From Myxococcota bacterium (GTDB lineage Bacteria > Myxococcota_A > UBA796 > UBA2385), in the NCBI GenBank assembly GCA_044344255.1, contig JBIJDH010000009.1:96001-160000 (forward strand): a stretch of 64,000 bases of DNA, in the 5' to 3' direction. The notes beneath the pieces were generated by a model that worked only from the letters and a program-made list of their open reading frames with translations, was not told where the DNA came from and searched no databases. Both the position numbers and the translations under genes were made by a program. Below are positions 1 to 64,000 of this stretch, piece by piece. The stretch's first letter is position 1. Each line of letters starts with the position of its first letter.

Positions 1-610
1 CCTGCGCAACCTCGCACGCGAGGGGGCGATGGAGCTTGACCTCGACCAGACCATCGACCGCACCTGCCAAAACGCGGGTGAGATCGAGCTCGCGTACGAC
101 CGGGAGCGGCAGAACCGGGTGCACCTCGTGCTCGTGATGGACACGGGCGGCTCGATGAGCCCCCACACCCGCCTCGTCGAGCAGCTCTTCACCGCGGCCC
201 AAGAGATGAAGGGTTTCAAGACCTTTCAGGCGCTCTATTTTCACAACGCGCCCTATGGGTTCCTCTTCGAAGACTACGACACCTACAAGCGCCGGCCGAT
301 CGACGAGATCATGCGGGACTGGACCCCGCAGCACCGCCTGCTGTTCGTCGGCGACGCCTCGATGGCGCCCTATGAGCTGTTCACCCCCTTTGGCTTCGAC
401 CCCTGGCGCACGAACGGCGGCCACCTCTCCGGCCTCGACTGGCTCCAGTTCATGAGGCGGCGCTGCCCGGCCAGCGCCTGGGTCAACCCGGACCCCCAGC
501 GCTGGTGGGACCACCCCACCGTGCGCGCGATCGGCGGGGTCTTTCCGATGTTCCCCCTGACGATGGAGGGGCTCCGAGACGCCGTGCGCTCCCTCCGCGC
601 ACCCACCTGA
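1..610 (+). CDS. VWA domain protein, CoxE-like (5'-truncated by window edge)
   Basis: Frame open from position 2 (LRNLAREGAMELDLDQTI...). MIDAS-like VMDTGGSM, YFHN, FVGDASMAPYEL and WVNP motifs fit CoxE-like VWA proteins. Confidence 0.8.
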   Translation, partial: LRNLAREGAMELDLDQTIDRTCQNAGEIELAYDRERQNRVHLVLVMDTGGSMSPHTRLVEQLFTAAQEMKGFKTFQALYFHNAPYGFLFEDYDTYKRRPIDEIMRDWTPQHRLLFVGDASMAPYELFTPFGFDPWRTNGGHLSGLDWLQFMRRRCPASAWVNPDPQRWWDHPTVRAIGGVFPMFPLTMEGLRDAVRSLRAPT

Positions 611-632
611 CCGCCCCACCGAGAGTGCCCTG

Positions 633-1175
633 ATGTTGCCGCTGCTCCGAACCGGGCTCCCCCGCGCCCGCGCCGCCACCCTCACGCTGCCGCTCCCTCT
701 GAGACTCACCCTGTCTATCGCCCTCGCCGCCTGCGGAGACAAGGGTGACTCGGGGGCCATCGCCTGCGAGCCTGGAGCCGCCGAGGCGGGCCACCTCGTG
801 GGCGAGCTCGACGGCGCGGCCTACGACGCGCCGGAGGCCACCTGGACCTGGTCTGGAGAGAACCTCCAGATCAACACCGCCACCCACGAGGGGTGGCACA
901 TGACGGTGGTCGGAAAGGAGACCGACGGCGGCAGCGTGAAGGCCGCCGCGGACGCCGGGGACTACCCGATCGAGGTCAAGCTGTCCGACGCCGGCGGCGG
1001 CTTCGCGCTCGCTTATCCGGCGTCGGGCTCGACCTACACATCGGACGCGGGCGGCGGCTCCCTCGTCTTCACCGAGATCGGGGCCGAGGCGGTGGGCTGC
1101 GTCTCCTTCGAGGCCTCCGACGGGTCGGAGACGGTCACGCTGTCCGGGGGCGCCTTTCGCGCCGTCGCGTTCTGA
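633..1175 (+). CDS. hypothetical lipoprotein
   Basis: Hydrophobic N-terminus with lipobox-like LAACG; strongly GC3-biased codons; beta-rich mature part. Confidence 0.65.
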   Translation: MLPLLRTGLPRARAATLTLPLPLRLTLSIALAACGDKGDSGAIACEPGAAEAGHLVGELDGAAYDAPEATWTWSGENLQINTATHEGWHMTVVGKETDGGSVKAAADAGDYPIEVKLSDAGGGFALAYPASGSTYTSDAGGGSLVFTEIGAEAVGCVSFEASDGSETVTLSGGAFRAVAF

Positions 1176-1205
1176 CGGCTTCACCGTAAACCGACGTTAC
1201 ACCTA

Positions 1206-1835
1206 TCAGAAGGTGTGCTCCGGCAGGGCCATGTTGGCGGCCTTCATCGCCCGAGCCACCGCGGTGACGAGGTTGAAGTCTCCGCAGTCGTCGGCCACAC
1301 GAGCGGCCTCTCGGAGCGCGGCCTCGGTGCGATCGGGGAGGCGGGCCAGGGTGAGGAGGGCGAGGATCCGCTCCCGATGGTCACCAGCGGCGATGGCACC
1401 GTCGAGCGCGAGCTCGGCCATCCGCTCGCCCTCCTCGAGCTCGCCCGCGTCGAGGCGGGCGTTGGCCCAGGCCACCGCGGTGTCCGGGGCGGCGGGCGGG
1501 CGGGCGACGGCGGCCTGCGCCATCGCCGCGGCCTGGAGCTGGCGAAGCGCGGCGAGCCCATCCGCGTCACCGGCGCTGCGAGCCGCCCGGAGGCCCTGCG
1601 TGAGGGCGGCCATCGCACCGGCGGCGTCGGCCTGATGCAGGCGAGCCTGCGCGACCCAGGCGTAGATGCGGGCCTCCAGCTTTGGACGGCCCTTCGCCGC
1701 GTCCAGCGCCGCAGGCGCCGCGGCGAGGGCGGCCCCGCTGTCGCCGCGTTGGAGGGCCAGGTACATCCCATACGCGAGCTGATCGGCGCTCGTCCCGGCG
1801 TCCGGCGGGCTGTCCGAGCTCGACATCTCAGCCAT
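1206..1835 (-). CDS. hypothetical alpha-helical/TPR-like protein
   Basis: Ala-rich helical-repeat pattern; ATG at 1835 overlaps the stop of the upstream ahcY-like gene. Confidence 0.6.
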   Translation of the reverse strand: MAEMSSSDSPPDAGTSADQLAYGMYLALQRGDSGAALAAAPAALDAAKGRPKLEARIYAWVAQARLHQADAAGAMAALTQGLRAARSAGDADGLAALRQLQAAAMAQAAVARPPAAPDTAVAWANARLDAGELEEGERMAELALDGAIAAGDHRERILALLTLARLPDRTEAALREAARVADDCGDFNLVTAVARAMKAANMALPEHTF

Positions 1836-2994
1836 GCCCCCGCCGGAGGGCCTGCAGGGCGAGCCCCGCCGCTTCTTGTTCGATCGCGAGCGGCACGATG
1901 TGCTCACCGGGGGCCGGAGTGGCGCGCGTGAGCCACTCGAGCGTCAACCCCAGGACCGCGAAGTGGAGCAGCACGGGCTCGGGCGAGCCCGAGTTCATCA
2001 CGATGTTGAGCGGGTGCCCATCGCTCAGCAAGACGAGGCGGGGGCCCTCCTCGAGCTTGTAGCCGACCACGTGATCCGAGATCTGGTCGACGCTGGTAGC
2101 CGCGGCCTTGATCGCCGGGACGTCGAGCTCATCACCGCCGTGCCCGGCGTTGATCAGGACCACGCCGTCCCGCGCCCCGCGGAGCGTGTTTGGGGTGACG
2201 ACCGAGCGTTGCCCCGTGCAGGTGACGATGATGCCGACCCGACCCACACACTCGGCGAGGCTGCTCGTGGGGTAGCCGTCGTAATGTGCGCAGAGGCTCT
2301 GAATGGCGTCGGTCTCGACGACCTCGACCTGCGCTCCCGCGGCGCGGGCATAGGCGCAGACCCCACGCCCCACCGGACCGTAGCCGATGACCCCGACCCG
2401 GCGGCCGCTCAGGTGCATGCCGGTGAGGGTCTGGACGGCGTGCCAGAGGCCCTCCCCGACGCCGTGCCGGTTCTCAATCGCCGGCTTTAGACGGCCATCA
2501 TTGATGTTGATCACGGGGAAGGGGGCGTCGACACCGGAGAGGGCGGTCATTCCCGACTTCGTGACCTCCACGGCGCCCAGCGTCCGGGCCGCCTGTTCCG
2601 GCCGATGCCGCAGGAGGGTGCCGATGAGGTCCGCGCCCACGTCCGCGACGAGCTCGGGCTCGTGATCGAGGACCTGGAGCAGGGAGTCCTCACGGCTGCC
2701 CGTGGTGTAGACGGGGAGCCCGTCGTCGCGGAGGAGATCGACCACCCCGTGATCGGTGGTGGCCTCGGAGGCCCCGCAGAGCACCCAGTCGCCGCCACCG
2801 AGCACGAGCTCCCGCACCAGGGCCGCCGTGAGCGTCGTGAGGTGCGCAGAGATCGCGATGGTGCGCCCTTCGAAGGGGCGAGTGGCAGCCCAGCGGTTCC
2901 CAAGCAGGGGAAGTATCGGAAAGAAGGCGTTTATCCTGGCGAGCTCCGCCGCCGCACGCGCAGAACGATTCTCGGGGCGGTGCTTCCTCTCCAT
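1828..2994 (-). CDS. ahcY: adenosylhomocysteinase (SAH hydrolase) family protein, divergent active site
   Basis: RPFEG-TI---HLT, FPVININD--LK---ENRHG-G, GYGPVGRG Rossmann motif, NAGH, LL-DG--LN; GGAGG upstream of ATG. Confidence 0.8.
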   Translation of the reverse strand: MERKHRPENRSARAAAELARINAFFPILPLLGNRWAATRPFEGRTIAISAHLTTLTAALVRELVLGGGDWVLCGASEATTDHGVVDLLRDDGLPVYTTGSREDSLLQVLDHEPELVADVGADLIGTLLRHRPEQAARTLGAVEVTKSGMTALSGVDAPFPVININDGRLKPAIENRHGVGEGLWHAVQTLTGMHLSGRRVGVIGYGPVGRGVCAYARAAGAQVEVVETDAIQSLCAHYDGYPTSSLAECVGRVGIIVTCTGQRSVVTPNTLRGARDGVVLINAGHGGDELDVPAIKAAATSVDQISDHVVGYKLEEGPRLVLLSDGHPLNIVMNSGSPEPVLLHFAVLGLTLEWLTRATPAPGEHIVPLAIEQEAAGLALQALRRGHG

Positions 2995-3121
2995 CGGCTC
3001 CTCCAGTGGGGCCTGAGCGCCAGGCCAGCCGGGCCCCTATCCCACCCGCGCACAGACGGCGGCGCCACGGCGGAGCGACGACGAACCGGGTCCGGCCCTG
3101 GAGCCACACCCTTCGGGGAGC

Positions 3122-3811
3122 TCAGGCCGGAAAGACCCAGCCGTCAAGCCAATTCTGAAGGATCTTCTTTCCGTGATCGGTGGCGCTGACGGGGGCCTCG
3201 ATGCCCCGCGCGTGGAGGAGGTCGCGCATCGCGGCCTCGCTCATCTCGGGGTGGAATTGGACCGCCCGCAGGCGGCGCCCCCAGGCGAAGCTCTGCCAGG
3301 CCGTGTTCTCATTCCCGCCAAGGAGCACCGCCCCCTCGGGCGGCCGCACCAGGATGTCGCGGTGGGTGGACTGCACCCGCAGCGTGTCGGGAAGCCCCTC
3401 GAAGAGCGGGTCGGCCCGGCCCGCTTCGGTGAGCCCGACGCTGATGGTGCCGTACTCCCCGCCGCGCGGGTTCGCCTCCACCCTCCCCCCGAGGGCCTCT
3501 CCGACGAGCTGATGGCCGAAGCAGACGGCGAGCACGGGCACCCGTTCGGAGGCCCGCAGCGTCCAGGCGGCGAGGGCGCCCATCCAAGGGGCCTCGTCGC
3601 GCACCGACAGGGGAGAGCCGGTGAGCAGGATCCCGTCCCAGCCCTCCATCATCGGCAGCGTATCCTTGGAATAGGCCCTTACCACAGATGGGCGTGCGCC
3701 GGCTCCCTCAAGAAAGCGTACAAACCAACTGTCATAATCGCCGTGTGTGGCGATCACCGCTGGGTTGGTGGAGCCGGTCTGGACGACGAGGACGCGCGGT
3801 GCAGGGGGCAT
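3122..3811 (-). CDS. class I glutamine amidotransferase (GMP-synthase-like GATase)
   Basis: ILLTGS, nucleophile elbow AVCFGHQ, VQFHPE (Cys-His-Glu triad). Confidence 0.9.
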   Translation of the reverse strand: MPPAPRVLVVQTGSTNPAVIATHGDYDSWFVRFLEGAGARPSVVRAYSKDTLPMMEGWDGILLTGSPLSVRDEAPWMGALAAWTLRASERVPVLAVCFGHQLVGEALGGRVEANPRGGEYGTISVGLTEAGRADPLFEGLPDTLRVQSTHRDILVRPPEGAVLLGGNENTAWQSFAWGRRLRAVQFHPEMSEAAMRDLLHARGIEAPVSATDHGKKILQNWLDGWVFPA

Positions 3812-3837
3812 CTGCTCCCCTATCCTGACCGGGCGCC

Positions 3838-4725
3838 TCAGCCCTCGAAGCACTCACGGATGAGCTGCCGCACCACATGGGGCAGCTCCTGCCACACCGG
3901 CGCGCGGTACCGCCGGCCTCGTCCGGCCCGGGCCATCCGCTCGCAGGTGCGGACGCCCTGCGGCTCCTCGGCCCCCACCTGGACCACGTGGAGCAGCGGG
4001 TAACGAGCGGCCACCTTCACGGGGTCCCAGCCGACGTTGGCGATGCCGTCGGTCATGATGATGCCGGCTCGCTCCCGCCGCGAGGAGCGGTTGAGCTGTT
4101 CGAGGCCCATCAGCAGCCCGCCCTCGATGTTGGTGTAGCCCTGCGCGGGCACCCCGAGCACCCGCCGCACGAGCTCACGCACCGGCACCTCGGAGCCCAT
4201 CGGCACGAGCAGGTGAGCGACGGTGTCAAAGCTCACGGCCGCGAGGCGGTCGAGCTTGATGCGGAGGATGGCGGCGGCGAGGGCGGTGAGGGCGATCTTC
4301 TCGCCCGTCATGGACAGGGACATGTCGAGGATCACGACCACGTCAGCCTCTCGGGGCTCTCGCCGTCGAATGACGATGTCTTCGGGCCGCCAGGGCCTTG
4401 GCACCTCGACGGTGGAATCGACGTCGAGCTCCCCATCGGCGGGGTAGCCGTGCGCCACAGAGACCATGGGCCGCGCCGCGTGACGGAGCATCTCGCGGGC
4501 CCGATCGAGGACCGCGTCTACTGCCCGCTCCTCGACCTCTCTTCGGAGGGAGGAGGGCAGGACGCGCTTCAGCTTGTGGAGCTGGGTGGCGGCCTCCCAG
4601 CCGGTGGGGAGCTGCGCGAGCTGGAGATCGAGAGACGGAGTGGCCACATAGGGCTGAAAGGGGGACTCTCGATCGTGCTCAGGGTCCGAGCCCGCCTCTC
4701 CGAGGTCGAGCTGCGGCTTCGTCAC
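3838..4725 (-). CDS. VWA domain protein (possibly the C-terminal part of a frameshifted AAA-VWA fusion)
   Basis: Complete MIDAS: ILDMSLSM, GYTNI, MTDG. GTG start overlaps the upstream TGA. Confidence 0.85.
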   Translation of the reverse strand: MTKPQLDLGEAGSDPEHDRESPFQPYVATPSLDLQLAQLPTGWEAATQLHKLKRVLPSSLRREVEERAVDAVLDRAREMLRHAARPMVSVAHGYPADGELDVDSTVEVPRPWRPEDIVIRRREPREADVVVILDMSLSMTGEKIALTALAAAILRIKLDRLAAVSFDTVAHLLVPMGSEVPVRELVRRVLGVPAQGYTNIEGGLLMGLEQLNRSSRRERAGIIMTDGIANVGWDPVKVAARYPLLHVVQVGAEEPQGVRTCERMARAGRGRRYRAPVWQELPHVVRQLIRECFEG

Positions 4726-5618
4726 CGCGGTGGAGTTTTTTTTTGCAGGTCCTTCAGCACGAGCTCGAAGGGGGTCTCGCGGGCGTCCTGGAGCTCGATG
4801 CGGGTGGGGAGGGCCATGGCCGCGGCGGCGTCGAGGTCTCCACCGAGCTCCGTCGCGAGATCGGCGATGGCCACGGCCGCGCGCACGCTGGCGCCCCGGC
4901 GGATGCGCGGATCGGAGCGGGTGGCGCGCACCAGGGCCACTGCGGCGACGATGAGGTCACGCTCCGGCTCCCGCTGGGCCTCCTGGAGCACGATCACCTG
5001 CTCCTCCTCTGCGCTCTGGTAGCCGAGGCGCACCAGCTCGAAGCGGTCGAGCAGGGCCTCCGAGAGGTGGCCGGTGGCCACGAATTCAGCGGGGTTCTGC
5101 GTAGCGACCACGCCGAAGCCTTGGCGGGCCCGCACGAGGCCAAAGTGGGGGACATGCACGATCCCCTCGTCGAGGGCCGGCAACAGGACGTTTTGGACCC
5201 CCTCGGGCATCCGGTTGAGCTCATTGATGAAGAGGATGGCCCCCTCCCGCATCGCCGTGACCAGCGGACCGGCGACGAAGAGCTCGGGCAGGTACCCCTT
5301 CTCGAGGACGCCCGGCGGATCGAAGTGCCCGACCAGCTTGGCCTCGCTGTACCGCCCGTCTCCGTCGACCCGCACCCAGCCGCGGCCGATCCCCTCGGTG
5401 ACCGCGCGAGCCAGGGCCGTCTTGCCGACGCCGACGGGGCCCTCGAGCAAGACGTTGCGCCCCGTACGCAGCCCGGCCACGAGGGCCCTGAGCTCTGCGC
5501 GGCGCCCGACGATGCCATGGGCCAGCGCGAGGCTGTCGATGTCCAGGGGCGGGTGACGGCTCGGCCCGCCGAGTGAGCCGAGGGGAGCGCCGAGAGGGGA
5601 GCGGCTGTCGTGGTCCAT
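4722..5618 (-). CDS. MoxR family AAA+ ATPase
   Basis: Walker A GPVGVGKT, Walker B-like LFINELNR, VATQNP, ALLDRF, GASVRA. Confidence 0.9.
   Translation of the reverse strand: MDHDSRSPLGAPLGSLGGPSRHPPLDIDSLALAHGIVGRRAELRALVAGLRTGRNVLLEGPVGVGKTALARAVTEGIGRGWVRVDGDGRYSEAKLVGHFDPPGVLEKGYLPELFVAGPLVTAMREGAILFINELNRMPEGVQNVLLPALDEGIVHVPHFGLVRARQGFGVVATQNPAEFVATGHLSEALLDRFELVRLGYQSAEEEQVIVLQEAQREPERDLIVAAVALVRATRSDPRIRRGASVRAAVAIADLATELGGDLDAAAAMALPTRIELQDARETPFELVLKDLQKKTPPR
4736..4744 (-). promoter_or_regulatory. A9 slippery tract (candidate -1 frameshift / transcriptional slippage site)
   Basis: Nine consecutive A on the coding strand (CAA AAA AAA ACT) four codons before the MoxR stop; the -1 frame runs into the VWA ORF. 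Confidence 0.65.
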
Positions 5619-5695
5619 GGTGGGGCCCCAAGAGGGTGTCCGCCCTATCCCGTCCCTCGGCCGACGGGAGGCGGGGGACCGGATATGCCCGCCCG

Positions 5696-8044
5696 ATGCG
5701 CCCCGACCCGTCGAACGTCACCTTCCGGCCCCACGCGCTCGCCCTCCCGGCGCGCATCGCGCTGACCGCCGCCTCCCTCGGCCTGGCCTGCACCGGCGCA
5801 CCCTCCGAGCCGGTCACCCCGAAGCCGTCCACGGACGCTCGACCGAACATCTTGCTCGTCACGCTCGACACCACCCGCGCCGACGCGCTCAGCATCTACG
5901 GCAACAAGCGGGCCGCCACCCCTCGAATCGCGGCGCTGGCGGAGCAGGGGACTCGCTTCTCCCGCGCCTTTACGGTCACCCCGCTGACCATCCCGGCCCA
6001 CTCCTCGATCTTCACCGGCCTCTACCCGCCCCGACACGGCGTGAGGGACAACGGTGACTTCTTCCTCGGCCCGGAGGCCTTCACCCTGGCGGAGCGCCTC
6101 CAAGGCGCGGGCTACCAGACCTTCGCCTCCGTCGGCGCGGAGGTCACGTCCCATCATTGGGGCTTCAACCAGGGCTTCGACCAGTACTTTGACGACATGG
6201 GCCAGCCGACCGAGGCGGAGGCGAACCGCTGGCGGGTGGAGCGGCGAGGCGACCTCGTGGTCAACGACGCCCTCGGCTGGCTCGGCGCTCATGACGCCGA
6301 GCCCGCACCCTGGTTCGGCTGGGTCCACCTCTTCGACGCGCACCACCCCTACGCCGCGCCGAGCCCCTATGCGGAGCAGTACCCGGACCAGCCCTACCTC
6401 GCCGAGGTGGCCTTCCTCGACGCCCAGGTGGGCCGCCTGATCGATGACCTCCAGGCCCGCGGCGCGCTCGACCACACCTTCGTCATCGTCACCGCCGACC
6501 ACGGGGAGGGGCTCGGCTCTCACGGGGAGGCGATGCACGGCGTGCTGCTCTACAACGCCACCACCCGCATCCCGCTCGTGATGCGCCCCCCCGGCGGTCA
6601 GTCCAAGGCGGGCTTCGTCCACTTCGCCGTCAGCCTCGTCGATCTACTCCCCACGGCGCTCTCCGTCGCGGGCTTGCCGGCGCCCGAGGGCCTGGACGGG
6701 CAGGACCTCCAGCGCTGGGTGGCGCCCCCCGATCAGCAGCCCATCGCCGTCCTCGAGCGCTCTGTCCTCATCGAGTCCCTCTACGGCTGGCGTCATTACG
6801 GCTGGGCGCCCCAGCGGGCCTTGGTGGGCCGAGACGTCAAGGTCATCGACTCCACCACCCCCGAGATGTACACGCGCGACGACGTGATCGAGCTCACCGA
6901 CATCGCCGCCCAGCACCCCGAGGAGGTTTCCTCCGCGGTCCGCGACCTCGCCGCCCGATACGCCACGTGGTCCGACGTCCAGACCCTATCGGGCACCGCC
7001 GACCAGAGCGGCGAGCGGATGGCTCAGCTCGAGGCCCTCGGGTACATGACCAGCGGCACGCCCACCGTCGGCCAGGGCTTCGGAGAGGGCCTCCCCGACC
7101 CCGTGAAGCACCTCCCGGCGCTGCGGGAGATGGAGCGCGCCCGCAGCGCCCTCCAGCGGGGAGACCTCCCCGGCGCCGAGGCGGCCGCCCGCGCCCTCAT
7201 CGCCGCAGAGCCGGGCCTCGTCGAAGCCAAGAGCCTGCTCGCCCAGATCCTCTCTCGCTCGGGCCAGACCGACGCGGCGATGGAGCTGCTCACGACCCTG
7301 GACGCGGCCCAGCCCGCCACCGGAACCAAGGTGGCGATGGCCTCCCTGCTCCTCCAGCGCGGGCAGCCTCGGCGCTCGCTGCCCCTCTACGCCGCGGCGC
7401 TCGAGACCGATCCCTACTACGCCCCGGCCTGGACCGGCTACCTCCACGCCCTGTTCCTCTCCGGCGAATTCCAGCAGCTCGAGGCCGAGCTGAACCGAGC
7501 CCACAGCCGCATCCCTGACCTTCAGGCCGCTCAAACCCTGGGTGGCGTCCTGCACGCGGCGCGCGGAAAGTGGGGCCCCGCCGGTACGATGCTCTCCGCC
7601 GCTCAGGCGCGAGAGCCCTATCAGCCCTTCTTGAACCTCGGGCTCGGGATGGTGGCGATGTCCGCCGGCGAGGCCGAGGCGGCCGAGGGCCACTTCACAG
7701 AGGAGATCGCGCTCTATCCACCCGCCATCCCGGCGCGGAAGGAGCTCGTGAAGCTGTATGCAGGTCAGTCCCGGTATGCGGAGCAGCTCGAGCAGCTCGA
7801 GCCGCTCGTGAGGTTTCAGCCCGAGGACACGCTGAACCACCGGGCCCGCGCCCAGGCGCTCTTCAACCTCGGGAGGTACCCCGAGGCGAAGGCGGCCCTG
7901 AAGGGCTGCCTGGACCGGGAGCCGGAGGACGACGCCTGCCTGCTCCTCCTCGCCAACACCCAGGGCAAGCTCGGCGAGACCGAAGCCGCGAAGGCCACCT
8001 TCGAGAAGGCGAAGGTGGCGCACGCGGCGAAGGGCCCCCGCTGA
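5696..8044 (+). CDS. sulfatase-like hydrolase/transferase lipoprotein with C-terminal TPR repeats
   Basis: PNILLVTLDTTRAD, TxPxH in place of CxPxR, HLFDAHHPY, TADHGE, LEALGY; TPR pattern after about aa 480; lipobox LGLAC. Confidence 0.85.
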   Translation: MRPDPSNVTFRPHALALPARIALTAASLGLACTGAPSEPVTPKPSTDARPNILLVTLDTTRADALSIYGNKRAATPRIAALAEQGTRFSRAFTVTPLTIPAHSSIFTGLYPPRHGVRDNGDFFLGPEAFTLAERLQGAGYQTFASVGAEVTSHHWGFNQGFDQYFDDMGQPTEAEANRWRVERRGDLVVNDALGWLGAHDAEPAPWFGWVHLFDAHHPYAAPSPYAEQYPDQPYLAEVAFLDAQVGRLIDDLQARGALDHTFVIVTADHGEGLGSHGEAMHGVLLYNATTRIPLVMRPPGGQSKAGFVHFAVSLVDLLPTALSVAGLPAPEGLDGQDLQRWVAPPDQQPIAVLERSVLIESLYGWRHYGWAPQRALVGRDVKVIDSTTPEMYTRDDVIELTDIAAQHPEEVSSAVRDLAARYATWSDVQTLSGTADQSGERMAQLEALGYMTSGTPTVGQGFGEGLPDPVKHLPALREMERARSALQRGDLPGAEAAARALIAAEPGLVEAKSLLAQILSRSGQTDAAMELLTTLDAAQPATGTKVAMASLLLQRGQPRRSLPLYAAALETDPYYAPAWTGYLHALFLSGEFQQLEAELNRAHSRIPDLQAAQTLGGVLHAARGKWGPAGTMLSAAQAREPYQPFLNLGLGMVAMSAGEAEAAEGHFTEEIALYPPAIPARKELVKLYAGQSRYAEQLEQLEPLVRFQPEDTLNHRARAQALFNLGRYPEAKAALKGCLDREPEDDACLLLLANTQGKLGETEAAKATFEKAKVAHAAKGPR

Positions 8045-8060
8045 GCCCGAGCCGAGCGGC

Positions 8061-9296
<1,236 letters not shown>

Positions 9297-9355
9297 GGTG
9301 CGTCTCCAGGGGGTGAGATCGGGGATCCAAGGGTACCAAGCGAGGCCGCGCTCGG

Positions 9356-10981
9356 TCAAACGCTGATCGCGCCCTTGCGGAAGTCGCTGGCGCCGATCTT
9401 GACGTTGACCAGGGCCGGCTTGCCGCTGGCCAGAGCGCGCTCGATCGCAGGGCGCATCTCTTCGGGGCGCTCCACGTACTCACCGTGCCCGCCCAGGGCC
9501 TCGACGACCCGGTCGTAGCGCGTGAACTCGAGGCGGGTGGCTGGAGAGCGCTCCTCGCCGAAGAACTCGAGCTGGCCGCGGCGGATCTGGGTCCACGCGG
9601 CGTCGTTGCCCACCACGCCGATGACCGGGATGCCCTGGCGGGCCATGGCCTCGAACTCAAAGCCGTTGAGGCCGAAGGAGCCGTCTCCGTAGATGATGAA
9701 GACGGGGCTGTTCGGCCGCGCGAGCTGGGCAGCCATCGCGAAGCCAGGGCCCACGCCGAGCGTGCCGAGGGGGCCAGGGTCCATCCAGTGGCCAGGGTGG
9801 CGGACATCGACGAGCTTGGCCGCGGTGCCCACGATGTCGCCGCCGTCACAGATGACGGTGGAGTCGCCGGGGATGGCGTCTGCGAGCTCCTTGGCGAAGC
9901 GGAGCGGATTGACGGGGGAGGCGTCGGAGGCCATCTCTTCCCGCATCTTGTCGTACTGCCGCTGCTCCATCTGGCGGACCTGGTCGATCCAGCCGCTCGT
10001 CGGTCGAGAGCCGGCCTCTGCGAGCTGCTTCATGACGAGGCCGCTGTCGGCCTGGAGACCCACGTCGGCGCCGCGGTTGTGGCCGATGACGTGCGGATCG
10101 AGGTCAACCTGGATGACCTTCGCGTCGGCCTCGATGCTCTGGCCGTAGCCGAGCCGGAAGTCCCACGGGGTGCCGAAGATCACCACGACGTCGGCCTTGG
10201 CGAGGGCACCCGAACGACAGAGGCGGAAGAAGTGGCGGTCCTCCGGGGCGAGCGCGCCGCGGGCGCCGCCGTTGAGGAAGCAGGGCATGTCGTAGCGGCG
10301 GAGGAACTCGCCGAGGGCGTCGCGGTAGGGGCTGAAGAACCACTGGGTGCCCACCACGGCGACCGGGCGCTCCGCCCCTGCGAGCAAGCGGGCCGCGGCC
10401 TCGATGCCGGCCGGATCGCCGCCGGTGGCCTGGCGGGTGCGGGAGTTCTCCGGCCAGGAGATGAAGCTGTCGTCCTCCTCGGTGAGCAGCACGTCCAAGG
10501 GCAGCTCGAGGAAGACCGGCCCCGGGACGCCGGTGGTCGCCTTGCGGAAGGCCATCGCGAGGTAGTCGGGGATGCGCCGAACCTCGGGGACGGTGGCCGA
10601 CCAGCGGGTGATGCTGCGCATCAGGGTGACGTGGTCCATCTCCTGGAGGCTGCCCATCTCGCGCAGGGCGTTGGGGCCCTGGCCGCCGATCAAGACCATC
10701 GGGATGCCGCCCCGCCAGGCGTTGGCGACGGCGGTGACGGCGTCGGTGACACCGGGCCCGGCGGTGACCGCCGCGACGCCCGGCTGACCCGTGGCGCGCG
10801 CCCAGCCCTCGGCGGCGTGGCCGGCGGACTGCTCGTGTCGGGTGTCGACGACGCGGATGCCCTCATCGAGGCAACCGTCGTAGATGTGCTGGATATGGCC
10901 CCCACACAGCGTGAACAGGTGGCTTACACCCTCACGTTTCAGGGCTCGGGCCACCAGGGCGCCACCATGCTTGGAAGCCAT
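9356..10981 (-). CDS. thiamine diphosphate-dependent enzyme (acetolactate synthase-like / 2-hydroxyacyl-CoA lyase family)
   Basis: FTLCGGHI, RHEQ, TAGPG, MDPGPLGTLGVG, TPP motif GDGSFG...NDAAW; GGAGG RBS. Confidence 0.9.
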   Translation of the reverse strand: MASKHGGALVARALKREGVSHLFTLCGGHIQHIYDGCLDEGIRVVDTRHEQSAGHAAEGWARATGQPGVAAVTAGPGVTDAVTAVANAWRGGIPMVLIGGQGPNALREMGSLQEMDHVTLMRSITRWSATVPEVRRIPDYLAMAFRKATTGVPGPVFLELPLDVLLTEEDDSFISWPENSRTRQATGGDPAGIEAAARLLAGAERPVAVVGTQWFFSPYRDALGEFLRRYDMPCFLNGGARGALAPEDRHFFRLCRSGALAKADVVVIFGTPWDFRLGYGQSIEADAKVIQVDLDPHVIGHNRGADVGLQADSGLVMKQLAEAGSRPTSGWIDQVRQMEQRQYDKMREEMASDASPVNPLRFAKELADAIPGDSTVICDGGDIVGTAAKLVDVRHPGHWMDPGPLGTLGVGPGFAMAAQLARPNSPVFIIYGDGSFGLNGFEFEAMARQGIPVIGVVGNDAAWTQIRRGQLEFFGEERSPATRLEFTRYDRVVEALGGHGEYVERPEEMRPAIERALASGKPALVNVKIGASDFRKGAISV

Positions 10982-11118
10982 CTCATCCCTCCGAAAAATG
11001 TCGGCTGGACTATCCCAAGACCGGCCCACCTGCCCCCCGGAATTCGGCGGGTCGGGCGCGGGTGTGTCGAGAGGGGCACCCTGGCTGCGGAGACCCGCTG
11101 GCGCTACGCTCCTCCGGG

Positions 11119-11706
11119 ATGAGCGCCCCACCGCCGGAGCCCGCCGAGCCGCCCCCGCCCAAGGGGGGCCGGGCCCTCTTGAGCCGGCGCACGATCCTGT
11201 GGGCTGGGCTCGGCTCGGCGGCCCTCCTCGGCGCCGGGGGCCTCGCCCTGCACCTCGACCCGCCGGCCGAGGGGCTCCGCGCCCTCTCGGCGGCCGACGT
11301 CCGGGTGGTCGAGAAGCTGGCCGCGGTGCTCTTCCCCGCGGGCAAATTCCCTGTCACCGGGGGGGACGGCGGCACGGCGCCGCTCGTGGACGCCATCCTC
11401 GCTGACGCCTTCGATCCGGCGGCGGTCCGGCCCTTCCGGACCCTCCTCCGGGCCCTCGAGCTGAGCACCCAGCTCATCGAAGGCGCGCGCTTCACCGCGC
11501 TCTCCGACGCGGGGGCGCGCGCGGTCTTTCACCTCTGGTGCGCGCCCGAGCCGATGCCGCGCCGCCTCGCCAGCGACTCCCTGAAGGTGGTGGTGGGCAT
11601 GGGCTTCCTGCGGCGCCCCGAGGTCGTGGCCGCCATCGGCTGGCGGGTCGGCTGCCGGGCCGCGCCCGCGCCCCCTCCCGGGACGTCGGGAGCGGGGGTC
11701 CCATGA
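11119..11706 (+). CDS. twin-arginine-signal protein, gluconate-2-dehydrogenase subunit 3-like partner of GMC oxidoreductase
   Basis: LSRRTILW Tat-like motif, RFTALS, AAIGW end motif; ATGA coupling to the next gene. Confidence 0.65.
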   Translation: MSAPPPEPAEPPPPKGGRALLSRRTILWAGLGSAALLGAGGLALHLDPPAEGLRALSAADVRVVEKLAAVLFPAGKFPVTGGDGGTAPLVDAILADAFDPAAVRPFRTLLRALELSTQLIEGARFTALSDAGARAVFHLWCAPEPMPRRLASDSLKVVVGMGFLRRPEVVAAIGWRVGCRAAPAPPPGTSGAGVP

Positions 11707-13196
11707 AGCTGGGCTTCGAGAGCTACGCCGCCGAGCAGGTCTGGAAGGCCGATGTCGTCGTGCTCGGCGCGGGTGCGGGCGGGAGCGCGGTGGCCTGCGC
11801 CCTCGCCGAGGCCGGCCTCGATGTGCTGGTGCTGGAGGAGGGTCGGCATTGGCGGCCCGACCAGTTCCAGGCCGACTCCGCCTGGGCCTACCGCAACATC
11901 TACGCGGGCCGTGGGTCACGCAGCGCGGCCGGCAACTGCCTCATCCCCGTCCCCGGCGGCCGTGGGGTGGGCGGGAGCACGCTCATTAACAGCGCGATCT
12001 GCTTCCGCACGCCCGACCCGGTCTTGAAGGACTGGTCGGAATCCTACGGGTGCTCGCGCCTCACGCACGAACAAATGAGCCCGCTCCTCGACCGCGTCTG
12101 GCGCACCATCGGGGTGACCGTCAACCCGGTCGAGGTGCAGCGGAACAACAACCTCATCTTCAAGGCCGGCTCGGACCGCCTCGGGCTCCCTGGCCAGTGG
12201 ATAGCCCGCTCCGCCCCGACCTGCGTGGGCTGTGGGGTCTGCCAGTTCGGGTGCCCGACCGGTGGAAAGTCAACGGTAGATCGGTCATTTCTCCAGATCG
12301 CGATCGAGACGGGGCGGGTGAGGGTCCACGCCGACTGCAGGGTCGAGACGGTGGAGGTCGAGGGGAGCCAGGTCCGCCGCGTCCACGGGCTGACGATCGA
12401 TCCGAGCACCCTCGAGCCCGCCGGGCGCTTCACAGTGGAGGCCCGCCAATTCGTGCTCAGCGCGGGGCCGATCGGCTCACCTCGATTCCTCCAGAAGAAC
12501 GGCCTCGCCGAGGAGGGGATCTGCGGCGGTAACCTCCACCTGCACCCGGCGAGCGGCATGCTGGCCCGCTTCATCCAAGAGATCCGGCCCTGGCATGGCG
12601 TAACACAAGGTTACTACGTCGATCGCTGGGACCGCGGCTACCTGCTGCAGACCTTCACGACCTCCCCCGACCAGACCTACGTGGCCATGCCCTGGTCGCT
12701 CGGGGATGACCTCGTGCACATCATGCGCGATCTCATCCACATGGCGATGGCCGGCCCCCTCGTCCACGACGTGGACAGCATCGGCACCGTCGGCTGGAAG
12801 GGGATGACCTACTTCGTGGGCGAACAGGACCGCCGAACCGTGATCGCCGGGCTCCGGGAGTGCGCCCGGGTCTTCTTCTCTGCGGGGGCGACCGAGATCT
12901 ATCCGCCGGTCATCGGCGGCACGAAGATCCGCTCCGAGGCGGACATCGACAGGGTCATCCACGAGGACATCCCCGCCAGCCAGCTCTATCTGTACGCCAG
13001 CCACCCGATGGGCACCTGTCGGATGGGGGCGGATCCCAGCCGGAGCGTGGTCGATCCGGACGGCCGCGTCTGGGGCTGGGACAACCTCTACGTCTCAGAC
13101 GCCAGCGTCTTCCCCACCTCCCTCGGCGTGAACCCCCAGGTCACCACCATGGCGGTGGGGCTCACCATCGGCGCCGCGGTGGCCAGCCGGGCCTGA
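11703..13196 (+). CDS. GMC family oxidoreductase
   Basis: GAGAGG FAD motif, GRGVGGSTLINS, CxxCxxCxxGC, SHPMGTCRMG, DASVFPTSLGVNPQ. Confidence 0.92.
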   Translation: MKLGFESYAAEQVWKADVVVLGAGAGGSAVACALAEAGLDVLVLEEGRHWRPDQFQADSAWAYRNIYAGRGSRSAAGNCLIPVPGGRGVGGSTLINSAICFRTPDPVLKDWSESYGCSRLTHEQMSPLLDRVWRTIGVTVNPVEVQRNNNLIFKAGSDRLGLPGQWIARSAPTCVGCGVCQFGCPTGGKSTVDRSFLQIAIETGRVRVHADCRVETVEVEGSQVRRVHGLTIDPSTLEPAGRFTVEARQFVLSAGPIGSPRFLQKNGLAEEGICGGNLHLHPASGMLARFIQEIRPWHGVTQGYYVDRWDRGYLLQTFTTSPDQTYVAMPWSLGDDLVHIMRDLIHMAMAGPLVHDVDSIGTVGWKGMTYFVGEQDRRTVIAGLRECARVFFSAGATEIYPPVIGGTKIRSEADIDRVIHEDIPASQLYLYASHPMGTCRMGADPSRSVVDPDGRVWGWDNLYVSDASVFPTSLGVNPQVTTMAVGLTIGAAVASRA

Positions 13197-13198
13197 GC

Positions 13199-13543
13199 TC
13201 AGCCCGGCACCGCCGGCACGTCCAGGCAGAGCGCCCCGGTACCCTGAGCGAAGGTCAGCGAGATCGTACCGGCCAGATCGACATCCCCATCCGCGGGGAG
13301 GGCCGCGAGCGCCTCGGCCGCGGCGGGCGAGAGAGACAGCCCCCGAGCGGAGAGGCCGCGCGCGAAGGCCGGCCCTGCCGTGGCCGGGAGCTCGATGTGA
13401 AAGGAGGCCATCAGGTCGCCGAACAGGTGGGTGTCGAGCAGCCAGCCACCCGACTCGACGAGCACGTCCCGCACGGCCTCCAGCGCGGCGTGACGGTCTC
13501 CGCGCGCGACCAGCTCGAGCGGGGGGAGGCTTCGGGCGCTCAC
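13199..13543 (-). CDS. small hypothetical protein (ACT-like)
   Basis: GTGA-coupled to coaB; GGWLLD---F-D pattern; GC3 bias. Confidence 0.55.
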   Translation of the reverse strand: MSARSLPPLELVARGDRHAALEAVRDVLVESGGWLLDTHLFGDLMASFHIELPATAGPAFARGLSARGLSLSPAAAEALAALPADGDVDLAGTISLTFAQGTGALCLDVPAVPG

Positions 13544-14175
13544 GAAGCGAAGGCCCGCGCCCGAAGGCGGCTCACGAGGGCCTCAAGCGCATGCGTACGA
13601 TCCTCGAAGTGCTCGACGCCCCCTTCATCGGCGATCAGCAGGCGGCTGCCGAGGGCGCCGATCACGTTGCCAAAGACCAGGTCACTCGACGTGCGGAGGC
13701 GCTGGGCCGTCGCGATGCCGGCGAGGTCGAGGGCGGTGGTCTCCGGAGCGGCGGCCTTGAAGGAGACGAGGAACGTGCGCGGTGACCAGGCCTTCACCCG
13801 GTCCACGATCTTCGGCGTCGGGCGGAGTCGGAGCACGATCTCCGCCTGTCCAGACGGGATCTTGGAGGGGGTGGCCTCGACGGCGTAGTCTCCGACCGCC
13901 GCCGAATGAAGCAGCACCCCATCGGGGTGGGCGGTCACCCAGCGCTCCATCCGCTCCAACAGGTCGAGCGTGCCGCCGTACTCCTCGCGCAAGACACTCA
14001 CGGGCGCCCGCAACAGCGCCTCTGGATTGCCGAAGACCGTGATCGGACCACAGTCTGCGAGCCGGTCGGCCAGCCAGGCTGCCGTGCCGCCCCCGGCGTG
14101 AGAGGAGAGGTATCGGATGGCGTCCACCGGGTTTCGGGTGGCGCCCGCGGTGATGAGGATGGGTCGTCGGCGCAT
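13540..14175 (-). CDS. coaB: standalone phosphopantothenate-cysteine ligase (CoaB domain only)
   Basis: ILITAGATRNPVDAIRY, HSAAVGDY, KIPS, LRPTPKI, LVSFK. Confidence 0.8.
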   Translation of the reverse strand: MRRRPILITAGATRNPVDAIRYLSSHAGGGTAAWLADRLADCGPITVFGNPEALLRAPVSVLREEYGGTLDLLERMERWVTAHPDGVLLHSAAVGDYAVEATPSKIPSGQAEIVLRLRPTPKIVDRVKAWSPRTFLVSFKAAAPETTALDLAGIATAQRLRTSSDLVFGNVIGALGSRLLIADEGGVEHFEDRTHALEALVSRLRARAFAS

Positions 14176-14225
14176 GGCGCAGCGCTATCCGTGCGGAGCG
14201 GACAGGGCCCACATCGGCGCGAGGC

Positions 14226-14255
14226 TTGCCCGAACGCAGCCTGTGGAAGTAAGGT
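14226..14255 (+). promoter_or_regulatory. sigma70-type promoter, probably leaderless (punA-cdd)
   Basis: TTGCCC-N18-TAAGGT, 7 nt before ATG 14263; no SD. Confidence 0.55.
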
Positions 14256-14262
14256 GCGGTCA

Positions 14263-15141
14263 ATGCACCCACCGCCTCCGTCCACTCTTCCGTCGCCGGG
14301 CGCCCTCGCACCCGAGGCGACCGCACCCCCTCCAGCCCTCTGGTCCCTGGCCGCCGAGGCGCTCCGCCGCCGCTTCGGCCCCCCGCCAGAGGCTGCCGTC
14401 GTCCTGGGCAGCGGCATGTCCGGCCTGGCTGATCGGCTCACCGATCGGGAGGGCGACGTCCCCTACGGCGCGCTCGGCCTGCCGGCCACCGGCGTCGCCG
14501 GCCACGCGGGCACCCTGTCAGTCGGGACCCTCTCCGGTGTGCGCCTCGCGCTGCTGGCCGGTCGAGTCCACCTGTATGAGGGCCGCCCCGTCGAAGAGAG
14601 CCTCCGGCATGTCCGCGCGCTCGGCGCCTGGGGAGTCCGGCGCCTCTTGCTCACGAGCGCCGTCGGTGGGATCCGCGACGATCTCTCCCCCGGGCTGCTG
14701 GTGCGGATCACCGATCACATCAACCTCATCGGTCGCAACCCGCTGGTCGGCCCGAACGAAGCGGCGCAGGGTGAGCGCTTCTTTGACCTCACCGACGCCT
14801 ACTCCCCCCGGCTCGCCGCCGTCCTCGACGACGCAGCGAGACATGCTGGTGTAACGCTCAAGTCTGGCGTCTATGCCGCGGTGTCTGGCCCCACCTACGA
14901 GACACCAGCAGAGATCCGGATGCTCGGCCTATTGGGCGCCGATGTTGTGGGGATGTCCCTCATCCCCGAGGTGATGGCCGGCCGTCACCAGGGGATGGAG
15001 GTCGCCGCCGTGGCGGTCATCTCGAACCGCGCCGCGGGTCTCTCCGCCGAGCGACTCACGCACGAAGACGTTCAGCTCGTCGTCGGCCGGGCGGCCGACC
15101 AGATGACGCAGATCTTGAAAGAGACGGTGATCCGATGGTGA
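14263..15141 (+). CDS. punA: purine-nucleoside phosphorylase (trimeric type)
   Basis: VLGSG, GHAG, GRVHLYEG, DHIN, GPTYETPAEI, GADVVGMS, N-AAG. Confidence 0.92.
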   Translation: MHPPPPSTLPSPGALAPEATAPPPALWSLAAEALRRRFGPPPEAAVVLGSGMSGLADRLTDREGDVPYGALGLPATGVAGHAGTLSVGTLSGVRLALLAGRVHLYEGRPVEESLRHVRALGAWGVRRLLLTSAVGGIRDDLSPGLLVRITDHINLIGRNPLVGPNEAAQGERFFDLTDAYSPRLAAVLDDAARHAGVTLKSGVYAAVSGPTYETPAEIRMLGLLGADVVGMSLIPEVMAGRHQGMEVAAVAVISNRAAGLSAERLTHEDVQLVVGRAADQMTQILKETVIRW

Positions 15142-15578
15142 CTGAAGCCGATCAAGAGCTCATCGACGCCGCCATCGCGGCCCGCGAGAACGCCTTTGCT
15201 CCGTACTCCGGGTACAAGGTAGGCGCGGCCGTCCGCACGGCGAGCGGGCGTATCTTCACGGGATGTAACGTCGAGATCTCGAGCTTTTCGCACACTTGCT
15301 GCGCCGAGCGGGTGGCGGTCTTCAAGGCCGTCAGCGAGGGCGAGCGTGAGCTGATCGCCGCGGCGGTGATCACCATTGACGCCGAGCCGGGCACCCCCTG
15401 CGGAGCCTGTCGACAGGTGCTCTTCGAATTTGGCCCGAACATGGACGTCTGGCTCTCGAACCTCGACGGCGTCGTGCGGAAGCGGAACAGCCGTGAGCTC
15501 ATCCCCGACGCCTTCGGCCCGGGTTGGGTCCTGCCCCATATCCAGCGCCGTCACGGCCGCGAGGGAGAGCGAGGCTGA
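15135..15578 (+). CDS. cdd: cytidine deaminase
   Basis: APYSGYKVGAA, GCNVE, CAER, PCGACRQ, LIPDAF. Confidence 0.95.
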   Translation: MVTEADQELIDAAIAARENAFAPYSGYKVGAAVRTASGRIFTGCNVEISSFSHTCCAERVAVFKAVSEGERELIAAAVITIDAEPGTPCGACRQVLFEFGPNMDVWLSNLDGVVRKRNSRELIPDAFGPGWVLPHIQRRHGREGERG

Positions 15579-15597
15579 GCCGAGCCGGCCGCGTTGC

Positions 15598-16365
15598 TCA
15601 GCGGACAGTCCGGAGAAAGTGCTCGATCAACTCTCGCAGCGGTGCGGGGTGCGTGAGCTGCGCGCGATGGCCCCCTTGGACCGTCTCCGCGCCGGCCAGG
15701 GGGAGGTCGCGCTGGGCGTCGGCGACGGTCCAGGGGGCCTCCCGATCGAGCTGCCCGCGCAGCCAGAGCGTCGGGACGGGCGGCGGCGGGCCGAGCGCCC
15801 AGCCCCGGATCGCCCAGAGGCGGCCCCGGAGCGTGTCCCGCGAGGGGAGGTCGTCCAGCAAGGGCTCGCGCCAGACCGACGCCACCCCCTCCTCGGTCAT
15901 CCGGTGGGCGATGCGCCGCCGATAGGCCACTCGAAACACCGCCTCGGGCACCCAAGCGAGGCGCTGGGCCTGGCGCTCCACTGCCAGCGGGAGGTGGCGT
16001 CGAGCGGGGAGCGTGCCGAGCGTGACGAGCCCGGCCACCCGCTCCGGGGCCCGCTCGGCCATCGCCCGCGCGACGAGCCCGCCGAAGCTGAGCCCGAAGA
16101 CGGCGAAGCGGGGCGCCCGGATGCGGGAGAGCAGGCCCGCGGCGAGGGCGGGCAGCCCGCCGTCCGAGCTCGAAGGGAGGTCAAAGGCGAAGGTGGGGCG
16201 CCGATCTCCGAGGGCGGCGAGCGCGACGAAGCACCGGCCGTCTCCCTCGATACCGGGCAGCAAGAACAGCGGCAGGCCCGTCGCTCCGCGCAGCCCGACC
16301 TGCCAGCGCCCGGGATCGTCGGGGAGGGCGCGGAGGGCGGTGAAGGGCTCGCCGAGGACCCTCAC
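15598..16365 (-). CDS. alpha/beta hydrolase (thioesterase-like)
   Basis: LFLLPG, nucleophile elbow GLSFGG, G--D, GGH; GTG start overlaps the upstream TGA. Confidence 0.75.
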   Translation of the reverse strand: MRVLGEPFTALRALPDDPGRWQVGLRGATGLPLFLLPGIEGDGRCFVALAALGDRRPTFAFDLPSSSDGGLPALAAGLLSRIRAPRFAVFGLSFGGLVARAMAERAPERVAGLVTLGTLPARRHLPLAVERQAQRLAWVPEAVFRVAYRRRIAHRMTEEGVASVWREPLLDDLPSRDTLRGRLWAIRGWALGPPPPVPTLWLRGQLDREAPWTVADAQRDLPLAGAETVQGGHRAQLTHPAPLRELIEHFLRTVR

Positions 16366-18074
16366 GGGGAGGCCTCCGAGAGAGCGCCGGGCGCGAAGGC
16401 CCAGACCTGCACACCATCCTCGACGCTGCGGCGCTCCGCCCGGGTGCCGAGCCAGGCCTCCAGCGCGGCCACCTGCGGCGCGTCCAGCCGATCCCCGAGG
16501 AGCACGAGCCGCACAAATCCCGCCTCGCGCGCCGCGTCGGCGCGTGTCCGCTCTCGGAGGGCCGTCTCGCCGATTGGCAGGCCCGCCACCCGACTGAGCG
16601 CGACCTGCACCTCGAGATCGGCGGGGACGCCCTCCCGACCGTAGTCGAAGGCCACCGGCACCCCGGCGAGGCCGGCGATCGCCAGCGCCTCCTTCGGGCC
16701 CACAACCGGAGACCAGCACGGCGGATCGCCGCTGGGGAAGACGATCGTCGGGCCCTCGAGCTCGGCCAGGGCCGCGGGAGAGAGGGGGAAGGGGGAGCGG
16801 GGGACGCGCCCGCTCGGGATGGTGAGCAAGGTCTCCGCGACGGTGACGACCAGGAGCAGCCCGCGAAGCCAGGGGCTCCGCGCCGCGGCCAGCCCCCCGG
16901 AGATCGCGGCCAGCAGCACCCAGGCGGCGAGGAGGCGGCCACCGTTGCCCATCGAGGCCGTCAAGGGAAGGGCCTGGAGCAGGCGCCCCAACAAGGACGG
17001 AGCCTCCGGGCCGCGGTGCTCGAGGAAGCGCTGGATGAGCTCCGGGCCGGGGCCGGCGAAGTAGAAGGTGAGGGCGAGCAGGCTCCACCGCCGCGCCCCC
17101 GGCATCGTGAGGCCGGCGAGGGCGGCCACCAGGAGGGCGAGGCCGCCCGGGGCGCGGTGGAGAGCCCGGGCCAGCGCCGAGGGGGGGCCCGCGGGGCGCT
17201 CCCTCGGGTCGGTCAACCCTCCCCTTGGGCTGGGGGCGGTGAGCGGGCGGAGCGGGGCCGCGGGGCGCCCGGTGCTGGCGTCCACCAGGGGAGGGGGCTT
17301 CAGCTGGTATCCGTGGCCTTGGTATCGCGGCCCGAGCCGGCCCGACGCCCCGCCCTCCGCGGCGAAGAGGGGCAGCAGGACGAGGCCGCAGGCCAGCCCC
17401 GCCGCCGCCGCGATGCGCGCCCAGGCCGCCCAGCGACGCCGCTCGAAGGGGAGGCCGATCGCGCAGCCGAGGGCGAGGTAGACCGCGTAGTAGGGGCTCG
17501 TGGCGGCGAGGGCCCCGACGCCGAGCCCCACCCCGACGAGGCGCCGCCGATCCGGCCGCTCCCGGGCCTCGAGGAGGGCGGAGAGGGCCAGGGCGCCGAC
17601 GCCAAGGCCGGCGACCTCAAGCACGAGGTCGTGCAGGTTTCGGAGCAGGAAGGGGGAGAGCTCGACGAGGAGCCCGCCCACCGCCGCCGCCGAGGCGGGG
17701 GCCCCGAAGCGCCGAAGCAGCCGGTAAGGGCCGAGGCCGCAGAGGCCGACCAGCAGCACACAGGTGACCGACAGCGCGGCGGGCCCGCCGATGAGCAAGG
17801 CGAGCGGGGCCTCAAAGGCCTGCACCAGCGGGTCCACCGGCCAGAAGGGCGAACCCGCCGGCGCTGCGAGCAGGTCGGCCCAACCCCAGGGGGCCTCGCC
17901 GCGCATCCAGCGCCCCACCTGCGCGCTCACGAAGAGCCGCCCCCAGGCCTCACCCTGTGGCGTGCCGGGCACGCTCCAACCACCCCCGATCCCGCCGAGG
18001 ATCCAGGCGGCGAGCCCGAAGTAGGCCGCACCGACCAGCAGGTCGCCCCCGCGCGCTCGAGAGGAGGCCGTCAC
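16362..18074 (-). CDS. polytopic membrane protein (possible GT-C-type transferase)
   Basis: Multiple hydrophobic segments, N-terminal loop with DLL-AP-G, SPYY; GTGA-coupled to arcC. Confidence 0.6.
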   Translation of the reverse strand: MTASSRARGGDLLVGAAYFGLAAWILGGIGGGWSVPGTPQGEAWGRLFVSAQVGRWMRGEAPWGWADLLAAPAGSPFWPVDPLVQAFEAPLALLIGGPAALSVTCVLLVGLCGLGPYRLLRRFGAPASAAAVGGLLVELSPFLLRNLHDLVLEVAGLGVGALALSALLEARERPDRRRLVGVGLGVGALAATSPYYAVYLALGCAIGLPFERRRWAAWARIAAAAGLACGLVLLPLFAAEGGASGRLGPRYQGHGYQLKPPPLVDASTGRPAAPLRPLTAPSPRGGLTDPRERPAGPPSALARALHRAPGGLALLVAALAGLTMPGARRWSLLALTFYFAGPGPELIQRFLEHRGPEAPSLLGRLLQALPLTASMGNGGRLLAAWVLLAAISGGLAAARSPWLRGLLLVVTVAETLLTIPSGRVPRSPFPLSPAALAELEGPTIVFPSGDPPCWSPVVGPKEALAIAGLAGVPVAFDYGREGVPADLEVQVALSRVAGLPIGETALRERTRADAAREAGFVRLVLLGDRLDAPQVAALEAWLGTRAERRSVEDGVQVWAFAPGALSEASP

Positions 18075-19048
18075 GCGAGGATCCGCGTACACGGGCCTCC
18101 AGCCATCGCCCGGGCCAGGTTCTCCGGGGAGGTCACCACCACCGACCGTGCGTTCACCGATGCCGGGTCGGCGTCGACCGACGGGCGCGGGGCAGTGAGG
18201 AAGCCGATCGCGGCGTCGATCTTGGGGCCCATCGAGCCGGGGGGGAACTGGCCCTCGGCGGCCCAGCCGCGCAGCTCGGCGAGGCTCACGGTGGCCAAGG
18301 GCCGACGGGTCGGCCGCTCATAGTCGAGCCAGACCTGATCGACCCCGGTCAGCACCATCAGGGTCTCGGCGCCGATGCTCGCCGCGAGGAGCGCCGAGGT
18401 GAGGTCCTTGTCGATGACGGCCTCGACCCCCGCCAGCCCGGCGATGCTGCGAATGACCGGCACGCCGCCGCCGCCGCAGGCGATGACGATGACCCCGGCG
18501 CGCGCCAGGAGATCGATCAGGGGGGCCTCGACGATCTCCAAGGGGACCGGAGAGGCCACCACCCGCCGCCAGCCACGGTCGCTGTCCCGCTTGACCTGCC
18601 ACCCGAGCTCTCGGGCCCGCTCCCGAGCCTCCGCTTCGGTATAAAATCGGCCTACATACTTGGTCGGCTCATGAAAGGCGGGGTCGTCGGCGCAGACCAC
18701 CACCTGGGTGATGAGCGTGACGACCCGCCGAGGATCTCCTCGGCGGGCCAGGGAATTGTTGAGGGCGACCTGAAAGAGCCAGCCGATCTCTCCCTCCGTG
18801 GCGGCGACGGCGACGTCGAGCGGGGTGGGCGGGATTTGATCTTTCAACAGATCGCTGCGGAGGAGATGACGCCCCACCTGGGGGCCATTTCCGTGTGTGA
18901 GCACGAGCCCGCCAGGGGCTTGGATCTGCACCACCTGCTCCGCGACCTCCGCCACGCGGGCGGCCTGCTCTTCGACGGTGCCCACTTCGCCGGGGCGGAT
19001 GAGGGCGTTGCCCCCGAAGGCGATGACGAGCGGAGCGGGCCGGCGCAT
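18071..19048 (-). CDS. arcC: carbamate kinase
   Basis: VIAFGGNAL, THGNGPQVG, PTK-VG, RRVVASP, GGGGVPV, EAVIDKD, GSMGPKI. Confidence 0.95.
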   Translation of the reverse strand: MRRPAPLVIAFGGNALIRPGEVGTVEEQAARVAEVAEQVVQIQAPGGLVLTHGNGPQVGRHLLRSDLLKDQIPPTPLDVAVAATEGEIGWLFQVALNNSLARRGDPRRVVTLITQVVVCADDPAFHEPTKYVGRFYTEAEARERARELGWQVKRDSDRGWRRVVASPVPLEIVEAPLIDLLARAGVIVIACGGGGVPVIRSIAGLAGVEAVIDKDLTSALLAASIGAETLMVLTGVDQVWLDYERPTRRPLATVSLAELRGWAAEGQFPPGSMGPKIDAAIGFLTAPRPSVDADPASVNARSVVVTSPENLARAMAGGPCTRILA

Positions 19049-19240
19049 GGAGATCGTGTGGATGAGAGGGAGGACATGCGATAACGGGCCCCGTCTGTCA
19101 CGTCGCGGAAGCTCCCCCCGTCGCGGATCGTGGGTGACAGCTGCGATGACCACGGAGCCCTGTGCGCCTGCCCACCAGCGCGCCGCCGAGCCCAGCATCA
19201 TCGCAGTACGCGGGCGCGGACGATGGGGTAAGGTGGCGCG

Positions 19241-20473
19241 ATGTACGGCGATACTCCCCTCATCATGGTCGAAGATCAGACCGCCCTCCTGGCGATGGTC
19301 GAGACGCTCCGTCAAGCGCCCGTCATCGGGCTGGACACCGAGGCGGACTCTTTCCATCACTATCGAGAGAAGCTCTGTTTAATCCAGATCTCCGATCTGG
19401 TGAGCGACTACATCGTGGACCCCCTGAAGGTCGCCGACCTGTCGCCGCTCGCGGCGGTCCTCGAAGACCCGAACATCGTCAAGGTCCTCCACGGCGGGGA
19501 CTACGACGTGGTGAGCATCAAGCGCGACACCGGCATCCAGATCCGGCACATCTTCGACACGATGGTCGCCGCGCAGTTCCTCGGCATGCCACGGGTGGGC
19601 CTCGCCGACCTCATCGGCCGATACTTCGGCGTGGTGATCGACAAGCGTTATCAGCGGCACGACTGGGCCCAGCGCCCCCTCGAGATCGAGCACCTCGACT
19701 ACGCACGCGGCGACACCCACTGGCTCCTCGCCCTGCGTGACGTGCTCACCCGACGCCTCGAGCAGACCGGCCGCCTGAGGGCGATGCAGGAAGAGTGCGC
19801 GGTGCTGGAGGAGCGCCAGTGGGGCGGCCGCGAGCACGGCCCCGCCGACTTCCTCCGCGTGAAGGGCTCCACCGGCCTCGACGAGCCCGGCTTCCGCGTG
19901 CTCCGGGCGCTGTGGGCCTACCGCGACCAGTGCGCTCGGGAGGCCGACCGCCCGGCCTTCAAAGTGCTCCCCGATCCCGTGCTGCTCAGCATCGCTCAGC
20001 AGCGCCCGACCACCCCGGACGCGCTCGCCGAGCACATGCGCCGGGGCTCGGCGATGGCGCGCCGGCACGGGGACGCCCTCCTCCAGTGTGTCACCGACGG
20101 CCTCGCCGATCCCACCCCGCTGCCCGACAAGCAGTCTCGGAACGCCCGCTCCAAGACCCCGCGCGCGGAGGAGGCCCCCGGCATCGATCGCCTGATGGCG
20201 GTGCTCAAGGTCTGGCGGAACGACGTGGTCAGCCGCCGAGGCCTCGCGCCGGTGGTCGTCGCGAACAACGGCCTGCTGAAGGAGATCGCCCGCCTCGCCC
20301 CCACCACGCAGGAGGCCCTCGCCGCGGTGCCGGGGATCCGCGCCTGGCAGGTCGAAGACTTCGGCGCCGAGATCCTCGCCCTGGTCGGCTCGATTGAGTC
20401 CTCGACCTCCTCCGGCGCGAAGAAGCGCCGGCGGCGGCGGCGGCGGACCGGCGGCGGGGAGTCCGAAGGCTGA
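19241..20473 (+). CDS. rnd: ribonuclease D with two HRDC domains
   Basis: GLDTEADS, LCLIQI, FDTMVAA, DW--RPL---YARGD, HRDC patterns. Confidence 0.92.
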   Translation: MYGDTPLIMVEDQTALLAMVETLRQAPVIGLDTEADSFHHYREKLCLIQISDLVSDYIVDPLKVADLSPLAAVLEDPNIVKVLHGGDYDVVSIKRDTGIQIRHIFDTMVAAQFLGMPRVGLADLIGRYFGVVIDKRYQRHDWAQRPLEIEHLDYARGDTHWLLALRDVLTRRLEQTGRLRAMQEECAVLEERQWGGREHGPADFLRVKGSTGLDEPGFRVLRALWAYRDQCAREADRPAFKVLPDPVLLSIAQQRPTTPDALAEHMRRGSAMARRHGDALLQCVTDGLADPTPLPDKQSRNARSKTPRAEEAPGIDRLMAVLKVWRNDVVSRRGLAPVVVANNGLLKEIARLAPTTQEALAAVPGIRAWQVEDFGAEILALVGSIESSTSSGAKKRRRRRRRTGGGESEG

Positions 20474-20491
20474 ACCGCGCTCGTGCTCCCC

Positions 20492-21790
20492 TCAGCGGGA
20501 GGGAGCGCCGCGTCGCCGATCCCGGCTGATCAGCCCACAGAGGCCCACCAAGAGGAGGCCCGCCACCGGTGCCCGGCCGCGGGGGAGCGTGGAGCAGCCG
20601 CCCTTGCCGTCGTCGTCGTCGCCGATGACCGTGCCAGACTCTTCGTCTCGCGGCCCGTGATCGGGGGGCACGCCGCCGCCGTCGGTCGCGCCGCCGTCGC
20701 TGCCGTCGGTACCCCCGTCGGCGCCGCCGTCCGTTCCGCCGTCCGTGCCGCCGTCGCCCCCGCCGTCGGTGCCCGCCTCCTCGGTGGTGGCGGCGTCGAT
20801 CGCGGCCCAGAAGTCGGGATCTCCGCCGTCATAGCCGATGGCCCAGAAGCCGATGCCGCCGAGGCCGCGATCGAGGGCGTACTCCGTCTTCAAGACGATC
20901 GACTCGGTGTCGTCGTACCAGACCTGGGTGGTGCTGCCGGCGGCGTACCAAGGGGAGGCGCTCTCTTCGTCCCACTGCTTGCCGTACACGGCGGCCTCGT
21001 ACTCGGCGTCGGTGTAGGTGATGCTCCCGTCCGAGTCGTAGGTGGTGGCGGGCACCACGCTCGAGCTGGCCACGACCCAGGCCTGGCCGTAGAGCGGGAG
21101 CCCGATGACCACCTTGGAGAGGATCGCGTCGTAGGCTTCATAGTCGTCGATCGACCACTCCAGGGAGTAGGCCCCCCAGCGGCTGCTCCCGTACAGGGGC
21201 AGGTTGGGCCCGGCGTCTCCCCCCGACCAGTGGACGCCGTAGCCCATGATGAAGAGACCATCGGCGACGGCGCTCAGGGCCGAGTAGTCGAAGGCCCCGC
21301 TCCAATCGACGAGGGGGGTCGCGATCCAGACCTCGCCGGTGCGGGCCTGGAGCTCCTCGATGAAGGTGACGAAGACGTCGCTGTCTTCACCGTAGAGGCC
21401 CTCGAAGTCGACGTTGACACCGTCGGCGCCGTAGGCGTCTACCTGGTCACCGAGGGCCTCCACGAGCTTCGCCCGGGCGCTCGCCGAGTTCAGGAGGGCG
21501 TGCTGGACGCCACCGTCAAAGGAGGCCACGCCGAGGTGGACCTTCACGCCGCTCGCGTTGCCCAGCGAGACCGCCTCCGCGGCGCGATCCGTCCAGTGCG
21601 AGAGAGAGCTGAGGGATCCGTCTGAGTTCGCCGCCACCTCGAAGATGCAGAGGTGCGTCAGGCTCGACCAGGGGACCTCAGCAGGCGACTCCTCCCAGTA
21701 GGGGAGGTAGCCGTACACCACGCCCGTGCGGACCAGCTCAGGAGGGGGCGGAGCGGAGAGGGCCTGCTGAACGAGGAGGAGGAGCATCAT
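20492..21790 (-). CDS. glycoside hydrolase family 18 protein with MYXO-CTERM-type tail
   Basis: GYLPYW, DGVNVDFE, IMGY, IGLPLYG, VWYDD, GIGFWAIGYD; Gly/Asp/Thr linker; GGCS-hydrophobic-RRR tail. Confidence 0.88.
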   Translation of the reverse strand: MMLLLLVQQALSAPPPPELVRTGVVYGYLPYWEESPAEVPWSSLTHLCIFEVAANSDGSLSSLSHWTDRAAEAVSLGNASGVKVHLGVASFDGGVQHALLNSASARAKLVEALGDQVDAYGADGVNVDFEGLYGEDSDVFVTFIEELQARTGEVWIATPLVDWSGAFDYSALSAVADGLFIMGYGVHWSGGDAGPNLPLYGSSRWGAYSLEWSIDDYEAYDAILSKVVIGLPLYGQAWVVASSSVVPATTYDSDGSITYTDAEYEAAVYGKQWDEESASPWYAAGSTTQVWYDDTESIVLKTEYALDRGLGGIGFWAIGYDGGDPDFWAAIDAATTEEAGTDGGGDGGTDGGTDGGADGGTDGSDGGATDGGGVPPDHGPRDEESGTVIGDDDDGKGGCSTLPRGRAPVAGLLLVGLCGLISRDRRRGAPSR

Positions 21791-21796
21791 GCCCCG

Positions 21797-21806
21797 ATTA
21801 TACACA
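21797..21806 (-). promoter_or_regulatory. extended -10 element of a probably leaderless GH18 transcript
   Basis: TGTGTATAAT on the minus strand, 6 nt upstream of ATG 21790. Confidence 0.6.
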
Positions 21807-21889
21807 TCGGGGTGGACGCTCCTTCCGGTGACCTCAAGGGCGAGGGACGGCCTAGGCCGGCGCCCCGAAGCAGGGCCTCGATCGACGGC

Positions 21890-22210
21890 TCAGTGACCGC
21901 GACCAGCCTTGCCACCCTTGCCCGCCTTGCCGCCGCGCCCACCGCCGCCGCCGGACTTCGACTCTTCGGTGGCCTCGGTGGTGGTGGTGGTGGTGGTCTC
22001 CGTGGTGGTGGTGGCCGCCGCGGGGGCGGCCTCGGCCGGCGGCGCGGCGGCGGGCTCAGCGGGGGCGGCGGCGGGCGCGGCCGCGGCGGGCTCAGCGGCG
22101 GCGGGCGCCGGAGTGGCCTCGGGGGCGGGGGTGGTCACCTCGGAGCTGCCCCCGCAGGCGAGGATGGCGGCGGCGAGGGCGAGGACGACGGGGAAGAGGC
22201 GCTTCATCAT
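21890..22210 (-). CDS. small low-complexity lipoprotein (Pro/Ala/Thr-rich, basic Gly-Lys tail)
   Basis: GGAG RBS, MMKRLF..ILACGG lipobox, PAA repeats, poly-Thr. Confidence 0.7.
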   Translation of the reverse strand: MMKRLFPVVLALAAAILACGGSSEVTTPAPEATPAPAAAEPAAAAPAAAPAEPAAAPPAEAAPAAATTTTETTTTTTTEATEESKSGGGGGRGGKAGKGGKAGRGH

Positions 22211-22304
22211 GATCTCCAAGGGAACGTGCGGGCGTCGCTTATTGTGTTTTGGCGCGCACGGGCAGCTCCGGCGACGAGATCCTCGCGGGGAGCCCCCGCC
22301 GGCC

Positions 22305-24677
22305 TCAGGGCTCGGCGACCTTCACCGCGGTGACGAGCCGCTCGGCGACCACGCCATGCCCGAGCGCCGTCAAGTGCGAGTCGTCGAGGAAGACGGGCCC
22401 GCCGCGGTGATCGTAGAGCACGCCCGCGAGATCGAGGTACTGGACGTGGTCGGGGTCCGCGGCCGCGACCCGGCTCATCATCGTGTTGTATGTGTACAGC
22501 GGGCCCGGATCGGGAGACAGGCCCTCGCTGGCCAGGATCAGCCGGCCGCCCCGCCCGACCACGAGGTCGCGGATGGCCTGGAGGTTGAGCTCAGCGTCCT
22601 CCACGGGCACCGCGACTCGGCGGTCGGCCGGCCGGAGCGCGGCGAGCCCGTACCGAAGGCCCATGTAGAGCCGGAAGCGTTGGAAGAAGGTGCTCAGCGA
22701 GCGGTTGGCGCCCACCTGCCGCCAGGCCGTATAGAGCTCGGCGAAGGGGAGGGGAACGGGGGTCAGCGCGTCATTCCGACCGACGTACAGCGTGAGCACG
22801 TCGGGGTCGAGCGCGTCGATGGACGCCTCGAGGTAGCGGCGGATGTGCCAGGTCGTCCATCCGCCCACGCCCTGGTTCACCACCTGCCAGGCCGGACCGA
22901 GGGCCTCGGCCATGCGCGCGGGGTAGAACTCGTCGAGATCATCGTTCTGGAAGGCGCCGCCGGTGCTGCTCCCGCCCATCGCCACGAGGCGCCGGCGACC
23001 GTCGGCGGCGGGGATGGGGACGGGGAAGCCGCGGTCCGGGTAGCGCGTGTGCCTCCCCGACTCGAAGAGCTGAAACTGCTCGTTGGCGGTGGGGATGATG
23101 CCGTAGATGTCGCCGATGTCGCCGTGGGTTCGAGGGGACCACGCCACGCCCGCCTCGGTGTAGCGGACCATGTGCTCGAGGGAGATCAGGCTCAGCCCCA
23201 GGGCGGCGAGGCAGATGAAGTTGTACGCGGCGAGCCGCGGCGCGTTGGCGTTCGCCCAGACGAGGAGCGCGGCGGAGAGGCCCACGCCGCCGGCCAGCGG
23301 CACCGCGATCGGGTGCAGGGGGCTGAGCTGCGCGAGGACGCAGGCGGCGAGGGTGCCGCTTCCCACGATCCAGGTGGCCGACCGCTCCGGACACAGGCTG
23401 CCGAGGCGGCGCATCACCGCCGGCACGACCAGCGCCGCGCCGATCGAGGCGCCCACCCCGAGCAGGATGACGCTCCCCTGCGAGAGGGGGGCCGGCGCCC
23501 CGGCGACGGCCAGCACCGAAGGCATCCCCGCGGCGAAGGGGGCGGAGCGGGGCCAGTCGCGCCGATCGCGGTCCCAGGTGGCGCCGCCCTGCTCCCGAAG
23601 CGCGCGGCCGAGGTGGTGGGCCAGCTTGAGCCCCGTCACCAGGCCCACCGGACCGAGCACGGACAGCGCGCCGTCGGGGAGCCAGGTGAGCCGCGCGGTC
23701 TCCGTCCAGAGCCGGGTGTCGACGAAGCGGAGCGGCAGCGCGAGGATCAGCGGAGCGGAGGTGAGGGCGACGAGGAGCGGCCATGCCCCCAGCCACAGCT
23801 CGGCGACCGCGACCAGCAGTCCGACGAGCGCCCCGACCAGCCAGAACAGCGGCCGGAGGCCCGGACCGGGGGCCGGTGACTCCACGCCGTTCACGGTGAG
23901 ACCGCCGATCGCCACGCGCCGCATGCCCGGGTGTACCGAGGGACCCCGGGTGCCGAGCACCACCGGGCACTCGACCCGCGCTCCACCCACGGACACGCGC
24001 ACCCCGTCAGGCGCCGGCACGATCGAGACCTCCAACGGGGTGGCGCCGGGCGCCGGCAGTCCGTCGGAGCACGGCAGGCGGCTCCGGCCGGCCGCGGTGA
24101 CCGTGACCACCTCCGACGAGGGCACGCCCAGGCGCTCGAGGACGAGGCCCACCGCTCGCTCGGTCGGGGTCGAAGGCGGTTGGGAGAGCGTGGACGGCAA
24201 CCACCGAAAGCCGGGGACCCATTCGAGCATCTCGGCGTCGCGCTCGAAGTTGGAGGCGCTCGGTGGGCGGCCCCCGGCCGGCGCGCCCCGGGCGCCGCCT
24301 TCCGCTTCATTGCGCCCGGGGGCCTGCATCACGGGCTGCTTCGGCGGAGGGGAGGAGGCCCAAAGCACGATCTGCCCCTCCTCTGGGAGCCGCACTCGCC
24401 CGCTCAGGGCGCTCGGGCTCACCGCTGCGGCCGGATCGAGGGGGAAGATCACCTCGCCGAAGTCGAGAGACCAGTCCTCGGGCTGGATGGGCAGCGTCCC
24501 AGCAAGATCCGTGAGGTGGTACGGCACGGGGCTCGCCTCCCGCTGCCAGCCGGCGGGCGGGAGCTGCGCACGCCCGACCACCCGCCCGGAGTAGACCGCT
24601 TCGGCCACCACGGCCCCCCCGGTGAGGCCGAGGGCGAGCACGAGGAGCCGGGTTCGGTCGATGTCCGCGGCGCGCAT
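22305..24677 (-). CDS. membrane protein with C-terminal SGNH/GDSL hydrolase domain
   Basis: Central multi-TM region; blocks GGSST, NQGVGG, GRND, DDSH. Confidence 0.8.
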   Translation of the reverse strand: MRAADIDRTRLLVLALGLTGGAVVAEAVYSGRVVGRAQLPPAGWQREASPVPYHLTDLAGTLPIQPEDWSLDFGEVIFPLDPAAAVSPSALSGRVRLPEEGQIVLWASSPPPKQPVMQAPGRNEAEGGARGAPAGGRPPSASNFERDAEMLEWVPGFRWLPSTLSQPPSTPTERAVGLVLERLGVPSSEVVTVTAAGRSRLPCSDGLPAPGATPLEVSIVPAPDGVRVSVGGARVECPVVLGTRGPSVHPGMRRVAIGGLTVNGVESPAPGPGLRPLFWLVGALVGLLVAVAELWLGAWPLLVALTSAPLILALPLRFVDTRLWTETARLTWLPDGALSVLGPVGLVTGLKLAHHLGRALREQGGATWDRDRRDWPRSAPFAAGMPSVLAVAGAPAPLSQGSVILLGVGASIGAALVVPAVMRRLGSLCPERSATWIVGSGTLAACVLAQLSPLHPIAVPLAGGVGLSAALLVWANANAPRLAAYNFICLAALGLSLISLEHMVRYTEAGVAWSPRTHGDIGDIYGIIPTANEQFQLFESGRHTRYPDRGFPVPIPAADGRRRLVAMGGSSTGGAFQNDDLDEFYPARMAEALGPAWQVVNQGVGGWTTWHIRRYLEASIDALDPDVLTLYVGRNDALTPVPLPFAELYTAWRQVGANRSLSTFFQRFRLYMGLRYGLAALRPADRRVAVPVEDAELNLQAIRDLVVGRGGRLILASEGLSPDPGPLYTYNTMMSRVAAADPDHVQYLDLAGVLYDHRGGPVFLDDSHLTALGHGVVAERLVTAVKVAEP

Positions 24678-25286
24678 TCAGGTGACCGGCACGGCCTTCA
24701 CCTTCGCCTTGCCCTCTTCGACCGTCACCCGGAAGCGGACCTGCTCGACGCCGAAGCGGCTCTTGATCGTGCGAGTCTGCTTCTGCAGGACATCTCGCAC
24801 GGACTCGTAGGTGAGATCGCCGGCCTGCCCGCACTCCGCCCGCGTCTTGACGTATTTCTCATAGATCTCGCGGTAGCCGGCCTCCTCCCGCTCCTGGGGG
24901 GTCAACGGCCGAGGCTTCGGCGCCGACTTCTCCGCCTCGCCGGACTCGACGCCGCGCTGGCGGTCGTGAAGATCGGCCCGGAACTTCATCCGAGGGTGGG
25001 TGCCGCGCTCCACCATCACGAGGTTGCGGGTCAAATAGAGGTCCAGGCTCGAAAAACGAGCCCGGAGCGTGTTGATCCGATACTGTTGCGCGGTGTTCTT
25101 CACGGACGTGAGCTCGGCGATGATGTCGCGCAGGGCCCGCTTCATGTCGTCCCGCTCTCGAACGGGCTCGATCGACTCCAAGCCGGAGAAGTACTTCTCG
25201 TACTCGATCTTGAGGATGAACATGCGCTTTTCGAATTCGTCGAGGCGCGAACCCAAGCCGCGGTCAAGTCTTTGGACCTTCGCCAC
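24678..25286 (-). CDS. MXAN_5187 C-terminal-domain-like protein
   Basis: LKIEYEKYFSG-E--EP, LRARFSS, IYEKYV-TR---G, VRFRVTVEEGKAKVKA; GGAGG upstream of GTG. Confidence 0.75.
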   Translation of the reverse strand: MAKVQRLDRGLGSRLDEFEKRMFILKIEYEKYFSGLESIEPVRERDDMKRALRDIIAELTSVKNTAQQYRINTLRARFSSLDLYLTRNLVMVERGTHPRMKFRADLHDRQRGVESGEAEKSAPKPRPLTPQEREEAGYREIYEKYVKTRAECGQAGDLTYESVRDVLQKQTRTIKSRFGVEQVRFRVTVEEGKAKVKAVPVT

Positions 25287-25492
25287 TTCCTGCTCCTCCC
25301 TCAATCAACTGTGCTCGAAAGGCAACTCTGCTCGATCGGACATCGAGGCGGTCGAACGACACGAAGGCCGAAGAGCGGAGCCGCGCGACGCCGCCCCCTC
25401 CCGGTCGGCCCGCTCAGCACCGACCCGCATTCAGGTAGTCTACCACCCGTGACGGGGGACCCCCTCCGCACCACCCGACCTTCGGCAGGCAG

Positions 25493-26305
25493 ATGCCCGA
25501 TCCAGAGCGGCTAAGAGTCCTCGTCGTAGACGACGAGGAGGAGATCCTGGAGCTCCTCGGCGAGTACCTCAAGGCGCGTGGCCACGAGGTCCGCACGGCG
25601 TACGACGGGCGCGACGCCATCGACCTCATCCGTCAGGGCGCGCTCGATCTGGTGATCACCGACCTGAAGATGCCCGGAATGGGCGGCATCGAGCTCCAGA
25701 CCGAGATCGCCCGACTGAACCAACCGGTGGCGACGATCCTGATGACCGGCTTCGGCACGGTGGAGACCGCCGTCCAGGCGATGCAGGCGGGGGCCTACGA
25801 CTATCTGCTCAAGCCCTTCAAGCTCCGCAGCGTGCACGACGCCATGCTCCGCGCCTGGGAGCGGCTCCGACGGGAGCGGGAGCAGGCCCGCCGCGCCGAG
25901 CTCGTTCAGTTCTATGAGGTCGCGACCAGCCTCGATGATCCCGCTGGGCTGCCCCGCCTCTTCGGCCTGCTCGCCGCGGTGGCGCGACGGGAGACCGCCG
26001 CCGACGAGGTCGCGCTGTGGATGCGCGGCCCGTCGGGTTGGGAGGCGGTGGCGCGCGGGGGCACCGTTCGCCGGCTCGCGACCTTCGACGTCGAGGGGAT
26101 CTCAAGCCCCATCGATCTCCCCGAGGGCGGGGCCGCGGCGCCGATCCTCGTCGGCTATGCCCGCGCCGGCGTGATCGCGGTGGCGGGCGGCGAGCGGCGG
26201 GCGAACCGCCTCGAGCGGCTCCTGCTCCTGTCGCGGGTGCTCGGTCAAAACCTCGCCCGCCTCGGGTGGCAGCCCCGCCTGAGCGAGGGGAGGGGCTCCG
26301 CCTGA
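25493..26305 (+). CDS. response regulator receiver plus degenerate GAF-like domain
   Basis: VLVVDDE, TDLKMP, MTGFG, AYDYLLKPF. Confidence 0.88.
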   Translation: MPDPERLRVLVVDDEEEILELLGEYLKARGHEVRTAYDGRDAIDLIRQGALDLVITDLKMPGMGGIELQTEIARLNQPVATILMTGFGTVETAVQAMQAGAYDYLLKPFKLRSVHDAMLRAWERLRREREQARRAELVQFYEVATSLDDPAGLPRLFGLLAAVARRETAADEVALWMRGPSGWEAVARGGTVRRLATFDVEGISSPIDLPEGGAAAPILVGYARAGVIAVAGGERRANRLERLLLLSRVLGQNLARLGWQPRLSEGRGSA

Positions 26306-26323
26306 GCGGGGCCCGCCTCGGGC

Positions 26324-27382
26324 TCACCAGGCGAGCTCCGCCAGCACCGGGAGATGATCGGAGGGGGGCTCGGCCAGATGACCGACCCGCGCCGACACGA
26401 GCCGGAAGGCGTCTCCGTGGAAGATGTAGTCCAGCCGCCGATTGGGAGCGGCGGCGGGGAAGGTGAACCAGGCGGACTCCCCGGCCTGGTAGACCGAGGT
26501 GGGTACGACCTCGTGCAGGCCCGGGATCCCGGCGAGGCGATCGAGGGTGTCATCGTCGCTCATGTCGGTCTCGGGCTCGTCGGGGAAGCCTCGCCGAAGG
26601 GTCGCCACGGTGGGCACGGCGTTCATGTCTCCGAGCAGCAGCGCGCCGCCCTTCATGTCCTGGAGGGCATGGGCGAGGATCGCGGCCTGCTCCCGCTTGT
26701 TCTGGATGTCGAAGGCCTCGAGGTGGGTGTTGATCACCCGCATCTCACGGCCAGGGCCGACCTCGACATCCACCTGGAGCACCGCCCTGTGCAGGTAGAA
26801 GCTCCGGTAGAGGAAGGACGCCGCGGCCGGCTGGGGGAGGCCCTGGCGGGAGGCGTCGCGCAGCGGGAAGCGCGAGAGGATCGCCTGCCCCGATCGCACC
26901 CGCCCGATGTGGCGGCGCGGATCGAGGCCCGGCCAGGGCACCCAGCGTGCGTTCCAGGTCTCGGTCCAGGCGGCCCAGGGGTAGCCGGTGGCCTCCCGCA
27001 GCCAAACGAGCTGATCGATGTCGAAGGAACGCACGGCGCCGCGATCCACCTCTTGGAGGGCGACGATGTCAGGGTCCCACGCTCGGATCTGCGCCGCGAT
27101 CTGCTCAAGGTAGCCCACCACCTGATCCCGACCGAGCCCGCGCCCCCGATCGAGGGTGGGGCCGTAGCCGTAGTGGATGTTCCAGGTGAGGACCCGCAGC
27201 GGACGCCCGTCTTCGAGGGTGTGGACGGGAGCACCGGCCGCGGGGGAGAGCACATCGGCGCCCTCGGGCCGCTGACCGCGTCCCCAGAGCAGGGCCCCGC
27301 TGATGAGGCCCACGGGGCCGAGCAGGCCGAGCATCCACCACCACTTGCGGCGGTGGGCGGGCGACGGCTGAGGGTCGGACAT
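26324..27382 (-). CDS. endonuclease/exonuclease/phosphatase family protein, membrane-anchored
   Basis: TWNIH, LQEVD, NTHLE, GDMN, LDYIF, SDHLPV; N-terminal TM. Confidence 0.9.
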   Translation of the reverse strand: MSDPQPSPAHRRKWWWMLGLLGPVGLISGALLWGRGQRPEGADVLSPAAGAPVHTLEDGRPLRVLTWNIHYGYGPTLDRGRGLGRDQVVGYLEQIAAQIRAWDPDIVALQEVDRGAVRSFDIDQLVWLREATGYPWAAWTETWNARWVPWPGLDPRRHIGRVRSGQAILSRFPLRDASRQGLPQPAAASFLYRSFYLHRAVLQVDVEVGPGREMRVINTHLEAFDIQNKREQAAILAHALQDMKGGALLLGDMNAVPTVATLRRGFPDEPETDMSDDDTLDRLAGIPGLHEVVPTSVYQAGESAWFTFPAAAPNRRLDYIFHGDAFRLVSARVGHLAEPPSDHLPVLAELAW

Positions 27383-27522
27383 CGGTTCCGCCTGGGGCAA
27401 ACGGTGGGCAGGAGGCCACGGTCGAGGGCTGGTCTAGCATGAAACGGCGCGGCGGCGGCTGTCCACCCGCTTTGCCCCCGTCGCGCGTCGGGCTATGCGC
27501 CGGGGCCTGCCCGGACGGACCC

Positions 27523-30291
27523 ATGAACCTCGCCCATGTCCTCGACCAGTCGCTGCTCTCCCTCGTGGAGAAGCCGAGCCGCTACCTCGGCTCCGAGGTC
27601 AACGCGACCGGCCGCGCCCAGAAGCCGGCGGAGCAGGTGCGGGTGCGTGTCGCCTTCGCCTTCCCAGACCTCTACGACATCGGCCTCGGCAACCTCGGCC
27701 TGCACATCCTCTACGCCGTGGTCAACCAGCTCCCCTGGGCCTGGGCCGAGCGGGTCTATGCGCCGGGCCTCGACATGGAGGCCCTGCTCCGAGAGCGAGG
27801 GCTCCCCCTCTTCGCCCTCGAGAGCAAGGACAGCCTCGATCAGTTCGACGGCATCGGCTTCACGCTGCAGTCCGAGCTCACCTTCACGAACATCCTCAAC
27901 CTGATCGACCTCGCCGGCCTGCCGCTGCGCACGGTCAACCGCCGCGAGCAAGATCCGCTCACCTTCGCGGGTGGGCCGGCCGTCTTCAACCCCGAGCCCC
28001 TGGCCCCCTTCATCGACTTCTTCGTCTTTGGAGACGGCGAGGACATCATCCTCGAGATCTGCGAGATCTTTGACCGCGTGAAGGGCCGCGCCGCCCGCCT
28101 CGAGGCCCTCTCCCAGGTGGAGGGCATCTACGTCCCCGCGCTGTACCCGATGGAGACCCTGCCGGACGGCCGCGTCCTCCCCGTAGAGGGCGGCCCGATG
28201 GTGCGGAAGCGCACCGTGAAGAGCCTGAACGGGGCCACCTTCCCCGTGAACTACATCGTGCCCTTCACGCGGCAGGTGCATGACCGGATCTCGCTCGAGG
28301 TCCTTCGGGGCTGCACCCAGGGCTGCCGCTTCTGCCAGGCGGGAATGACGACCCGGCCCGTGCGGGAGCGCTCGATCGACAACATCTCCGATCTGCTCGA
28401 CCGCACCCTCGCCGCCACCGGCTACGAGGAGGTCTCGCTCGTGAGCCTGTCGACCTGCGACTACTCCCAGGTCAAGCAGATGGTGGACGCGGTGGCCCGA
28501 AAGGCCGCCCCCGAGCGGGTGAGCGTGTCGCTGCCCTCGCTCCGCCTGGACAGCTTCAGCGTCGAGCTGGCCGACATGGTCGCCGGTATCCGCCGCACCG
28601 GCCTCACCTTCGCCCCCGAGGCGGCGAGCCCGCGCCTGCGCGCCCTCATCAACAAGTGGATCCCCGACGAAGATCTGCTGACGATGGCCACCAAGGCCTA
28701 CTCCCTCGGCTGGGACCACGTGAAGCTCTACTTCATGATCGGGCTCCCCACCGAGCGCGATGACGACGTGGAGGCCATCGCTGATCTGGCGCACCGCACC
28801 GTCGCCGAGGGCAAGAAGCTCAACAAGAAGGCGAAGGTGCACACCGGCGTGAGCACCTTCGTGCCGAAGCCCTTCACCCCGTTCCAGTGGGCCGCGCAGA
28901 TCACCCCGGCTGAGACCGAGCGAAAGCAGGCCATCCTCGAGCAGCGCTTCGTCCGCGGGGGTCCGATCAAGTTTGGGCGCCACAAGCCCGACGAGACCTT
29001 CCTCGAGGGCCTCGTCTCCCGCGCCGATCGTCGCGGGGCCGACCTCATCGAGGCCGCCTGGCGCCTCGGCGCCCGCTTCGACGCCTGGGATGAGCACCGC
29101 AAGATGCACATCTGGCGGGAGGCGATCGCCGTCGCCGGCACCGACGTCGCCTTCGAGCTGCGCGAGCGCGACGTGCACGAGCGCCTGCCCTGGGACCACA
29201 TCGACATCCACATCCCCAAGAGCTGGTTCCAAGAGGACTGGCAGCGGGCGATCGAGCTCAAGCACGCCGAGGACTGCCGCCACAGCAAGTGCCACCGTTG
29301 TGGGGTCATCGACGTCGAGCGCGCGCTCTGCGCCCACATGCTGCGGAGCAACATCGAGGCCCGGAAGACGGAGGCCGCCTTCGAGCGGGCCCCCTTGCCG
29401 CCCGAGCTCGCCCTCCGCCCCGCGCTGCCCGGCCAACCGCCTCCGCGCCTCGCCGAGCCCCCCGCCGTCCAGCGGCTGATCTTCCGCATCGGCATCATCG
29501 GCGAGGCCCGCCACCTCGCCCACCTCGAGGCGATGAACGCCTGGATGCGCACGCTCCGCCGGGTGCGCACCCCGCTGTGCTACTCGGAGGGGTTCCACCC
29601 GCACCCGAAGCTCGCTTTCTCCGGCGCCCGGCCGGTCGCGGAGGAGACACTCGGGGACTACATGGACATCCTGCTGCACCAGCGGGTGGATCCGGGCGAG
29701 ATGTTGGCGCGGCTCCAAGCCACCGTGCCGACCGGCTTCCGCGTGTTCTCGGTGGCGGAGGTGCCCACCAACGCCCCCTCCTTGATGAGCACGGTCGCGG
29801 GGGCGGACTACCTCTTCCTGATTGACGCGCCCCCCGCCGACCTCGGCGAGCGGGTCGCCGCCCTCCTCGCCGCCGAGACCATCCCCGTCGAGCGCAGGGC
29901 GAAGCTGAAGAAGAAGATCGGCCGCCGCGCCGCCCTGCGCCCGAAGACCAAGATGGTCGACCTGAGGCCGAACCTCCGCTCGTTGGCCCTCCTCGACGGT
30001 GCAGATCCAATGGGCCTCATCACGCCCCTGCCCGGGCAGGTGGTGATGGAGGTGGGCCTGCTCACCGCCGGGGGCCGCGGCGCTCGCCCGAACGAGATCA
30101 TCCGCCTGCTCGACCTCGGCGCGGTGCGGGTCATCCGCCTCGACACCCGCTTCGGCGCCCCGGTCCGCGGCGGTGAGGACGGCGACGAGCTCGACGAGGA
30201 GGGTGACGAAGGCGGGGAAGGGGCCGGTGGAGGAGGCCCGGAGCTCGACCTCGCCGACGGAGGGCTCGTGGAGCCCGCCGACATCGGGTAG
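27523..30291 (+). CDS. B12-binding radical SAM protein fused to a radical-SAM-linked domain (TIGR03960/TIGR03936-like)
   Basis: VEKPSRYLGSE, FPDLYDIG, RGCTQGCRFCQAG, FVPKPFTPFQW, LPWDHI, CxxC, then HLE...YSEGFHPHPK. Confidence 0.92.
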   Translation: MNLAHVLDQSLLSLVEKPSRYLGSEVNATGRAQKPAEQVRVRVAFAFPDLYDIGLGNLGLHILYAVVNQLPWAWAERVYAPGLDMEALLRERGLPLFALESKDSLDQFDGIGFTLQSELTFTNILNLIDLAGLPLRTVNRREQDPLTFAGGPAVFNPEPLAPFIDFFVFGDGEDIILEICEIFDRVKGRAARLEALSQVEGIYVPALYPMETLPDGRVLPVEGGPMVRKRTVKSLNGATFPVNYIVPFTRQVHDRISLEVLRGCTQGCRFCQAGMTTRPVRERSIDNISDLLDRTLAATGYEEVSLVSLSTCDYSQVKQMVDAVARKAAPERVSVSLPSLRLDSFSVELADMVAGIRRTGLTFAPEAASPRLRALINKWIPDEDLLTMATKAYSLGWDHVKLYFMIGLPTERDDDVEAIADLAHRTVAEGKKLNKKAKVHTGVSTFVPKPFTPFQWAAQITPAETERKQAILEQRFVRGGPIKFGRHKPDETFLEGLVSRADRRGADLIEAAWRLGARFDAWDEHRKMHIWREAIAVAGTDVAFELRERDVHERLPWDHIDIHIPKSWFQEDWQRAIELKHAEDCRHSKCHRCGVIDVERALCAHMLRSNIEARKTEAAFERAPLPPELALRPALPGQPPPRLAEPPAVQRLIFRIGIIGEARHLAHLEAMNAWMRTLRRVRTPLCYSEGFHPHPKLAFSGARPVAEETLGDYMDILLHQRVDPGEMLARLQATVPTGFRVFSVAEVPTNAPSLMSTVAGADYLFLIDAPPADLGERVAALLAAETIPVERRAKLKKKIGRRAALRPKTKMVDLRPNLRSLALLDGADPMGLITPLPGQVVMEVGLLTAGGRGARPNEIIRLLDLGAVRVIRLDTRFGAPVRGGEDGDELDEEGDEGGEGAGGGGPELDLADGGLVEPADIG

Positions 30292-30300
30292 CCTCCGAGC

Positions 30301-32088
30301 GTGCCACCCCGCCTCTCTCCGCCACACCATCGGTCTCCGCCACCCCGTAGGCCTCCGCCGCGCCGCGCTGCCCGCTCGGGTGCCCTGATCCTCGGGCTGG
30401 CGCTCCCGCTCGGCGGCTGCAGGGTCCTCGTCGAAGGGGGAGGGGGGCCGCTGCCCACTCAGCCCTCGATTCGAGGCTTCCTGGTCGTGCACGTCGATCC
30501 GCTGCCGCTGCGGGCGGCCGGGCGCTGCGTCGACGAGGCGATGTCGGACTGCGGCGGGCCCGCGGGCAGCTCGTACCAGCAGCGCAGCGAGGACCTCGTC
30601 TGGTTGAGCGACACCTGGGTCGCCGCAGGCCGCACCGCTGACCTCGAGCTCGGCCCCGAGCTGTCGCTGGCCTGGGCCGACGATCCCGACGCCACCGCCG
30701 CGATCGCCGCCGACCTCGAGGAGAAGGGCGGCGTCCACGGCCCGGTGACGGACGGCGCCGCCCTCGTCGCCGAGACAAACGCGGCCCTCCGCGACGGCCT
30801 CGGCCGGATGTTGGCCGCGGGCGCCGCGAGCATCGGGGCGCACACCCACGGGCAGCTCCCCGACGGGCCGGGCCGCTGGGGGCAAGCGCGCAAGGTGAAG
30901 CTCGACGGCGAGCCGGAGGCCTGCGCCGCCTGGGAGGGAGATCCGCTGATCGACCCCACCCCCGCCATGACCGAGGCCGTCGTGGCCTACGCCGCCACCT
31001 CCGCCGCCCTGCTCGCGGGCGCGCTCGACGCCCCGCTCCTCTCGTACACCGGCCACTTTCCGCGCACGATGACCGGAAAGATCGACGTCGTGGAGGCCCC
31101 GGACCGCCTCGATCCCGACGGCGTCACCGCCTTCCCCGACGCCTTTCAGCCCCTCGGGCTCGGGTCCGCCTACTCCGAGTGTATGCACCCGGTCAGCGAC
31201 ACCCCGCCCTTTGAGCTCTGGCCAGCCGACGCCGACCGCGCCCTCGGGGCCGGCGTGGGGCCCCTCGTCACCCCCGGTGAGCGGGTGGTCGGGCTCATGG
31301 ACGAGCACCTCGACGTCTACGCCGACACCGCCGCCCCCGCGGCCCAGCGCCGGGCGATCGAGCTCTTCGTGAACTGGCGCTACGCTGCGCTGCAGGGCGA
31401 CGCGGATCGAGCGTGGGCTTGGACCTACCACATCCACGACTACCAGCTCCGCCCCGGAGAGCCCGACGCCCGGGCCGAGGCGGCGCGCCAGTCGAGCCCC
31501 ACCGGGGGTTCGGCCTTCCGGGGGGACGTGGAGGCCGTGGCAGAGCTCTTCGACGAATTCGCCGCCCGGTCGAGCTGGCAAGGTGCGAGTGCGACCGAGG
31601 GCGGCGTCTTCCGGTGGGCCCTCCCCGAGGATGTGGCCGAGCTCGGCGGGGGCGTCGAGTCCAGCTTCGACTTCCGAAGGGAGGGCGAGGCACCCGACGT
31701 TGCCTTGCCCACCCCTGCCTGGCCGTACCTCGACCTCCTCGCCCGCAGCCTCGTCGACAGCCACCTCGCCTGCCGGGGGCAGATCATCGGCGGCGCCGAG
31801 GTCTTCGGCTTCGACCGCTGTCTCGCGGGTTGGCGGTGGGGCGGTGAGAAGAGCGGCTACCACTGCGCCGAAGGTCAGTCGCCGAGCCGAATCTACCTCG
31901 TCGTGCCCGACGGGGACGCCGACTGCCTCTACTTGCCCTACGACGCCGCCTTGCAGACCGCCCCGGTCGACGGAGAGGCGCTCGGCACCCCGGAGCGGTG
32001 CGGGGGCGGGGTCGCCGTCCCCGAGCAGGGCTTGCTCGCCGCCGCCTCCGACCCGACCTGGGCGCTGCTCTGCCCGAGCCTCGAGTGA
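30301..32088 (+). CDS. hypothetical lipoprotein with His-rich motifs
   Basis: Long GC3-biased ORF; LPLGGC lipobox-like site; HVD, GAHTH, YHIHD motifs; start uncertain. Confidence 0.65.
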   Translation: MPPRLSPPHHRSPPPRRPPPRRAARSGALILGLALPLGGCRVLVEGGGGPLPTQPSIRGFLVVHVDPLPLRAAGRCVDEAMSDCGGPAGSSYQQRSEDLVWLSDTWVAAGRTADLELGPELSLAWADDPDATAAIAADLEEKGGVHGPVTDGAALVAETNAALRDGLGRMLAAGAASIGAHTHGQLPDGPGRWGQARKVKLDGEPEACAAWEGDPLIDPTPAMTEAVVAYAATSAALLAGALDAPLLSYTGHFPRTMTGKIDVVEAPDRLDPDGVTAFPDAFQPLGLGSAYSECMHPVSDTPPFELWPADADRALGAGVGPLVTPGERVVGLMDEHLDVYADTAAPAAQRRAIELFVNWRYAALQGDADRAWAWTYHIHDYQLRPGEPDARAEAARQSSPTGGSAFRGDVEAVAELFDEFAARSSWQGASATEGGVFRWALPEDVAELGGGVESSFDFRREGEAPDVALPTPAWPYLDLLARSLVDSHLACRGQIIGGAEVFGFDRCLAGWRWGGEKSGYHCAEGQSPSRIYLVVPDGDADCLYLPYDAALQTAPVDGEALGTPERCGGGVAVPEQGLLAAASDPTWALLCPSLE

Positions 32089-32179
32089 GCGCAGGCCGAC
32101 GCGCCTCCGACCGCGCCGACCGCGGGGCTCGCGCTGGGGGTCCCGACGGAGTTAAGCAGGGCGCCTGCGCGGAGGCGAC

Positions 32180-33328
32180 GTGTTCGAGCCCTCGGAAGAC
32201 CTGACGACCCTGAAAGAAGCAGCCGCCGAGGCTGCGCGTGGCGTGCTCGGGGGCACCCTCAAGGAGGACGACGAGGCCGAGCGCTTCCGCAAGGAGCACT
32301 TCCAGGCCCTCGGCGAGGCCGGCCTGTGCGGGGTCCAGACCGCGGAGGAGTGGGGTGGGCTCGGGCTCGGCTACTTCGAGTACGCGCATGTGCTCGAAGA
32401 GATCAGCAAGGTCTCGGCCAGCTACGGCGTGAGCGTCGCGGTCTCCGGCTTGCCGCAGATCATCCTGACGCGCTTTGGCAACGACGAGCAGCGGGCCGCC
32501 TGGCTGCCTGGGCTCTCCGCCGGCCGCCTCCTCGGCGCCTTCGCCCTCTCCGAGCCCGGCTCCGGGAGCGACGCCGCGTCGCTCACCAGCACGGCCCGCC
32601 GCGACGGCGACACCTACGTCCTCCGCGGCACCAAGTTCTGGATCACCCACGGGGGTTACGCGGACGTCTACGTGGTCATGGCCCGCACGGGCGGCCCCGG
32701 CCCGCGGGGAGTGAGCGCCTTCCTCCTCCCGGGCGACGCCCCGGGCCTTCGCTTCGGGAAGAAGGAAGAGAAGATGGGCCTCCGGGCCTCGCCCACCGTT
32801 GAGCTCATCCTCGACGACGTGGTCGTGCCCGCGTCGAGCCGCCTCGGCGCCGAGGGGGACGGCTTCACGGTGGCGATGAGCGCCCTCGACTCCGGTCGCA
32901 TCACCATCGCCGCGATCTCGGTGGGGCTCGCGCAGGCCGCGCTCGACGTGGCCGCCGACTACGCCACGCAGCGACAGCAGTTCGGCCAGCCCATCATTGA
33001 ATTCCAAGGGGTGGGCTTCTTGCTCGCCGACATGGCCTGCCGCATCGAGGGCGCCCGCCTGCTCGTCCACAAGGCGGCGTGGCTGCGCGATCACCAGCGC
33101 CCCTACTCCCACATCGCCGCGATGGCCAAGTGTGTGGCCACCGACGCCGCGATGGCGGTCACCACCGACGCCGTACAGGTGCTCGGGGGCTACGGCTACA
33201 CCCGGGAGTACCCGGTCGAACGATACATGCGGGACGCCAAGGTCATGCAGATCGTCGAAGGTACAAACCAGGTGCAGCGCCTCGTCATCTCGCGCCATCT
33301 TCGCCGACAATATGGAGGGGGCGCTTGA
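32180..33328 (+). CDS. acyl-CoA dehydrogenase
   Basis: FALSEPGSGSD, GTKFWIT, KMGLRAS, RQQFG, QVLGGYGY, IVEGTNQ; GGAGG RBS. Confidence 0.95.
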   Translation: MFEPSEDLTTLKEAAAEAARGVLGGTLKEDDEAERFRKEHFQALGEAGLCGVQTAEEWGGLGLGYFEYAHVLEEISKVSASYGVSVAVSGLPQIILTRFGNDEQRAAWLPGLSAGRLLGAFALSEPGSGSDAASLTSTARRDGDTYVLRGTKFWITHGGYADVYVVMARTGGPGPRGVSAFLLPGDAPGLRFGKKEEKMGLRASPTVELILDDVVVPASSRLGAEGDGFTVAMSALDSGRITIAAISVGLAQAALDVAADYATQRQQFGQPIIEFQGVGFLLADMACRIEGARLLVHKAAWLRDHQRPYSHIAAMAKCVATDAAMAVTTDAVQVLGGYGYTREYPVERYMRDAKVMQIVEGTNQVQRLVISRHLRRQYGGGA

Positions 33329-33407
33329 CTCGTCGCCCCGCATCGACGAGGCTCCCCATGCAGCCCGAGACAACCAGCTATACTCCGCGGCGGAAGGTGA
33401 GCCTCCG

Positions 33408-34859
33408 ATGAACGTCTGTCCGCACTGTGGCTTGACTTACTCGGCCCGCGTTGATTTTTGTTTCAGCGACGGCACTCCGCTCCATCGGCCGGAGGAGGCC
33501 CAGGGCGCCGCGGTCCTCGGAGACGCCACCGACCTCCCCGCCGAGGGCCACCTCGGTCGGTCCGCAGGGCCCGTCTTCACGAATGAAGGCGCGGAGCTAA
33601 CTCGCCCTCGCCCCCCGGCCCCGCCGCCGCGCCCCCGCCCGGACGACGTCACCGGCCCGCAGCCCGGTGGGCCCGCCGACGAAGACCTCGAGCCACCGGT
33701 GCCCCTCGGCGGAGATGTGGAGCCTCCGGTCCGCCCGCCCTCCCGTCCAGTCACCGCCTTCAAGGTGCCAGAGCCCCTCCCGGGCACCGTCCCGCCCCCC
33801 GAGGCCGCTGAGCCTGCTGAACACCCGGCCGCGACGCCTCGCCGCGCGCCCAGCCGGGACGTCGAGGAGGACGCCTCCAGCAAGGGGGGCCTGCTCGTCG
33901 CCATCGGGGTCGGGGCCGCGCTGCTGGCGGCGGTGGTCGTCGGCGCGCAGCTCCTGCTCAACTCGGCCCGTGAGCCTGTCGAGGTGGGACAGGTGGCCGA
34001 AGGGGCAGGCGCCGCCGAGGGCGCCACCCCGACCGGAGCGTCGACGGAGGCCGCGGTCGAGGCGTCGGCGGAGCCCGTGGGCGAGCCATCCCTCGACGCC
34101 GTGGCCCCGGAGGCGGGCAGCGCGGAGCCAACGCCCAATGCCGGCGCGACCACCGGCGCCGAGGTGTCGGCCACGCCCACTGCGGCCACCCCCACTGCGG
34201 CCACGCCGGGGTCAGCCCCCCTGTCGGGCGCTGCGCCCCTGAGCGCGGCGAACAGCGCGACCGCCCCGATCGCGGCGAAGACGACGGCCGCCCCGACCAC
34301 CCCTCCCGCGACGACCGGCACGAGCGCCTCAACGACCGCGGCGGCCGCGGCTGACCCCTCCGTCGCCGCCAAGGCCGCGACCACAAGCACCACCACCGCC
34401 GCCGCCGGTCAACCCTGGGGCGCCGCGTCCGCGACCGCCGAGTCCACCTCCTCGGTGTCGATTGAGTCGAAGCCCGAGCGCGCGCGCGTCGTGATCGACA
34501 ACGAGCCGATCGGCACCACCCCGATGATGGCGCAGATCCCCTACGGGGCCCACATCATCCGGGTCACCTTGGACGGCTACCGTGAAGAGGCCCGCGCCAT
34601 CGACGTCAGCGTACCCTCCATGCGCGTCTACTTCGATTTGAAGGCGAAGGACGTCCAGGGCAAGGTCACCGTGCTCGGGCCGCCGGGCGCGGAGATCTAT
34701 GTAGACGGGAAGCCCGCTCCCACCGCAGCTCCCGTGCAGATGTTGTTGAGCGCCGGCGTCCACACCTTCGTCCTCCAGCTCTCCGACGGCACCCGGCAGA
34801 CCAAGACCGTAGACGTCGCCTTCGATCCCGCGGCGCCGGCCTTCACTGTCAGCTTCTGA
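33408..34859 (+). CDS. zinc-ribbon / Pro-rich / TM / PEGA-domain protein
   Basis: CPHC...FCFSDG N-terminus, single TM, Ala/Thr linker, PEGA pattern SIESKPERARVVID---G-TP. Confidence 0.8.
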   Translation: MNVCPHCGLTYSARVDFCFSDGTPLHRPEEAQGAAVLGDATDLPAEGHLGRSAGPVFTNEGAELTRPRPPAPPPRPRPDDVTGPQPGGPADEDLEPPVPLGGDVEPPVRPPSRPVTAFKVPEPLPGTVPPPEAAEPAEHPAATPRRAPSRDVEEDASSKGGLLVAIGVGAALLAAVVVGAQLLLNSAREPVEVGQVAEGAGAAEGATPTGASTEAAVEASAEPVGEPSLDAVAPEAGSAEPTPNAGATTGAEVSATPTAATPTAATPGSAPLSGAAPLSAANSATAPIAAKTTAAPTTPPATTGTSASTTAAAAADPSVAAKAATTSTTTAAAGQPWGAASATAESTSSVSIESKPERARVVIDNEPIGTTPMMAQIPYGAHIIRVTLDGYREEARAIDVSVPSMRVYFDLKAKDVQGKVTVLGPPGAEIYVDGKPAPTAAPVQMLLSAGVHTFVLQLSDGTRQTKTVDVAFDPAAPAFTVSF

Positions 34860-34875
34860 GGCCGGGGAGGTCACG

Positions 34876-36093
34876 CTGTCCGCTTCGAGAATCGAGATTG
34901 ACCGCAGCGCGCTGTTCACCGAGGTGGTCGGCCCGCGACTGGGGCTCCGACGTCGCCGGCTCACCGAGCTGAGCGCGCGCCTCGCTGGCGTGCAGGAGGA
35001 GCTCGAGGACGCCCACCGAGCGGGCCTCGTTCCCCACACTCTCCAAGCGCGAGACCGCGGGGCCGCAGCCGCCGCCCGGGCCGTGGCGGCCCGATGGCCC
35101 GATGGGCTCTTGGTGATCGGCGAGCCCGGCGCCATCGCCGCCGCTCGCCTGCTGGCAGAGGGGACCCCCGCCGAGGCCTCGGGGCGCCGCGTCTGGTTCG
35201 CCGATGGGCCCGACGCCCCCACGCTCAGCGCCCTGGCCGACCGCCGGCCCCACCTCGTCCTCCTGGACGGCCCCGATTGGGTCCGGCAGCTCGGCGTCAG
35301 CCTCCATGCCGTCACGTCGGGCGCCACCGTGTTCTCCGGCGACGGCACCGAACGCGACGGCTGGACCCTCCCTGCGGCGCCCCGTATCGACGGCATCGGA
35401 GCCTCAGACGCCCGCTTCGGCGTGCTTGGGGCAGCGTCCTTGGCCCTCACCGCCGCGGTGGGCGGAGACGTCGACGCCGTCATGGAGGCCGCCGAACGGA
35501 TGGCCGATCGGTGCGCCGCCGCCGCCCTCTTCGACAACCCGGCCCTCAACCTCGCCGCCGTGAGCTGGGCCCTGGCGCTGGATCACCGCCTGTTCGAGCC
35601 GGTGTTCTCGGTCGACGGCCCGCGGCTCGAGGCCTGGGCGGCGGTCGTCGCCCGCGCCTGGGGGGCCATCACCTCCGGCACGCCGGGATCCGCCGCCAAC
35701 GGAGACCTTCGGCGCGCCGGCGGCTTCTTCCCCCGGGTGACCCGAGCCGGCGACGAGGCGCAGATGGCGCGGCTGCTCGACGGCCCCTCCGACGCTTGGG
35801 TCATCTCCGTCACAGCCGAGCCCCCTCCCACCGCAGAGCCCACCCCGGGCGCCGAGCTGCGAGCGCGGCTCGACCAGGCCCAACACCGGCTGCTCATCCA
35901 GGGCGGCGTACCCGCCCTCCGTCTCCGGCTGGGCCGCGACGACGCGCCCACGCTGGCGGGGGCCACCCTGCTCTTTTTGCATGCCGCCACCGCGCTCGCG
36001 GTGCTCCGGGACGTCGATCCGCTCGCCATCCCCGCCGCCGACCGGCTGAGAGAGCTGCAGGATCCGAGTTTTGGGGATAACGGGGCGCGTTGA
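34876..36093 (+). CDS. glucose-6-phosphate isomerase-like protein, catalytic motifs degenerate
   Basis: Ordered PGI-like blocks (LLVIG, ARFGVL, DNPAL, LDGP-D, V-PL--P); GGGGAGG 5 nt upstream of an in-frame CTG at 34876 (alternative GTG 34924). Confidence 0.65.
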   Translation: MSASRIEIDRSALFTEVVGPRLGLRRRRLTELSARLAGVQEELEDAHRAGLVPHTLQARDRGAAAAARAVAARWPDGLLVIGEPGAIAAARLLAEGTPAEASGRRVWFADGPDAPTLSALADRRPHLVLLDGPDWVRQLGVSLHAVTSGATVFSGDGTERDGWTLPAAPRIDGIGASDARFGVLGAASLALTAAVGGDVDAVMEAAERMADRCAAAALFDNPALNLAAVSWALALDHRLFEPVFSVDGPRLEAWAAVVARAWGAITSGTPGSAANGDLRRAGGFFPRVTRAGDEAQMARLLDGPSDAWVISVTAEPPPTAEPTPGAELRARLDQAQHRLLIQGGVPALRLRLGRDDAPTLAGATLLFLHAATALAVLRDVDPLAIPAADRLRELQDPSFGDNGAR

Positions 36094-36139
36094 GGGGTCC
36101 CTTGGGGCTCCGCTTGTGGATCGTGGAAGGGAGCGCTCC

Positions 36140-36910
36140 GTGGCTGACCAAGACAAAGAGAAGACCCCCGCTGGCGCCCTCGCCCTCTCCGGGGCGGCGC
36201 CCAAAGAGCTGGGTGACGATGTCGAAGAGGACGCCCTCTTCAAGCTCCAGATGGCCCTCGCCAACTTCGCGCTCGGCTCCTGGAAGATCTTCGCCGGCAT
36301 CCTGGGCGCGGTCCTCGTGGGCTCCCTCCTCTACGGCTTGTGGAAGGGCCACGTGGACGAGCAGCAGGCCAACTGGCAAGACGCCATCGCCGCCGCCGAG
36401 CGGAAGCTCCCCGAGGCCGACCCCATCCAGAAGATGCTCGGCACCGCGCCGAGCGACCCCGCGGAGCTGGAGAAGATCACCGCCGTCGCCACCACCCTCG
36501 AGGGAGTGGCGAAGGAGGCCAGCGGTCCGGCGAAGTCTTACGCCTGGCTCCGCGCGGCGCAGGTCTGGCAGACCGCCGGCAAGTCCGAAGAGGCGAACAA
36601 GGCCTGGACCGAGGGCGCCGCGACGGGCGCGGAGGGGGTGCTCGGCTGGTCGCTCACCGTCGGCGCCGCCACGGCCCGCTTGAGCGCCGGTGACACCGAC
36701 GGCGCCATCGCTCTGTACCGCGGCGTGGTCGACAAGCAGGAGGGCAGCCTCTCCGAGCAGGCCCTCTACATCATCGGCACGACCTACGCCGAGGCCGGCC
36801 GCTTCGACGACGCCGCCAAGGCCTTCAGCGAATTCGAGACGAAGTTCCCCGAGTCTGCGCTGAAGCCCTCCGTCGAGGCTGCGAAGGCCGCCGCCGCGAA
36901 GTCCGGATGA
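36140..36910 (+). CDS. membrane-anchored TPR protein (YfgM-like)
   Basis: Single N-terminal TM, TPR pattern (ALY-IG--Y---G----A---F-----FPES); lies directly upstream of a PQQ-propeller gene. Confidence 0.75.
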   Translation: MADQDKEKTPAGALALSGAAPKELGDDVEEDALFKLQMALANFALGSWKIFAGILGAVLVGSLLYGLWKGHVDEQQANWQDAIAAAERKLPEADPIQKMLGTAPSDPAELEKITAVATTLEGVAKEASGPAKSYAWLRAAQVWQTAGKSEEANKAWTEGAATGAEGVLGWSLTVGAATARLSAGDTDGAIALYRGVVDKQEGSLSEQALYIIGTTYAEAGRFDDAAKAFSEFETKFPESALKPSVEAAKAAAAKSG

Positions 36911-38184
36911 GCGCCCCCGCCTGGCTGACTGCGCTCGGGCTGCTCAACGGGACCGGCAGCTGGGGCGCCTACGAGCTGCAGCCGGTCGATCACAGCGGGG
37001 AGATGTCCCGCCCACCCGTGCTTCAGTGGTCTCACCCGCTGCCGGGCTCGGTGGTCGAGACCGCCACCCACACCGAGACCGCCTCGCCCATCCTGCATGG
37101 TCCGTACATCTACGTGGGCGCCGCGGGCGTGGACGGGCTGCTGGTCCTCGATCGACGCGACGGCCACCTCGTCCGCCGGCTCAAGGCCAACGGCCCCGTG
37201 CGCTCTGCGGCGGTGATCGGCGGGGATCGAGTCTTCTTCGCCGATGCCTCGGGTGGGATCTGGTGCTACCCGCTGGACGGCGAAAAGCCGATCTGGAGCG
37301 TGCAGTCCGGCAACCCCATCCTCTCGACCCCCACCGTCGTGGGGAGCCGCGTCTACGTCTCCCAGGTGGGTCCGACGGTGATGGCCCTCGAGGCCTCCAA
37401 CGGAGAGTCCCCCTGGTTCCACCTCCAGAAGGTAGATCCTCACCGCTCGGCCGAGCTGCGGATCTATGGCTCGCCCTCCCCGGTCTTCATGCCTGCGGTG
37501 TCGCTGCCCGGTCGGGCGGTCGGGGAGGCGCCCGCCTATGTCGAGGCGCTGATCACCGGCTACGCCGACGGCAAGGTCGAGGCCTTGCAGCTCAAAGACG
37601 GCGAGCCCATCTGGGGCCGAAACGTCGGCGAGGGCCAGTACCCCGACATCATCGCCGAGCCCCTGGTGATGGGCAGCCACGTCATCCTCTCGGCCTACAC
37701 CGAGCCGCTGCTGTCTTATGACGTGCTGCAGCGCAGCGTCCGCTGGCGCCTCCCCGTCGGCGGGCTCGCGGCGCCGATCGCGGGAGGGGGCGTCGGTGAC
37801 CGGCCGGACGGCACCTTCACCGCCGAGGGGCGCTTCATCTACCACCCCGGCTCAGACGGCAAGCTGCGCTGCGTCGACGGCACCACCGGCACGGTCGTCT
37901 GGGAGTGGGACAGCGGCAACAGCACCGCGCTCACCCGCCCAGTCGGGACGCCCGCCGGCGTCTTCGTGGGCTCCTCGGGGGGCGGCCTCTCGCTCATCGA
38001 CCCCGTGCACGGCAAGCGGGTCTGGGCCTGGAACCCGGGCCACGTCTTGAACGGCGTGAGCGCGGCCCCCGCCGTCCAGGGCCGCGAGATGGTGCTGGTG
38101 ACCGACGCCGGCAACATCGCGAGCTTCGTGATGCCCGAGCCTGAGCCCGCCCCGCGCCCGGTGAACTGGGGCCTCCGGCCTTGA
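36907..38184 (+). CDS. PQQ-like beta-propeller protein (BamB-like)
   Basis: Repeated SP-----VY---G-L-ALD--G---W blades; ATGA coupling. Confidence 0.85.
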   Translation: MSAPAWLTALGLLNGTGSWGAYELQPVDHSGEMSRPPVLQWSHPLPGSVVETATHTETASPILHGPYIYVGAAGVDGLLVLDRRDGHLVRRLKANGPVRSAAVIGGDRVFFADASGGIWCYPLDGEKPIWSVQSGNPILSTPTVVGSRVYVSQVGPTVMALEASNGESPWFHLQKVDPHRSAELRIYGSPSPVFMPAVSLPGRAVGEAPAYVEALITGYADGKVEALQLKDGEPIWGRNVGEGQYPDIIAEPLVMGSHVILSAYTEPLLSYDVLQRSVRWRLPVGGLAAPIAGGGVGDRPDGTFTAEGRFIYHPGSDGKLRCVDGTTGTVVWEWDSGNSTALTRPVGTPAGVFVGSSGGGLSLIDPVHGKRVWAWNPGHVLNGVSAAPAVQGREMVLVTDAGNIASFVMPEPEPAPRPVNWGLRP

Positions 38185-38636
38185 GCGACGAGCGCGACGA
38201 GGGCCGGAAGCGCAGCCGAGAGCCGCGGCTCCGAGACTTCGCGCGGCGCATGTTCCGCGACGCCGATGACAGCCCCGACGTCGAGGCCGATCGGCCCAGC
38301 CACCAGGAGGCCCGCGACCTCTTCGGATCCGTCCTCGAGACGGGCGACAAGGCCAAGACCGAGATCGTGCGCATGGTGGCCCGCGAGGTCCGCTCCTACC
38401 TGGAGGCCCTCGAGCTCCACAAGGACCTCCACCATCTGCTCACGAACTACTCGCTCGAGGTGAAGGCGAGCGTCCACCTCCGGCCCCTCGCCGAGGTCGA
38501 GAAGGCCACCCAGGCGGGCGCTTCGGAGGTCAAGGTCGGGTTCAAGCCCAAGGAGGGCAAAGCCCCCCGGGACGGCGCGAGGGAAGGTGAGGGCGAGGCC
38601 AACGCCGACAGCGAAGGGCGCCCGACCGAGGGCTGA
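38181..38636 (+). CDS. hypothetical protein
   Basis: TTGA-coupled; KTEIVRMVAREVRSYLE amphipathic helix; GC3 bias. Confidence 0.7.
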   Translation: MSDERDEGRKRSREPRLRDFARRMFRDADDSPDVEADRPSHQEARDLFGSVLETGDKAKTEIVRMVAREVRSYLEALELHKDLHHLLTNYSLEVKASVHLRPLAEVEKATQAGASEVKVGFKPKEGKAPRDGAREGEGEANADSEGRPTEG

Positions 38637-38648
38637 GCGAAGCGCCCC

Positions 38649-39614
38649 TCAGGGCTTCGGACCCTTGTGGACCGCCTCCTCATCGACCTCCCGCTCGCGC
38701 AGGCGGAGGAGGATGCCCTCCTCGCGGAGGAGCCGGCGCAGCTCGACCTTGTCGATCTCGGACAGGTTGTTGATGATCCGCTCCACCTTCGGGCCCTGCG
38801 CGTGAATGTCCGACAGGACGGCCGAACCGTCGGCCACCGCCCCGCGGGCCTCCCCCACGAGGCCGCGGGCGTCGCCGACCAGGAGGCGGACGTCTTGCAA
38901 GGCGCCGGGGAGCTCGGCGGTGGCGGTCTGGAGCTGCCCGATCGCGCGATCGGCGTGCCCCAGGGTGGGCCGGGCCTGATCGGCGGCGGCCTTGACGGAG
39001 GCGAGGGCGCCGCGGGACTCGTCCATCAGCGCCGGGGCCTGCGCGCTGGCGAGGGCGGCGTTGTGGAGGATGGTCTCGGTGTCGATGAGCATCCGCTTGA
39101 GGCGCTCGGGGTCTTCCTTGAGCGCGCCGTTGAGCGAGAGCAGGGCGCCGTTGAGGGCCTCGGGATCGACCGCGGCGACGAGGGGGCCCAGCGCGTTGAC
39201 GAGCTGATCGATCTCGGTCTGCGGCAGGCTGCGGCTGAGCTTGTCGCCGTCCTTAAGCAAGGGGGCGTCGGCGGAGTCGGGGCGCAGCTCGACGAACTTC
39301 TCACCGAGCACCGAACGCGCCCGGATCTGGACGATGGCGTCGGCCCGAACGCCGGCCCCCTCCTCGAGGGTGAGGTGCAGGAGGGCCTGATCATGCTCGA
39401 CCGTCAGGCCCGTGAGCTTACCGATGGGGACCCCGGCGACCTTCACCTCGGCCCCCTCGGTCAGGCCGCCGGCGTCGGGCACGAGGGCGACGACGTCGAG
39501 CGTGTCGCCCAGGCCCTTCAAAGCGCCCACCTTGAGCGACATGAAGGCGAGCAGCCCCGTCGCGACGATCAAGAGGACGCCAACGCCGATTTCATGTTTA
39601 CGAGAGCGGGCCAT
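38649..39614 (-). CDS. mlaD: MCE/MlaD family protein
   Basis: EIGVG TM, GGLTEGAEVKVAGVPIG, SVLGEKFVEL-P, helical tail. Confidence 0.9.
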   Translation of the reverse strand: MARSRKHEIGVGVLLIVATGLLAFMSLKVGALKGLGDTLDVVALVPDAGGLTEGAEVKVAGVPIGKLTGLTVEHDQALLHLTLEEGAGVRADAIVQIRARSVLGEKFVELRPDSADAPLLKDGDKLSRSLPQTEIDQLVNALGPLVAAVDPEALNGALLSLNGALKEDPERLKRMLIDTETILHNAALASAQAPALMDESRGALASVKAAADQARPTLGHADRAIGQLQTATAELPGALQDVRLLVGDARGLVGEARGAVADGSAVLSDIHAQGPKVERIINNLSEIDKVELRRLLREEGILLRLREREVDEEAVHKGPKP

Positions 39615-39623
39615 CGGCGGGAC

Positions 39624-40406
39624 CTATCGAATGGAGGGGAGGTGGGCCACATCCCCCGGTCGCTCCGGCAGGATGAGGTTCCGACTGAGGAAGCGGCGCA
39701 GGACCGGGTGCTCGGAGCGCAGCACGTCGTCGGTCGGCCCCCAGGCGATGAGCTGGCCGCCGTACAGCATGGCGATGTGATCGGCCACGTTGACGGTGCC
39801 GACGATGTCGTGGCTGATCACCACGAAGGTGATGCCGAGCGCCGCCTTCATGTCTTGGATGAGCTGGTCGATGGCGTCGCTGGTCATGGGATCGAGGCCG
39901 CTGTTGGGCTCGTCGAAGAGCACGATCTGGGGCTCCATCACGATGGCCCGCGCCAGGCCCACGCGCTTCCGCTGGCCGCCCGACAGGCCCGCGGTCGCCC
40001 GGTCATAGGTGCCGGTCATGCCGACGAGGCGCAGCTTCTCTTCGACCCGCTCGCGGCGCTCGGACTCGTCCATCTCTGGGGCGTGGTGGACGAGGGGGAA
40101 CTCGACGTTCTCCCCCACGCTCATCGAGTCGAAGAGGGCGCCGTCCTGGAAGAGCATGCCCATCCGCCGTCGAGCGGCGTAGATGTCGCGCTCATGCGCG
40201 TGGGCCATGTCGGTGCCGAGGCAGAGCACCTGCCCCGCGTCTGGGCGCAGCAGGCCTACGATGTGCTTGAGCAGCACGCTCTTGCCGGTGCCGGACGGCC
40301 CGATGATCGCGGTGGTCTGCCCCTCGGGGAAGGACAGCGAGACGTTGTCGAGCACCTTGAGGGCGCCGAAGGCCTTAGAGACCCCCTTGAATTCAATGAT
40401 GCTCAT
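39624..40406 (-). CDS. mlaF: ABC transporter ATP-binding protein (MlaF/Mkl)
   Basis: GPSGTGKS, LFQDGALFDSM, LSGGQRKRVGLARA, DEP-SGLDP. Confidence 0.93.
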   Translation of the reverse strand: MSIIEFKGVSKAFGALKVLDNVSLSFPEGQTTAIIGPSGTGKSVLLKHIVGLLRPDAGQVLCLGTDMAHAHERDIYAARRRMGMLFQDGALFDSMSVGENVEFPLVHHAPEMDESERRERVEEKLRLVGMTGTYDRATAGLSGGQRKRVGLARAIVMEPQIVLFDEPNSGLDPMTSDAIDQLIQDMKAALGITFVVISHDIVGTVNVADHIAMLYGGQLIAWGPTDDVLRSEHPVLRRFLSRNLILPERPGDVAHLPSIR

Positions 40407-40416
40407 GGTTGGGTGA

Positions 40417-41175
40417 TCATCCGCCGTACATGAGCTCGCTGAGGAAATAGTTGAGGCTGATACAGAGCACGGCGGAGGTCACGACGGCCTTGTTGGTGGC
40501 CTCGCCCACGCCCTCGGGGCCGCTCTTGCAGAAGAAGCCGTACCAACAGCTCACCGTGCAGATGATCACCCCGAAGACGACACCCTTGATCTCGCCATAG
40601 ACGAGGTCCATCGGCTTCATCGCCTGGAGCGCGAATTCCAGGAAGGCGGCCGGCTTGACGTCGAGCTGCCAGACCGAGGTGGCGAAGGCGGTGCTGATCA
40701 TCACGAAGATGGCGATGGTCGTGAGCGCCGGCAGGACGATGACGATGCCGATCAGCCGCGGCGCGATGAGGTAGCTGAGGGGGTTGACCGCCATCACCTC
40801 AAGGGCGTCGATCTGCTCGCGGATGCGCATCACGCCGATCTGGCTCGCCATCTCGGTGCCCGCCTTGGCGGCGACCATCGCCGCGGTGATGATCGGGCCG
40901 AGCTCCCGCACGCCGGCGAGGGCGACGAACATGCCCACCAGCCGCCCGCCCCCCAAAGGGGCAAAGGAGGCGTAGCCCTGGACCGCGAGGTTCGTACCCA
41001 CGAAGAAGGCGATGGTGAGCAGGATGGGGAGGCTCATCACCCCGATTCGGAAGGCCTCTTGCAGCACGAGGCGCCACGGGACACCGTGGCGATAGATCGC
41101 CCGGAAGAAGCTCCAGACAAAGAGCCCGAAGTGACCGACCGCGCCGGCCACCCGCGTCGGGAGCGCCTCGCCCAC
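40417..41175 (-). CDS. mlaE: MlaE family ABC permease
   Basis: RELGP, G-M---EQIDALEVM, GVGEAT--AVV. Confidence 0.92.
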   Translation of the reverse strand: MGEALPTRVAGAVGHFGLFVWSFFRAIYRHGVPWRLVLQEAFRIGVMSLPILLTIAFFVGTNLAVQGYASFAPLGGGRLVGMFVALAGVRELGPIITAAMVAAKAGTEMASQIGVMRIREQIDALEVMAVNPLSYLIAPRLIGIVIVLPALTTIAIFVMISTAFATSVWQLDVKPAAFLEFALQAMKPMDLVYGEIKGVVFGVIICTVSCWYGFFCKSGPEGVGEATNKAVVTSAVLCISLNYFLSELMYGG

Positions 41176-41176
41176 C

Positions 41177-41935
41177 TCAGCGCCCCCCGCTGAACAGCGC
41201 GGTGGTGAGGAAGTAGTTGGCGGTGATGAACAAGAGTACGCTGAAGACGACCGTGTCGTTGACAGCCCGACCGACGCCCGCCGCTCCGCCGCTCGCGTTG
41301 AAGCCGTAATACGCCGCCGTCATGCCGATGATACCGCCGAAGACGGTGGTCTTGAGCACCCCCCCGAAGAGGTCTGCGGCGCTGGTCAAGGCGAAGAGCT
41401 GACTCAGGAAGATGCCGCTCGGCTCATGCTTGATCAGCACCGCCGTCACCCAGCCGCCCGTGAGCCCGGCCACGTCTCCGGCGATGCTCAGCAAGGGGCA
41501 AGCGAGCGTGAGGCCGATCACGCGCGGCACCACATGGAACTGGATGCCGTCCACCGCCATCACCTCGGTGGCGTCGATCTCCTCCTTGATCCGCATGGCG
41601 CCTAGCTCGGCCGCGCAGGAGGACCCTCCCTGCGCCGCCACCAGCACGCTGGCGAGCACAGGGGAGAGCTCCCGCAGCACCGCGACGCTGACGAGCGAAG
41701 AGAGGAGCCGCTCGGCGCCGAACAGCTGGAAGATCGTGAGCCCCTGGAGCGCGATGACCATCCCGAAGGGCAGGGTGACCGCCACCACCGGCAAGAGGCA
41801 GCGCATCGTGGTCACCCACAAGAAGCGGGTGGCCTCGTGGAAGAAGAAGGGGCGACGAAACAGGCGCACCACCACCTTTCCGGCGAAGGTGCCGTAGCGA
41901 CCGATCCCCCCGAGCCAGCCGAGCACGCCATCCAT
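41177..41935 (-). CDS. mlaE: MlaE family ABC permease (second copy)
   Basis: RELSP, AELGAMRIKEEIDA, GGAAGVGRAV. Confidence 0.92.
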   Translation of the reverse strand: MDGVLGWLGGIGRYGTFAGKVVVRLFRRPFFFHEATRFLWVTTMRCLLPVVAVTLPFGMVIALQGLTIFQLFGAERLLSSLVSVAVLRELSPVLASVLVAAQGGSSCAAELGAMRIKEEIDATEVMAVDGIQFHVVPRVIGLTLACPLLSIAGDVAGLTGGWVTAVLIKHEPSGIFLSQLFALTSAADLFGGVLKTTVFGGIIGMTAAYYGFNASGGAAGVGRAVNDTVVFSVLLFITANYFLTTALFSGGR

Positions 41936-42013
41936 CCGATCCGGACTAATCCAGCCTTGGCCCGTCGGCTCGCCGCGCGTGCGTCTCCGTGGTGGCGAAA
42001 TCCTGGGCGCGGA

Positions 42014-42054
42014 GAGAAGGAGAGGGCGAGAAGGAGAGGGAGAGAAGGGGAGGG
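42014..42054. repeat. purine-rich direct repeat, 3 x 13 bp with 14-bp period, in a divergent intergenic region
   Basis: GAGAAGGAGAGGG-C-GAGAAGGAGAGGG-A-GAGAAGGGGAGGG. Confidence 0.9.
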
Positions 42055-42089
42055 TGGAAGGGGGCGTGCCCTCCAGTTAAGCCGCCGCG

Positions 42090-42431
42090 ATGTTCTGCCG
42101 CACCCTCGCCCTCGCCCTCCTGTCTGCCCTCACCCTGTCCTCGGCCGCGCTCGCCCAGGCCTTGGGAGAAGGGTCCACGGTCTTCACCACCGAGGCGGTC
42201 GATCTGCTGCGCTTCCCAGACGCCGCCCTCACGCTGACCACGCTCGAGCCCGGCGCCAAGCTGGAGATCCTGCTGGTCGACGGCGCGCTGGTTCGGGTCC
42301 GCAAGGGCGTCGACATCGGCTGGCTCCCGGTGGCCAAGGTCTCAGCGACGCCGCCGGCACCGGCTCTGGCCCTCCCAGAGGCGCCGGCTGCGCCCACGCT
42401 GCCCGCGACGCCCACGCCCACCGCTCCCTGA
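42090..42431 (+). CDS. small secreted SH3b-like protein
   Basis: Signal peptide (ALA-Q); L-PG-KLEIL---G--VRVR----GWLP pattern; Pro-rich tail. Confidence 0.65.
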   Translation: MFCRTLALALLSALTLSSAALAQALGEGSTVFTTEAVDLLRFPDAALTLTTLEPGAKLEILLVDGALVRVRKGVDIGWLPVAKVSATPPAPALALPEAPAAPTLPATPTPTAP

Positions 42432-42464
42432 GCGGCTCGCGGAACCCCGCGCGCGCCGCGGCGC

Positions 42465-43010
42465 CTAGCGCGCGGTGTCTGGGATCCGGTAAATGTTGAG
42501 CCCGCGGAGCTCGCTTGAGCCCCCGCCGAGGCGCCAGGTGACGAGGACCTCGAGGCCCGGTACGGCGTCGGCCTCCCCCACCGCGATCTCGCAGACCCGA
42601 CCCGGGCGACCGAGGGGGGCCTCGGCGATGACCCGGCCCCTCGAGCGGAGTCGGATCACCGGCAGCTCCCACGTCCCTTCCGCGGTGGCGGTGGCGGGCT
42701 CCCCGTCGAGGGGAAAGGTGACGGAGAGGGTCGCCGCACAGGTCTCGCCGAGCGCGCTCCAGCCCGCCAGATCGACGGGGATGGCCACCTCGGCGGGCCC
42801 GATGAGCGGTCGCATCCCTGGGCGCGGATCCCCCGAGGGCGGGCCGATCAGCAGGTCTCCCACGCGCCACCAGACCCGGAGGCCGGCATCGGCGACATCG
42901 GCGGCGAGGACCAGCGGCGGAGTGGCGGAGGCGGAGGCGCAGAAGAGCAGCGCGCTGAGGGCGAGGGTGCGCAGGGAGGAGATCCGAAGGAGCGGAGTGG
43001 GGCGGGGCAT
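42465..43010 (-). CDS. hypothetical secreted protein
   Basis: Signal peptide ending ASA; fills the gap between flanking genes; GC3 bias. Confidence 0.55.
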   Translation of the reverse strand: MPRPTPLLRISSLRTLALSALLFCASASATPPLVLAADVADAGLRVWWRVGDLLIGPPSGDPRPGMRPLIGPAEVAIPVDLAGWSALGETCAATLSVTFPLDGEPATATAEGTWELPVIRLRSRGRVIAEAPLGRPGRVCEIAVGEADAVPGLEVLVTWRLGGGSSELRGLNIYRIPDTAR

Positions 43011-43147
43011 GGCGTAGCCGAACCCCTGAGCGGGGGCGCCTCGGCCCTATCCACTCCCAGGACGCGCAGGCCACCTTCCGCGCTTGGCCTCGGCGGTCGC
43101 GACGGGTCGCGGGCGCGCCCCCCGAGAGTGGGCTAACGAGCGCCCCG

Positions 43148-43981
43148 ATGACGCTCTCCCTCTTCCAGCGCGAGCTCCAGGTCGCCGTGCTCGGCTCCGG
43201 CTCGGGCGGGAACTGCACCTACATCGGGGACGGCGTCGCCGGCGTGCTGATCGACTGTGGGATCAGCACCAAGCAGGTGTGGGCCCGCTTGGAGGCGGTG
43301 GGCCTCGGCGCGGCGCCCATCGACGCCGTCTTCATCACGCATGAGCACTCCGATCATGTCGGCGGGGCGCGGGTCCTCTGCCAAAAGCTCAAGAAGCGGA
43401 GCGGGCGGTCGGTCCCCTTCTTCATGACCCGCGGCACCGAGGGCGGGCTGCGCGACCAGACGCGCCCCGAGGCGGTCGAGACGATCGAGCCGAACACCCT
43501 GCTCCGCGTGCGGCACCTCGAGGTCGAGGCCTTCACCATCCCTCACGACACCCGCGATCCGGTCGCCTACCGGGTGGGCGCGGGCGGGACCTGGGCGGGC
43601 GTCATCACCGATCTCGGCAAGCCGACCTCCCTCGTGCGGGAGAAGCTGAAGAGCCTGAGCGTCGCTGTGCTCGAATTCAACCATGACGTCGAGCTCTTGA
43701 TGGAGGGATCCTACCCCTGGGCGCTGAAGCAGCGCATCCGCTCCTCCCACGGCCACCTCTCCAACGATCAGGCCGCCGAGCTCCTCCACGACGGCCTCGG
43801 CGAGGGCCTCCGCCACCTCGTGCTGGCCCACCTCTCCGAGGAGAACAACCGGCCCACCAAGGCCATGGCCGCGGCGCTGCGCGCCCTCGCCGATCGGGGA
43901 GCCACCGGGCAGGCCACCGTGACCGCGGCCTCCCAGGACGCGCCGCACCGGGTGGCCCCCGTCCGGGTCCACGACTGGTGA
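43148..43981 (+). CDS. MBL-fold metallohydrolase (YycJ/WalJ-like)
   Basis: LGSGSGGN, LIDCG, THEHSDH, PHD, TDLG, EFNHD, GHLSN, LAHLSEENN. Confidence 0.92.
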   Translation: MTLSLFQRELQVAVLGSGSGGNCTYIGDGVAGVLIDCGISTKQVWARLEAVGLGAAPIDAVFITHEHSDHVGGARVLCQKLKKRSGRSVPFFMTRGTEGGLRDQTRPEAVETIEPNTLLRVRHLEVEAFTIPHDTRDPVAYRVGAGGTWAGVITDLGKPTSLVREKLKSLSVAVLEFNHDVELLMEGSYPWALKQRIRSSHGHLSNDQAAELLHDGLGEGLRHLVLAHLSEENNRPTKAMAAALRALADRGATGQATVTAASQDAPHRVAPVRVHDW

Positions 43982-44042
43982 GGCCCCGGCCCGCCGCGCC
44001 CTGTACGGTTCGCCCCGCCCTGAACGGTTCAAGGAGACAGAG

Positions 44043-45365
44043 ATGATCCCCCGATACACTCGCCCCGAGGCCGCCGCGATCTGGTCGGACCAGCGCCGCT
44101 TCGCGATCATGCTGGAGATCGAGCTCCTCGCCGCCGAGGCGATGGAGCGGAGCGGCGACCTCCCGCCGGGCACAGCCGCCGCCTGCCGCGCCAACGCCGC
44201 GCCGCTCCTCCCTGACCGCTTCCCCGTGGAGCGCATCGCCGAGATCGAGCGGGTCGTGCAGCATGATGTCATCGCGTTCCTCACGGCGGTCAACGAGGTG
44301 GTGGGCGAGCCTGGGCGCTTCCTCCACAAGGGCATGACGAGCTCGGACGTGCTCGACACGACCTTCGCCGTCCAGCTCAAGGAGTCGGGCGCCTTGCTCG
44401 ATCACGAGCTCGGCCGGGTGCTCGTCGCCCTTGAGCGCAGGGCCCGCGAGCACACCCACACGCTCTGCATCGGGCGCAGCCACGGCATCCACGCCGAGCC
44501 CACCACCTTCGGCATCAAGCTCGCGATCCTCTGGGACGAGCTGAACCGCGGCCGCACGCGCCTCCGCCGGGCCACCGAGGAGGTGTCGGTCGGGAAGCTC
44601 TCCGGGGCCGTCGGAACCTTCGCTCACCTCGATCCCACCATCGAGGCCGAGGTCTGCGCTGCGCTTGGTCTGCGCCCGGCTCCCGCCTCCAACCAGATCG
44701 TGCAGCGCGACCTGCACGCCCACTTTTTCCAGTGCCTGGCCCTCCTCGCCACCTCGATCGAGAAGGTGGCCGTCGAGGTCCGACACCTCCAGCGCACCGA
44801 GGTGCGGGAGGTGATGGAGGCCTTCGGCACAGGACAGAAGGGCTCGAGCGCGATGCCCCACAAGCGCAACCCCATCCTGAGCGAGAACCTGACGGGCCTC
44901 GCCCGCCTCGTGCGCGGCTGGGCGGAGGCAGCGATGGACAACGTGCCGCTCTGGCACGAGCGCGACATCAGCCACTCCTCGGTCGAGCGGGTGATCGGCC
45001 CGGACGCGACCGTCACCACTCACTTCATGCTGGCGCGGCTGCGCGGCCTGATCGAGGGGCTCGTGGTCTTCCCAGAGCAGATGGCGGCCAACCTCGCGGA
45101 CACCCAGGGCATCTGGGCCGCTCAGCGCGTGATGCTCGCCCTCATCGAGGCCGGGCTGTCCCGCGAGGCGGCCTACGCGCAGGTCCAGGCGCACGCGATG
45201 TCGGCCTGGAACGAGCGGCGGCCGTTGATCGAGCTGCTCAGCGAGGACCCCGAGCTCACCGCCCTGATCCCGCCCCCGCGCCTCGCCGAGCTGGCCGACG
45301 CCGCGTGGTTCACCCGCCGGGCGGCGCTGATCCTGGACCGGGTGTTCCGCTCGGCGGCGTCCTAG
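44043..45365 (+). CDS. purB: adenylosuccinate lyase
   Basis: MIPRYTRPE, HDVIAF, GRSHGIHAEPTTFG, GSSAMPHKRNP, WHERDISHSSVER; AAGGAG RBS. Confidence 0.97.
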   Translation: MIPRYTRPEAAAIWSDQRRFAIMLEIELLAAEAMERSGDLPPGTAAACRANAAPLLPDRFPVERIAEIERVVQHDVIAFLTAVNEVVGEPGRFLHKGMTSSDVLDTTFAVQLKESGALLDHELGRVLVALERRAREHTHTLCIGRSHGIHAEPTTFGIKLAILWDELNRGRTRLRRATEEVSVGKLSGAVGTFAHLDPTIEAEVCAALGLRPAPASNQIVQRDLHAHFFQCLALLATSIEKVAVEVRHLQRTEVREVMEAFGTGQKGSSAMPHKRNPILSENLTGLARLVRGWAEAAMDNVPLWHERDISHSSVERVIGPDATVTTHFMLARLRGLIEGLVVFPEQMAANLADTQGIWAAQRVMLALIEAGLSREAAYAQVQAHAMSAWNERRPLIELLSEDPELTALIPPPRLAELADAAWFTRRAALILDRVFRSAAS

Positions 45366-46751
45366 GGCGGCCCGCCGCGTCCGGGCCACCGGGCCCGGGC
45401 GATCCGGTCGGCGGGCGGCCACGCTGACGATGGCCGTTCACCTCGATGCTCTTGAGGAGGCGCAGCGCGGTCCAGGCGACCGTCGGATCGGGGTGGACGA
45501 CCGCCTCCCGGACCCGCGCCAGGGAGGCGCGTTGCCCTCGCGCCCCCGCCTCCAGCACCGCGAGCGTGAGGTCGACGCGGCGCTCCTTCGACCAGGCCCG
45601 ACGGGCGGTGCCCAGGTAGAAGACCGCGGGGATCCGCGCATCCGCAGCGTCGACGTCTCCCTCCCAGTAGTTGATGGCCCCGAGCGTGTGGACGTCGCGG
45701 TCAGCGGCCTCCTCGGAGCTCCGGCTGTCCAACGCCGCCTCGAGGCGATCGACCTCGGCGGCCAACGGTCGAGCCTGAGCGAACTCGAGCTCCTCCAGCC
45801 GGTAGGCCGCCGCCGAGTGGACGTGAGGCGTCATCTCGACGGGCACCACCGCGAGTACGTCGCCGGTCACCTGATCGGCCTGGGCGAAGGCGTGCAGCAG
45901 CCCCTCAGACCAGACCCGACCCAACACATAGCTCGTGTAGGATGGATCATGGGCGTCCCACCACGCGCGTAGCGTCTCGACCGACACGATGAAGGCCGCC
46001 CATCTCTCGCGGCGGGCCACAGTGGAGGGAGGGGTCAACAGGCCGAGCTCCCGCGCGCCGTGCCCGAGGCAGGGCGCCACGAATTCACCAGCCGACAGGC
46101 AGAGCTCCGTGGCCTCGGAGAGCGCAGACGGGGTGTGGAGCGCCCAGATAGCCTCGGCCGCGCGGAACCGACACTCGTTCCTCCACCGTTCATCATCAAC
46201 GGTTACACAGATCCCAGCCGCCTCGGCCGTACGACCGGCAGCGGCCGCGATCACGGCGCGATCGGTGGCGCACTCAATGCCCACCTTCTCCGTGCAGGTC
46301 ACCTGGACGGGCTGCGCGTCCGTGTAAACGCTGGGGATCGAGACGCGCGGGACCTCGTCCTGGGTGGCGGGCCCCCCCCCTGGGCGCTCGCTCAAGGGCC
46401 TCCCCACCGAGTCCGTGACCCAGAGGTGGTGGCGCTGGGCCTTCTCGACGCAGCGTGCGCGCGCGGCCGGCCCCTGGAGCAGGTCGCAGAGGGGCCCGAG
46501 ATCCGCGGCTCCGTGCGACGCGAGGGACAACACGACCGCCTCTTGCTCCAGCGGATCTTGAATTTGCCGGACCTGTCGGTCGACCGAGCCGGCCTTGCCG
46601 TCAAAGCGCTCGCTCACCCAGGTCTGGCGGCAGTCCGCGTCCGAACAGTCCTCGAACCGCTCCGGTACCCCGCCGCAGGCGCCGAGCAGAAAGGGCAAGG
46701 CACCGCCGAAGCGCCACCGCGCCGTGCCAGCGGCGATCCCCCTGGGCCCGA

Positions 46752-46755
<4 letters not shown>
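45310..46755 (-). CDS. hypothetical Cys-rich lipoprotein
   Basis: ATGA-coupled to pfkA; lipobox LGAC; repeated C-x(8-10)-C helical units; 3' end overlaps purB. Confidence 0.6.
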
Positions 46756-47837
<1,082 letters not shown>

Positions 47838-47917
47838 AGGTCGTCGCGGTGCCAAAGTGGGGTCCAAATGGAGCCTCATCTCGTCCGAAGGGTCCGAAAG
47901 GGGGTCGCTCAGGCAGC

Positions 47918-49402
47918 TCAGCGAGCCGCGGCGGCGCCGTGGTCACCGCGGATCTGCGCGAAGTCACGCAGGTGCCCCCAGATCGCCCGCGCGCCGCGGG
48001 TCATGTAGTCCAGGTCTTCGAGAGAGTCGAGGTGGCGCAGCTGATTCATCAAGAAGCGCGGGTGGAGGAAGAGCTTGTAGAATTGCCCCGCCATCCGCAC
48101 CACCTCCTGCTCGTCCATGTCGGTGAGGACGCAGACCGGCTCGGTCATGTCGTACCGATCGTAGTCCGTCTCGTCGAAGCGGATCCAGCCCATCCGCTGA
48201 CAGAGATCGAACAGGGGCGTGCCTGGATATGGCATGATCACGGTCGCCTGAAGGTGGTGAGCGAGGCCCTCGTGCATCAGGTAACGAGCGAGCTTCAACG
48301 TCTCCATCGCGTCCTCACGCGTCTCCCAGGGGTAGCCAACCATCAGCGTGAGGTGGGGCTGGAGGCCGGCCATCGTGGCCATCTTGCACCCCTCGATGAT
48401 CACCTCGCGGGTCAGGGACTTGTCGAGGATGTCGATCGTACGCTCGCTCGCCGACTCGATGCCGAGGATGAGCTTTCGAAAGCCCGCCTTCTTCATCAGC
48501 TCGCAGTTCCGCGGCGTGAAGTAGTCGAAGCGAAAGTTGCAGTCGAAGATGACCTTCTCGTTGATGCGCCGATCGATCATCTCGTTACACAGGCGGATCA
48601 GCCAGTTGCCGGTGGGCAAGGCGCCGGTGTCGTCGAAGATCTCGCGGGCGCCGTACCGCTGGATCAAGAAGTCCATCTCGTCACAGAGCCGCTCCGGGCT
48701 CATCGTCCGAAACTTCGGGTAGGTGACCGTCCACGAACAGAAGGTACATCGCCCGTAGGGACAGTCACGGCCGGCCATGGTCCAGAGGAATGGGAGCCGC
48801 TTCTTCCACTTTTCAAAGTAGAGGTGGGCGTTGGTCAGGTCTCGGTCCATAAAGGGCAAGGCGTTCATGTCGCCGAGGTCCTTGTAGGGTCCAGTGTCCG
48901 CCCAGGTCCCGTCGTCGTTCCGGTACCAGATGCCCCCGGCGAGCGCCTCTCCCTTGGTGAGGTGATCACAAAGGTTCTCAGCGAGGAAGTCCCAGTCACC
49001 CCCGGTGAAGCAGTAGTCTACCTTCGACCGCTCCATCGTCTCGGCCGGGTTGCCGGTGATGTGGTCCCCCATCAGCGCCGTCTTCACGCCCGGCACGAGG
49101 GCGCGCAGGTGGTCGACCACCGCCCAGTGCCGGCGGACCACCGGAGACTTTGTCTCCATCAGGACCAGCTCGGGGCGGAAATCCTCGACGATCCGATCAA
49201 ACTGCGCTTGATCTTTCTGTTCGGCGATGCAGTCAACCCACCGCACATCATGCCCTCGCTCCTGCAGCAGGGTCGCCGCGGAGGCGGGCACACAGGGGTA
49301 GAGGTAGGAAGGATCGTGAAACCATTGGAACTGTCGGTTCTGGGTCAGCATTGGGCTGCCCTTCGCCGAAGTCATGGGCGGGTAGGTCACGAGGACGCGC
49401 AT
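47918..49402 (-). CDS. B12-binding-domain radical SAM protein
   Basis: N-terminal cobalamin-binding-like domain, CPYGRCTFC, FDD, GIESAS, MVGYPWET, PYPGTPL. Confidence 0.9.
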   Translation of the reverse strand: MRVLVTYPPMTSAKGSPMLTQNRQFQWFHDPSYLYPCVPASAATLLQERGHDVRWVDCIAEQKDQAQFDRIVEDFRPELVLMETKSPVVRRHWAVVDHLRALVPGVKTALMGDHITGNPAETMERSKVDYCFTGGDWDFLAENLCDHLTKGEALAGGIWYRNDDGTWADTGPYKDLGDMNALPFMDRDLTNAHLYFEKWKKRLPFLWTMAGRDCPYGRCTFCSWTVTYPKFRTMSPERLCDEMDFLIQRYGAREIFDDTGALPTGNWLIRLCNEMIDRRINEKVIFDCNFRFDYFTPRNCELMKKAGFRKLILGIESASERTIDILDKSLTREVIIEGCKMATMAGLQPHLTLMVGYPWETREDAMETLKLARYLMHEGLAHHLQATVIMPYPGTPLFDLCQRMGWIRFDETDYDRYDMTEPVCVLTDMDEQEVVRMAGQFYKLFLHPRFLMNQLRHLDSLEDLDYMTRGARAIWGHLRDFAQIRGDHGAAAAR

Positions 49403-49481
49403 CACCGCTCCTGTCAGGGTGGAGGGCTGTACCGCAAGGCCCGCACCAAGGCCAGCAGGTTAGTGTCGGCCGCCCAATGAG

Positions 49482-49988
49482 GTGACCGTGCCCGACCGCT
49501 CCTCCGACACCCCCGGGACGCGCGCCCAGGCCGACGCCTCCGGCGACGCCGCAGCACCTCCTCTGGCCGGCGCGAGGCGCCCCGATCGCGTCTTCGGCTT
49601 TGGCTTCTCATACGACTGTCGCATCGGCTTTCACGAGTATGAGCGCCATATTCGCCAGCGGGTGAAGGTCGACTTCGAGGCGGAGACCGACTGGAGGGAC
49701 GCCGCCCGGAAGGACCGCGCGAAGAACCTCGTAGATTACTACGAGGTCAACCGCGCCGTCGAGGCGCTTGTCGGCAGCCGCGAGTGGCGACTGATCGAGG
49801 CCCTCGCGGAGGATGTCGCCCGCTTGATCTGCGCCGGCTTCCCCGTCACCGGCGTGCGGGTGCGGGTGACCAAGACCCCCTTCGACATGCCCAACGTCGG
49901 AGAGGTCGCCGTGGAGTGTTGGCGCTGCCCGGCAGACTTCGCCCCCGGCGGCCTCGCCGAGCCCGGACCGGCCGAGCGGGGAGACTGA
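49482..49988 (+). CDS. folB: dihydroneopterin aldolase
   Basis: IG-HEYER---Q, VDY, LIEALA, VRVTK. Confidence 0.8.
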   Translation: MTVPDRSSDTPGTRAQADASGDAAAPPLAGARRPDRVFGFGFSYDCRIGFHEYERHIRQRVKVDFEAETDWRDAARKDRAKNLVDYYEVNRAVEALVGSREWRLIEALAEDVARLICAGFPVTGVRVRVTKTPFDMPNVGEVAVECWRCPADFAPGGLAEPGPAERGD

Positions 49989-50063
49989 GCTACGGGAGCC
50001 GCGAGAGAACGGAGCGGGAAGACGAAGCGAGCCGGGCGCAGCGCTTCGGAGCACGGGGGAAAA

Positions 50064-50738
50064 GTGACCAAGGGTCCACGCATCTTCTCAAATTCTGCGA
50101 TGAGCGCCGACGGCAAGCTCGGCACGGTCCTCCACGATCACGTTGCGATCGGCTCTCCGGAGGACCGTCGTCGAATGAGCTGGAGGCGCGCAGAGGCCGA
50201 CGCCGTGATCGTCGGCGGGCAGACCTTCCGAAACTGGCCCCTTCCCCTCGTGGAGGACCCCGCCGCCCTCCTCGCGCCGATGGAGCGGCGACGACCGATC
50301 ATCAACCTCGTCCTGACTCGGCGAGGGATCCTCGGTTCGACTCGGCGTCGATGGCCCGATCCGCGCGTCCAGCTCGTGATCGTCGGCGGGCTGGAGCTGG
50401 ATCGGAGCGCCCATGAGGCCGCGTTCACGGGCGCGATCGTCCACCAGTCTCCGGAGCCTGACCTCCTGGGCGCGCTCGGCGTCCTCGAGGCGATGGGCGC
50501 CCAGTCCATCCTGATCGAAGGCGGTGGAGAGCTCATCTTCGAGGCCCTCCGTGTCGACCGCCTTGATGAGCTGTTCATCACCGTCTGCCCGCTCATCCTC
50601 GGCGGACGGGCTGCGCCCACCCCCGCCGATGGCCCTGGCTTCAGCGCCGAGGCGGCGCGGCGACTGCGCCTGCTCCATGCCGAGACGATCGATCAGGAGG
50701 TGTATCTTCATTATGCGGTCACCCGAACGTCGGGTTAA
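50064..50738 (+). CDS. RibD C-terminal-type reductase (dihydrofolate reductase fold)
   Basis: AMSADGK, R-EADAVIVGG-T, ILIEGGG, DELF-T-CP-ILGG; no deaminase domain. Confidence 0.88.
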   Translation: MTKGPRIFSNSAMSADGKLGTVLHDHVAIGSPEDRRRMSWRRAEADAVIVGGQTFRNWPLPLVEDPAALLAPMERRRPIINLVLTRRGILGSTRRRWPDPRVQLVIVGGLELDRSAHEAAFTGAIVHQSPEPDLLGALGVLEAMGAQSILIEGGGELIFEALRVDRLDELFITVCPLILGGRAAPTPADGPGFSAEAARRLRLLHAETIDQEVYLHYAVTRTSG

Positions 50739-50837
50739 TGTACCGCCGCGACACGAAATAGCGGCAATCAGGGTTCGAGCATAGTTCGAGGCCCGTGACC
50801 TGTTGCCGTATACCTTCTTCTCGGGGGTCACCGTCTC

Positions 50838-52010
50838 ATGGCATCGGTTCGAAACAACGCTTGGTGGGGCGAGTTTCTCCTGAGATTGCAGACAGAGTCG
50901 TTGAGCGCGCTCGCGATCCACTACGACGTGACGGAGGTCGCCTTGGAGGCCGGCCTCGGCCAAGCCGACCTCCAGGGTCCGGCCACGGAGGCCCCGTGGT
51001 GGCCCGAGGCCCAGCGTCGGCTGGACGCGGGCGTCTCTCTCCGTGCGACCGCCAGCGCCTTCGGCACCAACCCCCGGCGGCTGCGGCGCGGGCTGAGCAA
51101 GGCGGGTGACGGGACCGAGCTCGAGGAGGCCGCTCGCCAAAGCCCGTCCGAAGGGGGCCGCACCTCGGGGGGAGGCGGCTCTTCCGCGGAGGACCTCCCC
51201 CCCTCCGCCGACGACACCCTCGGCACAGATGAGCTCGATGAGCTCGATGAGCTCGATGAGCTCGATGAGCTTGAAGAGCACTTTGGCCCAGCCTTCGACG
51301 AGGCGCCCGCCCTCGGAGGGCGCCGCCCGCGCCCGCGCCCGGAGATCCTGGAGCCCCAGGTGATCCGTCGCCCGGGCCCGAGCCGGGGTGCGGGTCGAGC
51401 CCCCGCCGCCGTGGCCGGGATCCGCTCGGCCGACGAGCCAGGCGGCGCCTACGCGAGCACGCTCACGGTCCCAGAAGGAGAGGCGCTGGAGCTCAGCGCC
51501 CCGGCCCCCGCAGGGGTGCGGGTCCGCCGTCGGATCATCCGCCGCGATGAGCCCGCGCGAGAGGAGGCGCCGCCCGTCGAGGAGCCCAGCCGCTCACGCA
51601 CGAAGCGCAGCTCCCCCCACGGCGAGGTGCGCATCATGGAGCGCGCCCCCCGGGTCGAGCCCACGGCGACGCTCACGACGCCCCCCTCCGCCACCTCGCC
51701 CTCCGACCCGACCCTGCGCGATGCGGCGGCCGCCCCCAGGGTCGAAGCCAGCCCCGCCGCCGTGGAGGTGGCCGTCACCCCCGGTCGGGCCCCCAGCGCC
51801 GCCGCACCCGCCACGAGCTCCCCGCTCCGGCAGGACGCCGCGCCCCGGGCCCCGGGTCGAGCTTGGCGCGTGAAGCTGCGCGGAGAGCTCCTGCCCATGC
51901 TGATCATCGCACCCGACATGACAGAGGCGGTGCGCCTGCTCTCCTCGCAGCTCTCCGCGGCGGATCTGCAGCGGGTGAGCGTCTTCCTGGCCGGCCGTCT
52001 GATCGGCTGA
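50838..52010 (+). CDS. hypothetical protein with two N-terminal HTH-like repeats and a long low-complexity linker
   Basis: WW-E...SL-A-A--Y/F-----L pattern twice; Pro/Arg/Glu-rich middle; short folded C-terminus. Confidence 0.6.
   Translation: MASVRNNAWWGEFLLRLQTESLSALAIHYDVTEVALEAGLGQADLQGPATEAPWWPEAQRRLDAGVSLRATASAFGTNPRRLRRGLSKAGDGTELEEAARQSPSEGGRTSGGGGSSAEDLPPSADDTLGTDELDELDELDELDELEEHFGPAFDEAPALGGRRPRPRPEILEPQVIRRPGPSRGAGRAPAAVAGIRSADEPGGAYASTLTVPEGEALELSAPAPAGVRVRRRIIRRDEPAREEAPPVEEPSRSRTKRSSPHGEVRIMERAPRVEPTATLTTPPSATSPSDPTLRDAAAAPRVEASPAAVEVAVTPGRAPSAAAPATSSPLRQDAAPRAPGRAWRVKLRGELLPMLIIAPDMTEAVRLLSSQLSAADLQRVSVFLAGRLIG
51228..51272 (+). repeat. 9-bp coding tandem repeat (GATGAGCTC)x5 encoding DEL
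   Basis: Four perfect copies plus GATGAGCTT. Confidence 0.92.
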
Positions 52011-52044
52011 GCCCGGCGACCAACCTGCAGCGCGGGAGGGATCG

Positions 52045-52785
52045 ATGAGAGTCTCGGCTTGGATCGTCGTCGGCGTCGTCCTCGGCTTTCTCCTCGGTGG
52101 GATCGGGCCGCGACGTGGCGCGGCCGAGCTCAAGGGGGAGCTCGACCAGCTCCGTGAGGAGAACGCCCGCCTGGAGGCCCGTGCAGGACGAGGCGGGCGA
52201 GGCGGCCTGATGCCGGGCTTCGACCAGCTGATGCCCCCGAGGGAGCGCCCCGCCGAGCCCGCGCCCGACGAAGCAGGCGACGACGGGGCCGCAGGGGACG
52301 AGGCGAGCGGCGATGAGGTCACCGCGGCACCGGCGGGCCCTCCTCCGCGTCCGCCCACGGTCACCGAGCAGATGCAGGGCTTCGACATCGCCGTCGACGC
52401 CCAGAACCTCCGACGGCAGCAGTCTCGCCAGGCGCTCCGCGAGCAGGCCGACCTTTCGGGGGAGGAGGTTCGTGAGGTCGATGAGATCCTCGCCGACATG
52501 AACGAGCAGCTCGCCACCCACGGCGAAGAGATCATGGAGATCCTGGCCACGGGCGAGGAGCCCTCGCCGAAGGAGATGCTGTCGATCACCCACGACGTCA
52601 CCGGCATCCTCGCCGAGGCCCAGGAGAGCCTGGACGGGGTGGTGGGCGCCGACCGGCTCGAGGAGGTCGATGAGGAGGCGGGCGTGGTCTGGAACCACAT
52701 CGACCTCGGGGCCTTCCGTGAGGCGATGGAGAAGGCCGCAGAGCTCGAGGCGGCCGGCGGCGGCGCGGCCGAGCTCCCCGAGTGA
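52045..52785 (+). CDS. hypothetical membrane-anchored acidic coiled-coil protein
   Basis: GGAGG RBS, N-terminal TM, coupled to the ABC permease. Confidence 0.7.
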   Translation: MRVSAWIVVGVVLGFLLGGIGPRRGAAELKGELDQLREENARLEARAGRGGRGGLMPGFDQLMPPRERPAEPAPDEAGDDGAAGDEASGDEVTAAPAGPPPRPPTVTEQMQGFDIAVDAQNLRRQQSRQALREQADLSGEEVREVDEILADMNEQLATHGEEIMEILATGEEPSPKEMLSITHDVTGILAEAQESLDGVVGADRLEEVDEEAGVVWNHIDLGAFREAMEKAAELEAAGGGAAELPE

Positions 52786-53687
52786 GGCAGCTCCGCGATC
52801 TGCTGCTGGTGGCGCGCTTTGACCTCGGAGAGTCGGTCCGCTCCCGCCGGGCGATCGTGCTGTTGCTGCTCTACGCTGCCGGCTCCGTGGCCGCAGCGGC
52901 CCTGTTCATCGAGGTCCTGCGCGAGATCGAGAACGCGGTGGCCGAGAAGCTCTCCGTCGCGGCGACGGAGGCCCCCGGCGCGATGACCGGCGCGCTCCTC
53001 CAGAGCGAGGAGCTGCTCCAGGTGCTCTCCAACCTGATCGGCGACGCCGCCCTCGCCCGCGAGCTCCTCACGGTCCCGCCGCTGGCGCTCTTCTACGGCT
53101 GGGTGGCCTTCCTGCTCGTACCGGTGCTCGTCATCCTCACCTCCGCCGAGTCGATCGCCGCCGAGCTCGGCTCGGGCTCCTGCCGCTTCGCGCTCACCCG
53201 GACCGATCGGGCGAGCTGGGCGGTGGGAAAGCTGGTCGGGCAGTCCGCCTTGCTGGCCCTCGGCATCAGCGTCGGCGCCGTCGGGGTGTGGGCGGTGGGC
53301 CTCGCGCGCCTGTCGAGCTTCGACGCCGTCGGGACGGCCTTGTGGCTCCTGCGCCTGAGCGCCCGCGCATGGGTTCACGGCTTCGCTTGGCTCGGGCTCT
53401 GCCTCGGAATTTCTCAGCTCACCCGCTCGGTGCACTGGGCGCGGGGGCTGTCGCTCATCGTCTTCATCGGCGGGGTCGTGCTCGGGAACCTGCTCCAGTC
53501 GCCGCTGGCCGACGCCTACATCCCGGTGATCGGCCCGACCCTCGCCACGCTCTACCCGGGCAGCCACCGCCTCGACCTCTGGAGGCCCGACCTCTTCGAT
53601 CGCCTGCCCGCCATCGTCTTCCTGCTCTCCTTCGGCGGCGCCTCCTTCACCCTCGGCCATCAGGCCTTCGCTCGGCGGGACGCTTGA
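52782..53687 (+). CDS. ABC-2 type transporter permease
   Basis: About six TM segments; IAAE--SGS-RF-L-R--R-----GK. Confidence 0.82.
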   Translation: MRQLRDLLLVARFDLGESVRSRRAIVLLLLYAAGSVAAAALFIEVLREIENAVAEKLSVAATEAPGAMTGALLQSEELLQVLSNLIGDAALARELLTVPPLALFYGWVAFLLVPVLVILTSAESIAAELGSGSCRFALTRTDRASWAVGKLVGQSALLALGISVGAVGVWAVGLARLSSFDAVGTALWLLRLSARAWVHGFAWLGLCLGISQLTRSVHWARGLSLIVFIGGVVLGNLLQSPLADAYIPVIGPTLATLYPGSHRLDLWRPDLFDRLPAIVFLLSFGGASFTLGHQAFARRDA

Positions 53688-54613
53688 AGGCCGCGCTCCA
53701 GCTCCGGGGCGTGCGGAAGCAGTACGGCAAGGTAGCCGCCCTGGACGGCCTCTCCTTCTCGGTGCCGCGGGGGGCGATCTCGGGCTTCATCGGCCCCAAC
53801 GGCGCTGGGAAGACCACCACATTCGGCGTGGTGGGCGGCACCATCCGCCCCGACGCGGGCACCGTCGATCTGCTCGGCGCCGGGCCCTTCTCCGTCGAGC
53901 ACCATCGGGGTCGGGTCACCCTGCTCCCGCAAGACTGTGAGCTCAACCCGCACACCCCGGTCCGGGCCTTGCTCCTCTTCTACGGGCGGCTGCAAGGCAT
54001 GGGCGCCGCGGAGGCGGAGCGCGAGGCGGACCGCGTGCTCGACGACGTCGAGCTCCGCGACCGGGCCGACCAGCGCATCCACCAGCTCTCCCACGGCATG
54101 CGGCGCAGGGTGGCGGTGGCCCAGGCGCTGCTGGGCGCTCCGGAGCTGATCCTCCTCGATGAGCCCACCTCCGGCCTCGATCCCCACCTCGTCGCCCGGC
54201 TGCGAGAGGTGCTCAGCCGCGCGCGCGGCAAGTCGACCTTGATCATCAGCAGCCACGTGCTGGTCGAGCTCGAGGCGATCTGTGATCACGTCGTGTTCAT
54301 CGAACGGGGGCGCCTCGTCAAGGAGGCGCCGCTCGGCCGGTTGGAGGGGGCGCGCCCCGCCGTCCGCGTGCGCTTCGCCGGCAGCCTGCCTGCGCTCGAG
54401 ACCGCGCTCGACGGCCTGCCTTATACCGTCCACGCCGACGTCCTCCGCGTCGAGGGGCCGCCAGGGGGCGATGTCCCGGCGCTGAACGCCCGCGCGCTGC
54501 CCCGCCTGATCGCCGCTGGGCTGCAGATCGTCGAGGTGCTGCGTGGACAGAGCCTGGAGGAGACCTACCTCGAGGCCCGCGCCGCCCACGGGCCCAAGCC
54601 CCCACCCGCCTGA
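53684..54613 (+). CDS. ABC transporter ATP-binding protein
   Basis: GPNGAGKTT, LSHGMRRR, LLDEPTSGLDP, SSH; TTG start overlaps the upstream TGA. Confidence 0.92.
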   Translation: MKAALQLRGVRKQYGKVAALDGLSFSVPRGAISGFIGPNGAGKTTTFGVVGGTIRPDAGTVDLLGAGPFSVEHHRGRVTLLPQDCELNPHTPVRALLLFYGRLQGMGAAEAEREADRVLDDVELRDRADQRIHQLSHGMRRRVAVAQALLGAPELILLDEPTSGLDPHLVARLREVLSRARGKSTLIISSHVLVELEAICDHVVFIERGRLVKEAPLGRLEGARPAVRVRFAGSLPALETALDGLPYTVHADVLRVEGPPGGDVPALNARALPRLIAAGLQIVEVLRGQSLEETYLEARAAHGPKPPPA

Positions 54614-54646
54614 CCTACCCCGCTCACCCTGCCCCGAACGGCCCGC

Positions 54647-55921
54647 TCAATAGGGGTGGTCGAAGGCCACATAGAAGCCGAAGGATGGCACCGTATCGGC
54701 GCTGCCGTCGGGGGCTTGGACGGCGTCGAGGCCGTAGCCGGCGTCTACGCGACCGACGAAGGTGCGATCGAAGATCAGGCGGAGGCCGAGGCCGGCGGCG
54801 GAGTGCGGGAGCGCAGGCTCGTAGGCGGCGCCCCAGGTCTGACCGAGATCGATGAAGGGGGCCAGCTCCCAGCCGAGGGGACGGCCGAAGACGAAGGGGT
54901 GCTCGAGCACGCTCCAGCGGAGCTCATTGTTCAGGACCGCCTTGTGGGGCCCGCGCCAACGGCCGTAGGGCACGCCGCGGAGGGTCATCGCGCCGCCGAA
55001 GCCCACCACGGGCTCAAAGCCGAGCCAGCTCACCATCTCGTAGAAGGGCACCGTCCCGAAGAGGGCCTCGCCCATCAGGCGGGAGGCGAGCACGAGGCGC
55101 CCGCCGAGGGACTGGTAGGCGCTGAGGGAGAGGTGCGGGCCGCCATAGCCCCCCGCCTTGCCGCTGAGGGTGGGTGACCAGCCAGCGGTCGCCTCGGCGA
55201 GGAGCCCATCGCGGGGGGCGATCTCGGGCGCCCGGCTGTCGTAGAGCACACCGCCCTGCGTGGTGATCGTCCGCCCCCCCTCCGTGCCGTAGGGCCGCTC
55301 CAGGTCGAGGAGGCTGCCGGGGATCACGACCACGCGGCTGTCCTTTGGGTTCAGGGCTCCGTACACCATCCACGGGCTCCCCGCCTGGAGCGCCCAGCGC
55401 GCGGTCAGGTAGGCCTGGGGCTGAAAGAGCCCGTAGCGGTAGAACTCGGCGGCGGTGCGGGCGTCGGGGAAGGCGCTCGGCGGCAGGCGGAGCGTGTCGT
55501 CCCCGATGCCCCAGTAGCCGTCTCGCCCCCATTGCCTCCAGGCGAGGCGGACCGTGAGCCGCCAGCGGTGCTCCTCGCCGAGGCCAGTGCGGTCAAAGCG
55601 GACCCGGTGAAAGGCGAAGCCGCCCGTGGTCGCGCTGTACTGCGCCATCAACGACCACTTGTAGGGGGCATAGCCCTCCGAGACCCGGGCGATCTCGCCG
55701 CGGGCGCCGTAGCCGAAGAGGTCATCGGAGTCGTAGGAGAAGGTGGGGACGACGAAGCCCGTGAGGCGCGGCTCGCCGGTCGTCGTGCCCCCCGCAGCGT
55801 CGGGCGCCGCGGCCTCGGGCGCCGCGGCCTCGGGCACCGCGGCCTCCCCGGCGGCGGCCTGCGCCGACAGGGCTCCGAGCAGCCCGAGGGCGCTCCAGGA
55901 CCGGATCGATCGGAGGGACAT
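54647..55921 (-). CDS. Omp85/BamA-TamA family outer-membrane beta-barrel (barrel only)
   Basis: Signal peptide, YDSR, FGG--TLRG, NNELR, FIDLG, G-GLR, aromatic C-terminus. Confidence 0.75.
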   Translation of the reverse strand: MSLRSIRSWSALGLLGALSAQAAAGEAAVPEAAAPEAAAPDAAGGTTTGEPRLTGFVVPTFSYDSDDLFGYGARGEIARVSEGYAPYKWSLMAQYSATTGGFAFHRVRFDRTGLGEEHRWRLTVRLAWRQWGRDGYWGIGDDTLRLPPSAFPDARTAAEFYRYGLFQPQAYLTARWALQAGSPWMVYGALNPKDSRVVVIPGSLLDLERPYGTEGGRTITTQGGVLYDSRAPEIAPRDGLLAEATAGWSPTLSGKAGGYGGPHLSLSAYQSLGGRLVLASRLMGEALFGTVPFYEMVSWLGFEPVVGFGGAMTLRGVPYGRWRGPHKAVLNNELRWSVLEHPFVFGRPLGWELAPFIDLGQTWGAAYEPALPHSAAGLGLRLIFDRTFVGRVDAGYGLDAVQAPDGSADTVPSFGFYVAFDHPY

Positions 55922-55937
55922 CGAGGCGGGAGCCGAC

Positions 55938-56762
55938 TTAGGGCCGCCCCTCCGCGCAGCGCTCTTCGGTGACGTCGTCCCAATCCGCGAGGTTGTTGAG
56001 CATCAGGCGCTGGAAGCCTTCATTGTCCGTGGTGAAGGTGCCCCCGAAGTCCGCCTGTCGCCAGATGGCGTAGAGGTGCAGGATCTCCCCGCCGCTGCGC
56101 TCGTAGTAGACCTCCATCTGGTAGTCCTGATCGAGGCTCTTGTCGGGATCATCAAACTTGGCAGGGGAGGGGAGGTAGGTGCGGGCGAGCAGCACATCCC
56201 CGTACGGGCTCTGTTCATCGTCGAGGGTCGGCACTCGACGAAGCCCCCCCTTGATGTCGGAGCTGTAATCCACCAGATCATCGACCTCATAGTGCACGGA
56301 CCACGTGAGCGTGTCGCTGTCACCGGAGAGGAAGTCGCCTCGATCGCTCGAGAATTCTCGCTCATAGGAGGAGTAGGTGTCGGGGTAGAGCTCGTCCTGG
56401 TGGACGTAGGAGACGATCTCTTCGAGCTGGGAAAGCTCACAGTCGAAGGTGTTGACGAGGAAGAGGCCCTGCGCGGACTTCGGATCCCGATTGACGCCCA
56501 CGAGCTCCGCTTCATCGCGGCTGAGGTCGGTCAGGGTGCCGTCGAGGAGCTCGTCCAGGCTGCCGCCGTCTACCGCCTTGTGGAGGTTGCGGACGCCCTC
56601 CGCGAGCTGGGCGTCCTCCCCATCGGGGAACTGTTGCCAGAAATAGTGCGTGAGGTCGTCCAGGGCCTTCGGGGCCGGCTCCACCTTCTTGCAGGCGGAG
56701 AGGGCGAGCCCGAGCGCCAGGCAGCGGAGGGCGGTCGAGGTCTTCCGGGGGGCGCGCGGCAT
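55938..56762 (-). CDS. hypothetical acidic lipoprotein
   Basis: GGAGG RBS, lipobox LSAC, strong GC3 bias. Confidence 0.75.
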   Translation of the reverse strand: MPRAPRKTSTALRCLALGLALSACKKVEPAPKALDDLTHYFWQQFPDGEDAQLAEGVRNLHKAVDGGSLDELLDGTLTDLSRDEAELVGVNRDPKSAQGLFLVNTFDCELSQLEEIVSYVHQDELYPDTYSSYEREFSSDRGDFLSGDSDTLTWSVHYEVDDLVDYSSDIKGGLRRVPTLDDEQSPYGDVLLARTYLPSPAKFDDPDKSLDQDYQMEVYYERSGGEILHLYAIWRQADFGGTFTTDNEGFQRLMLNNLADWDDVTEERCAEGRP

Positions 56763-56801
56763 CCTTCCTCCAGCGGGGAGAGGCAGTATAAGGGGCAGAC
56801 C

Positions 56802-58214
56802 ATGCGCCGTCCCGCCCTCCTCCGACACTCCTCCTGCGCCCTCCTGCTCGGCGCGCTCGCCCTCCACCCGGGTCTCGCCGCGGCCACGCCGGCCCCCGAC
56901 TGGCCCGCGGCCGGCCAGGAGGTCACGGCCCTGCTCCAAGCGTATCTGCGCACAGACACCACGAACCCGCCCGGACACGAGACCGACGGCGCCCGCTTCC
57001 TCGCCGAGCGGCTGGCCGCGGAGGGCATCGAGAGCCAGATCCTCGAGGGTGGGCCCGGCCGTGGCAACCTGATCGCGCGGGTGAAGGGGGACGGCAGCCT
57101 GCCCCCCCTCTGCCTGCTCTCCCACATCGACGTCGTCACCGCAGAGCCGTCCAGCTGGCCCGCCGACAAGGGCCCGCTGTCCGGCGCCCTCGATGATCAG
57201 GGCTACGTGTGGGGCCGCGGCGCGCTCGACATGAAGGGGATGGGCGCGATCGAGGCGATGACCCTCATCCTCCTCCAGCGCAGCGGCGCCCGGCTGAAGC
57301 GGGACGTCGTGCTGCTCGCCGTGGCCGACGAGGAGGTGGACAACGAGGGCATCCGCTTCATCGCCGACCAACACTGGGACAAGGTCGGCTGCAGCCACGT
57401 CATCAACGAGGGCGGCATCGGCATCTCGGACCTCTTCTTCCCCGGCCAGACGGTGTACCCGATCTCGGTCGGCGAGAAGGGCGTGCTCTGGGCGCGCCTC
57501 ATCGCCAGCGGCGAGCCCGGACACGGCAGCACCCCCGTCCCGGATCGGGCGCCGCAGCGGCTGATGCAGGCGGTGGCTGCGCTCGAGGCTCGGGAGGTCG
57601 AGCCCACCTTCCACCCCGCCCTGCTCGAGACCATCGCCGCCGCAGGCGTCCAGAAGGGCGGCCTCACCGGGTTCATCCTCCAGCACCCCCGGCTGGCGAA
57701 GCGCGTGTTGAGGGGCCGCTTCATGGAGAACCCGATCACCCGCGCGGCGGTGACCACCACCGTCAACGTCACCGGCTTCGGCGGCGCGAACGAGCCAAAC
57801 GTCGTCCCCGGCGAGGTGTGGGCGAACATCGACGCCCGCGTCCTCCCCGGCCAGACCCCCGAGCAGGTGCTGGCCGAGCTCCAGGCCCTCACCCCCTGGC
57901 CGTGGGTCCGCTACGAGGTCTTGTCCACCCACCCCGCCGCGGTGAGCCCGTGGGATGACCCGCTCTTTCGCGCCTTGGTCGCGCGGTCGGTCGAGGGCCG
58001 CCCCGACGTCGTCGCCGGGCCGGTGATCTCGGTGGGCTACACCGACTCCGTCTACCTCCGCCCCAAGGGGGTCACCGCCTACGGCTTCGTGCCCTTCGAG
58101 GTCTCTGCCGAGGAGCTCGGCACCATGCACGGGAACAACGAGCGGGTCAGCACCGCCAACCTCGAGCGCGGCCTGCGGATCCTCTACTCCGCCGTGGCCG
58201 ACGTCTCGATGTGA
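56802..58214 (+). CDS. M20/M25/M40 family metallopeptidase, secreted
   Basis: SHIDVV, GRGALDMKG, ADEE, NEGG, GHGS, MHG-NER. Confidence 0.93.
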   Translation: MRRPALLRHSSCALLLGALALHPGLAAATPAPDWPAAGQEVTALLQAYLRTDTTNPPGHETDGARFLAERLAAEGIESQILEGGPGRGNLIARVKGDGSLPPLCLLSHIDVVTAEPSSWPADKGPLSGALDDQGYVWGRGALDMKGMGAIEAMTLILLQRSGARLKRDVVLLAVADEEVDNEGIRFIADQHWDKVGCSHVINEGGIGISDLFFPGQTVYPISVGEKGVLWARLIASGEPGHGSTPVPDRAPQRLMQAVAALEAREVEPTFHPALLETIAAAGVQKGGLTGFILQHPRLAKRVLRGRFMENPITRAAVTTTVNVTGFGGANEPNVVPGEVWANIDARVLPGQTPEQVLAELQALTPWPWVRYEVLSTHPAAVSPWDDPLFRALVARSVEGRPDVVAGPVISVGYTDSVYLRPKGVTAYGFVPFEVSAEELGTMHGNNERVSTANLERGLRILYSAVADVSM

Positions 58215-58375
58215 GGCGCGCCGACCCACGCCGTCCAGATCGGCCGCTGTGCCAGCTCTGCTCATGTGAGCTGTAGTTTCGGCGGTAGACCCACCAAAAG
58301 AAGGAACATACCCACAAATTACCCGTCCACGCGATACAATCCGAAGCTGTGGGGCGGGTAGGGGAGGGGATCTGG

Positions 58376-60952
58376 ATGAACACAGAGAGCTGGAACGGCT
58401 GGGGCATGACGACCCCGGCCTCCCGCACGACCGACTCCGATCGGCTGCGATGTGGGTCAGCCAGCTCCCTCGATGAAGACCTGCTCACCATGGGAATTCA
58501 CGACCCCGACCGCTACGTCGAGCGAGGGCACCTCGGCTTCGGCGGCATGGCCGAGGTCCGACGTGTCCACGATCGGCGGCTGCAGCGCGACGTCGCCATG
58601 AAGCTGCTCCGCACGAGCCTCCTCCCCAACCCGGAGTGGCGGGTGCGCTTCCGAGCCGAAGCCTGCCTCGTGGCCCGCCTGCAGCACCCCTCGATCGTGC
58701 CCATCTTTGACTTCGGCGTCGATCGGGAAGGCCGCTTCTTCTTCACGATGCCGGAGATCGAAGGCGAGACCTTCGCTCGGTTGATCCATCGGGCCCACGC
58801 GGACCGGGGGGAGGCCCCCACCCTCGGGCTCGGTCCCCTCCGTCGCCTGATCGGCGTGCTGGCCACGGTCTGCCAGGCGGTGGCCTACGCGCACGATCAG
58901 CACGTGCTGCACCGTGATCTCAAGCCCGACAACATCATGGTGGGCACCTTTGCGCAGGTCTTCGTGCTCGACTGGGGCATCGCCAGCCTCGACCTCCTCC
59001 GCGAGCCCGTGGCGGTCGACCTGCCCCCGGATGAGCCGGCCCCACAGGCCCTGCCGCGAACGCTGGCCGGGACCGTAAAGGGGACGCCCGGATACATGTC
59101 ACCCGAGCAGGCGCGAGGGGACTGGCCGCGGGTGGACGCGCGGGCCGACGTCTGGTCGCTCGGCGCGATCCTCTACGAGATCCTGGCTGGACGGTGCCCG
59201 AACCGCCTCAGCCAGGGCGGCCGGGAGCGACGAGAGCCCACCGCGCGGCCGAGCGACGCAGCGCTCCGGCGGCCGCCGCACAGCGAGCTACTCCCACCGG
59301 CCCTGGTGGCGCTGTGTGACCAGGCGCTGGAGCCGGATCCGGAGCGCCGCGTCGCGACCGCGCGGGCGCTGGGGACGGCGCTGCAGGACTGGCTCGACGG
59401 CGTGCAAAACGTGGAGCGCGGCAGGGCGCTCGTCGCAGAGGCCGACACGCTCCACGCCGAGATCGAGGCGCGACGGCTCGCCCTCGCCGCGCGGCGCGCC
59501 GAGGCGCTGCGCGAGCTCGGTCGGCTCGGCGAGCGGGCCACGGAGGGCGAGAAGGCACCAGCCTGGGAGCAGCTCGAGGAGATCGACGGGGCCGAGGCGG
59601 AGCTCTCTCTCCGAGAGGCCGAGCGAGACACGAACCTCCAGCGCGCCCTCACCCTCGCGCCCGACCTCACGGAGGCGCAGGATCGTATCGCCGACCTGCA
59701 CGTCCGCGCCCACGCGGAAGCCGAGCTCACCGGTGACCGGGCGGGCATGCTCCGGCACGAGCACATCATCCGCACCTACCACCGCGGCCGCCACGCCTCG
59801 TACCTGCGCGGAGAGGCCAGCTTCCAGATCCGCTTCAGCCGCCCGCTCCGCGTCCGACTCTCCCGTTACACCCTCGTCCGCCGTCGACTCGTCGAGCGCC
59901 CGGTCGCCGACCTCGGCTGGACCCGCGAGATCGACCTCCGTCTCGAGGTGGGCAGCTATGTGGCCCACCTGGAGGGTGAGGAGGGCGTGCCCTTCCAGTA
60001 CCCCTTCGAGCTCCGTCGCACCCTCGGTGAGGTGGCCGCGGAGCCGCTGCCTCCGCTGGAGGTCCCCGACTTGCGGCGCGCGCCGCCGGGCGCGGTCTTC
60101 GTGCCCGCGGGCTGGACCTGGATCGGCGGCGATCCCCTGGCCTTCGGGACCTCGCTCCCCTTGCAGCGGGCCCTGGTCGAGGCCTTCTGGATCCACCGGC
60201 ACCCGGTCACGAACGAAGAGTTCCTCGCCTTCATCAACGACCTGCAGGCGGCGGGCCGGGAACAGGAGGCCCTCCGCTTCGTCCCCCGCGAGCGCAGCGC
60301 GAGGGCGGGGGTCGAGGGGGCGATGATCTACCGCCGCGCGGTAGACGGCCAATTCGCGCTCGGGGTCGATTGTGACGGGGATCGATGGAGGCCCCGCTGG
60401 CCGGCCACGATGACGGAGCTCGTGGCGATCGAGGCCTACGCGCGCTGGTGGTCAGAGCGGATCGGGATGCTTGGGCGCCTGCCGTACGAGGTCGAGTGGG
60501 AGCGAGCCGCCCGCGGGGCAGACCGCCGGGCCTTTCCATGGGGCTCGGAGTACGACGCCACCTGGTGTGCGCACTGCGACTCCTCCGGCAACAACCTGTC
60601 GGAAGTGGACAGCTTTTCCGTAGACCAGAGCCCCTTCGGGGTCCGCGGCCTCGCAGGCAACGTGATGGATGCCCTAAAGGAGCCTTTTTGCGCCGCCGGG
60701 CCGACCATCCACGCCGACGGCCGCTGGGAGCCCGCCGAGGGCCCGGAGGGTCGGCGACTCGTCAAGGGCGGGAACTTCGGCGCCAACATCGGGAAGTCGA
60801 GGATCTCCTACCGGGGGAGCCGAGCGGACACCGCCCGGACCCCCTTGTGTGGTTTCCGCCTCGTCTTCCCGGTCTCCGCCGTTCAAGGGGCCGCGGGCGG
60901 GGCGACGGGCGGCAGCCCGGGCGGGCAGATTTGCTGGAAGAGCCCGGAGTAG
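58376..60952 (+). CDS. Ser/Thr protein kinase fused to an FGE-sulfatase (SUMF1-like) domain
   Basis: LGFGGMAEV, VAMK, HRDLKPDN, DWG, GTPGYMSPEQ; C-terminal PVTNEEF, RLP-E-EWE-AARG, FPWG, SPFG---AGNV, GFRLV. Start uncertain (58349/58376/58406). Confidence 0.92.
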   Translation: MNTESWNGWGMTTPASRTTDSDRLRCGSASSLDEDLLTMGIHDPDRYVERGHLGFGGMAEVRRVHDRRLQRDVAMKLLRTSLLPNPEWRVRFRAEACLVARLQHPSIVPIFDFGVDREGRFFFTMPEIEGETFARLIHRAHADRGEAPTLGLGPLRRLIGVLATVCQAVAYAHDQHVLHRDLKPDNIMVGTFAQVFVLDWGIASLDLLREPVAVDLPPDEPAPQALPRTLAGTVKGTPGYMSPEQARGDWPRVDARADVWSLGAILYEILAGRCPNRLSQGGRERREPTARPSDAALRRPPHSELLPPALVALCDQALEPDPERRVATARALGTALQDWLDGVQNVERGRALVAEADTLHAEIEARRLALAARRAEALRELGRLGERATEGEKAPAWEQLEEIDGAEAELSLREAERDTNLQRALTLAPDLTEAQDRIADLHVRAHAEAELTGDRAGMLRHEHIIRTYHRGRHASYLRGEASFQIRFSRPLRVRLSRYTLVRRRLVERPVADLGWTREIDLRLEVGSYVAHLEGEEGVPFQYPFELRRTLGEVAAEPLPPLEVPDLRRAPPGAVFVPAGWTWIGGDPLAFGTSLPLQRALVEAFWIHRHPVTNEEFLAFINDLQAAGREQEALRFVPRERSARAGVEGAMIYRRAVDGQFALGVDCDGDRWRPRWPATMTELVAIEAYARWWSERIGMLGRLPYEVEWERAARGADRRAFPWGSEYDATWCAHCDSSGNNLSEVDSFSVDQSPFGVRGLAGNVMDALKEPFCAAGPTIHADGRWEPAEGPEGRRLVKGGNFGANIGKSRISYRGSRADTARTPLCGFRLVFPVSAVQGAAGGATGGSPGGQICWKSPE

Positions 60953-61554
60953 GCCACGTCGGACAGGCCTGCGAGCGTCACCTCGAGCGCGTTGACGACC
61001 GCGGCGTAGGCCACGACGCTCGCCGCCGGGGGCACCACACAGGGCTTCGGGGGGCCGATCGGGGCGGCGCCCTGCACCGGGGCGGAGACCTGCACGACCG
61101 CTCCATCGGCGAAGGTCAGGTCCACCACCGCGAGGTTCTGGTCGACGGCGAGGTCGGCGTAGGTCGTACCCTCTCCGGGCGCGAATGCATAGACAGTGCC
61201 AAGGAGGCCGTGTCGCCCGCACTCGTCCGGATCGGCACTGATTCCGCAGACAGGCGGGGCCGGGAACGGCGCCAGCGCGCCTCCGACCACCGGCGGCGGC
61301 AGGCCCGGCTGGGGCGCGACGCCGCCGGTGACCAGGCCGTTGGGGCTGCTGAACGTGAGCACCGCCTGCCCATCGCTGACCGCGGCGGTGAGCTCGACGA
61401 TCTCGGCGCTCACGGCCTCGTCGCCGGGATCAGGCTCCTCGGCGCCAGTGACAGCGGGGAAGAGAACAGCGGGGAAGAGAACCGAGGAGGCGAGTGCCAA
61501 GCGGACGAAGGCCCGCGTGGTACGCTGCGAGAGGTTGTACCGGTTGGTAGGCAT
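60883..61554 (-). CDS. hypothetical secreted protein
   Basis: AGGAG RBS, signal peptide containing a 15-bp tandem duplication (VLFPA x2, 61451-61480), four Cys. Confidence 0.55.
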   Translation of the reverse strand: MPTNRYNLSQRTTRAFVRLALASSVLFPAVLFPAVTGAEEPDPGDEAVSAEIVELTAAVSDGQAVLTFSSPNGLVTGGVAPQPGLPPPVVGGALAPFPAPPVCGISADPDECGRHGLLGTVYAFAPGEGTTYADLAVDQNLAVVDLTFADGAVVQVSAPVQGAAPIGPPKPCVVPPAASVVAYAAVVNALEVTLAGLSDVAYSGLFQQICPPGLPPVAPPAAP

Positions 61555-62010
61555 CTGGCTCTCCTGATCGCTCGCGCGATCGTGCTTTGTTGGGTCTTCA
61601 CCTCGTCGTGCACTCTCCTGGGACACTCAGATCAGCGGTCAGCTCAGTGGCTACGGAATCAACTTCTGGCTCACCCTGTTAGTGTAGCGTAGTGCTCACA
61701 TCGGGGCAAGAAGAAAGATGATGCCGCAGGGCCCCCTCCCGATCACCCCTTCGCCGGGCCCGCAGGTTGAGCGCCTGGTTGCAGATCCAGATCAGACCAG
61801 GGACCGCTCGCTGATGGTGACAGCTCAGAGCACCAAGGTTAATGGTGGGGTCCCCGTCGGAATTTCGCGGTCCCCCCGCCGCCCGATCACCTTCGATCTT
61901 GGACGAACCCCATCTGCACCGATCATGACACCGACAAGATTGCGTCAAGATCCCCAGCTTTAGCCGCACTGATCTCCCAGTATCCGCCGATCACAGAAGA
62001 GGAGGCGACC

Positions 62011-63105
62011 ATGTTGACACCCACCGCAGCGCTGGCCGAAGCCGGTCCCATGGAACAGATGGACGCGCACTCGAAGCGCGTGACCGAGCTACGGGCCCTC
62101 GGCCCAAGTGTGCTGTTGGCGCGATGGCAGGGTCATGTCGGCTCGGAGCTGGCCGCGGCCAACGAGGCGAACCAGGCGCGCGCTCAGCTCGGGTGGTTCT
62201 TTGACCAGCTCCCGCTCTTGCACGGCGCCCCTCCGGAGGGGGTGAGACCAGCCCCCGTAAACGGCGAGGTCACGCGGCGGATGCTCAACCGCGCGGTGAA
62301 CGACGGCTACTTCATGTTCGTCCAAAAGGGGCGTCGGAAAGCCGACTTGGATCTTCGGTGGTGGTCTGTACTTTGGTGCGCACTCACCTCGCTCTCCGGC
62401 TTGGTCGCGCCGGACAAGCGCCCGCTTACAGATGAAGCCACCCGAGACGTCATACAAGACAGCATCGTCGAACTCATTGGGCAGATAGTCCAGATACAAA
62501 ACCAAGAAATGACAAACACATACGACGACGATAGTTCCGCGCATCGAAAAGGCGCGCGTTCGCCGTCCGGCGTATCGGAGGTCGACTCTGCGAACGAAGA
62601 CCTCGACCAGGACGAACTGAACCGGGTCGTCGAGCTCGTCAAGCGGGACTGGCTATCGAAGAAACGCTCGCCCGTCGAGCAGACGCTGGGAGAGCTCTTG
62701 ATCTCCGAGAGCCTTCGAATTGTGCGAAGAGCCGACAGCCGGCGACGATTTCTGGCCCAGCTAGAAGAGGAGATTAACGAGCTTCGCCCGAACCAGGGCG
62801 TCGATGATGAGCCCACGGGCGACGAAGACGCAGAGGCTTCGGACGCCTTCGTGTCCACATTCACACCAAGAGCGAAGGGAACAGAGCGCGAAGGCACCCT
62901 CAACGCGGCTCCATTCGCCGATCTATTGGATCGGCTCGGATCGGTGGCGTCGAACGCCGAGGGGGTCGGACTGGTCACTCGATATCACACGGGAGTCATG
63001 CTTCGTTACATGGCCTGGTACATTCGTGATGTCTATAGGCCCAGCGGGAACATTCATTTAAGCGAAATCAACATCCTGCTGAACAAGCTCCAGGCCGCCA
63101 CGTGA
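62011..63105 (+). CDS. hypothetical protein (lower GC; weak sigma-factor-like patches)
   Basis: Strong GAGGAGG RBS, 364-codon ORF with atypical codon usage. Confidence 0.7.
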   Translation: MLTPTAALAEAGPMEQMDAHSKRVTELRALGPSVLLARWQGHVGSELAAANEANQARAQLGWFFDQLPLLHGAPPEGVRPAPVNGEVTRRMLNRAVNDGYFMFVQKGRRKADLDLRWWSVLWCALTSLSGLVAPDKRPLTDEATRDVIQDSIVELIGQIVQIQNQEMTNTYDDDSSAHRKGARSPSGVSEVDSANEDLDQDELNRVVELVKRDWLSKKRSPVEQTLGELLISESLRIVRRADSRRRFLAQLEEEINELRPNQGVDDEPTGDEDAEASDAFVSTFTPRAKGTEREGTLNAAPFADLLDRLGSVASNAEGVGLVTRYHTGVMLRYMAWYIRDVYRPSGNIHLSEINILLNKLQAAT

Positions 63106-63203
63106 GCCGATTGCCCAAGCGCACACGGCTGTACCGACAGGAAAATGGCCCCCCCCGGACAGGCCGACCCAGAGGCTGCATCGTGACTCCGCGTCTGGTC
63201 TAA
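63102..63203 (+). CDS. putative 33-aa basic small ORF
   Basis: GTG overlaps the upstream TGA, and its TAA overlaps the downstream ATG. Confidence 0.35.
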   Translation: MSRLPKRTRLYRQENGPPRTGRPRGCIVTPRLV

Positions 63204-64000
63204 TGCCGAGCGGAGGTCGCTCCGTGCTCGGAACCATCACGCTGCTCCGCTCGATGCCGGGAGGGTCCTTCGAGCACTTGCTGAGGGCGGTCGCAGACTC
63301 GGATCGTACACCCGCCCTGGATCTCGGCGAGCAATTTCGAGCACAGGCGGTCCCCTTCGGGGAGGCTGATCTCTGTTGCCTGCACCTGTCCCCGCGACAT
63401 CGCGTACCCTTCGACCTCCTCGACGCATCCACCGCCATGTCCCGGCGTGTGAGCGGTGTGGTCTCACCGTCCAGGGACGACCTCAGCGCGTGGTCCGGCA
63501 CGAAGCGGCTCGACAAGCGAGTGATCGCCCTCGGGGGCTGCTCCGCAGAGGCGGTGGCCGAGCTCCGTCTCCACGTCGACCGGCGAGCGTTCATGGGGGT
63601 CGTCTTCTTGGAGATGAACCACCAAGCCGCCCTGCTCGCCCATCCCAGCGGGTCGACGCTGCTCGGACCCGCGCGACGCACGATCGGCGCGATCGTCGGC
63701 TCCGGTAGCCCGTTCTTTCAGGCCTTCGAGAGAGGCAGGAGGAGACTCAAGCCCGAGGTGCTCCAGGCAGACTCGCCGACCATCCTCCCCCTGGTCGGCC
63801 TGGACCGTGTGCCCGTGGTGCTGGTGGTGTGGTCCGATCGACTGGAGGACACCGCGCTCGTCGCGCACTGCGCTCGATTGGTCCGTCTGGGGGAGACCGG
63901 GAGCTTCTCCGCGGCGGGAGCCGCGCGGGTGCTGCGGGAGAAGAGGGGCAACACCGCCAGCGCCTGGGCGAAGGCCTGGGCTGAGTCACCGGCGGTGGCG
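63203..64000 (+). CDS. hypothetical protein (3'-truncated by window edge; not in the ORF track)
   Basis: Manual translation: MPSGGRSVLGTITLLRSMPGG... stays open for 266 codons to the window end. Confidence 0.6.
   Translation, partial: MPSGGRSVLGTITLLRSMPGGSFEHLLRAVADSDRTPALDLGEQFRAQAVPFGEADLCCLHLSPRHRVPFDLLDASTAMSRRVSGVVSPSRDDLSAWSGTKRLDKRVIALGGCSAEAVAELRLHVDRRAFMGVVFLEMNHQAALLAHPSGSTLLGPARRTIGAIVGSGSPFFQAFERGRRRLKPEVLQADSPTILPLVGLDRVPVVLVVWSDRLEDTALVAHCARLVRLGETGSFSAAGAARVLREKRGNTASAWAKAWAESPAVA

Follow-up and report, generated by a model that had tools for sequence, protein, structure and literature searches.

A probable programmed -1 frameshift joining a MoxR-type ATPase to its VWA partner at a conserved A-run in a Myxococcota genome

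The window (the whole stretch of DNA that was analysed, 64,000 nucleotides of contig JBIJDH010000009.1 from a Myxococcota bacterium) carries on its minus strand a gene for a MoxR-type AAA+ ATPase that ends shortly after a run of nine adenines. The following features are found at this junction, with positions counted from the first letter of the window.

4722..5618, minus strand: zero-frame open reading frame of the MoxR-type AAA+ ATPase, 298 aa (the short product)
4750..4754, minus strand: SD-like AAGGA, 5 nt 5' of the A9 run, duplex -5.8 kcal/mol
4736..4744, minus strand: A9 run, the putative recoding site
4737..4743, minus strand: slippery heptamer A_AAA_AAA (X_XXY_YYZ) in the zero frame, within the A9 run
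4722..4724, minus strand: UGA that ends the short product, 11 nt 3' of the A9 run
4713..4728, minus strand: possible 5-bp hairpin GCGGU-GACGAA-GCCGC, 7 nt 3' of the A9 run, not above background
4603..4737, minus strand: linker in the -1 frame, predicted to be disordered, between the slip site and the first conserved helix (GWEAA)
3838..4725, minus strand: VWA open reading frame in the -1 frame, encoding the C-terminal half of the 593-aa product (helices, a candidate finger region and the VWA domain)
4411..4437, minus strand: DGELDVDST motif, in a predicted hairpin region N-terminal to the VWA core
4312..4326, minus strand: MIDAS DxSxS (DMSLS, VWA residues 134-138)

The ATPase contains GPVGVGKT at residues 60-67, the variant FINE at 130-133 and ATQN at 172, which we take to be Walker A, Walker B and sensor as these are established for AAA+ proteins, followed by DRF at 191 and GASVRA at 242. 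The remaining MIDAS ligands of the VWA half are the T in YTNI (VWA 197-200) and the D in TDG (225-227), assigned by the established definition of the MIDAS. In a profile search the VWA half lies above the cut-off for PF13519, PF05762 and PF00092. The DGELDVDST region is a candidate pore-inserting 'finger', in the sense in which the finger is described in the accessible text of PMC9976466. The distance from the slip site to the GWEAA anchor varies between 42 and 63 codons among relatives, and in the model of one relative (P0121) pLDDT is below 50 at residues 298-326, in line with the prediction of a disordered linker.

The 3' end of the ATPase gene reads CTG CAA AAA AAA ACT CCA CCG CGG TGA, and the GTG of the VWA open reading frame, which lies in the -1 frame, overlaps this TGA (GTGA). 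A -1 shift past the second lysine gives a protein of 294 + 299 = 593 aa with the junction QKK/NSTAVTKPQ, exactly as the preliminary description had stated it, and the junction peptide predicted for the fusion is NSTAVTKPQLDLGEAGSDPEHDR. The computed masses are 64.6 kDa for the fusion and 31.9 kDa for the 298-aa product. The GTG itself was said to have no SD, in agreement with a duplex of 0 kcal/mol.

The A9 run had been described as very unusual in a genome where lysine is nearly always written AAG, and the whole genome bears this out. Only two A/T runs of nine occur in its 8,177,060 bases (71% GC), the second one behind a terminator-like hairpin, and AAA makes up 2,559 of the 44,799 lysine codons (5.7%). 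Lysine pairs are written AAA-AAA in 14 of 1,946 cases, two of which are the A9 site read in two frames. Given that an assembly error had been named as a possible source of the run, its length was compared in contigs from two other studies, and it is unchanged: both X4 and X11 cross the junction with 0 gaps, X11 differing at 5 bases and X4 being flagged as near-identical and possibly the source. The metatranscriptome X21 yielded no contig over this stretch, which speaks neither for nor against the reading. The observation made at the MoxR-VWA junction is confirmed as real. A slippery 3' end is absent from nine other MoxR-like genes of the same genome. Other in-frame A_AAA_AAA sites in the genome were set aside, C15 appearing to be a terminator-type or spurious reading frame, C18 a mis-extended one and C70 a gene that lacks a recognisable -1 partner.

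The preliminary description proposed to align orthologous junctions, and both the A-run and the -1 phase are kept in 29 of 29 family- or order-level loci that have both genes, a 30th locus, cut by a contig end, being left out of this count. More broadly, a zero-frame X_XXA_AAN heptamer lies at most 75 nt from the stop in 120 of 121 distinct -1 pairs (A_AAA_AAN in 88, G_GGA_AAA in 18, C_CCA_AAA in 14), the exception being L146, where the ATPase frame is broken and A9 is still there. The C_CCA_AAA and G_GGA_AAA motifs contain four A's only, an indication of tandem slippage by the ribosome. Run lengths have a bimodal distribution (A7 in 33 loci, A8 in 1, A9 in 38 and A10 in 13), with A9 or A10 in all family-level relatives, and at least nine switches between long and short motif classes are found on the tree of relatives. 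The -1 arrangement is kept by 51 of 52 A9/A10 loci; L107 has A10, but its VWA lies in the +1 frame. Among relatives the slip site is bracketed by stops on both sides: in L040, L045 and L076 a -1-frame stop directly precedes the run, and in L012, L078, L093 and L105 a zero-frame stop follows it by 1 nt. Elsewhere in these genes, 142 of 959 lysine codons are AAA. The records that contain members of the family are labelled as Myxococcota/Deltaproteobacteria, Actinomycetota, Spirochaetota, Bdellovibrionota or archaea. No relative was found in the viral contigs searched. The plasmid records searched gave no cultured host of the core family, the best match having 40% identity and belonging to a sister clade.

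Two stimulators had been suggested next to the run, and each was found where it had been placed, although neither is above background at this locus. The hairpin GCGGU-GACGAA-GCCGC is present in the minimum-energy fold, yet it does not exceed chance expectation (z -0.29 to -1.07 in windows of 36-51 nt, about 0 on longer windows, with a single 45-nt window reaching -2.1), and the longest Watson-Crick stem, of 4 bp, is equalled or exceeded at 83% of control positions. The same holds for the clade. When stems were counted as Watson-Crick helices of at least 6 bp that start 3-9 nt 3' of the heptamer, they were found in 28 of 33 A7, 11 of 14 C_CCA_AAA (modal spacer 6 nt) and 8 of 18 G_GGA_AAA loci, versus 10-16% of controls; a 3' stem accompanies 39 of 47 short-motif loci versus 4 of 52 long-run loci (8-10 A's). 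This trade-off between run length and hairpin is not significant after phylogenetic correction (p 0.25; well-supported branches provide 5 independent pairs, of which 2.7 are concordant and 0.0 discordant on average), and in a MAFFT alignment of seven Thermoleophilia junctions the stems did not align. The SD-like AAGGA is present 5 nt 5' of the run, its AGGA being 7 nt upstream, where an internal SD of the dnaX/IS3 type is expected 6-17 nt upstream. It is not conserved in the long-run class, given that an SD duplex of at least -5 kcal/mol strength occurs in 14 of 51 A9/A10 loci and in 30 of 47 short-motif loci versus 27% of controls, counts that are confounded by Leu-Asp/Glu codons. Since hairpin and SD are both at background here, slippage of the RNA polymerase may contribute.

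Fused orthologues, which were also to be looked for, do exist: in-frame ATPase-VWA fusions of about 600 aa have the identical domain order. The closest one, P0121, was rejected as an independent fusion because it is a version of the split gene that is longer by one A, which leaves those of archaea and actinobacteria as the independent fusions. In one species-level cluster P0286, P0287 and P0288 are split and P0121 and P0289 are fused through one additional A, and L092 is in frame across A11. The 26 archaeal loci carry the fusion only, each genome giving a single match at E <= 1e-40 apart from one in which a second fragment lies at a contig end, which suggests that the short subunit may not be essential; the archaeal fusion linkers have no slippery motif in common. 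In L179 and L221 a gene for a separate ATPase precedes an in-frame fusion of ATPase and VWA, and L179 has no slippery motif on that strand. Three further loci (L214, L215 and L220) have a conserved in-frame UGA, and L191-L193 have U_UUU_UUU in an in-frame fusion.

The preliminary reading of the locus as a -1 frameshift is supported by the conservation of run and phase and by the existence of fused orthologues. The neighbouring ATPase and VWA 'genes' are very probably one recoded gene. On the sequence evidence, it appears highly probable that two products are made through some programmed -1 event, be it of the ribosome or of the polymerase, and we give a probability of roughly 0.7 to the more specific reading that one gene yields a short ATPase and an ATPase-VWA fusion by a -1 slippage that is at least partly ribosomal. 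Most ribosomes would read the zero frame and halt at the UGA, releasing the 298-aa ATPase, and a fraction would slip by -1 on A_AAA_AAA, with two tRNA-Lys re-pairing, and pass through the flexible linker into the VWA domain to give the 593-aa fusion. In this clade A9/A10 appears to replace the 3' hairpin of the short-motif relatives, and slippage of the RNA polymerase may add to the yield, since a transcript with one additional A encodes the identical protein. We infer that slippage occurs in vivo and is ribosomal at least in part at this locus; given that the 3' stimulator is at background in this clade, the case for a ribosomal mechanism comes from relatives. The lack of significance of the run-length/hairpin trade-off upon phylogenetic correction and the opposite phase of L107 count against this specific reading.

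It is unlikely that essentially only the RNA polymerase slips on the A9 run here, as described for the dnaX of Thermus, with transcripts that have gained one A giving the fusion. Nine A's is the length linked to efficient polymerase slippage in the accessible text of PMC5009743, four-A motifs being far below it, and the bimodal run lengths, the presence of A9/A10 in every family-level relative, the occurrence of long runs in all three phases without hairpin or SD and the opposite net shift required by L107 are all consistent with such an origin. Nonetheless, a zero-frame heptamer lies inside every long run, nearly all A9/A10 loci are -1 although slippage of the polymerase could serve either direction, and the tree switches repeatedly to short classes that fit ribosomal slippage.

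It is highly improbable that the locus holds two translationally coupled genes, with the Lys-Lys tail as a feature of the protein or a relic. The GTGA overlap is real, and some coupled re-initiation could therefore occur at this locus; separate VWA proteins of 224-305 aa are annotated in databases, and MoxR systems normally have separate AAA and VWA genes, according to the accessible text of PMC9976466. The overlap is, however, found at only 4 of 73 loci, and in 14 of 73 there is no ATG, GTG or TTG upstream of the conserved helix. Several lineages retain a -1-frame PTL(N/D)L(S/T)xxAT motif 5' of any start. The VWA part has no conserved start, and the GTG annotated here is not conserved. A Lys-Lys tail could equally be encoded by AAG AAG, which is the norm here, and coupling needs neither a fixed -1 phase nor an X_XXA_AAA heptamer in which X varies.

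Phase variation, in which replication slippage between 9 and 10 A's would produce subpopulations with either the short ATPase or the fusion, is slightly less probable still. The mixed species-level cluster, L092 with its A11 and L107 with one A different are what it would produce, but nearly all genomes are in the split state, the contigs compared show no length variant (contigs drop rare variants), and a four-A motif with a hairpin does not constitute a contingency tract. An origin of the run in an assembly error or in a recent mutation of a fused gene, or a role as the U-tract of a terminator on the opposite strand, is largely refuted by conservation, for although homopolymers are error-prone and hairpin and T9 look like a terminator on the plus strand (2 overlapping sites versus 0.6 expected), contigs of other studies concur, the identical break recurs in several phyla, the genes flanking that side are on the minus strand, C_CCA_AAA and G_GGA_AAA yield no U-tract, and a 6-nt spacer is not terminator geometry.

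The ATPase is a single AAA_5-type module (PF07728, 76.9 bits, cut-off 22) whose best fold matches are NorQ and CbbQ (Z 25, rmsd 2.5, about 252 aligned residues; the P0121 model gives Z 25.1 with 9qh9_C and 24.9 with 6l1q_A), adjoined by a VWA domain with an intact MIDAS. Walker B is Asn-Glu (INE) in 21 of 21 aligned sequences, not the canonical hhhhDE. The named subfamily models for GvpN and MadB are missed (TIGR02640, 88.1 bits against 266.8; NF047784, 62 against 475), and the clade is separate from GvpN and MRP-type rows in a FastTree phylogeny. The chelatase models are missed as well (PF01078, 19.8 bits against 20.3; TIGR02442, 31.9 against 779.45; TIGR02031, 29.9 against 499.55), and no natural fusion scores more than 66 bits on TIGR02442. 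CobN/ChlH (PF02514) was not found in this genome (95% complete) and occurs in 4 of 61 relatives, including 2 of 35 genomes with a strong orthologue. A chelatase role is rejected on these grounds. A TIGR02442 search of five genomes at E <= 1e-20 returned nothing, and the tree therefore contains no ChlD row; there are no chelatase chains among the listed fold matches, which alone excludes nothing. No client gene is common to the phyla, the neighbouring genes varying by lineage.

Chromosomal, non-mobile programmed frameshifts known to us in prokaryotes are few (prfB, dnaX, copA, chlD and csoS2). A literature search, with subscription papers and bioRxiv supplements outside its reach, gave no paper on MoxR recoding, and nothing on the topic was found in the literature on MadB, MadC and mycofactocin, judged by titles; PMC7911831, in its accessible part, concerns a phage tail chaperone shift. 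The locus would place chelatase-type recoding in a different ATPase family, so that 'ATPase plus ATPase-VWA from one gene' would not be a peculiarity of chelatases, and it would mean that annotation pipelines split such genes and assign the VWA half an arbitrary start. The family would form a natural series for when an A-run acts via the ribosome or via RNA polymerase, and close relatives that differ in run length (7 versus 9-10, with 8 almost absent) and in hairpin provide natural matched reporter pairs.

The recoding reading predicts a hetero-hexamer that carries a tethered VWA. By analogy, it is somewhat probable that both products co-assemble into a hexamer in which about one tethered VWA plugs the pore and grips a client by its MIDAS, with NorD on NorQ6 as the model, and the purpose of the recoding would then be to set the stoichiometry. 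The 40-63% shift obtained with A9-A11 chelatase cassettes in E. coli, as given in the accessible text of PMC3711429, exceeds the need of a 5:1 ring, which counts against the proposal. More tentatively, and with some doubt, an unnamed remodelling family of bacteria and archaea may need a short ATPase and a long ATPase-VWA for a midasin-like ring, and may have swapped repeatedly among heptamers with hairpin, hairpin-free A9/A10 runs, UGA readthrough (L214, L215, L220), a reverse -1 shift on U_UUU_UUU (L191-L193) and duplication (L179, L221). If so, hairpin-free A9/A10 runs such as the present one would recruit RNA-polymerase slippage, and recoding efficiency would determine the dosage of the single MIDAS domain tethered to the ring.

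Midasin/Rea1 has six AAA domains and one MIDAS domain in a single chain. It is the top PDB sequence match, and it resembles the expected assembly, as an analogy only, in being a ring with a single VWA/MIDAS domain covalently tethered on a flexible linker. Kinship was rejected: midasin-size proteins score high through the addition of several weak domains, which individually reach 16-75 bits and branch apart from the ATPase-VWA family.

With NorQ/NorD and CbbQ/CbbO the locus shares the ATPase fold (Z 25), a VWA with intact MIDAS and the candidate finger, and by analogy the expected assembly of a hexamer with one VWA, NorQ6 binding one NorD (accessible text of PMC9976466). It differs in that their VWA comes from a separate gene and has an N-terminal domain of its own, while here it would be recoded and tethered, and in the Walker B, which is INE and not hDE.

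With E. coli dnaX and IS3/IS911 it shares X_XXA_AAN and a short and a long product from one gene, C_CC.A_AA.A and A_AA.A_AA.A both being listed as shift-prone in E. coli in the accessible text of PMC4066793. A stem 5-8 nt downstream is shared by the short-motif relatives; at the present locus the stem is not significant, and the A site holds AAA, a less slippery codon than AAG. The shifted product is the long one, the opposite of E. coli dnaX. The dnaX of Thermus thermophilus is alike in its A9, in its GC-rich genome and in having no other evident stimulator (PMC5009743 and PMC3711429, accessible text). Its long product is in frame whereas that of the present locus depends on the shift, and the close relatives found here have motifs too short for polymerase slippage.

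Frameshifted chlD, on which further work was reportedly published by Antonov in 2020 (MBE), has the same order of AAA+, linker and VWA, the -1 shift at A_AAA_AAN, the short and long product, and fused and duplicated (chlI + chlD) counterparts. The differences are that the ATPase is NorQ/CbbQ-like and well under chelatase cut-offs, and that C_CCA_AAA and G_GGA_AAA are found as further forms of the heptamer. The word 'MoxR' appears neither in the main text nor in the supplementary PDF of PMC3711429 (Antonov et al. 2013). The products of 298 and 593 aa fit the sizes of 250-500 aa (small) and 500-800 aa (medium) in the accessible text of PMC9227772 (Kuznetsov et al. 2022), which also reports frameshifted chlD without a large subunit. 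One tested chelatase cassette, A_AAA_AAA_GCC_TGA with a GC-rich 3' side and a 10% shift, has the layout of the short class. The recoded ATPase-VWA would work like frameshifted chlD but is not chlD.

The junction between the MoxR-type ATPase gene and its VWA partner is very probably (about 0.89, judged from sequence) a genuine, strongly conserved programmed -1 recoding site. It comprises the following elements:

5618..4722, minus strand: ATPase ORF, 298 aa, 3' end CTG CAA AAA AAA ACT CCA CCG CGG TGA
4736-4744, minus strand: run of nine A's
4725..3838, minus strand: VWA ORF, in frame -1 with respect to the ATPase ORF, with a GTGA overlap

A -1 shift gives a computed product of 593 aa and 64.6 kDa versus 31.9 kDa for the unshifted one, in agreement with the fusion of about 593 aa put forward in the preliminary description. 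The run is as unusual as had been claimed, given that only two of this kind occur in the 8.18-Mb genome (71% GC), the second being placed after a terminator-like hairpin. Among 5,179 coding-like ORFs of this genome, AAA accounts for 5.7% of the Lys codons and AAA-AAA for 14 of 1,946 Lys-Lys pairs, which bears out the near-exclusive use of AAG. The possibility of an assembly error in run length is opposed by contigs of two other studies (X4 and X11) that span the junction without gaps, X4 being a possible source of the assembly. The X11 contig carries five base differences, all outside the junction, and in a third set (X3) the whole stretch is not covered by any single contig and none has indels.

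A strong VWA orthologue was found in 35 of 61 related genomes. Both genes are present in 29 of the 30 retrieved loci; in all 29 the VWA ORF lies at -1 and the ATPase stop has, 1-50 nt upstream, a run of A7-A10, which is the conservation of run and phase that had been anticipated. When 301 genomes spread evenly over the phylum were sampled, 24 matched at E <= 1e-45, all of one class and all with the -1 layout and A_AAA_AAN; these matches overlap the earlier sets and include this genome. Among the best 80 of 523 relatives in a scan of species genomes, 71 are at -1, 4 fused, 2 truncated and 3 other. Pooling loci L001-L273, minus 24 outgroups or other ATPases and with duplicates removed, left 181 distinct loci: 121 at -1, 40 classed fused, 7 in frame 0, 1 at +1, 2 'far', 2 with an upstream VWA and 8 truncated. 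The zero-frame heptamer X_XXA_AAN occurs in 120 of the 121 distinct -1 loci, as A_AAA_AAN (88), G_GGA_AAA (18, the form of the actinobacterial sister clade) or C_CCA_AAA (14, Thermoleophilia and relatives). Elsewhere in the recoded genes of relatives, AAA makes up 142 of 959 Lys codons. Six loci that look like exceptions (L086, L109, L139, L140, L146 and L147) retain the motif but show another frame break at a different place, as assembly indels might produce. The one true exception, L107, has its VWA at +1 behind an A10 run; either an A must be lost or the frame shifted by +1, unless the assembly slipped there. The frame transition is pinned to the run because stops flank it in both frames: a -1-frame stop immediately upstream in L040, L045 and L076, and a zero-frame stop 1 nt downstream in L012, L078, L093 and L105. 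The sampled genomes are kin and the locus counts overstate independence; kinship does not, however, account for X being A, C or G in proteins that are about 45-60% identical.

The VWA GTG was said to have no Shine-Dalgarno sequence, and none was found. Of 73 distinct -1 loci, just 4 have the GTGA overlap, and 14 lack any ATG, GTG or TTG codon from the slip site up to the first conserved helix, a stretch of 42-63 codons. In several lineages PTL(N/D)L(S/T)xxAT is retained in the -1 frame 5' of any start codon. As read from these sequences, an independent start of the VWA half is not conserved.

The motifs of 99 distinct loci comprise A7 (33), A8 (1), A9 (38), A10 (13) and C_CCA_AAA (14). In the first 73 loci, all 23 A7 runs lie in the single phase NNA AAA AAA, and longer runs are found in all three phases. 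A Watson-Crick stem of >= 6 bp beginning 3-9 nt 3' of the heptamer is present in 28/33 A7, 11/14 C_CCA_AAA and 8/18 G_GGA_AAA loci, and in 4/52 longer-run loci (controls 10-16%). The stems vary in sequence and their most frequent spacer, 6 nt, falls inside the 5-8 nt stated for -1 stimulators in PMC4066793. The tree shows at least 9 switches between the long and short classes; an independent-pairs test of run class against stem was not significant (5 pairs, mean 2.7 concordant, 0.0 discordant, p 0.25). Given the stems, the spacer and the short motifs in relatives, tandem slippage by the ribosome is the best reading of the family-wide mechanism. This locus and every family-level relative belong to the long-run class. 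The hairpin proposed here does appear in the predicted fold; it is not above shuffled controls, save for a single window at z -2.1, and control positions have stems just as long. Polymerase slippage is efficient at nine A's according to PMC5009743, and the hairpin-free A9 may act through ribosomal slippage, polymerase slippage or both, the protein product being identical. On the opposite strand, 4710-4744 (+), the hairpin with T9 scores as an intrinsic terminator, and no plus-strand gene served by it was identified.

Fused orthologues, which the preliminary description suggested looking for, do exist: the two halves are joined in frame, in proteins of about 600 aa, in Thermoplasmata relatives (26 loci), actinobacteria and database proteins, the VWA half aligning over residues 42-295 at 35% identity. 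No slippery motif is common to the archaeal fusions, nor did a further full copy turn up at E <= 1e-40; such fusion-only loci speak against both products being strictly needed. The relative proteins P0121 and P0289 were rejected as independent fusions, each being the split gene with a run one A longer. L092 is likewise in frame across an A11 run, one A longer. These three forms represent an allele, an assembly slip or a reverse slippage design. In loci L179 (5527-8286, minus strand) and L221 an ATPase gene stands on its own and an in-frame ATPase-VWA gene comes after it, arranged like chlI and chlD; this is duplication instead of frameshift, and the L179 coding strand has no slippery motif. 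L180 is a tandem of an in-frame fusion and a C_CCA_AAA pair. Two further arrangements, each a lead from three loci, involve these sites:

L214:4895-4897 and L215:3895-3897 (Rhodococcus plasmids): UGA before the VWA
L191:3308-3316, L193:5607-5615 and L192:487-495: GAT TTT TTT CG site

In L214, L215 and L220, of the actinobacterial sister clade, the VWA follows in frame directly after a UGA with the shared context CCN GGW TGA AGA GC. The post-stop residues RAV.ADSP...PLRR.PK.L resemble the linker found in P0229 and P0264, two fused relatives; EPG is likewise the C-terminus of P0248 and P0271. This UGA is a candidate for programmed stop readthrough. L214 and L215 adjoin mycofactocin-coupled SDR genes. 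L191-L193 are in-frame fusions of about 710 aa in which T_TTT_TTT sits at the end of the ATPase domain and a -1-frame stop lies at most about 20 codons past it, a possible reverse design with the shift yielding the short form. L191 and L193 (2 of 3 loci) have a CDC48-like gene on one side and an EAP30/Vps36 gene on the other.

The ATPase product is of AAA_5 type (76.9 bits in a profile search), under the cut-offs of the GvpN, MadB and chelatase models. Its Walker B is FINE (residues 130-133, 5220-5231, minus strand), with Asn-Glu in 21 of 21 aligned members; the Asn position is usually Asp. VWA domain matches of the second ORF exceed the cut-off, and its MIDAS site is complete (DxSxS, T and D). 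The structure model of P0121 (592 aa; mean pLDDT 87.6, pTM 0.60) comprises the ATPase, a disordered linker, helices, a hairpin region and the VWA core, and among solved structures it is matched best by NorQ and CbbQ (Z 25, rmsd 2.5). By fold and partner the recoded gene fits the MoxR class; it matches no named MoxR subfamily, and relatives are labelled Myxococcota or Deltaproteobacteria. Two neighbouring genes and another VWA protein lie in the window:

1828-2994, minus strand: adenosylhomocysteinase-like gene, 388 aa, under NCBIfam cut-offs
3122-3853, minus strand: class I glutamine amidotransferase
29-610, plus strand: CoxE-type VWA protein, C-terminal part

An AAA_5 match lies beside the CoxE-type protein, just 5' of the window start (G000:C64:94728-95159, on a contig of this genome). 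The first two genes are downstream of the recoded gene and recurrent there in part of the order. Neighbours in 96 regions within the order, a count containing repeat fetches of some genomes, include Bax-inhibitor-like (22), thiamine-pyrophosphate enzyme (18), adenosylhomocysteinase-like (15) and glutamine amidotransferase (9). In L100, L101, L104 and L108, lysine 5,6-aminomutase alpha and beta (B12-binding) genes are directly upstream and a beta-keto acid cleavage enzyme gene is close by; the aminomutase is there a candidate client of a remodelling or reactivating ATPase.

According to PMC9976466, the NorQ hexamer has a single NorD bound to it, with the finger of the NorD VWA reaching into the pore. 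Here the ribosomes that shift, as a minority, would by inference provide about one tethered VWA per ring. Since chelatase cassettes with A7, A9 and A11 shifted 10, 40 and 63% in E. coli, as given in PMC3711429, A9 might yield more fusion than a 5:1 ring requires.

Literature searches for MoxR or AAA+/VWA recoding turned up no paper on it, and members might be listed in the GeneTack and Chelatase databases; 'MoxR' is absent from the main text and supplementary PDF of PMC3711429 and from the available text of PMC5009743. The likeness to midasin is an architectural analogy only. Family models rule out that the recoded gene is chlD itself; a search of this genome, which is 95% complete, gave no CobN/ChlH, and 2 of the 35 genomes having the VWA orthologue contain it. 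In its operation the recoded gene is nonetheless like frameshifted chlD, and one of the tested chelatase cassettes is A_AAA_AAA_GCC_TGA.
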